In this document: positions 1 through 19,751 of the stretch, one piece after another
Position numbering within the stretch: the stretch's first letter is position 1
Layout: the number at the start of each line of letters is the position of its first letter
Assembly (NCBI GenBank): GCA_023705945.1
Contig: BPTM01000196.1
Location: 1-19,751, forward strand
DNA: 19,751 nucleotides
Direction of reading: 5' to 3'
Source: Candidatus Heimdallarchaeota archaeon
GTDB taxonomy: Archaea > Asgardarchaeota > Heimdallarchaeia > Heimdallarchaeales > Heimdallarchaeaceae
The notes under the pieces: model-generated
Database searches by the model: none
What the model saw: only the letters and a program-made list of their open reading frames with translations
Told to the model about the DNA's origin: nothing
Translations under genes and position numbers: made by a program

Positions 1-2
1 AT

Positions 3-80
3 GCAGATAAACCTTTGAGATGTATGCCTCCAAAATATGACCCAGATGAATGGGCTAAAGATAATACAGATAAATTTTAA
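3..80 (+). CDS. 3' end of a gene truncated by the left window edge (family not assignable)
   Basis: Frame +3 is open from the window edge to TAA at 78-80 (ADKPLRCMPPKYDPDEWAKDNTDKF*). The peptide is not low-complexity and is followed by a T-rich tract and the next gene's TATA-like box. With only 25 codons the support is weak. Confidence 0.3.
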   Translation, partial: ADKPLRCMPPKYDPDEWAKDNTDKF

Positions 81-108
81 ATTTATCTTTTCTCCTTCTT
101 TTGTATAG

Positions 109-118
109 TTTTATATAA
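109..118 (+). promoter_or_regulatory. TATA-box-like element (TTTTATATAA) upstream of the GNAT gene
   Basis: An archaeal TATA-like A/T octamer is centred about 27 nt upstream of ATG 141. No Shine-Dalgarno motif lies between them, which is consistent with a leaderless or very short-leader transcript. Confidence 0.4.
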
Positions 119-140
119 CTACTGAATACAAATACTCGTG

Positions 141-761
141 ATGGAGTATACATTTGATAAACTATTTCGTTTAAGAAAAAATCATCTAAATTCAGCAGCG
201 GAATTGTTTTCGGAAGTATTTTTTGAAGATGTTTTAGCAAAGCAGATGTTTCCAGAAGAGAAGACAAGAAAACAGAAATTATACCATTATTTCAAATTTC
301 GAATAAAGTATGGATTACTCTATGGTGAAGTTTATGCCACGTCATCTCATCTAGAGGGTTTAGCTGTGTGGGTTTACTCTGAAAATGTTGAAATGACAAA
401 TTGGAGAAACACGAGAGCAGGAGGAATTAATCTGTTCCGCAATGTTGGAAGAGATGCTGTTATAAGAATGTCAAAGATTGGTGATTTCACTTTTACCTTA
501 CATAAGAAGTACGCAACATTTCCACATCTTTATCTGGCTCCAATAGGTGTTGATTCGAAATATCAGTGCAAAGGATATGCCAGCAAATTGTTGCGACCTA
601 TGTTTAACAGATTAGATCAAGAAAAACTTCATTGCTTTCTGGAAACTCAAAGTGGGAATAATGTTGATATTTATCTTCATTATGGATTTGAGGTTTTAAA
701 CAAAGCAACTATCCCAGATACAGAAATAGAGCATTGGTTGATGGAAAGACCCCCTGAGTAA
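141..761 (+). CDS. GNAT-family N-acetyltransferase
   Basis: ORF 138-761. I prefer ATG 141 over the adjacent GTG 138. The C-terminal half carries the GNAT acetyl-CoA motif A context (LYLAPIGVDSKYQCKGYASKLLRPMF...CFLETQ...NVDIYLHYGFEV). Confidence 0.75.
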   Translation: MEYTFDKLFRLRKNHLNSAAELFSEVFFEDVLAKQMFPEEKTRKQKLYHYFKFRIKYGLLYGEVYATSSHLEGLAVWVYSENVEMTNWRNTRAGGINLFRNVGRDAVIRMSKIGDFTFTLHKKYATFPHLYLAPIGVDSKYQCKGYASKLLRPMFNRLDQEKLHCFLETQSGNNVDIYLHYGFEVLNKATIPDTEIEHWLMERPPE

Positions 762-778
762 ACCTAATACCTCTCTAT

Positions 779-1192
779 TTATTTTACAAAATGTGTTTCT
801 ACTTCACGAATGACCTTGTTTAGAATTTCTGTTACTGAACTAGCTAATTCTTTAATGCCATCTACATTTACAATACTCATAGCTACATCAGGATTCATTG
901 CTGAAACGACTATTTTCCCTTTTTCATTTTCATAAATAATTACATTACAAGGTAGAAGAGCTCCTATTTCTGGTAAAAGTTCAATTGCTTTATGTGCAAA
1001 TGGTGGATTACAAGCTCCTAGAATTTTGTATGGACGGATATCAACATCAATCTTCTTCTTTAATGTTGCTTGAGCATCTATCTCAGTCAGTATACCAAAT
1101 CCATGTTCAGCAAGTTTACTTCTAGTAACTGTTTCAACTTCATCGAAGCTAGTACGATCTAAATCTAATTCGACTGTAATGACAAGTGACAT
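779..1192 (-). CDS. DUF302-domain protein
   Basis: This 137-aa protein has the typical DUF302 pattern: GFGILTEIDAQATLKKK...YKILGACNPPFAHKAIE...LPCNVIIYE. It has an ATG start, with the A/T-rich element AAATATTTATTT about 25-35 nt upstream. Confidence 0.8.
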   Translation of the reverse strand: MSLVITVELDLDRTSFDEVETVTRSKLAEHGFGILTEIDAQATLKKKIDVDIRPYKILGACNPPFAHKAIELLPEIGALLPCNVIIYENEKGKIVVSAMNPDVAMSIVNVDGIKELASSVTEILNKVIREVETHFVK

Positions 1193-1418
1193 GATCTAGG
1201 ACTCTTATCATTGCAAATAAATATTTACTTTGACTAAAATTCATTCGTAAACTAGAAAGAAATTAGTTATGAGAAACCGAATTTCTACTAATGGGTGAAA
1301 GAATTGGGGAATTCTCTATAGATAGTGATTTATTTTCTCTAAAAGCAATTTTTGTTTCATCTGTTATATTACTAAGAAGAGAACAAAAATTTATTAGTGT
1401 TTTTTCTTTTGCTCTCTC

Positions 1419-2048
1419 ATGTTTGAAAATTTGAAAGATTTTCTTGAAGTAAATTTTCCAAATGTAATTACTCAATTACTAAGAATAATTGAATACCATC
1501 CTGTTGAAAAGACTGTTCTAGACTGCGGAGCAGGAGGAGGAAGACCTCCCTTAGCACTATTTAAAGCTAGAGGCTATCAAACTACAGGAATTGACATTAG
1601 TAAAGAAAGAATTGACATGACGAACCAATTTGCAGAGAAATACAATATTGATTTGAATATCATTGAAGGAGATATGAGAAATATTCCTTTTGAAGACAAT
1701 TCTTTTGGTTGCGTTTTCAGTTTTAATACAATTTTCCATATGAATAAAAAGGATATTGAAAAAGCTATAAAGGAGATGTTAAGGGTTCTAAAACCAGGTG
1801 GCTTACTCTATGTTAATTTCATATGGCATAGAGAAGATATGTCTTATCTAGGAGAAGAGAGAGAACCTGGAGAGTTTTGGTCGGAAATAGAAGGTGAAAA
1901 TACTCTGCACACATGTCACAAGGATAATGAAGCGGAAAAATACTTTGCAAATGCAAAAATCGGTTATAAGGAAAAACGAGAGTTGTATTATAATCTAAGA
2001 GGTAGAGATTTTCAAGATGGTTATTTAGACTATGTTGTTGAGAAGTAA
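1419..2048 (+). CDS. Class I SAM-dependent methyltransferase
   Basis: Motif I is VLDCGAGGGRPPL and the acidic post-I residue lies in GIDIS. Motif II/III context is FGCVFSFNTIFHM ... LKPGGLLYV. The substrate cannot be inferred. Confidence 0.85.
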   Translation: MFENLKDFLEVNFPNVITQLLRIIEYHPVEKTVLDCGAGGGRPPLALFKARGYQTTGIDISKERIDMTNQFAEKYNIDLNIIEGDMRNIPFEDNSFGCVFSFNTIFHMNKKDIEKAIKEMLRVLKPGGLLYVNFIWHREDMSYLGEEREPGEFWSEIEGENTLHTCHKDNEAEKYFANAKIGYKEKRELYYNLRGRDFQDGYLDYVVEK

Positions 2049-2073
2049 TTCAATAGAAAGGAATGAAACTAGG

Positions 2074-2099
2074 ATAACATACATTTCGAGTATTGTTAT
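2074..2099. terminator. Imperfect hairpin between convergent genes, flanked by an oligo-T run on the minus strand
   Basis: ATAACATAC (2074-2082) pairs with GTATTGTTAT (2090-2099), with one bulged T and a 7-nt loop. On the minus strand TTTTTT directly follows the stop of the TIM-barrel gene. The stem is A/T-rich and therefore weak. Confidence 0.3.
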
Positions 2100-2109
2100 T
2101 CGGAAAAAA

Positions 2110-2976
2110 TCATTCAAGAACTTCAGGTACGCTTTTCTTAATATATTCCATAGATTCTAAGGATTCTTGATGACTAAGCTCAAATACTAAAGGTCCTTGG
2201 TAGTTCTTATCTTTTAGTCGTAGTAAAAGTTCTCGAACTGGCAATTTATGCTTACCCAAAGCCTTGTGATCTATCCGTGGATACTCTCCATCGTGAATAT
2301 GAAACTCAATTATTCGGTCATAATAATTTTCTAGAAATTCAATCACACTCATATTGCCTGAAAAACCCGCAAGTAAATGACCAGTATCAAAGCAAATACT
2401 TAGGTCCAGTTGTTGAATAATTGGATACATAAGATCAAAAGGATATTCTATGTTTTCTATTGCCATTTTTCTTGGTTCAATTCCTGTTAATTCTATAGTT
2501 TGTTTGATAGCTTCTGTTGCATGTACTGTAAATTGTTGCATCATCATTTCATGAGCAAATTCTGGAAGGTTCATATTCATAAATTCAACAGTTAAACCAC
2601 CAGTGGGGTGCATAACCCAACAAATAGGGTCTAAGGGTTTAGTTAAGTTGATACAGTTAACGAAAGTCTCAACTGATGCTTTTCTGATTTCAGGAGCAAA
2701 AGCTGCAGGTTCAATTGCCCAAAGTGGAAGATGAACTGAAAATGAGATGTTTTTTTCTTCTTTAATTTTCACCAGCTCTTCTATGATCGCAGGGGTTAAT
2801 ATTCCGGGTAGAACATAAGCTAAGTCTCCTGTAATTTCAATGTGCTTAAAACCAGCATCAATGTTTTTTTTCACTATTTCAACATAATTCAAACGCGATA
2901 AATCTAAATTTCCATCCTTGAATAGTTCAAAAAAATCAGCAAATTCGAAAGGCCTTATACCAAATAACAATCCCAT
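2110..2976 (-). CDS. Sugar-phosphate isomerase/epimerase, xylose-isomerase-like TIM barrel (AP_endonuc_2 fold)
   Basis: Metal-ligand-type motifs sit in the expected order: HLPLW, VMHP, AIENIEYP, CFDTGHLL, EFHIHDGEY, VFELS. The start ATG overlaps the transporter's stop as TAATG (2974-2978). Confidence 0.7.
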   Translation of the reverse strand: MGLLFGIRPFEFADFFELFKDGNLDLSRLNYVEIVKKNIDAGFKHIEITGDLAYVLPGILTPAIIEELVKIKEEKNISFSVHLPLWAIEPAAFAPEIRKASVETFVNCINLTKPLDPICWVMHPTGGLTVEFMNMNLPEFAHEMMMQQFTVHATEAIKQTIELTGIEPRKMAIENIEYPFDLMYPIIQQLDLSICFDTGHLLAGFSGNMSVIEFLENYYDRIIEFHIHDGEYPRIDHKALGKHKLPVRELLLRLKDKNYQGPLVFELSHQESLESMEYIKKSVPEVLE

Positions 2977-4313
2977 TACAACAACTCCTCTTCTTTAACT
3001 TCATTCTTCTTTGCTTTCTTCAACATGAAAGGATCAAAATTTCCCAAAAAAAGTACAGGAATAGACAGCAAAATAAATCCTGCAGCTATTGGTCCCAGCC
3101 ACTGCAGTCCTACACCCGCTAGTGGTTCATTAGGATCATATATCAGTGGTATTATGAGCAAAGCTAATGCTTGGAAGATATTAAGAGGGATAGAATTAAA
3201 ACCTGTATACATTCCAGCTCGTGATTCTTTTGTTAACCTTTCATCTTCGTCGGCCATATCTCCAATAATTGCATATGGAAATAGATATGAAACTGATAAT
3301 CCAATCCCTAGAAGGAACCCAAATAAGTAACCACCAATGTTGTATGGTATTTCCGCAACAAATAGCGTAAAAGGTAACACAACAATAACACAAGCAAAAC
3401 CAATGATAAGACTCCACTTTTTCCCAATTTTCTTGGATAACCTAGTCCAAAAAACAAAACTTACTATCACCATCCCAAACATAAGCACTCCAAAAATGCT
3501 GAAATCTAGAATACCTGATAATCCCATAAAACCCATCAGATCTAGGGTTAAAGAAAGTAAAATTGTTAACCCAATTGAATAGATTCCTTGTGCGATAAAC
3601 CAGATAACATAGTTTTTGTTTTTTAGCACAACTTTGAACTCTCTAAGAATATTCCTTTCTTTTTTCTCAACTTGCCTCTCTTCAATTGTAAGAAGCATTG
3701 GTAGAAACATAATCACTTCAATTACTGCAAAAGCGATTACTGCAAATATGAGAATTGTTCCATAAGAGCTTGATATTCCTTCTTCACCTAAACCTCCAGC
3801 AATAAAGAATACAAAACCTAATCCTACTACAGTTGCAATTAAATTTGAAGTGTTTTGATATCCAGATACATTGACTCTATCCTCTTCAGTAGTAATTTCT
3901 GGCATCCAGGATTGATACGGAGTCAATAGATATCCATAGAAAAGATTAAACAATGAATTCCAAATTAGCAGCCAGACAAATACTGAAGTATTGTTACCAA
4001 TTGGAATGAACATGTGTGGAATGAATAGCATAACAAATGAAACGGCTAATAATGGTGCCCCAGTCCAAATAAATATCTTTCTTCTCCCAAACTTTGAAGA
4101 TGGAAGAATATCTGAGATATATCCAAAAATAAACCCAGAAAAAGCTATGACGATTTTTCCAACAGAATTTCCGATAGCATTTAAATCCTGACTCAATTCA
4201 AAATGGTTTGAATAGATATATACTGTTGCTAATGTTACAACTTGCATAAAAATAGATGTTCCAAATCTACACATTCCATAAAAAATCTTTTGACGATTGC
4301 TTAACATTACCAT
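2976..4313 (-). CDS. GPH/MFS-family sugar:cation symporter (MelB/YicJ-like)
   Basis: This 445-aa protein has about 12 hydrophobic segments. The GPH-like loop motif GYISDILPSSKFGRRK follows TM2, and a central charged loop (EERQVEKKERNILREFK) splits the two halves. Confidence 0.8.
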   Translation of the reverse strand: MVMLSNRQKIFYGMCRFGTSIFMQVVTLATVYIYSNHFELSQDLNAIGNSVGKIVIAFSGFIFGYISDILPSSKFGRRKIFIWTGAPLLAVSFVMLFIPHMFIPIGNNTSVFVWLLIWNSLFNLFYGYLLTPYQSWMPEITTEEDRVNVSGYQNTSNLIATVVGLGFVFFIAGGLGEEGISSSYGTILIFAVIAFAVIEVIMFLPMLLTIEERQVEKKERNILREFKVVLKNKNYVIWFIAQGIYSIGLTILLSLTLDLMGFMGLSGILDFSIFGVLMFGMVIVSFVFWTRLSKKIGKKWSLIIGFACVIVVLPFTLFVAEIPYNIGGYLFGFLLGIGLSVSYLFPYAIIGDMADEDERLTKESRAGMYTGFNSIPLNIFQALALLIIPLIYDPNEPLAGVGLQWLGPIAAGFILLSIPVLFLGNFDPFMLKKAKKNEVKEEELL

Positions 4314-4398
4314 CTAGCTCACTAAAACTGTGCAATTCTACTGATAGTGATTACATAGAATTATTTAAGATTTATGTGAAAAAGAGAAAAATGAGATT

Positions 4399-5394
4399 CT
4401 ACCGCATTTTGTCAGTATATAGATTTGGTTTATAAGTTAATGGCCATTCAGGTTCATTATCTAATACTTGGTTAATTTGTAAAAGAATGTCTTTTGAAAG
4501 TACCACATCAGAAGCTTTAACATTTTCTGTTACATTTTCTGGTTTTGTTGCACCAATAATCGCACATGATATTTCAGAACGTCTTAAGATCCATGCTAAA
4601 GCTAATTGACTCATGGAAATTTCCAATGATTTAGCTATCTCTCCTAGTTTCTTAATTTTTGCAATGTTTTCATCTGTAAGGTTTTTCTTAAGAAATTCAG
4701 ATTTTGAAGCTCTACTACCCTCTGGTATTCCTTCATTGTATTTACCTGTTAAAAGTCCTTGAGCTAATGGAGACCATACTGTAAAACCAATACCATGAGT
4801 CTTTGCGACGGGCATGATTTCCATTTCGATGTGTCTTACAAACATATTGTAAAGAGGTTGTTCAACGGTTGGTTTATGTGCATGAAATTCCTTTGCGATT
4901 GCAACGGCTCTTTCTAACTGTGCAGCAGTCCATACACTTGTACCCCAATAATGTATCTTGCCACTTCTAATTAAATCATCCATGACTTGGACAGTTTCTT
5001 TTAATGGAGTCAAATAGTCATATCTGTGACAGTAGTAGATATCAACATAATCTGTATTCAATCGTTCTAATGTCCCCTCAATTGCGTTCAATACATTTTT
5101 TCTGCCTAATCCCCAATCATTGACGTCTTCTGACATAGGCCAGAACAATTTGCTTGAGATTACGAGCTCTTTTCTGTTAACTGTCTCGTCTTTGAGGAAT
5201 TCAGCTATAACTTTTTCTGCTCCCCCTTTTGCATATATTTCTGCTGAGTCAATGAAATTTATTCCATTTTCAATTGCTTCTGCAATGCATTTTTTGGCTA
5301 TTTCGTCTTCTACTGTACCACCATATGTTAACCAAGAACCAAGAGAGATCTCACTTATTTTAAGACCTGATTTTCCAACTTTTCTAAATTTCAA
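4399..5394 (-). CDS. Aldo-keto reductase (Kv-beta/Tas/YajO-like subgroup)
   Basis: The canonical AKR N-terminus MKFRKVGKSGLKISEISLGSW is present, along with DSAEIY, the catalytic Lys context (ISSKL), YYCHRYD and WSPLAQGLLTGKY. The start is TTG (5392-5394) with AGGAG 9 nt upstream. Confidence 0.9.
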   Translation of the reverse strand: MKFRKVGKSGLKISEISLGSWLTYGGTVEDEIAKKCIAEAIENGINFIDSAEIYAKGGAEKVIAEFLKDETVNRKELVISSKLFWPMSEDVNDWGLGRKNVLNAIEGTLERLNTDYVDIYYCHRYDYLTPLKETVQVMDDLIRSGKIHYWGTSVWTAAQLERAVAIAKEFHAHKPTVEQPLYNMFVRHIEMEIMPVAKTHGIGFTVWSPLAQGLLTGKYNEGIPEGSRASKSEFLKKNLTDENIAKIKKLGEIAKSLEISMSQLALAWILRRSEISCAIIGATKPENVTENVKASDVVLSKDILLQINQVLDNEPEWPLTYKPNLYTDKMR

Positions 5395-5481
5395 TTTTTT
5401 ACTCTCCTATTTTTTTAAGTAACAACTATTATGATATTATAGAAATATTTTATCTTAAATACTGTGGAAAGACAAATTCTT

Positions 5482-5516
5482 AAAAAAAATCTAAGCAAGA
5501 AAAAAAAATAAAAAAA
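5482..5516 (-). terminator. Oligo-T termination tracts downstream of the DUF4234 gene
   Basis: On the minus strand, T7-A-T9 (5500-5516) begins 5 nt after the stop codon at 5522-5524, and a further T8 lies at 5482-5489. Archaeal RNAP terminates intrinsically at oligo-T runs. Confidence 0.5.
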
Positions 5517-5521
5517 TGAGA

Positions 5522-5830
5522 TTATTGTGCTTTCTCATTTAATCCAGATTGAACAACCCATACGGCAGCTGGAGAGAAGATGAGATAAATCAGGAACAAG
5601 ACAATAGCATCCATCTTTTGGGTAGCGATTGCAAAGCCTTCACAATACTTCCAGAACCAATATATGTTCAAGATAGGGATTATAATGAACCAAGCTGTAG
5701 GAACGTTTGCTCCTAACTCGTTCATTTCATTCTTTGTTTTTACCATCCACACTAAGGCATAAATACCAAATGTGATGACTATCAGGATTAAAACCATTAA
5801 GGGATTTCTTTTTTCAACCATGTTAATCAC
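5522..5830 (-). CDS. DUF4234-like small membrane protein
   Basis: The N-terminus KRNPLMVLILIVITFGIYALVWMVKTKNEMNELG matches the DUF4234 pattern, and there are three hydrophobic segments. The track start is GTG 5830. ATG at 5821 (MVEKRNP...) is an equally plausible start. Confidence 0.6.
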   Translation of the reverse strand: MINMVEKRNPLMVLILIVITFGIYALVWMVKTKNEMNELGANVPTAWFIIIPILNIYWFWKYCEGFAIATQKMDAIVLFLIYLIFSPAAVWVVQSGLNEKAQ

Positions 5831-5846
5831 ACAGTATTCACTGAAG

Positions 5847-5857
5847 TTTTATAAAAA
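5847..5857 (-). promoter_or_regulatory. TATA-box-like element (TTTTTATAAAA on the minus strand) for the DUF4234 gene
   Basis: The element is centred about 22-31 nt upstream of the GTG 5830 and ATG 5821 candidate starts, with no SD motif between them. Confidence 0.35.
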
Positions 5858-5989
5858 ACTTTGTATAATTTTTCTCAGTAATTCAAGCAATCACTAATCG
5901 TTTAATTTCTATTAAAAATGAAAAATGTATTCTATATGTAGGCAAAAATTCTTAAGATGCTTATTATAACCTTTACAAGGTGATGTCAT

Positions 5990-7162
5990 TTGGTTCTAGA
6001 ACAAGCTGTTATTGAATTCTTTGAAACTCCAAGGGCTCCTCTTCCCATGAATTTTATCGCAAATGGAGTTTTAGGAGAAAAAACAATCATTGCTGCTATA
6101 AACCCGAGAGCAACTGAAGAAGTTATTAGAGGAATATTAAAAGCAGCAAAACAAACAAATTCTGTTGTGATATTTGAACTTGCATTGAGTGAGATGTCTC
6201 TTAGTGGTGGCTATACAGGATATACCCCTAAAAAATTTGCAGACAGATGCCAATCAGCAGCAGCAAAAGAACAATGGTATGCTTATGCTTTACATGCCGA
6301 TCATTTGACCGTAAAAAAAGGCACAGACGAGGAAATGTCTAATGTGTTGAACGAGATAAGTGCTCGAATTGAAGCAGGTTTTTCAGGATATGCAATTGAT
6401 ACTTCCTTCCTTTTCAACAGAGAGGAAACAACCGTAAGTGGTCAACTGAAGGATATTCTTTCTAAAGGCTTAGTCCTATTTTATTTCTTAAAGGAAAAAA
6501 TGGGTGACAAACCATATGGTTTAGAAGGTGAGGTTGGAGAAATTGGGATCACAGAATTTACTAGTGTTGAAGAAGCATCTCATTATGTTCAGTCCTTAGA
6601 GAAGAGCGGAGTAAAATTAGATTATCTTGCAATAGCAAATGGGTCTACTCATGGTGTCAGCGTTGATGCAAATGGTAAGGTTGTACCTCAATTGGGAATC
6701 AATGTGCAAAGGACAGTAGAAATAGTTGCTGAATTTAAGAAGTTAGGATATAATACTCGAATAGCACAGCATGGCATTACCGGTACTCCAGTCAATGTTA
6801 TTGGATCAACATTTCCACATGGTAATATAGCTAAAGGAAATATAGGTACACATTGGCAGAGGTTAGTTTATAAGATACTTGAAGTAGATGAACCAGAGTT
6901 ATATACAAAGATGAGGAAATGGGTACTTGATACTTATAGTAAACCAGATGTAGATGAGCATACAACTTTTGCTAAAAGCTCGAAATACGCTTGGAAAGAG
7001 TTCTTTGATCAGGTTGAAAATATTAAACCCAGCACAAAAGAATCTATAATTGCTCAAGCTGTGTCTGACATGAATGATTTTATAGAAGCCCTCAAAATGA
7101 AAAACACTGCTAGTTTATGCTATAAATATATAGTAGAAAACAATCTATCAAATACTTATTAG
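5990..7162 (+). CDS. Class II (metal-dependent) fructose/ketose-1,6-bisphosphate aldolase family protein
   Basis: F_bP_aldolase (class II) signatures appear in order: AAINPRATEEVIRGILKAAKQTNSVVIFE, ALHADHL (LHxDH zinc site), LEGEVGEIG, IANGSTHG (GNxHG) and AQHGITGTP (HGgSG). The start is TTG 5990 with AAGGTGA 6 nt upstream. Confidence 0.75.
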   Translation: MVLEQAVIEFFETPRAPLPMNFIANGVLGEKTIIAAINPRATEEVIRGILKAAKQTNSVVIFELALSEMSLSGGYTGYTPKKFADRCQSAAAKEQWYAYALHADHLTVKKGTDEEMSNVLNEISARIEAGFSGYAIDTSFLFNREETTVSGQLKDILSKGLVLFYFLKEKMGDKPYGLEGEVGEIGITEFTSVEEASHYVQSLEKSGVKLDYLAIANGSTHGVSVDANGKVVPQLGINVQRTVEIVAEFKKLGYNTRIAQHGITGTPVNVIGSTFPHGNIAKGNIGTHWQRLVYKILEVDEPELYTKMRKWVLDTYSKPDVDEHTTFAKSSKYAWKEFFDQVENIKPSTKESIIAQAVSDMNDFIEALKMKNTASLCYKYIVENNLSNTY

Positions 7163-7173
7163 GATTTGAATGT

Positions 7174-8091
7174 ATGTCAATAACAAAATATCATACGTTA
7201 GACTCTTATCTGGAAGAACTTGAATCAAAAGAGTTAGGCGATTTACTCAGAGAGCTTATAACTATTAGTTTGGATGTTCCAAAACAGATTCTGACTTTCT
7301 TATTAGGTGAAAATGATTATTCAGGAATTATCAATGTTTCTGGGGATGAACAACTTAGTCTTGATATTGCAACACACGAACTTTTCCTTCAAAGAATGCC
7401 AAATCATCTCTATTCCTTACTACTGGGCGAAGAAACTGATGAAAAAAATATTATGGAAGGAACGGGGAATTATATTATTCTCGGGGATTTTATCGATGGT
7501 TCCTCAATTATAAGAACTAGAAGCCCTGGAGCAATTGTAAACATTATCAATAAAGACGGTTATACTATAGCTGCTTTAACTGTAAGTTATACACTTTACT
7601 TACGATTCGATTTGGCTACTGAACTAGGTTTTATACAATTTATTCATGATGGTGAATCCTTCCGTGTTGTAAGGGATTCCTTAGATATAAGTCCAAGTAA
7701 AAGTCCTGTTTTTGGTCTAGGTGGTAAATATAATGACCATTCTGCAAAACAGAAACTCTTTGTAGATGCTTTAGATATTAAAGGTAAAAACAGATATGGA
7801 GGGTGCATGGTACAAGATATGAATAACGTTTTTGAGAAAACTGGTGTTTTTGGCTATTTTGCCCCTAAACTTAGATTCATCTATGAGATAATCCCCTATC
7901 TCTATATCCTCTCTAAGGTAAATGGCGATGGTTTTTACATTACAGCTGATGGGCATGAAATAAAATATGAAAATATTAATCCACTTGATGTCAAGAAATT
8001 AACACAGATGCATTATCTTCATCAACGAGTAGGATTTGTAGGTGGCTCAAAAGATCTTATTGAGCTCTGGTTCAAAATAGAACAACTATAA
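7174..8091 (+). CDS. fbp: Class I (FBPase/FIG family) fructose-1,6-bisphosphatase-like protein
   Basis: Type I FBPase motifs are present in divergent form. INVSGDEQLSLDIATHE matches N.xGd.q.kLDv.aN. LLGEETDE is the acidic metal site. ILGDFIDGSSII corresponds to vfDPLDGSSNi. RYGGCMVQDMNNVF corresponds to RYvGSMVaDvHR. KLRFIYEIIP corresponds to KLRlLYEanP. An AGGAT SD lies 8 nt upstream, and the gap to the aldolase gene is 11 nt. Confidence 0.75.
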   Translation: MSITKYHTLDSYLEELESKELGDLLRELITISLDVPKQILTFLLGENDYSGIINVSGDEQLSLDIATHELFLQRMPNHLYSLLLGEETDEKNIMEGTGNYIILGDFIDGSSIIRTRSPGAIVNIINKDGYTIAALTVSYTLYLRFDLATELGFIQFIHDGESFRVVRDSLDISPSKSPVFGLGGKYNDHSAKQKLFVDALDIKGKNRYGGCMVQDMNNVFEKTGVFGYFAPKLRFIYEIIPYLYILSKVNGDGFYITADGHEIKYENINPLDVKKLTQMHYLHQRVGFVGGSKDLIELWFKIEQL

Positions 8092-8146
8092 ATTCTATAA
8101 TCCACTTTTCTCTTCTTGTTTATTTTGCAATTCTCCAATAATGCTA

Positions 8147-8893
8147 TTAATTGTCATCTTCTTCTGCATTTTTTCTTCTTTTTTCCAAATCCTCTATTTC
8201 AGATTTTATGCTTTCCTCAGTGATTTTGATATGTTTTTCTGCAGAAACTAAATCTGCTTGTATCCCCTTCTCTAATTCCTCAATCTCTTCTTCAATTTCC
8301 CTCATTTCAGATTTCAAAGCTTCCTCCAGATTTTCTACATTCTCATCTTGAGTTTCTAAAATCGCTTGTTCTATTAGACTCTCGATTTTTTCTTTGTCCC
8401 TTTCAATTTTTTTAATTTCTTTTGTTAATGGGTCTTCAAGAGCTTCTTTAGATTCTTCTACTTCAACCTTAATGTCTTCTTCCATGGTTCTTCTCATTCT
8501 TGTTTCTCTTTCACCTAATAGATTGTAAACAAAAACTTGCACTGGATCAAACAGAGGTCGATAAATTTCTAAATCAAAGTCATCATGATGATTACATAAA
8601 TTATCAATTACAAAATCATCAATATTAAAATCATAAATAAGTGGATAGAATCTACATCCTTGGGGGCGATTTTCATAAATTGAGCACATTTTATTCTTCA
8701 AGAAAATGCAATGATTATCAATATTTCGTAATGTCATGAAACCATCTTTCTCTTCTAAAAACTCTTCAATTTTATATCCTAACAATTCTATTTTTGAGAT
8801 ATCCTCTTCAGATAGAGTCATCTCTGTGTCTAGACAACACTGGTAACACTCAATAGAATATGGGCAATAAAACTCAGGTAGAATATTTTTCAT
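8147..8893 (-). CDS. YkgJ/UPF0153-type Cys-cluster (zinc/iron-chelating) domain protein with a C-terminal acidic coiled-coil
   Basis: The N-terminal ~130 aa carries FYCPYSIECYQCCLD...LSEEDISKI and HCIFLKNKMCSIYENRPQGCRFYP, which is the CxxCxxCC ... C.F....C.IY..RP..CR.YP pattern. The C-terminal ~110 aa is E/K/I-rich with heptad character (EIEEEIEELEKG..., EIEDLEKRRK). Confidence 0.65.
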   Translation of the reverse strand: MKNILPEFYCPYSIECYQCCLDTEMTLSEEDISKIELLGYKIEEFLEEKDGFMTLRNIDNHCIFLKNKMCSIYENRPQGCRFYPLIYDFNIDDFVIDNLCNHHDDFDLEIYRPLFDPVQVFVYNLLGERETRMRRTMEEDIKVEVEESKEALEDPLTKEIKKIERDKEKIESLIEQAILETQDENVENLEEALKSEMREIEEEIEELEKGIQADLVSAEKHIKITEESIKSEIEDLEKRRKNAEEDDN

Positions 8894-8902
8894 TTTACCA
8901 CT

Positions 8903-10282
8903 TCATTTAGATGCTTTGTTAATTAGAAATTTCAATCTATCCTCAAATTCATTCTGAATTAACTCTATTTCAGGTTCATTATTTGCTTCTATTGTCATTC
9001 TTATTATTGGTGATGTGTTTGATGGGCGAATTAGTATCCATCCTTCTTCCAATTCTATTCTAACACCATCTAGGGTGTTTACTTCCTCATATTCTTTTTC
9101 AACTTCCATTTTAAATGCTTCAACAACATCGAATTTGAGTTTATCCTCGCAGTCTATTTCCAGCTTCTTCATAGGATAGATAGGTATTTTTTCTACTAAA
9201 TCTGAGAGTCTCAATTCTAAGTTATTAAGTATTTCTGCAATCTTAAGTGGAGTAATGATCGCATCATCAAATAAGAAGTATTCAGGAATAATAATGTGAC
9301 CACTAGATTCTAAACCTAGGGGCGATTTCTCTTGCTTTGCTTCTATTGTAAGATATGTGTGCCCTACTGGAATTTGTTTGATTCTATATCCTATGGGCTC
9401 AAGTTGTTCCTTAACCGCTTTAGAACACTCAACATTAATTATAATCGTTCCTTCTTTCTGCTTTAAGCCATACAACCCTATTATAATCCCTGTTTCATCT
9501 GCAGATAGTACTTTCCCCTTATTGTCAATAATAACCGCTCTATCCCCATCTCCATCAAATGCGACACCAAAATCACAAGCTTGTTCTTTCACAGCTTCCA
9601 TTATCTTAGTCAAATTCTCAGGTTTTGGATCTGATGGTCTTCCTGAGAAGAGTGGGTCAGGATCACAATAAATTGGAACAATTTCTAAATTAAGACGTGT
9701 AAAAACTTCTGGAGCGGAAAGAGTCATACTTCCACCTCCACAGTCTAGAGCTACTTTAAGTTTTTTTGAGAAACTGAATTTATTCTCAAAAAATTCCAAA
9801 TAAGGTTTAGTTACATTATAATTGTCTAATTGTCCTGTCTCTTGCCAACCTTTAATGGAGAATGTTTTACTAATTGTACGATCTCTTATCATCATTAATT
9901 CCTCTTCAGAGAACCCAACCCCATCTCCATGATAGAATTTTATCCCGTTCCATTCGGGAGGTAAATGACTTGCAGTTATAAATGCGATAGCCGTTTTGTT
10001 CAGAGACCATCCAGCAAATAGTGCTTGTCCAAATGCAGTTGTACCAGCAAAAGTAGCATTAATTCCTACAGCTGTAACTCCCGATATAAAAGAGTGGACT
10101 AGCGGAACGCTTGATTGTCGAATATCACAACCTACAGCTATATCCAACCCATTAAGCACTTCTTGTACATAGGATCCAAATGCTAAACCAATCTCGTACA
10201 TAATTGGAGGTGTTATATCTATGTTGTATAACCCTCTTATGTCATAAGCTCTAAAAATATGTCTTGAAATTTCAGGGCACAT
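8903..10282 (-). CDS. alpha-D-phosphohexomutase (phosphoglucomutase/phosphomannomutase/GlmM family)
   Basis: All four superfamily loops are present. The active-site Ser loop is TASHLPPEWNGIKF (Leu where Asn is usual). The Mg loop is GVAFDGDGDRAVII, the sugar loop is GLESSGHII and the phosphate loop is RPSNTSPIIRM. Only a 9-nt spacer separates it from the downstream YkgJ-like gene. Confidence 0.9.
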   Translation of the reverse strand: MCPEISRHIFRAYDIRGLYNIDITPPIMYEIGLAFGSYVQEVLNGLDIAVGCDIRQSSVPLVHSFISGVTAVGINATFAGTTAFGQALFAGWSLNKTAIAFITASHLPPEWNGIKFYHGDGVGFSEEELMMIRDRTISKTFSIKGWQETGQLDNYNVTKPYLEFFENKFSFSKKLKVALDCGGGSMTLSAPEVFTRLNLEIVPIYCDPDPLFSGRPSDPKPENLTKIMEAVKEQACDFGVAFDGDGDRAVIIDNKGKVLSADETGIIIGLYGLKQKEGTIIINVECSKAVKEQLEPIGYRIKQIPVGHTYLTIEAKQEKSPLGLESSGHIIIPEYFLFDDAIITPLKIAEILNNLELRLSDLVEKIPIYPMKKLEIDCEDKLKFDVVEAFKMEVEKEYEEVNTLDGVRIELEEGWILIRPSNTSPIIRMTIEANNEPEIELIQNEFEDRLKFLINKASK

Positions 10283-10305
10283 TATAATTATTTGGTAACT
10301 AGCAG

Positions 10306-10315
10306 TTTAAAAAAT
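10306..10315 (-). promoter_or_regulatory. TATA-like element (ATTTTTTAAA on the minus strand) for the phosphohexomutase gene
   Basis: The element is centred about 28 nt upstream of ATG 10282. No SD lies in between, which suggests a leaderless transcript. Confidence 0.35.
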
Positions 10316-10356
10316 TTGTTTCTTAAAAGGATTTTGAGACATTCGATCTACAAAAA

Positions 10357-10368
10357 TTTTTTATTAAA
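10357..10368 (+). promoter_or_regulatory. TATA-like element (TTTTTTATTAAA) for plsY
   Basis: The element is centred about 25 nt upstream of ATG 10388. This supports 10388 as the real start over the track's TTG 10292. Confidence 0.35.
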
Positions 10369-10387
10369 CTACAGCGTTTCAAAGAGC

Positions 10388-11116
10388 ATGCACATTTCAA
10401 TTGTTTATATTCTAATATTTATCAGCTCATATCTAATAGGTTCTGTCCCTTTCAGTTGGATTGTCACTAAACTAAAGACTGGCGAAGATCTGAGAGAAAT
10501 TGGCTCAGGTAATGTTGGAGGTAGAAATGTTTATCGTGCAACTAAATCGACACCTTGGGCAATATTTGCAGGTTTTCTTGATGTATCTAGATCTCTGACT
10601 GCTATGGCTGTCCCTTACATCATTACATGGAAATATTATTTTACAAGCTCTGAATTAATATCATCCTGGTTCAATGATACATTGGCTTGTTTTGCTCTAG
10701 CTTTAAGCGGAATTGGAGCAATTCTTGGACACAACTGGCCAATTTATCTCTTTTCACATGGTGGAAAAGGTATTACTGTAGTCATTGCTTCTATGGCATT
10801 TGCGAATCCTATACTTCTTGGATTCTGGATTCTTCTATGGCCAATCATCATAACAATTGTTGGTTATTCTTCAATAACCTATATTGTTGTTACATTCTTA
10901 GTTGGGGTAATTGCATTGTTCTTACCTTCTGTGATGTTAATGCCTTGGGCAAAATGCAATCTCGGTCTTGCTGTGTTGCTTTTTGGTATTACTATAATTA
11001 TGTTATCGAGACAAGGAGATAATTTCAGGAAAATAAGATCTGGTGAAGCAAAGAAAATGAAAATAATAAAAGTTTTCCGCGGAAAGAGTAAACTTTCCGA
11101 TGAAGCTTTGAAATAA
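10388..11116 (+). CDS. plsY: PlsY-family acyl-phosphate:glycerol-3-phosphate acyltransferase homologue
   Basis: From ATG 10388 the N-terminus reads SSYLIGSVPFSWIV (PlsY: aYLlGSiPfg.li). Also present are GSGNVGGRNVYR (GSGN.GatN), GHNWPIYLFSHGGKG (GHifPv...FkGGKG) and a C-terminal RQGDNFRKIRSGEAKK (H..Ni.Rl..G.E.k). The protein is multi-pass and hydrophobic. The track's N-terminal extension (10292-10387, TTG start) is probably not translated. Confidence 0.8.
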   Translation: MHISIVYILIFISSYLIGSVPFSWIVTKLKTGEDLREIGSGNVGGRNVYRATKSTPWAIFAGFLDVSRSLTAMAVPYIITWKYYFTSSELISSWFNDTLACFALALSGIGAILGHNWPIYLFSHGGKGITVVIASMAFANPILLGFWILLWPIIITIVGYSSITYIVVTFLVGVIALFLPSVMLMPWAKCNLGLAVLLFGITIIMLSRQGDNFRKIRSGEAKKMKIIKVFRGKSKLSDEALK

Positions 11117-11122
11117 AAATTG

Positions 11123-11141
11123 GGTAAGTTTTACGCTTACC
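11123..11141. terminator. Short hairpin between convergent plsY and arsM
   Basis: GGTAAG (11123-11128) pairs with CTTACC (11136-11141) around a 7-nt loop, TTTTACG. It fills nearly the whole 25-nt convergent spacer. The stem is only 6 bp. Confidence 0.3.
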
Positions 11142-11993
11142 TCAATAATCTTTTTTTGGTTTTATTGCTGTAACAGTTATACTTTGTATTGATTCTTGAA
11201 TACACCCAACATCTTCTTTAATCTCATCCAAATCTTCTATGTTCATTATTTCACCATCGACTACTAGTAAAGGGTCTCCTGTTTCTTCATTTAGATTTAA
11301 CTCTTCAGTAGAACTTTGTACTTTTTGTACGATTTCAATATTTTCGAAACCAGAGTTACTAATCAATTCTAAATATTTCTCTGTCAATTCCGCTCCTGCA
11401 ACACATCCAGCAAGAAGTGTTTCATTTTTTCTTAATGACTCTGGAAGTATTTTGAGTAGCACAATGTCTGATATCGCAATCCTACCTCCTGGTTTAAGCA
11501 CTCTAAATGCTTCATCAAACACTCTTTGTTTTTCTGGTGATAGATTGATTACACAATTGGATATGATTATATCTACGGAATCATTGGCAACTGGTAGATT
11601 TTCTATTTCACCTAATCTAAATTCAACATTTTCAAAGTTGTTCTTCTCTGCATTATCTCTTGCTAAATCGATCATATCTGGTGTCATATCAACTCCGATT
11701 ACTTTGCCTTTGTTCCCTACTTTTTGAGCTGCTAAAAAGCAATCAAGCCCTCCTCCGGCTCCTAAATCCAGTACGACTTCTCCTTCTTTGAGTGAGGCTA
11801 TTGCTGTAGGGTTACCACATCCTAATCCCATATTAGCCGCATTAGGAATGCTTTCCAATTCTTGTGAAGAATATCCTATTGCTTTGCTTACTGCGTCTGC
11901 ATCCACTTTTGTAGATCCACAACAAGAGGATTGACTCTTAGCTACTTTCCTATATCTATCTCTTACAATTTTCTTTACGTTTTTTGTTTCCAT
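11142..11993 (-). CDS. arsM: Arsenite S-adenosylmethionine methyltransferase
   Basis: An N-terminal CC pair (SSCCGS) is present. LGCGNP is followed by SAM motif I VLDLGAGGGLDCFLAA. The As(III)-binding cysteines sit in ISNCVINLSP and LLAGCVAGA. I place the start at ATG 11993, which has AAGGTGAG 5 nt upstream. The track's longer ORF begins at a TTG (12014) inside the upstream gene. Confidence 0.9.
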   Translation of the reverse strand: METKNVKKIVRDRYRKVAKSQSSCCGSTKVDADAVSKAIGYSSQELESIPNAANMGLGCGNPTAIASLKEGEVVLDLGAGGGLDCFLAAQKVGNKGKVIGVDMTPDMIDLARDNAEKNNFENVEFRLGEIENLPVANDSVDIIISNCVINLSPEKQRVFDEAFRVLKPGGRIAISDIVLLKILPESLRKNETLLAGCVAGAELTEKYLELISNSGFENIEIVQKVQSSTEELNLNEETGDPLLVVDGEIMNIEDLDEIKEDVGCIQESIQSITVTAIKPKKDY

Positions 11994-12003
11994 GTTTCTC
12001 ACC

Positions 12004-12285
12004 TTATTCCTCAAGTATTTTTTTCATAACTGGCTTGAGCATAATTTTTATCATATTATCCATCGTATTTGCTTTTATTAGAGAAATGCTAGCTATCTTT
12101 CCTTTATCTCTCATCCCTATGACGATGAGTTTATCTTTTTCCTTCAATCCCATCTCGTCCCTAAGACTCTTTGGAAGAACTATCTGCCCTTTTTTGTCAA
12201 TCTGAGCTACACCCTCTACATGACAACACCCTAACTCTTCATAGCTTGACTGGCAACATTTCTCGTCTTTAGTGTCCTTGTTCAT
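12004..12285 (-). CDS. AbrB/SpoVT-type (looped-hinge-helix) DNA-binding protein with an N-terminal double vicinal-cysteine motif
   Basis: The SpoVT/AbrB core is IDKKGQIVLPKSLRDEMGLKEKDKLIVIG. It is preceded by KCCQSSYEELGCCH (CC-x9-CC). The stop codon TAA (12004-12006) overlaps the arsM Shine-Dalgarno sequence (TAAGGTGAG). Confidence 0.7.
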   Translation of the reverse strand: MNKDTKDEKCCQSSYEELGCCHVEGVAQIDKKGQIVLPKSLRDEMGLKEKDKLIVIGMRDKGKIASISLIKANTMDNMIKIMLKPVMKKILEE

Positions 12286-12414
12286 ATCTATCCCTAGCTT
12301 ATCCTCCGTTTATGCATTAATAAATCTTCTGAAATTTCCTATTTTTCCGAATTTTCCTACTTCTATCTCTCTTTCGTGAGAATGCTTTTATTCTTTTTCA
12401 ATAAAAATTTTTTA

Positions 12415-12912
12415 ATGAAACAGGCAGTTATTATTACCGGAACTCCAGGAACAGGTAAGACAACACTTTCCAAACTTCTCTCAAAGGAAGGTTACTCTTT
12501 TATCGAGGTTGGAAAACTCGTAAAAGAGGAGAGATTATATGATTATTTTGATGAAGAAACAGATAGTTATGTAGTAAATGATGATCTGCTTAATGCAAGG
12601 TTAATAAAATTAATTGAAGAAAATTCTTCCTCAAATCCTCTTATCCTTGATGGACATGTAGTAGAACTCCCTCCTTCTTATATTGCCTCTTGTATAGTTC
12701 TCAGGACTTCCATAGGGCTTCTCCGCCAAAGGTTGATTGACAGAAGTTATAATGCGGCGAAGATTGAAGAGAATATTGAAGCCGAAATTATGGAAGTAAT
12801 CCTTACAGATATGCTCAATCTGTATGGCCCTGAGATTGTTTCTACTGTTCGATCCGATGTTTCTATTGAGGAAACCTTTCAGAGTGCTTTGTATATTTTG
12901 GGAAAGATATAG
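12415..12912 (+). CDS. Fap7/AK6-type adenylate kinase-like NTPase (small-subunit ribosome maturation factor)
   Basis: From ATG 12415 the sequence reads MKQAVIITGTPGTGKTTLSKLL (P-loop directly at the N-terminus, as in Fap7). LILDGHVV carries the family His motif. The size is about 165 aa. The track's GTG 12376 extension adds an implausible hydrophobic leader. Confidence 0.8.
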   Translation: MKQAVIITGTPGTGKTTLSKLLSKEGYSFIEVGKLVKEERLYDYFDEETDSYVVNDDLLNARLIKLIEENSSSNPLILDGHVVELPPSYIASCIVLRTSIGLLRQRLIDRSYNAAKIEENIEAEIMEVILTDMLNLYGPEIVSTVRSDVSIEETFQSALYILGKI

Positions 12913-12919
12913 GTGAAAT

Positions 12920-13270
12920 CTAATCATTAATTCGTATGGACAATATACCACGTTTATCTTTTTGAACCATTACAGCTTCATTAGGAGCTACGATAGTAAA
13001 AACCTTGTTTTTTGAACCTCTTCCAAACAGTTTGGAAAGTTTGAAATCGTCTCCACCATCAAACGAGAAGAGCTTTAGACCTACAAATTCATTGAAGTCA
13101 ATTTTCCCCATTGTTTTACTGATGAGATTCATTTCTTCTGCAGGTGTCAAACCATTTTCTAGTACGAGGATGGTATTTCTCATAACTTTTGAAAGAATGT
13201 AACGAATCTTTTCATCATCAGTGAGATCATTAGTTTCCGCATATGGAACAAAATCTACTCTATACTTCAT
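12920..13270 (-). CDS. DUF2073 (COG3365-like) archaeal protein of unknown function
   Basis: The central segment of this 116-aa protein, ILVLENGLTPAEEMNLISKTMGKIDFNEFVGLKL, matches my recollection of the DUF2073 core (ilvlE.gLtPeEE..LI..TM..I). It starts 2 nt after the GTPase stop, and its AAGGTGAG SD lies inside the GTPase 3' end. Confidence 0.6.
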   Translation of the reverse strand: MKYRVDFVPYAETNDLTDDEKIRYILSKVMRNTILVLENGLTPAEEMNLISKTMGKIDFNEFVGLKLFSFDGGDDFKLSKLFGRGSKNKVFTIVAPNEAVMVQKDKRGILSIRIND

Positions 13271-13272
13271 GT

Positions 13273-13890
13273 CTATCGCCTCACCTTTTTAGCTAACTCA
13301 GCTATTTTATCATAAAGCTCATCGATTCCATCGCCTTGAATTGCTGAAACTGGTACAACAGGATACTGACTAAAAGCATCTCTGACAAGTCTTACATCAG
13401 CTTCCACCAAGTCAATTTTGTTTGGTACTAAAATGAATGGTTTTTTCTGATGCTCTAGATTTCCTATAATTGTGAAATTAACTTGATCAAAAGGTGATTT
13501 AGATGCATCAATTATAACAAGTGCTACATCAACTTGTTCAAGATACTTTATCGCTTCAATAATTCCTCTAGTTGCTTCTTTTGCTCTTTGCATCGCATCA
13601 CTTGCTGATAAACCATGTTTCATAAATTCCTTTGGATTAACAGAAGTAGCAATTCCTGGCATGTCTATTAAAGTTAAATCTAATTTAGTACCGTTAGCAG
13701 AGAAATTCACTTTTTCTAACTTTTGAATCTCTCTAGTTTCATGAGGAATCTCACTCACTATACCCACTTCTTGTTCTGCCCAATCCAGACCAATTTTATT
13801 AGCGAGAGTTGTTTTTCCCGCGTTTACTTCTCCGTAGAACCCTAAATTAACGGATTTTGGCTTTGACTTCAGCCACGATCTCCATGACAA
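13273..13890 (-). CDS. P-loop GTPase (partner of DUF2073, subfamily uncertain)
   Basis: G1 is GEVNAGKTT. A switch-I Thr lies in PHETREI. G3 is LIDMPGI, G4 is VPNKIDL and G5 is VSAIQG. The start is TTG (13888-13890) with AAGGTGA 5 nt upstream. Confidence 0.85.
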   Translation of the reverse strand: MSWRSWLKSKPKSVNLGFYGEVNAGKTTLANKIGLDWAEQEVGIVSEIPHETREIQKLEKVNFSANGTKLDLTLIDMPGIATSVNPKEFMKHGLSASDAMQRAKEATRGIIEAIKYLEQVDVALVIIDASKSPFDQVNFTIIGNLEHQKKPFILVPNKIDLVEADVRLVRDAFSQYPVVPVSAIQGDGIDELYDKIAELAKKVRR

Positions 13891-13991
13891 TCAATTCACC
13901 TTAATGAAGCATTCTTATAAGTTACCTTAAACAGAAATATTATTGTCAACACACGCTAGTATTACGAGGAATTGCTTAAAAAAAGTCATAA

Positions 13992-14001
13992 AAATTATAT
14001 A
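13992..14001 (+). promoter_or_regulatory. TATA-like element (AAATTATATA) upstream of the membrane zinc-ribbon gene
   Basis: The element is centred about 27 nt upstream of the GTG 14024 candidate start, in the 133-nt divergent spacer. Confidence 0.3.
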
Positions 14002-14023
14002 GTTTGAGAACCTAGAATATCAA

Positions 14024-14569
14024 GTGAGACTAAATAAAGAATTAAAAAGATTAAGTTTTGACCTCTTAGCTCTTGTTCTAAGCGCAGGAATGACCTACCT
14101 GTCTTATATAGTTGTTACGAGCATAGAAACATTTGAACAATGGGATCGATATATTATACTGATTTTCACAAGTTTAATAGCAGGAATAATTGTTGGCTTT
14201 TTTGCCTTCAAAACAGAAGGTTTGATTATTGTCATTATACTGGGAACTACAATGTTGTCAATTCTAACGATTTTCGGTGTAAAAGGAATCGGTCTGTCAG
14301 AAACCTCAGAGAACTATTTACTCTCCTTATTCGTTTATATCTTAATCGGAATACTTTCTCTTTGTAATAACCTCTTTGGTTCATTTCTTGGTCGGATTGT
14401 AAGTCCCAAACTTTGGAAAGTAGCAAAAGGAGAAATAGAAATTTCTGATATAAAAGATGCGGTACAACCAACAACTCAAGTGAAGGAGCGAAATTTTTGC
14501 AAAAATTGTGGTTCAGAAGTACCTCATGGATATTCTACTTGTGAGATTTGTGGGACTTCAATAAACTAA
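14024..14569 (+). CDS. Multi-pass membrane protein with a C-terminal cytosolic zinc ribbon
   Basis: There are about four hydrophobic helices, then CKNCGSEVPHGYSTCEICG (CxxC-x10-CxxC) at the extreme C-terminus. The start is uncertain: GTG 14024 or ATG 14090. Confidence 0.55.
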   Translation: MRLNKELKRLSFDLLALVLSAGMTYLSYIVVTSIETFEQWDRYIILIFTSLIAGIIVGFFAFKTEGLIIVIILGTTMLSILTIFGVKGIGLSETSENYLLSLFVYILIGILSLCNNLFGSFLGRIVSPKLWKVAKGEIEISDIKDAVQPTTQVKERNFCKNCGSEVPHGYSTCEICGTSIN

Positions 14570-14597
14570 ATAAATTAGAAGAAAGGAGAAGGTGAAA

Positions 14598-15743
14598 TCA
14601 AAGGCATTTCATTTTTGATGGGGTAAATGATAAACGGGTAATTCCATCCTTCCGTACAACCACATCATCTTCTAATCTTATTCCAAACTCTCCTTGGAAG
14701 TATAACCCAGGTTCAACGGTTATAATAGAGTTTTCTAGAAGTTGTTTACTTGGTCTGTCAGGTGTAGCTTTAGCTATTCCTATCCCAATATCATGTGTTT
14801 CTAGCCCCAGAGAATGTCCTGTAGAATGAATAAAGAGTTTCTCGTGATCATATCCAAATTCTTCAAACTTATCTCGAACTACGTTTTCGACATCTGAAGA
14901 TAAAACCCCTGCTTTTATCTTGTTAAAAGCAGCTTCTTTTGCTTTATCAACTGCCTCATATGCGCGTAATATATTTTCTGGTGGGTTTCTACCTATCCAG
15001 TAGGTGTGTGTTATATCTGAATTTGCAAGATTATATGATACACCATAATCTATGAGTAAAACGGTATTTTCTTCTATCTTCTTCTCTCCTGCTTTGTGAT
15101 GGGGAATAGCTGCATTTGGTCCTGAAGCAACAATAGCTTCGAAAGCGACACCACCTCGTTTATTACATTCATATTCTATAAGCGCATTAATTTCCTTTTC
15201 TCTCATACCTGGTTTAATACTTGGTTCAACTACTTCTTCCATAAGTTCTTCTGCTAATCTAGCTGCTTCCTGATGGTTTTCAATCTCTTTTTTTGTTTTA
15301 ACTGCTCTTATATCAAAAATAAGATCCTTTGCTGATACATATTCAAGTTCCTTATTTAAGGAAGTTAAAGCTTTAAATGAACCACTTGTTAGAATATCAT
15401 AATTCATCTTCTTGAAAACTTCATCTTCTTCAACAAAGTTCAAAGCTATCTTTGATCCTTTAGGAATTGAATTGAATTGTTTTTTTAATAATTCTTGTAA
15501 TTCAGATCCTTTATTGTATTCAGTAACATCATAGATATCTGAATTAATCATCATTGCTTCCATTCTGGAGGCAATCACTTTTGGTTTTCCATCTCTAGTA
15601 ATGAGAACAAACGTGGGTCCAGAAAACCATTTCTCAAGTAGATATTTGAGATGTATATCATAAGAATGATGACAGAAAACACCCCATCCATCAATTTCTT
15701 GTTCACGTAAAACGTTTTGAATTCTTTTGATTTTCTCTTTCAT
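14598..15743 (-). CDS. M24B-family Xaa-Pro aminopeptidase/dipeptidase
   Basis: A creatinase-like N-domain is followed by a pita-bread domain with all five metal ligands in context: LIDYG, NSDITHT, HSTGHSLGLETHD, VEPGLY and RLEDDV. The start ATG overlaps the cofC stop as TAATG (15741-15745). Confidence 0.9.
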   Translation of the reverse strand: MKEKIKRIQNVLREQEIDGWGVFCHHSYDIHLKYLLEKWFSGPTFVLITRDGKPKVIASRMEAMMINSDIYDVTEYNKGSELQELLKKQFNSIPKGSKIALNFVEEDEVFKKMNYDILTSGSFKALTSLNKELEYVSAKDLIFDIRAVKTKKEIENHQEAARLAEELMEEVVEPSIKPGMREKEINALIEYECNKRGGVAFEAIVASGPNAAIPHHKAGEKKIEENTVLLIDYGVSYNLANSDITHTYWIGRNPPENILRAYEAVDKAKEAAFNKIKAGVLSSDVENVVRDKFEEFGYDHEKLFIHSTGHSLGLETHDIGIGIAKATPDRPSKQLLENSIITVEPGLYFQGEFGIRLEDDVVVRKDGITRLSFTPSKMKCL

Positions 15744-16354
15744 TAAAACACTTCCTTAAAATAACTTTTCAACCATTCAGGCAGAGAGTTGTTTTGATTT
15801 AAGTTTGTTAAATCTTTAAATGTGTCTATATCTTGATAACAAAAATCATATTCCAAAACTTGATGGTTGATACTGGTCTTAGTGAGATAATTTGCCAATC
15901 TCTTTGCTGATTTTTTCCCATAAAAGAAAGGAAAAGAAACATTTCTGTTGAAACACAAAATACTTGTTCCATAATCTTCTGCAGGTGCTATTATGACTTT
16001 TTTTTCTTGTTCAACAGTCTCCAAAATGCTCTTAATATGGAAATTGTTTATCAAGGGTAAATCCGCCATAATAATCATAATAATATCTTCGTTCATTTTT
16101 GAAGCAAATTTTTGAAGAGAATCATTGAGATTCTTTCCTTGATCTTCAGCTATTTGGTATTTACCATCAAAAGAAATTTTATTCTTTGAAAGAATATACA
16201 AATTTACCTTCTTATCAAGTTTCATAATTTCAGATATTACCTGCTGTGTCATCCTATTAAGAATATATCTGACACTAATTTCATCCATATCTTCTCGTAG
16301 ACGGCTTTTGTCTAAGTCCGTCCCTCTAAACGGGATTACTATTCCAACAGTCAT
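15743..16354 (-). CDS. cofC: CofC/FbiD-like guanylyltransferase of F420 side-chain biosynthesis (MobA-like NTP-transferase fold)
   Basis: The N-terminus is VGIVIPFRGTDLDKSRL (CofC: IPvk....aKtRL) and MADLPLI is also present. The size is about 200 aa and the gene lies in a cofD operon. Sequence similarity is judged by eye and the protein is divergent. Confidence 0.65.
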   Translation of the reverse strand: MTVGIVIPFRGTDLDKSRLREDMDEISVRYILNRMTQQVISEIMKLDKKVNLYILSKNKISFDGKYQIAEDQGKNLNDSLQKFASKMNEDIIMIIMADLPLINNFHIKSILETVEQEKKVIIAPAEDYGTSILCFNRNVSFPFFYGKKSAKRLANYLTKTSINHQVLEYDFCYQDIDTFKDLTNLNQNNSLPEWLKSYFKEVF

Positions 16355-16357
16355 TGT

Positions 16358-17140
16358 CTACCCTTCTAATTGTTGTATTAATTGAGCAATAAAATTTGGA
16401 TATTTGATGAGTGGTCTTGCTACAGATACAGCAATAGCTCCTACTTTTAGCATCTTTTTAACATCTTCTATACATCTTACAGAATTATTGCCAATAACTG
16501 GAATATCGGTAGAGCGACAAAAGAATTCTAATAATTGAATATTTGCAACATTTTTTCCTTTCAACATAGAATCAATATGAATATAGTTAACTTGTTGTTT
16601 CTCTAAACTTTTAATCAAGGCATCCTTATCTCCAACAGAACACCCTCGAATTTTTATGCCTAATTTTGTTTTTTGTAAAGAATTTGAGATACCTGTTAGT
16701 AACTGATTTAATTTCTTTAGGTCCTTAAGCAGACTTTCCCCTCCTCCTAGTGATAGGACTTCTTTTTGTCTACAATGAACATTTAATTCTAGAAAATCTA
16801 TTTTTCCATCTAAAGATTTTAACCATTTTTCAGTAATTTGATCAATGGTTACAATTCGTAGATTAACAGCTGTTTTTTGATTCTTCTTCCTCTTGTTTAG
16901 TAAAAGATTTTGATTAAGCCACTCGGACAACTCATTCGCATTTACCGACGGAATGAATTCCATTCTCCCCCTCTCTTCCATCTTCAAAGATGCATTACAA
17001 TTTAATTTGTCAGCTGGAAATCCACCCAAGGTGACCATACCTGCTCCTAAATCAAGCATCTTTTGACAAAAATCTCTGTTTGCAACACCAGCTATAGCAG
17101 ATTGAGCAATAAGTGGTTTAATTTTAAACATATTTGTCAT
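16358..17140 (-). CDS. Dus/NifR3-related FMN-binding TIM-barrel oxidoreductase (short archaeal form), function unassigned
   Basis: The Dus-like motif order is kept. IAQSAIAGVANRDFCQKM corresponds to laPMaGvTd..FR. IDFLELNVHCRQKEVLSLGGGESLL corresponds to iDiNmGCP..kv...g.GsaLl. LGIKIRG corresponds to vKiR.G. IPVIGNNSVRCIEDVKKML...AVSVARPLIKYPNF corresponds to iPVi.NGdI....a......gvMiGRgal.nP. A GGAGAG SD lies 7 nt upstream of ATG 17140. The gene overlaps the cofD 3' end by 17 nt. Confidence 0.65.
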   Translation of the reverse strand: MTNMFKIKPLIAQSAIAGVANRDFCQKMLDLGAGMVTLGGFPADKLNCNASLKMEERGRMEFIPSVNANELSEWLNQNLLLNKRKKNQKTAVNLRIVTIDQITEKWLKSLDGKIDFLELNVHCRQKEVLSLGGGESLLKDLKKLNQLLTGISNSLQKTKLGIKIRGCSVGDKDALIKSLEKQQVNYIHIDSMLKGKNVANIQLLEFFCRSTDIPVIGNNSVRCIEDVKKMLKVGAIAVSVARPLIKYPNFIAQLIQQLEG

Positions 17141-18071
17141 AAAGTTCTCTCCGATTCAATATAGAACAAGCTAACCTAGAAGCATCTTGAGTGTCTTTGA
17201 ACAAAATTTCTTCTGAAAAAACTTCTAATCCAGTTTTATTTTGTATCTGGTTACTCATATCTGAATCTGTTTTGTCAATTATTAAACATGAACAATAATC
17301 TTTATAGATTTTTGCAATTCCCATTGGTGTAGATTCCAATCCTTCGGCTTTCATGAGCATTTCAGTGGGACCACTAACGGGTTTATTACCAATAAGGGGA
17401 CTTATGGCAATGGTCTTATCCTTATGTTTTCTCAATAATTCTGCAATCTCTCTAACTCGGATTATTGGACCTATACTTGTCACTGGATTACTTGGACCAA
17501 TTATAATTAACTCAGATTTTTCAATTGTACTTCTAACTGCTTCTGGGATTTCAGCACTTTCTAGATTTTTTATGTAAACTTGTTTAATGTTTACTTTTGC
17601 TTTGTATTTAACCCAGAATTCTTGAAAATGAATGTCACCTTTCTTTTCTGTGATAATACGACTCTCTATATGATTGTTTGTGCAAGGAATAATTGTTGAT
17701 TCAATATTTAGAAGGTTTGAAAGAGCTTTTACAATATCCTCTTGAGAGCGCCCTTTTTGAATCATCAGAGTTCTAAAAAGATTAACAGCTAGGTCTTGAT
17801 CACCCAAATTGAACCATGTTGGAAAGCCAAGCAAGTGCAACATCTTCAAAGTGTTGAAAGTGTCGTTTTTTATCCCCCAAAATTTATTTTCATCTAACAA
17901 ACCACTGAACAAGTAGAGTATCGTATCCACATCAGGTGAGATATAAATTCCCGAGAGCCATATATCATCTGCAGTATTAACTATCACAGATAGACTTTCA
18001 TCACTTAAAATAGTTCTAAAACCTTGAATTAACTTTGGGGTTCCTGTTCCTCCTGAAAGGAATGTTATCAT
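17124..18071 (-). CDS. cofD: 2-phospho-L-lactate (LPPG):FO transferase
   Basis: There is a near-canonical CofD N-terminus, MITFLSGGTGTPKLIQGF...SVIVNTADD...YISPDVDTILY. Also present are IIIGPSNPVTSIGPI and ISPLIGNKPVSGPTEMLM. This matches methanogen CofD as I remember it along its full length. Confidence 0.9.
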   Translation of the reverse strand: MITFLSGGTGTPKLIQGFRTILSDESLSVIVNTADDIWLSGIYISPDVDTILYLFSGLLDENKFWGIKNDTFNTLKMLHLLGFPTWFNLGDQDLAVNLFRTLMIQKGRSQEDIVKALSNLLNIESTIIPCTNNHIESRIITEKKGDIHFQEFWVKYKAKVNIKQVYIKNLESAEIPEAVRSTIEKSELIIIGPSNPVTSIGPIIRVREIAELLRKHKDKTIAISPLIGNKPVSGPTEMLMKAEGLESTPMGIAKIYKDYCSCLIIDKTDSDMSNQIQNKTGLEVFSEEILFKDTQDASRLACSILNRRELYDKYV

Positions 18072-18085
18072 AATAAACCCCTAAA

Positions 18086-18946
18086 TTATTTCTTTTTAGC
18101 TGTGGATTTCTTTGCCGCTGGTTTTGCTTTAGTTTTTTTATTTACTTTTTTAGTTGCTTTCTTCTTTTCAGTTGTCTTCTTTTCAGCTGGCTTTGCTTTA
18201 GTCTTTGTTTCAGTTTTAACTGTTGTCTTCTTTTCAGCTGGCTTTGCTTTAGTCTTTGTTTCAGTTTTTGTTTCAGTTTTAGAAGTTGTTTTTTCAGTTA
18301 CTTTTTTAGTTGCTTTCTTCTTCACTGCAGTTTTCTTTTTCTTTGAATCTACTTCTGTAAGACGAAACCGTGAAGTTGATTTTATGACAACTCTATAGTA
18401 AGCTCCTTGTTCTCCTAGTATAGGATTTCTAACAATTCTAAGAACATCACCTGGTTTTGCTTGAATCGCTTTTACGGCAGGATCTGTCTCTAGAATTTTT
18501 GGAATTTGATGTTTTGAGATTTGATATTTTATTAAAAATGATCGGATTTCCTTACTGGTTAATTTAATATGATGAGGGACTACTTCATGATCAAAAATAT
18601 TGAACAATGGGTTTGAACTACTGATAATCTCTATTCCGAGTTTTACAGATTCTTTCTTTGCATAATGAGTCAACGGTGCTTCTGCAATTAGTAATGCTTC
18701 ATCTAATTCCTCTTCAGCCTGAAGTTTACCAAGAATTCTAATTGTTTTTACTCCGACTTGAGGATTTTTTGGAAATCTTGCTAATGCTGTTTTTTTCGTA
18801 TCATCTTCTCCAATCTTTTCCGCATATACGTCCATAAATTCGTCGTCTTCTTTTATCTTAGTTATTTCAAATCCTCTAAATTCGAGTATTTCTTTAACTC
18901 CACTTGCGATTCTTTGCTCTTTTGCTAGTTGTTCCTTAGTTGCCAA
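18086..18946 (-). CDS. rpoH: RNA polymerase subunit H/Rpb5, long form: Rpb5_N-like domain, RpoH/Rpb5_C domain and a lysine-rich repeat tail
   Basis: The C-domain reads FDHEVVPHHIKLTSKEIRSFLIKYQISKHQIPKILETDPAVKAIQAKPGDVLRIVR...GAYYRVV. The N-terminal ~110 aa carries VKEILEFRGFEIT and FPKNPQVGVKTIRI. The last ~84 aa are K/T/A/P/E only. The start is TTG (18944-18946) with a GAGGT SD. Confidence 0.85.
   Translation of the reverse strand: MATKEQLAKEQRIASGVKEILEFRGFEITKIKEDDEFMDVYAEKIGEDDTKKTALARFPKNPQVGVKTIRILGKLQAEEELDEALLIAEAPLTHYAKKESVKLGIEIISSSNPLFNIFDHEVVPHHIKLTSKEIRSFLIKYQISKHQIPKILETDPAVKAIQAKPGDVLRIVRNPILGEQGAYYRVVIKSTSRFRLTEVDSKKKKTAVKKKATKKVTEKTTSKTETKTETKTKAKPAEKKTTVKTETKTKAKPAEKKTTEKKKATKKVNKKTKAKPAAKKSTAKKK
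18143..18322. repeat. Nested direct repeats inside the rpoH tail-coding region
   Basis: A perfect 47-nt direct repeat occurs at 18171-18217 and 18222-18268, with a 51-nt period equal to a 17-aa unit (KTETKTKAKPAEKKTT[V/E]). It is flanked by a perfect 24-nt repeat, TACTTTTTTAGTTGCTTTCTTCTT, at 18143-18166 and 18299-18322. An 11-mer, GTTTCAGTTTT, recurs at 18207, 18258 and 18270. Confidence 0.9.
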
Positions 18947-18980
18947 GAAGGATACCTCTTCCTTCCTTTAATTAATGACA

Positions 18981-18988
18981 TTTAAAAT
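18981..18988 (-). promoter_or_regulatory. TATA-like element (ATTTTAAA on the minus strand, preceded by a purine-rich CAAAAA BRE-like tract) for the rpoH-cofD-dus-cofC-peptidase operon
   Basis: It lies about 39 nt upstream of the TTG start. That would place a TSS near 18960 and leave a short leader containing the GAGGT SD. This is the only A/T box in the 70-nt spacer. Confidence 0.35.
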
Positions 18989-19016
18989 TTTTTGAAGAGT
19001 GAGAGGTTTTTGTTTT

Positions 19017-19373
19017 TTAGTTTTGTTCCTCTTTTGTAGTGAATTTGATGAAATAGGAACCATCCTTATCCCTACTTATAATAGTTTTTTCTTTCCCTGA
19101 TTCTGTTAGAAGTTTCTCTATATCAACCTCAAAAACCCCTTCACTAGTTAGCCGAATTGATTCCAATCCTTCTTGAATATCTGTATTTTCTACTTCTCTT
19201 TCAACTATTATATCTAATTCCTTCTCATCTTGAAATTTTATACTTCCTTCTTTGAAAGTTTTGAACTTGAAAGATCCACAGTTTGGACACCCATTGAGAA
19301 GTATATCGTTTGAAAGGGTAATATCTTTCTCGCAAATTGCACAAATAGTCTTTCTCTTTGATGATTCTGACAT
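19017..19373 (-). CDS. Zn-ribbon protein, DUF2072/COG3364-like
   Basis: The N-terminal ribbon is CAICEKDITLSNDILLNGCPNCGSFKF. The C-terminal segment is LESIRLTSEGVFEVDIEKLL...GSYFIKF. Both fit my recollection of the archaeal DUF2072 family, which is usually found beside the GTPase/DUF2073 pair. Confidence 0.5.
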   Translation of the reverse strand: MSESSKRKTICAICEKDITLSNDILLNGCPNCGSFKFKTFKEGSIKFQDEKELDIIVEREVENTDIQEGLESIRLTSEGVFEVDIEKLLTESGKEKTIISRDKDGSYFIKFTTKEEQN

Positions 19374-19427
19374 GAAATCACTTACTAAATAATATCTAAG
19401 ATAGAGTTTGTGTATAATTATTTATTT

Positions 19428-19748
19428 TTATTCTAGCATGATACTTGATGTGTACCGGAAATTCTCCGCATAACCGCATTCCGGACATCCTTTCTCTTTC
19501 AGTTCTTCTATTGAGTTATATTCCCCACCTTGACCCACAGAATGTATTTTGCCACATTTGCATTCGTAAGGCTGAGGGATTTGTGTACTCTCTCTAAAAT
19601 ACATAGGACCAAAATAATGATTTGGTATAGTTTCATTTGAGTTTTCATTTACATTTAAAACATATAAATCAGAAGTTCTAGTTCCAAGCGGTGTATCAAA
19701 TTCATATTCATTAAATGATTTCTTAACACTTTCAATTGTTAAACTCAT
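19428..19748 (-). CDS. Small zinc-ribbon protein of unknown family
   Basis: This 106-aa protein has putative Zn ligands in YECKCGKIH ... GCPECGY (CxC-x25-CxxC). ATG 19748 lies 3 nt from the window edge, so a longer N-terminus cannot be excluded. Confidence 0.45.
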   Translation of the reverse strand: MSLTIESVKKSFNEYEFDTPLGTRTSDLYVLNVNENSNETIPNHYFGPMYFRESTQIPQPYECKCGKIHSVGQGGEYNSIEELKEKGCPECGYAENFRYTSSIMLE

Positions 19749-19751
19749 TTT

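Follow-up and report, generated by a model that had tools for sequence, protein, structure and literature searches.

[quoted passage not shown] For archaea, Bashiri et al. postulated a dehydro-F420-0 reductase as 'CofX' without assigning it to a gene; their search of cofE neighbourhoods was for PF00881 domains only, and we found no later naming of CofX in the literature. Archaeal CofC/CofD pairs favour 2-phospho-L-lactate (2-PL) and LPPG over PEP and EPPG in vitro (PMC8764529), and dehydro-F420 is less stable than the saturated forms. No enzyme forming 2-PL is known in the literature, and the account given in an earlier, sequence-only reading of the DNA studied here, with neither such an enzyme nor an assigned archaeal dehydro-F420-0 reductase, matches what has been published. 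Graupner and White are said to have found in 2001 that 2-PL is natural in methanogens and that extracts contain a GTP-dependent lactate kinase activity; if that report is correct, no reductase would be needed.

We analysed a window of 19,751 nucleotides from Candidatus Heimdallarchaeota archaeon (the whole stretch, contig BPTM01000196.1, numbered from its first letter), in which cofD, a Dus-like gene and cofC lie head to tail on the minus strand:

17124..18071, minus strand: cofD, 2-phospho-L-lactate (LPPG/EPPG):FO transferase, 315 aa (TIGR01819 and Pfam CofD)
16358..17140, minus strand: Dus/DHOD-like FMN TIM-barrel gene, 260 aa, MJ0144/TIGR00736 family (HMM, AF2 model, synteny)
15743..16354, minus strand: cofC, C3-acid (PEP/2-PL) guanylyltransferase, 203 aa (Pfam CofC; aligns to M. 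mazei CofC 2i5e)
17124..17140, minus strand: 17-nt overlap of cofD (3' end) with the Dus-like gene (5' end) (read from the sequence)
16355..16357, minus strand: 3-nt spacer (ACA) between the Dus-like stop and the cofC ATG (read from the sequence)
16955..16972, minus strand: R57-G-R-M-E-F62 of the Dus-like protein, a family-specific motif (consensus RGRxEF) with no Dus equivalent (alignments)
16760..16789, minus strand: predicted active-site loop E118-L-N-V-H-C-R-Q-K-E127 (profile alignment to TM0096, DusB and hDus2)
16646..16654, minus strand: K163-I-R165, counterpart of the Dus KxR motif, with K163 invariant
16571..16579, minus strand: H188-I-D190, the Dus HxR motif with Arg replaced by an invariant Asp (alignments)
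15908..15919, minus strand: G146-K-K-S149 of CofC (profile alignment of eight syntenic CofCs with 6bwg, 7p97 and 2i5e)

The sequence-only reading had placed these three genes, their overlap and their spacer correctly. The cofD stop is a TAA (17126-17124) lying 17 nt within the Dus-like ORF, which starts with an ATG at 17140; an alternative in-frame ATG at codon 4 would leave an overlap of only 8 nt, and the first ATG is supported because close homologues have no Met at codon 4. The junction with cofC reads TAG-ACA-ATG. Outside the three genes, the cofC stop codon and the start codon of an M24 peptidase gene share bases (TAATG at 15743), and 14 nt separate the end of an rpoH-like gene from cofD. 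Each downstream gene had been credited with its own Shine-Dalgarno (SD) sequence, which holds for the Dus-like gene, with an SD-like GGAG about 9 nt 5' of its start, but less well for cofC, where the purine run (GAAGGG) is a weaker match, as is that 5' of cofD (TAGGGG). Because the genome is tightly packed throughout, and not just across these three genes, the local junctions alone are weak evidence of a functional link; cross-genome synteny is the evidence that counts.

In HMM searches the cofD product scored 330 bits against TIGR01819 F420_cofD (cutoff 257) and matched Pfam CofD with E = 1e-50, and the CofDs adjoining family members in other loci also clear the strict equivalog cutoff. The cofC product scored 67 bits against Pfam CofC (cutoff 22) and 95 bits against TIGR03552, slightly below the cutoff of 105. 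Reading the CofC alignment with the residue roles given in PMC8764529, G146 occupies the diagnostic position (G163 in Mtb-FbiD, Ser in 3-PG-activating CofC) and S149 is the counterpart of the carboxylate-binding S166 of FbiD. In the profile alignment, 8 of 8 syntenic CofCs have Gly where 3-PG users have Ser, and the CofCs neighbouring the Dus-like gene are by these residues of the PEP/2-PL type. An NTR (FbiB-like reductase) domain was absent from all 42 adjacent CofEs, each of which has a single domain and no more than 336 aa. Given the Gly of the syntenic CofCs, the lack of an NTR domain in the adjacent CofEs and the postulated CofX, a reductase would be needed.

A motif scan of GTDB species genomes returned at least 598 relatives of the Dus-like gene (X in the gene orders below), and synteny was counted in the best 80 of these loci, which are those most like the query rather than a random draw from the family. 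In 71 of these best 80 loci cofD precedes the Dus-like gene on the same strand, and 8 of the 9 loci without it are contig-end truncations. The linkage spans Asgard classes, Thermoproteota and Methanobacteriales as well as separately sampled haloarchaeal-type contigs. The sequence-only reading had proposed a survey of synteny with cofC and cofD in other archaea, and the outcome is strongly positive: where a GTDB locus has 2.2 kb or more of upstream flank, cofD precedes the Dus-like gene on the same strand in 60 of 61 cases, and it is linked in 8 of the 12 family clusters that were sampled independently. The linkage is absent in the other 4 clusters, which comprise two fusions to marker 9, a gene within a glycosyltransferase cluster and a fourth case, and missing in Methanoperedens and some methanogen lineages. 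cofD overlaps or abuts X in 35 of 35 loci from outside the Methanobacteriales, with the cofD stop between -17 and +30 nt from the first aligned residue of X.

Around this pair different lineages add other F420 genes, and the gene order varies: cofE-cofD-X-cofC in Thermoproteota and in Baldr-, Jord- and Freyarchaeia, cofD-X-cofC-cofG-cofH in Hodarchaeales, purO-cofE-cofD-GTP cyclohydrolase III (gch3)-X in Methanobacteriales and cofD-X-(CitG-like-DUF447) on haloarchaeal-type contigs. Many lineages keep cofD-X with cofC elsewhere, and we found no cofC-X without cofD among the loci examined; linkage to cofD is the invariant core of the synteny. The family is also widespread in Halobacteria and present in Methanopyri, and in methanogens the enzyme is fused to, or co-located with, a Cys-rich 'methanogenesis marker 9' domain.

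The Dus-like protein matches Pfam Dus at 32.8 bits (cutoff 20.4). Its best NCBIfam match is TIGR00736, 'MJ0144 family RNA dihydrouridine synthase-like protein', at 175.8 bits over the full length (model positions 1-226 of 231), which is below the curated cutoff of 218.7. Against the DusA/B/C equivalogs it reaches about 29 bits (cutoffs near 293), and a sharp score gap separates the family, whose members are 236-277 aa long, from canonical Dus. The AF2 model (pLDDT 94.3) is a single (beta/alpha)8 barrel that comes closest to the solved structures of Dus, DHOD and DPD, with 14-19% identity to them, and it lacks the helical domain with which Dus bind tRNA at their C-terminus. No deazaflavin-binding module is recognisable in the protein, and homology predicts that it binds FMN.

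In the alignment C123 takes the place of the Dus catalytic Cys, within a motif that has changed from NxGCP to NxHCR. Across 28 diverse family members from all lineages, the catalytic C123, K163 and H188 are invariant, as are E118 and H122, with R124 and Q125 at least 90% conserved. R57, R59 and E61 are conserved among the homologues aligned to the protein, and R59, E61 and F62 reach at least 90% conservation across the whole family. The proposal that the family uses Dus-type reductive chemistry is borne out by this conservation of the catalytic Cys, Lys and His. That the family has no assigned function proved half right: no member has been characterised, but the Dus literature already places MJ0144/TIGR00736 as an 'archaeal Dus' subfamily, described with the same NxHC(K/R) and HxD motif deviations (PMC3674756).

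We propose that the Dus-like protein, a member of the Dus/DHOD/DPD TIM-barrel superfamily, is probably a C=C reductase that depends on FMN and was recruited to F420 tail synthesis. Since it lies inside the F420 tail cluster here and in dozens of distant archaea, it is the best available candidate for the unassigned F420 reduction. That it reduces a PEP-derived enolpyruvyl group somewhere in this pathway seems fairly likely. As the substrate we favour dehydro-F420-0 over PEP, if only tentatively, since the invariant linkage to cofD parallels the fbiA-fbiB pair.

We infer substrate, direction and electron donor as follows. CofC with GTP would activate PEP to EPPG, CofD would move the enolpyruvyl-phosphate onto FO to give dehydro-F420-0, and the Dus-like enzyme would convert the enolpyruvyl double bond to an L-lactyl group, yielding F420-0 that is then open to glutamylation by CofE. 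On the model of Dus, DHOD-1A and MurB, hydride would pass from N5 of FMNH2 to the terminal CH2 (the beta-carbon relative to the carboxylate), while the invariant Cys123 would donate a proton to C2. Lys163, His188, His122, R59, R95, R124 and R165 may hold the carboxylate and phosphate and stabilise an aci-carboxylate intermediate. In Asgard archaea, NAD(P)H would probably re-reduce the FMN; in methanogens the electron input may be linked to the Cys-rich marker 9 domain, and haloarchaeal-type operons add the CitG-like and DUF447 genes. No role in F420 synthesis is known for these two recurrent partners, which counts against the dehydro-F420-0 reductase reading, as do the lineages and clusters without cofD linkage and the lack of a recognisable deazaflavin-binding module. 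If that reading is true, the protein would do in archaea what the FbiB C-terminal domain does in mycobacteria, without being homologous to it, and would be the postulated 'CofX'.

The preference of archaeal CofC/CofD for 2-PL and LPPG favours a free 2-PL route instead, in which the Dus-like protein would reduce free PEP to 2-PL for CofC and so replace the never-found lactate kinase 'CofB'. The literature holds no source of the 2-PL that these enzymes prefer, and reduction before coupling would avoid the less stable dehydro-F420. The protein is small and has no extra domain, and its family-specific invariant basic residues R59, R95, H122, R124 and R165 would suit a small trianionic substrate. 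Further, a divergent member adjoins a cytidylyltransferase-like gene in a glycosyltransferase cluster, which would fit a generic phospho-acid block followed by nucleotide activation, and PEP reduction is equally compatible with all of the synteny evidence. However, the conserved partner is cofD and not cofC, with cofC elsewhere in several cofD-X lineages and the reverse in none; we found no flavoenzyme reducing free PEP in the literature; and the invariant acidic E118 and D190 (with E61 at 90% or more), near the conserved motifs in sequence, are unexpected for a purely anionic ligand. We consider PEP reduction rather unlikely, and a variant, reduction of CofC-bound EPPG to LPPG, less likely still.

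It is more doubtful that the protein, co-regulated with F420 genes, reduces something else: a step in the pyrimidine/ribityl branch that riboflavin and FO share, or in a pterin pathway (methanopterin/folate-type) with CitG-like/DUF447, or else that it acts on FO or F420 but leaves the side chain unreduced. Uracil-type rings are substrates of Dus, DHOD and DPD, the FO precursor is a uracil derivative, and in Methanobacteriales GTP cyclohydrolase III sits between cofD and the Dus-like gene. CitG-like and DUF447 genes directly follow the Dus-like gene in 4 of 12 sampled clusters, and the marker-9 fusion in methanogens also fits. CitG-like genes occur too in methanopterin-linked islands of bacteria, such as that of a methanotroph, and these bacteria, to our knowledge, are without F420. 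Yet cofD is common to all lineages, and the two further genes that recur beside the Dus-like gene, cofC and cofE, are likewise specific to the tail. All archaea have the riboflavin branch, whereas all named family matches come from lineages reported to encode F420 synthesis; Halobacteria carry the Dus-like gene but do not make methanopterin; and the FO/pyrimidine branch has no known unassigned C=C reduction.

Dihydrouridine (D) occurs in some archaea, and Noon and colleagues are said to have found it in M. burtonii in 2003. On M. burtonii tRNA modification, PMC13136901 cites Noon et al. 2003; H. volcanii tRNAs are without dihydrouridine, and hyperthermophilic archaea have D rarely or not at all. 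That the current annotation is right, with an RNA dihydrouridine synthase whose conserved cofD adjacency is functionally meaningless, draws on the above-threshold Pfam Dus match, the retained Cys/Lys/His and the 'archaeal Dus' label but is very improbable, as the helical tRNA-binding domain and the HxR arginine are lost, canonical Dus stand apart by score, the family occurs in taxa with D-free tRNAs, some members are fused to a methanogen-specific Cys-rich domain, and embedding in F420 operons with varying partners across at least 8 deep lineages is not expected of unrelated genes; the protein does not look like a tRNA enzyme.

Among known systems, the tRNA dihydrouridine synthases (DusA/B/C, Dus1-4; PF01207, COG0042) have the FMN-type (beta/alpha)8 barrel in common with the Dus-like protein and include its top structural matches (TM0096, DusB, DusC and hDus2), and their catalytic Cys, KxR, His and FMN-phosphate Arg all align with it. 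The Dus-like gene differs in context, which is F420 biosynthesis and not translation, and in the extra invariant RGRxEF. MJ0144/TIGR00736 'nifR3_rel_arch', the 'archaeal Dus' of Kasprzak et al. 2012, has identical NxHC(K/R) and HxD signatures. Asgard and haloarchaeal members form divergent sub-branches within that family. DHOD is a relative in fold, although the protein scores far below the DHOD family cutoffs. In class 1A DHOD (the fumarate-reducing half-reaction) and in MurB, a C=C conjugated to a carboxylate receives hydride from reduced flavin at its beta-carbon and a proton from an acidic group of the protein, Cys in DHOD-1A, at its alpha-carbon; MurB, the enolpyruvyl-UDP-GlcNAc reductase, thereby turns an enolpyruvyl into a lactyl group. 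MurB has another fold and uses FAD, and neither enzyme acts on a phosphate-linked enolpyruvate. [quoted passage not shown]

The candidate gene, which encodes a 260-aa Dus-like protein, lies between cofD and cofC in a window of 33.6% G+C whose closest relatives are Heimdallarchaeia metagenome-assembled genomes. The sequence-only reading had described these three genes, with a 17-nt overlap between cofD and the Dus-like gene and a 3-nt spacer between the Dus-like gene and cofC; our analysis recovered the same coordinates, all on the minus strand, and the same junctions.

Genes in and around the cof cluster of the window
19017-19373 and 12920-13890, minus strand: genes for OapB, an adjacent OapA-like GTPase and OapC
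18086-18946, minus strand: RpoH-like gene, 286 aa, ending 14 nt before cofD
17124-18071, minus strand: cofD, TIGR01819 at 330 bits (cutoff 257)
16358-17140, minus strand: Dus-like gene, Pfam Dus at 32.8 bits (cutoff 20.4), with TIGR00736 as the best NCBIfam match
15743-16354, minus strand: cofC, above the Pfam CofC cutoff, and TIGR03552 at 95 bits, just under its cutoff of 105
14598-15743, minus strand: M24 Xaa-Pro peptidase-like gene, overlapping the cofC stop by 1 nt (TAATG)
14024-14569, plus strand: predicted multi-pass membrane protein with a C-terminal zinc-ribbon tail (CxxC...CxxC)

Local translational coupling is weak evidence here since the RpoH-like and M24 genes on either side are no less tightly packed. 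The overlap of cofC with the M24 gene and the 14-nt gap before cofD show that tight packing is a trait of this genome rather than of the trio. Clustering of neighboring ORFs found the RpoH-like and M24 neighbors kept in 12-15 loci, all from Heimdallarchaeia apart from M24 in a Borrarchaeum locus (L016). The M24 gene is the kept downstream neighbor in the Heimdallarchaeia and in this one locus, 14-15 loci in total, and is probably co-transcribed with cofC without being functionally linked to it.

Several features of the flanks were also observed. The RpoH-like protein has 286 aa against the usual ~80. In the PDB it is matched best by eukaryotic Rpb5/RPABC1 (71.8 bits, residues 47-185); this alignment extends some 65 aa further toward the N-terminus than the RpoH-like domain, while matches to archaeal RpoH are confined to residues 114-189. 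Residues 15-109 give weak PD-(D/E)XK-type Pfam matches, the protein ends in a Lys/Thr-rich repeat tail (KTETKTKAKPAEKKTT, two copies), and the long form is kept in 12 related loci. The gene may encode a full-length Rpb5-like subunit in Heimdallarchaeia. The OapB, OapA-like and OapC genes stand on both sides of the cof cluster, with the same neighbors in a related Heimdall contig (L083), and a replication origin may lie near the cluster. No family assignment was obtained for the membrane protein at 14024-14569.

When one genome per GTDB species was scanned by motif, at least 598 genomes had a relative of the Dus-like gene, and the best 80 loci were fetched. Using the window CofD as a tblastn query, cofD was found upstream and on the same strand in 71 of these 80 loci, and eight of the nine loci without it have under 1.3 kb of sequence on that side. 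Of the 61 loci among the best 80 whose upstream flank reaches 2.2 kb or more, 60 carry cofD upstream on the same strand, which bears out the synteny with cofC/cofD in other archaea that had been set beforehand as a test. CofD also ranked first in an unbiased clustering of all ORFs neighboring the best 80 loci. Curated HMMs confirmed that the other recurrent neighbors belong to F420 synthesis as well, in the order cofE-cofD-Dus-like-cofC in Thermoproteota and in Baldr-, Jord- and Freyarchaeia, cofD-Dus-like-cofC-cofG-cofH in Hodarchaeales, and purO-cofE-cofD-gch3-Dus-like-atwA in Methanobacteriales, where gch3 is GTP cyclohydrolase IIa/III; independent gene calls with precomputed Pfam annotations agree on these neighbors. 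The cofE gene adjoins in the Jord-, Frey- and Baldrarchaeia, Thermoproteota and Methanobacteriales. In all 35 loci from outside the Methanobacteriales, the distance from the cofD stop to the first aligned residue of the Dus-like protein is -17 to +30 nt.

Sampling 12 further clusters of the family through their encoding contigs revealed cofD directly upstream in eight, two of which are high-GC haloarchaeal-type contigs (cofD-Dus-like-CitG-like-DUF447) and several of which are low-GC lineages. These CofD neighbors are genuine, with TIGR01819 scores of 314 bits in a haloarchaeal-type contig and 285 bits in L090. The four clusters with no cof neighbor comprise two fusions to the Cys-rich 'methanogenesis marker 9' domain, one member in a glycosyltransferase cluster and one other. 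The member in the glycosyltransferase cluster, the divergent P0186 (L087:5548-6783), keeps all the invariant residues with no cof genes alongside; in L087 it is preceded by genes for four glycosyltransferases, a methyltransferase and a cytidylyltransferase-like protein, and P0186 may be a paralogue that serves another acceptor pathway.

The sequence-only reading had also held that the archaeal F420 side chain contains an unassigned redox step, and this gap is explicitly stated in the literature. For more than 20 years the pathway has had an acknowledged hole, with no enzyme known to make 2-phospho-L-lactate (2-PL), whose source in methanogens a 2021 review still calls a 'long-standing question'. 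A second hole opened in 2019, the lack of a known archaeal dehydro-F420-0 reductase. Bashiri et al. [quoted passage not shown] Theirs is the only published hunt for CofX and was directed at nitroreductase-fold neighbors of cofE: 1060 archaeal cofE neighborhoods were searched for PF00881 domains only and none was found, nor was there a lactate-kinase candidate in F420 operons. The same study reported an FbiB-like CofE-NTR fusion in Lokiarchaeia, and the side-chain impasse has been summarized by Pfeiffer and Dyall-Smith. Among the papers we found naming CofX, a PEP or DF420 reductase, MJ0144, TIGR00736 or marker 9, none gives this family such a role, in a search that lay outside most subscription journals, so earlier publication is possible; literature on F420 together with dihydrouridine synthase, or on DUF447/CitG together with methanopterin, likewise gave no functional proposal for the family.

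The neighboring genes are consistent with a need for a reductase. As a PDB query, the window CofC alone reached only 2i5e, whereas a profile of eight syntenic CofCs aligned to Mtb-FbiD, the 3-phosphoglycerate (3-PG)-specific MycB3-CofC and M. mazei CofC, which allowed residue roles to be taken from Hasan et al. (PMC8764529). At the diagnostic site (FbiD G163/Mrhiz-S162), which is Ser in 3-PG users, the window CofC has G146; Gly occupies this site in all eight syntenic CofCs, and T130 and S149 of the window CofC are also kept. Because of this Gly, the residue pattern identifies the neighboring CofCs as the type that activates PEP or 2-PL and not 3-PG. An FbiB-type reductase domain was found in none of the 42 CofEs adjoining the Dus-like gene, all of which are single-domain proteins of at most 336 aa. 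Beyond cofD and cofC we found no F420 genes in the 19.7-kb window, FO synthase (cofG/cofH) and F420-dependent enzymes included; in related Hodarchaeales cofG and cofH follow immediately downstream, and a review credits Heimdallarchaeota with complete F420 gene sets.

The Dus-like protein matches TIGR00736 ('MJ0144 family RNA dihydrouridine synthase-like protein') over its full length at 175.8 bits, under the curated cutoff of 218.7, as do other branches of the family (Methanoperedens, 195 bits; Methanopyri, 165 bits). An exhaustive profile search showed the family to be compact, with 61 clusters at 50% identity having full-length matches at E<=1e-30, after which scores fall sharply to canonical Dus proteins, whose matches cover just a portion of the profile; the family's members have 236-277 aa against 300-330 aa for canonical Dus. 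An AlphaFold (AF2) model built from 19 homologues (pLDDT 94.3, pTM 0.92) is a single (beta/alpha)8 barrel followed by one terminal helix, with no second domain. Its Foldseek neighbors are the Dus catalytic domains of TM0096, DusB, DusC and hDus2 along with DHOD and DPD, at 14-19% identity and TM of about 0.7 to the nearest solved structures, and no solved structure from the family itself was among the matches. Profile alignment to solved Dus proteins placed C123 as the Dus catalytic Cys, K163/R165 as the KxR motif and H188 as the Dus His. The protein has an NxHCR loop where Dus has NxGCP, and HxD with an invariant Asp190 where Dus has the HxR Arg. Kasprzak et al. (PMC3674756) described NxHC(K/R) and HxD as the signature of the 'archaeal Dus' subfamily, and the window protein carries both in a single barrel of the family's size (about 240-270 aa). 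Across 28 members from every lineage sampled, G18, G39, R95, E118, H122, C123, G134, K163, H188 and D190 are invariant, and R59, E61, F62, N93, R124, Q125, R165, N218, N219 and R242 are at least 90% kept.

We consider it probable that this protein is an FMN-dependent enolpyruvyl reductase acting somewhere in the F420 tail pathway, on dehydro-F420-0, PEP or EPPG (GTP-activated PEP). Flavin-dependent C=C reduction has precedents in Dus, in class 1A DHOD with its fumarate half-reaction, and in MurB, which converts an enolpyruvyl to a lactyl group. In the proposed mechanism, the reduced flavin would give a hydride to the terminal methylene of the enolpyruvyl group and Cys123 would protonate C2, while conserved Lys, His and Arg residues would hold the carboxylate and phosphate. 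As to the substrate, we tentatively favor dehydro-F420-0. The genomic partner that stays constant is cofD, and this substrate would be the product of CofD; several lineages keep the cofD-Dus-like pair with cofC elsewhere and the reverse was seen in none; and the cofD-Dus-like order mirrors mycobacterial fbiA-fbiB. A less likely option is that the protein reduces free PEP to 2-PL upstream of CofC. This would suit the small, strongly basic active-site signature and would better fit the results of Hasan et al. 2022 (PMC8764529), in which archaeal CofC/CofD prefer 2-PL/LPPG (GTP-activated 2-PL) but also accept PEP/EPPG, in assays that cannot tell which substrate serves in vivo. Gene order favors dehydro-F420-0 and published enzyme preferences favor 2-PL, and the sequence analyses did not discriminate between PEP and dehydro-F420-0 as substrate.

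The partner genes of the family bear on a further alternative. Fusions to CofC, CofD or CofE were not found; the marker-9 domain (TIGR03277) is the one partner to which the barrel is recurrently fused, in at least five clusters from methanogens. This domain has eight Cys and two CCxxxKPC motifs. Methanobacteriales have a stand-alone marker-9 gene instead, two genes downstream of the Dus-like gene and after atwA (MCR component A2). A marker-9 motif scan of the loci gave matches in methanogen loci only, with none in Asgard loci or in the window. The domain may be an electron-input module for the barrel; in a model of the fusion, the marker-9 part (pLDDT about 40-70, from a 4-sequence alignment) is too poor to use. 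A CitG-like gene of the triphosphoribosyl-dephospho-CoA synthase family directly follows the Dus-like gene in 4 of the 12 sampled clusters, all four independent.

Partner genes of the Dus-like family in other archaea
L077:5947-7062, and family members P0147, P0172, P0181 and P0176: barrel fused to the marker-9 domain
L019:8456-8932, and 32 other Methanobacteriales loci: stand-alone marker-9 gene
L085:2596-4205, L088:6732-8184, L094:2942-3880 and L096:1469-2889: CitG-like gene after the Dus-like gene

Three of these four CitG-like clusters have cofD upstream. In three a DUF447 gene comes next, and in L094 the contig ends within the next ORF. Structures have been solved for relatives of DUF447 (2nr4, 2iml, 2ptf), which we take to be FMN-binding split barrels, and a CitG-like gene also occurs in a methanopterin-linked island of a methanotroph. 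This CitG-like/DUF447 module keeps alive the possibility that the protein serves another or broader cofactor pathway; with cofD beside it in most of the clusters sampled, we regard this as improbable.

A role in tRNA modification is disfavored: the protein shares with Dus an FMN-type TIM barrel with invariant catalytic Cys and KxR Lys, but it lacks the C-terminal helical tRNA-binding domain and has lost the HxR Arg that is essential in TthDus, and the family is found where dihydrouridine is scarce. H. volcanii tRNAs contain no dihydrouridine, and the family is widespread in cultivated Halobacteria (a match at class level, not H. volcanii itself), annotated as tRNA-dihydrouridine synthase or dihydropyrimidine dehydrogenase. 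Hyperthermophilic archaea, too, have dihydrouridine rarely or not at all; even so, Methanopyri have members of the family, and its type member, MJ0144, is from M. jannaschii. MJ0144 (Q57608) still serves as the archaeal Dus type sequence in the literature, and a 2026 paper calls this subfamily 'not well-characterized to date'. Extending the reductase assignment to the whole MJ0144/TIGR00736 family, we think it reasonably likely that its members are not RNA-modifying but are TIM-barrel flavoenzymes of the archaeal F420 tail, standing for CofX or replacing the lactate kinase CofB, and converting a PEP-derived enolpyruvyl to an L-lactyl group with the marker-9 domain as partner in methanogens and CitG-like/DUF447 in haloarchaea.

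F420 plays a central part in methanogenesis, in the anaerobic oxidation of alkanes, in antibiotic biosynthesis and in the activation of prodrugs, and it is being engineered into E. coli and yeast. A 260-aa candidate with a clear active-site signature brings the F420 gap within reach of simple experiments. If the assignment is true, the archaeal F420 pathway would be complete, heterologous F420 production would gain a compact reductase, and a widespread annotation ('tRNA-dihydrouridine synthase' or 'dihydropyrimidine dehydrogenase') would be corrected in hundreds of archaeal genomes. It would also take away the only candidate Dus of archaea, leaving no Dus homologue there, so that dihydrouridine in archaeal RNA would be of different origin. 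The proposal is that a known but uncharacterized family takes the place of a non-homologous enzyme of known activity. [quoted passage not shown]

Follow-up and report, generated by a model that had tools for sequence, protein, structure and literature searches.

The gene at positions 18086 to 18946 (minus strand) of the window, the whole 19,751-nt stretch of DNA analysed here, is a complete CDS of 286 codons and a stop in the list of ORFs, and our data support the conclusion that it encodes an archaeal RpoH with an N-terminal module homologous to that of eukaryotic Rpb5. The RpoH/Rpb5 subunit itself is already known; the real novelty is an archaeal long Rpo5 with this N-module, which the literature has called eukaryote-only (PMC1802627, PMC6690254, PMC3906176). 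No archaeal long Rpo5 is described in the open-access full texts that were searched. The three parts announced by the original prediction are all present, and the archaeal context that it assumed is that of the Heimdallarchaeia, an Asgard group. Taken as a whole, it is probable that the protein is the RNA polymerase subunit Rpo5/RpoH of Heimdallarchaeia in a long, Rpb5-like form, made of a docking globe, a jaw N-module and a tail.

The identical protein is present on two more NCBI MAG contigs and 51 close homologues were found in Heimdallarchaeota MAGs, the homologues being annotated as RpoH by NCBI and IMG. The ORF begins with TTG and not with ATG, and its earliest ATG is codon 38. On reading the sequence, an SD-like GAGGT (18954-18958) was found 7 nt ahead of the TTG (18944-18946; together 18944 to 18958, minus strand), and both elements are kept at the equal position in 19 of the 21 species of the clade to which the window belongs. 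The 70-nt spacer separating the long rpoH from the upstream gene also contains a promoter-like element, CTCACTCTTCAAAAAATTTTAAAT (18980 to 19003, minus strand), with a TATA-like TTTTAAAT at 18980-18987. This element is retained across species in which the identity of the protein is 64-92%, and it is the putative promoter of the long rpoH. The dN/dS is about 0.03-0.2 for the N-module and the C-domain alike; both domains are under purifying selection, and translation begins at the TTG.

The RpoH/Rpb5_C domain, predicted at about residues 113-190, was recovered as a globe covering residues 115-187 (18386 to 18604, minus strand), which matches the full PF01191 model (positions 1-73) with 76.2 bits (cut-off 23.5) and an E-value of 1.6e-21. 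The NCBIfam RpoH equivalog model NF007129 gives 82.8 bits for a cut-off of 83. Compared with a canonical short RpoH from an operon, the globe has 48% identity, and the range given for the C-domain is 42-55%; as a yardstick, a pair of bona fide RpoH orthologues share 53% identity. The residues that bind the largest subunit are invariant or nearly so in a 36-sequence alignment. In the window clade the C-domain is more derived, with RNPILGEQGAYYRVV where the other archaeal long forms have R.S.TAG....YR.VV, and its scores against eukaryotic Rpb5_C are 52-59 bits, compared with 74-85 for the other archaeal long forms.

The N-terminal module (residues 1-110; 18617 to 18946, minus strand) is a homologue of the jaw module of eukaryotic Rpb5, with a Mrr-like PD-(D/E)XK fold that has become inactivated. 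The AF2 model of this module has a pLDDT of 88 and an alpha-beta-beta-beta-alpha-beta-alpha-beta topology. The alignment of the first 110 residues or so with eukaryotic Rpb5, placed by eye in the original prediction, was reproduced exactly by phmmer against the PDB (query 47-185 aligned to human RPB5 65-207, E 7e-19) and by BLASTP against yeast Rpb5 (residues 6-188 aligned to 8-215, E 1e-19; the yeast reference sequence is 100% identical to 1dzf_A). An HMM of the N-module only, searched against the PDB, matches eukaryotic RPB5 alone (from 9mu7_E at 6.4e-10 down to yeast at 6e-4), with no nuclease below E 0.18. With hhalign, the N-module reaches 98.8% and E 7.9e-17 over 95 columns against eukaryotic N-modules, and 88.7% and E 2.6e-6 against true Mrr; the controls against true Mrr gave E-values of 2.6e-6 and 4.5e-5. 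When the N-profile was run over 1.84 billion representatives, eukaryotic Rpb5 came in at 6.5e-12 and the first true Mrr at 1.2e-4, that is, eukaryotic Rpb5 was ahead by about 7 orders of magnitude. By these sequence profiles the N-module is specifically homologous to eukaryotic Rpb5 N-modules, beyond the superfamily level.

The profile check proposed in the original prediction turned out divided, as PF03871 gives 18.4 bits on the isolated N-module, below its gathering score of 27, and no PF03871 match was obtained for the whole 286-aa protein with Pfam or NCBIfam searches, whereas the N-only profile and hhalign pick eukaryotic RPB5. The PF03871 match reaches about position 84 of the 89 positions of the model, and the best-conserved stretch, VG(V/I)K..I...T..AK (VGVKTIR...T..AK in the window protein), lies downstream of the end of the model. 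Mrr_cat and NA-iREase1 outscore PF03871 on N-modules, Mrr_cat matching 15 of 15 members (best E 5.5e-12) and PF03871 11 of 15 (best E 5.9e-4). The structural check proposed beforehand was made with the full-length AlphaFold model: the top 36 Foldseek matches in the PDB are full-length RPB5 (E 1e-13 to 6e-8), with alignments of about 205-215 columns spanning both domains, compared with 74 columns for archaeal short Rpo5. The two-domain fold can be superposed on solved Rpb5, with a TM of only about 0.45 since its domains stand at a different angle to each other. When Foldseek is given the N-module alone, RPB5 and the nucleases EndoMS and AF1548 obtain similar ranks, and the superposition on 8uhd_E (rmsd 2.3 A over 73 columns) is likewise level with nucleases. 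By its modelled fold alone, the N-module is a generic PD-(D/E)XK domain, the kind of match that had been anticipated as an objection; the sequence profiles favour RPB5.

Particular residues are in agreement with this homology. Lethal or conditional mutants are known in yeast Rpb5 at R26, H147, P151, D182, R200 and R212, and R26E, in the N-terminal helix, is lethal (PMC1802627). All six positions are kept in the window protein, as R24, H120, P124, D155, R173 and R185; R24 is aligned to R26 by BLASTP and the other five correspond to their yeast counterparts with a constant offset of 27. R24, H120 and D155 are invariant in the archaeal, eukaryotic and virus-like long forms of the 36-sequence alignment. 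Conversely, the Q and K of the catalytic QxK of a true Mrr (P0143) align to A54 and A56, the first Asp (D39) alone being retained, and the Bathyarchaeial members are likewise without the Mrr catalytic residues. The possibility of an active nuclease was rejected, the catalytic D...(E/Q)xK triad being incomplete. The N-module is thus a restriction-endonuclease fold of the Mrr type from which the catalytic residues have been lost. Some relatives bear two or more Mrr-like modules.

The long form was found in Heimdallarchaeia (two complete genomes included), in Hodarchaeales, in Borr- and Sifarchaeia and in a great number of Bathyarchaeia, and the best 120 matches of a profile search with 29 sequences are all long forms of the Bathyarchaeia type. 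The long architecture is specific neither to the window genome nor to Asgard archaea. A neighbour-joining tree unites the eukaryotic and virus-like sequences in one clade (100% bootstrap) and places the window protein inside a Heimdall clade; among the archaeal groups, it does not single out one as nearest to eukaryotes. The HMM scores of each group against eukaryotes are mixed, the window clade having the highest for the N-module and the lowest for the C-domain. Single-linkage clustering put nearly all N-modules in one cluster. The archaeal long forms are without the 15-20 aa insertion found in eukaryotes between the first strands.

The gene is located between an OapC-like zinc-ribbon gene directly upstream (19017 to 19373, minus strand; faint or weak matches to PF09845) and a CofD-family gene (17124 to 18071, minus strand), which lies 14 nt downstream, where the original prediction had read cofD, and after which come dus-like, cofC and M24 peptidase genes, according to Pfam labels. 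The adjacency of the OapC-like gene and the long rpoH is kept throughout the window clade, and the synteny on the CofD side through the complete genomes of Ca. Heimdallarchaeum and, in part, in Borrarchaeum. The uncoupling from rpoB/rpoA claimed originally is general among long forms: no RpoB or RpoA match is found within the window, and rpoB/rpoA are absent within 10 kb at 80 of 80 long-form loci. At two control loci (L007 and L008, the 2 candidates from a protein-database search with the 82-aa C-domain), a short rpoH heads the rpoH-rpoB-rpoA operon.

As to other explanations, there is next to no chance that translation starts internally and yields a short RpoH alone, with 110 codons ahead of it that are untranslated or an annotation artefact. 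The first ATG at codon 38 and the short database entries of some relatives (P0048, 179 aa; P0332, 91 aa) point that way, but these entries are truncated gene calls of intact long ORFs, for which reason we also rejected the view that such relatives are natural variants without the N-module; the case exposes an annotation problem, in that long ORFs are cut back to fit the short RpoH model. Protein conservation extends over the N-terminal 37 residues and, since the N-module is under purifying selection and the TTG is conserved with its SD-like motif at 7-nt spacing, an internal start is ruled out. It is highly improbable that the gene is a eukaryotic or giant-virus Rpb5 acquired recently by horizontal transfer, or that the contig is a contaminant or a chimera. 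Top PDB sequence matches are indeed eukaryotic, but the position of the window protein inside the Heimdall clade, apart from the eukaryotic and virus-like clade, the missing eukaryotic insertion and the wide occurrence of the long form in Bathyarchaeia and Asgard archaea all stand against it. The contig is neither chimeric nor eukaryotic, because its composition is uniform (GC 31-37%) and it is syntenic with complete Heimdallarchaeum chromosomes, the synteny being maintained over about 20 species. The internal start and the eukaryotic or chimeric contig had both been raised with the original prediction as ways in which it could fail, and both were rejected. It is also very unlikely that a Mrr-like nuclease domain was fused to RpoH in archaea independently, the likeness to eukaryotes then being at superfamily level only. 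The higher Pfam scores of Mrr_cat and NA-iREase1, the ranking of nucleases beside RPB5 in the N-only fold search and the relatives with several Mrr-like modules would suit such a convergence. Yet profile-profile comparison favours eukaryotic N-modules over true Mrr by about 10 orders of magnitude, the alignment covers the entire module, N-terminal helix included, the large profile search separates Rpb5 from Mrr in the same direction, and PF03871 stops short of the best-conserved stretch. A common descent of the archaeal and eukaryotic N-modules is also indicated by their identical fusion order, by an alignment that runs collinearly and by an Arg that does not vary in the first helix.

The alternative of most weight, although still an unlikely one, sees in the long protein an additional Rpb5-like paralogue that coexists with a canonical short rpoH located ahead of rpoB. 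The long protein would then function away from the enzyme or serve as an alternative subunit, such as a competitor for the Rpo5 site or a tether between polymerase and chromatin. This alternative would explain why none of the 80 long-form loci, nor other loci that were examined, has rpoB/rpoA within 10 kb when canonical short RpoH genes head rpoH-rpoB-rpoA operons, and it could account for the somewhat derived C-domain of the window clade. In a 2026 survey, moreover, Rpo5 and Rpo1 of one Bathyarchaeota MAG seem to be two accession numbers apart, a spacing that points to a copy linked to the operon (PMC13257274). On the other side, every Rpo1-contact residue is kept, the dN/dS is as low as an essential subunit would show, the identity to canonical RpoH is within the range of orthologues, and the 'short' RpoH records in these lineages are truncated calls of the long ORF. 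The same survey chose, for Hel- and Thorarchaeota, Rpo5 accessions distant from the Rpo1 accessions (PMC13257274), and from this numbering the Asgard genes are probably also unlinked to Rpo1. PF01191 serves as a phylogenomic marker protein across archaea (PMC7554672), a use that would imply single-copy status. The long rpoH may thus be the sole rpoH copy in its genome.

On the preferred reading, that of a long Rpo5, the protein is probably incorporated into RNA polymerase, to judge from its sequence. The docking site of its C-terminal globe would be the largest subunit (N and C parts of Rpo1), as it is in every archaeal and eukaryotic enzyme. The N-module would probably take the position of the Pol II 'jaw', or downstream-DNA guard rail, and the gene would be expressed outside the rpoB/rpoA operon through its own conserved promoter-like element and weak (TTG) start. 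In Sulfolobales, the place between Rpo5 and Rpo1N that the Rpb5 N-module takes in eukaryotes is filled by Rpo13, a weak binder of double-stranded DNA (PMC3479171). Rpo13 is a separate small helical subunit and the parallel is one of functional analogy only; by this analogy, a long Rpo5 with a basic tail could combine both features of Rpo13 in one polypeptide.

Among the known systems, eukaryotic Rpb5 (RPABC1/POLR2E; PF03871 and PF01191; part of Pol I, II and III) is like the window protein in having two modules in equal order, a collinear alignment, a PD-(D/E)XK-like N-module without catalytic residues and a gene unlinked to those of the large subunits. The identity is only about 25%, and the 86-aa polycationic tail of the window protein is absent from every eukaryotic Rpb5 compared. 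The Rpb5 homologues of Nucleocytoviricota (ASFV D205R, 8q3b_E) are also two-module proteins, of about 190-205 aa, and were recovered by the N-profile; unlike the window protein, they are viral, tail-less and belong to the clade on the eukaryote side. Canonical archaeal RpoH/Rpo5 (8cro_H, 4qiw_H, 2waq_H; P0211, P0212) shares with the window globe equal Rpo1-contact residues at the 42-55% identity given above, whereas it is a protein of 75-98 aa without N-module, encoded at the head of rpoH-rpoB-rpoA. With 286 aa and no rpoB/rpoA nearby, the window gene falls outside what defines a canonical archaeal RpoH (about 75-100 aa, operon head). Finally, the Mrr catalytic domain (PF04471) and NA-iREase1 (PF22722) share with the N-module the fold and the pattern ..VGV..IR......A.L...G.(F/Y)T..A, with borderline to significant Pfam scores. 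The catalytic (E/Q)xK of Mrr is replaced by A-L-A in the window N-module, which is fused to Rpb5_C and is much nearer to Rpb5 N-modules than to Mrr.

In eukaryotes, downstream DNA is guided by the Rpb5 N-module, on which transcription factors and regulators also dock. We lean towards an archaeal origin of this jaw module, in which an inactivated Mrr-type domain was fused to RpoH, the gene left the operon, and eukaryotes, and thence giant viruses, inherited it; jointly with this reading, and with the same leaning, the long subunit would be the normal Rpo5 of Heimdallarchaeia, other Asgard archaea and most Bathyarchaeia. If true, these archaea have a Pol II-like lower jaw, and a 'eukaryotic signature' feature that is unlisted so far would reach beyond Asgard archaea, hidden by the trimming of ORFs to the short RpoH model. 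The interest lies in RNA polymerase evolution: the origin of the Rpb5-jaw part of the Pol II architecture would move back into archaea, the archaeal N-module would be a natural intermediate tying the Rpb5 jaw to Mrr-type nucleases, and a structurally distinct archaeal polymerase is predicted.

The C-terminal part consists of a basic linker, IKSTSRFRLTEVD (residues 188-200; 18347 to 18385, minus strand), joining the globe to a tail of 86 residues (201-286; 18089 to 18346, minus strand). The KS(T/S)SRLRL motif of the linker is conserved in every member of the window clade, whether the tail is basic or acidic. The tail contains 43% K, 23% T, 13% A and 3.5% P, with a net charge of +30, and is predicted to be disordered (pLDDT <50). 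Of the histone-H1-like tail announced in the original prediction, the lysine-rich character stands, but the composition is K/T/A-rich instead of K/A/P-rich and no linker-histone Pfam match was obtained on the window protein or its tail. The likeness to the histone H1 CTD and to Chlamydia Hc2 (PF07382), which are likewise lysine-rich, of low complexity and disordered, is one of composition only. Linker histone H1 has a winged-helix globular domain and a K/A/P-rich CTD, whereas the window protein is without this globular domain and its tail is threonine-rich and proline-poor. In two homologues (P0023 and P0031), the tail bears a pre-computed PF07382 assignment.

Among relatives, the length of the tail differs by species, from 29 to 160 aa, and the polycationic form is confined to the window's own clade; sister genera have acidic tails and most lineages are tail-less. 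The tail is a young, fast-evolving and clade-specific add-on, and its acidic replacement in sister genera together with its absence elsewhere argue against a conserved DNA-binding role. In the window protein itself, it would most likely add non-specific electrostatic contacts to nucleic acid or chromatin near the enzyme; a role in DNA contact may be put forward as a speculation. Close relatives that differ in having a basic tail, an acidic one or none offer a natural experiment in the tuning of a polymerase by disordered tails. The coding DNA of the tail carries a perfect 51-bp tandem duplication (18171 to 18268, minus strand; period 51, 1.9 copies and 100% matches in Tandem Repeats Finder), in which KTETKTKAKPAEKKTT is encoded twice, at residues 227-242 and 244-259; the tail evolves via repeat expansion.

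The long rpo5 gene is located on the minus strand (18086-18946) as an ORF of 286 codons with a TTG start. As claimed in the original prediction, its product carries a complete RpoH/Rpb5_C domain (PF01191, residues 115-187, 76.2 bits for a Pfam cut-off of 23.5), referred to here as the C-globe, and the NCBIfam RpoH equivalog model scored 82.8 bits (cut-off 83). For residues 1-110, the N-module, only weak Pfam matches to NA-iREase1 and Mrr_cat, both restriction-endonuclease-fold families, were obtained, and the full protein gave no Pfam match to RNA_pol_Rpb5_N (PF03871). The N-module remained below the threshold of this model (18.4 bits versus 27), the match stopping near model position 84 of 89, short of the best-conserved segment, VG(V/I)K..I...A.L....(L/M)T..AK.

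Several independent tests agree that the N-terminal part is an Rpb5 N-module, as had been proposed for the first ~110 residues. When the whole protein was compared with the PDB (phmmer), eukaryotic RPB5 (E 7e-19) ranked above archaeal Rpo5 (E 6.7e-16), because the alignment runs from residue 47, in the N-module, into the C-globe. A profile of residues 1-110 built from 15 homologues had eukaryotic RPB5 chains as its sole PDB matches (E 6.4e-10 for Drosophila, 1.2e-8 for human, 1.8e-7 for Arabidopsis over query residues 11-97, and 6e-4 for yeast), with no nuclease better than E 0.18. In profile-profile comparisons, the archaeal N-module matched eight eukaryotic N-modules with a probability of 98.8% (E 7.9e-17, 95 columns) and a true Mrr with 88.7% (E 2.6e-6), while the eukaryotic profile matched the same Mrr with 68.8% (E 4.5e-5). 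The archaeal N-module is therefore far nearer to Rpb5 than to Mrr, and it also forms a bridge between them. Among 1.84 billion representative proteins, the N-module profile retrieved 172 matches, comprising archaeal proteins with N-module and Rpb5_C (176-196 aa), eukaryotic Rpb5, virus-like Rpb5 and a few true Mrr (best E 1.2e-4). Three proteins of this search (349-481 aa) contain two or more Mrr-like modules each, which precede Rpb5_C in P0078 and P0136, Rpb5_C being undetected in P0086; six others (P0071, P0081, P0095, P0097, P0134 and P0145) have an N-module and no detectable Rpb5_C.

In its AlphaFold model (pLDDT 88), the N-module shows the alpha-beta-beta-beta-alpha-beta core of PD-(D/E)XK enzymes. 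When the full-length model was compared with the PDB by Foldseek, the top 36 matches were full-length RPB5 aligned over both domains. With the N-module alone RPB5 came first (rmsd 2.3 A over 73 columns), the nucleases EndoMS and AF1548 being about level, and therefore the fold alone does not discriminate. An active nuclease is ruled out by the residues themselves, since A54-L-A56 stands where Mrr has its catalytic Q-x-K. BLASTP aligned residues 6-188 with residues 8-215 of yeast Rpb5 (E 1e-19; reference sequence identical to 1dzf_A). Lethal or conditional yeast mutants affect R26, in the N-terminal helix, and H147, P151, D182, R200 and R212, which contact Rpb1 (Zaros et al., PMC1802627). The corresponding residues, R24, H120, P124, D155, R173 and R185, are all conserved; across 36 aligned long forms (archaeal, eukaryotic and virus-like), R24, H120 and D155 never vary. 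In this alignment, eukaryotic Rpb5 has 15-20 aa inserted between strands one and two that the archaeal long forms lack.

The first ATG comes after residue 37, which could have meant an internal start yielding only a short RpoH. Against this, residues 1-37 are conserved, the dN/dS of the N-module relative to relatives (0.03-0.2) is in the same range as that of the C-globe, and the TTG start is kept in 19 of the 21 species of the window clade, so that translation of the long form is upheld. Upstream of the TTG are a GAGGT at 7 nt and then a conserved CTCACTTTTCAAAAAATTTTAAAT element, the whole arrangement (18944-19003, minus strand) being conserved across ~20 species (loci L009-L029). For the gene of a polymerase subunit, the conservation of so weak a start may point to translational dosing. 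Two database entries of apparently short proteins are truncated calls of intact long ORFs (L089 2590-3540; L090 5537-6112): upstream of P0048 (179 aa) an in-frame region encodes an intact N-module, and P0332 (91 aa, Bathyarchaeia, named RpoH by NCBI) corresponds to the 3' end of an ORF of 191 codons. The 'short RpoH' entries in these lineages are a systematic annotation artefact hiding the N-module; non-ATG starts and model-guided gene trimming mask the two-module Rpb5.

All close homologues, at 56-100% identity, belong to MAGs of Heimdallarchaeota or Heimdallarchaeaceae. When one genome per GTDB species was scanned, 422 relatives were obtained; the best 80, every match spanning from about residue 18 to 187, belong to Heimdallarchaeota, Borrarchaeum, Sifarchaeum and ~50 Bathyarchaeia, with the complete Ca. 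Heimdallarchaeum aukensis and Ca. H. endolithica chromosomes among them; cluster names add Hodarchaeales. A profile search of the protein database gave 726 matches, of which the best 120 (176-239 aa) were all already annotated with Rpb5_C and Mrr_cat, most also with NA-iREase1, and often named RpoH in IMG. The bathyarchaeial and eukaryotic N-modules are homologous (profile-profile 95.5%, E 1.5e-8, 50 columns). The eukaryote-type two-module Rpb5 is thus common in Asgard archaea and Bathyarchaeia. In a neighbour-joining tree, eukaryotic and virus-like sequences form one clade (100% bootstrap) and the window protein falls within a Heimdall clade; neither the tree nor the per-group scores single out an archaeal group as nearest to eukaryotes. 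Two contig labels, Thorarchaeota for L018 (protein 74% identical to the window's) and Bathyarchaeia for L033 (a Heimdall-type tail-less form), probably reflect mistakes of binning or labelling in public MAGs. Several papers (including PMC1802627 and PMC3479171) describe archaea as lacking the N-module, and a PD-(D/E)XK survey assigned PF03871 to Eukaryota only. No description of an archaeal long form turned up in the main texts searched, among them Asgard ESP studies of recent years and a 2026 survey of small subunits in archaea. The finding is real and the original prediction essentially right: the two-module archaeal Rpb5 is a variant of a known subunit, seemingly unreported and of substantial evolutionary interest.

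The proposed uncoupling from rpoB/rpoA holds, neither gene being found in the window, within 10 kb at any of 80 long-form loci, or at the extra loci examined, whereas two canonical short RpoH controls each head an rpoH-rpoB'-rpoB''-rpoA'-rpoA'' operon. A CofD-family gene does follow, 14 nt downstream; on the upstream side, 70 nt away, is an OapC-like gene (19017-19373). The order BpsA_C-domain gene, OapC-like, long rpo5, cofD-family, dus-like, cofC, M24 peptidase, OapA and OapB is kept across the window clade and complete genomes, and the rpo5-cofD pair recurs in Borrarchaeum. This shared synteny and an even GC content (31-37%) speak against a eukaryotic or chimeric contig. Rfam and tRNA searches of the window gave zero matches. 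The genes of OapA (a GTPase), OapB and OapC-like bracket the locus (12920-13890 and 19017-19373), with conserved synteny in L001, L002, L006, L027 and L028; in haloarchaea, these 'origin-associated' genes adjoin a replication origin. The ORF at 19428-19748 (minus strand) is the C-terminal part of the BpsA_C-domain protein, cut by the window end (~283 aa in full in L002), and just past this gene related loci encode a conserved 754-aa protein without Pfam match. In L004, a tail-less relative (15210-18985), long rpo5 lies ~5 kb from an S13-S4-S11-rpoD-L18e-L13-S9-rpoN cluster; it is in linkage there with further polymerase genes and with ribosomal genes, though rpoB is not among them.

The gene could be an extra paralogue or a single, relocated rpoH, and indirect evidence favours the latter. 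The Rpo1-contact residues and selective constraint are intact, and the C-globe is 42-55% identical to canonical RpoH, matching the level among true orthologues (53%). The use of PF01191 as a phylogenomic marker across archaea (PMC7554672), which we infer to reflect single-copy status, points the same way. So do the accession numbers in the figure legends of the 2026 survey (PMC13257274), where Rpo5 of Hel- and Thorarchaeota is far from Rpo1; the numbering there also suggests that the gene adjoining Rpo2 and Rpo1 in a Helarchaeota MAG is Rpo8, not Rpo5, which may reflect remodelling at the head of the large-subunit operon in Asgard archaea. In that survey, however, a Bathyarchaeota Rpo5 is two accession numbers from Rpo1, which runs counter to a single relocated gene.

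The predicted histone-H1-like lysine tail was confirmed as rich in lysine, followed by threonine: the last 86 residues of the protein contain 43% K, 23% T, 13% A and 8% E, for a net charge of +30, and are predicted to be disordered (AlphaFold). Basic tails, 29-160 aa long and built of differing repeat units, are confined to the window's immediate clade (at least 64% identity), whereas Ca. Heimdallarchaeum, L024 and P0045-47 have acidic tails, and in other Heimdall lineages, Borr-/Sifarchaeia and Bathyarchaeia the protein extends no more than a few residues past the globe; the tail is therefore young, fast-evolving and disordered. A short basic motif after the globe, KS(T/S)SRLRL, is conserved in the clade regardless of tail type. 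That the tail touches nucleic acid or chromatin is a plausible but speculative idea, suggested by its charge and by the analogy of Rpo13 (PMC3479171). The tail-coding DNA includes a perfect 51-bp tandem duplication (18171-18268), and the F/V-rich ORF of 98 aa on the plus strand (18102-18398) is no gene of its own but a mirror of the lysine-rich tail in antisense.
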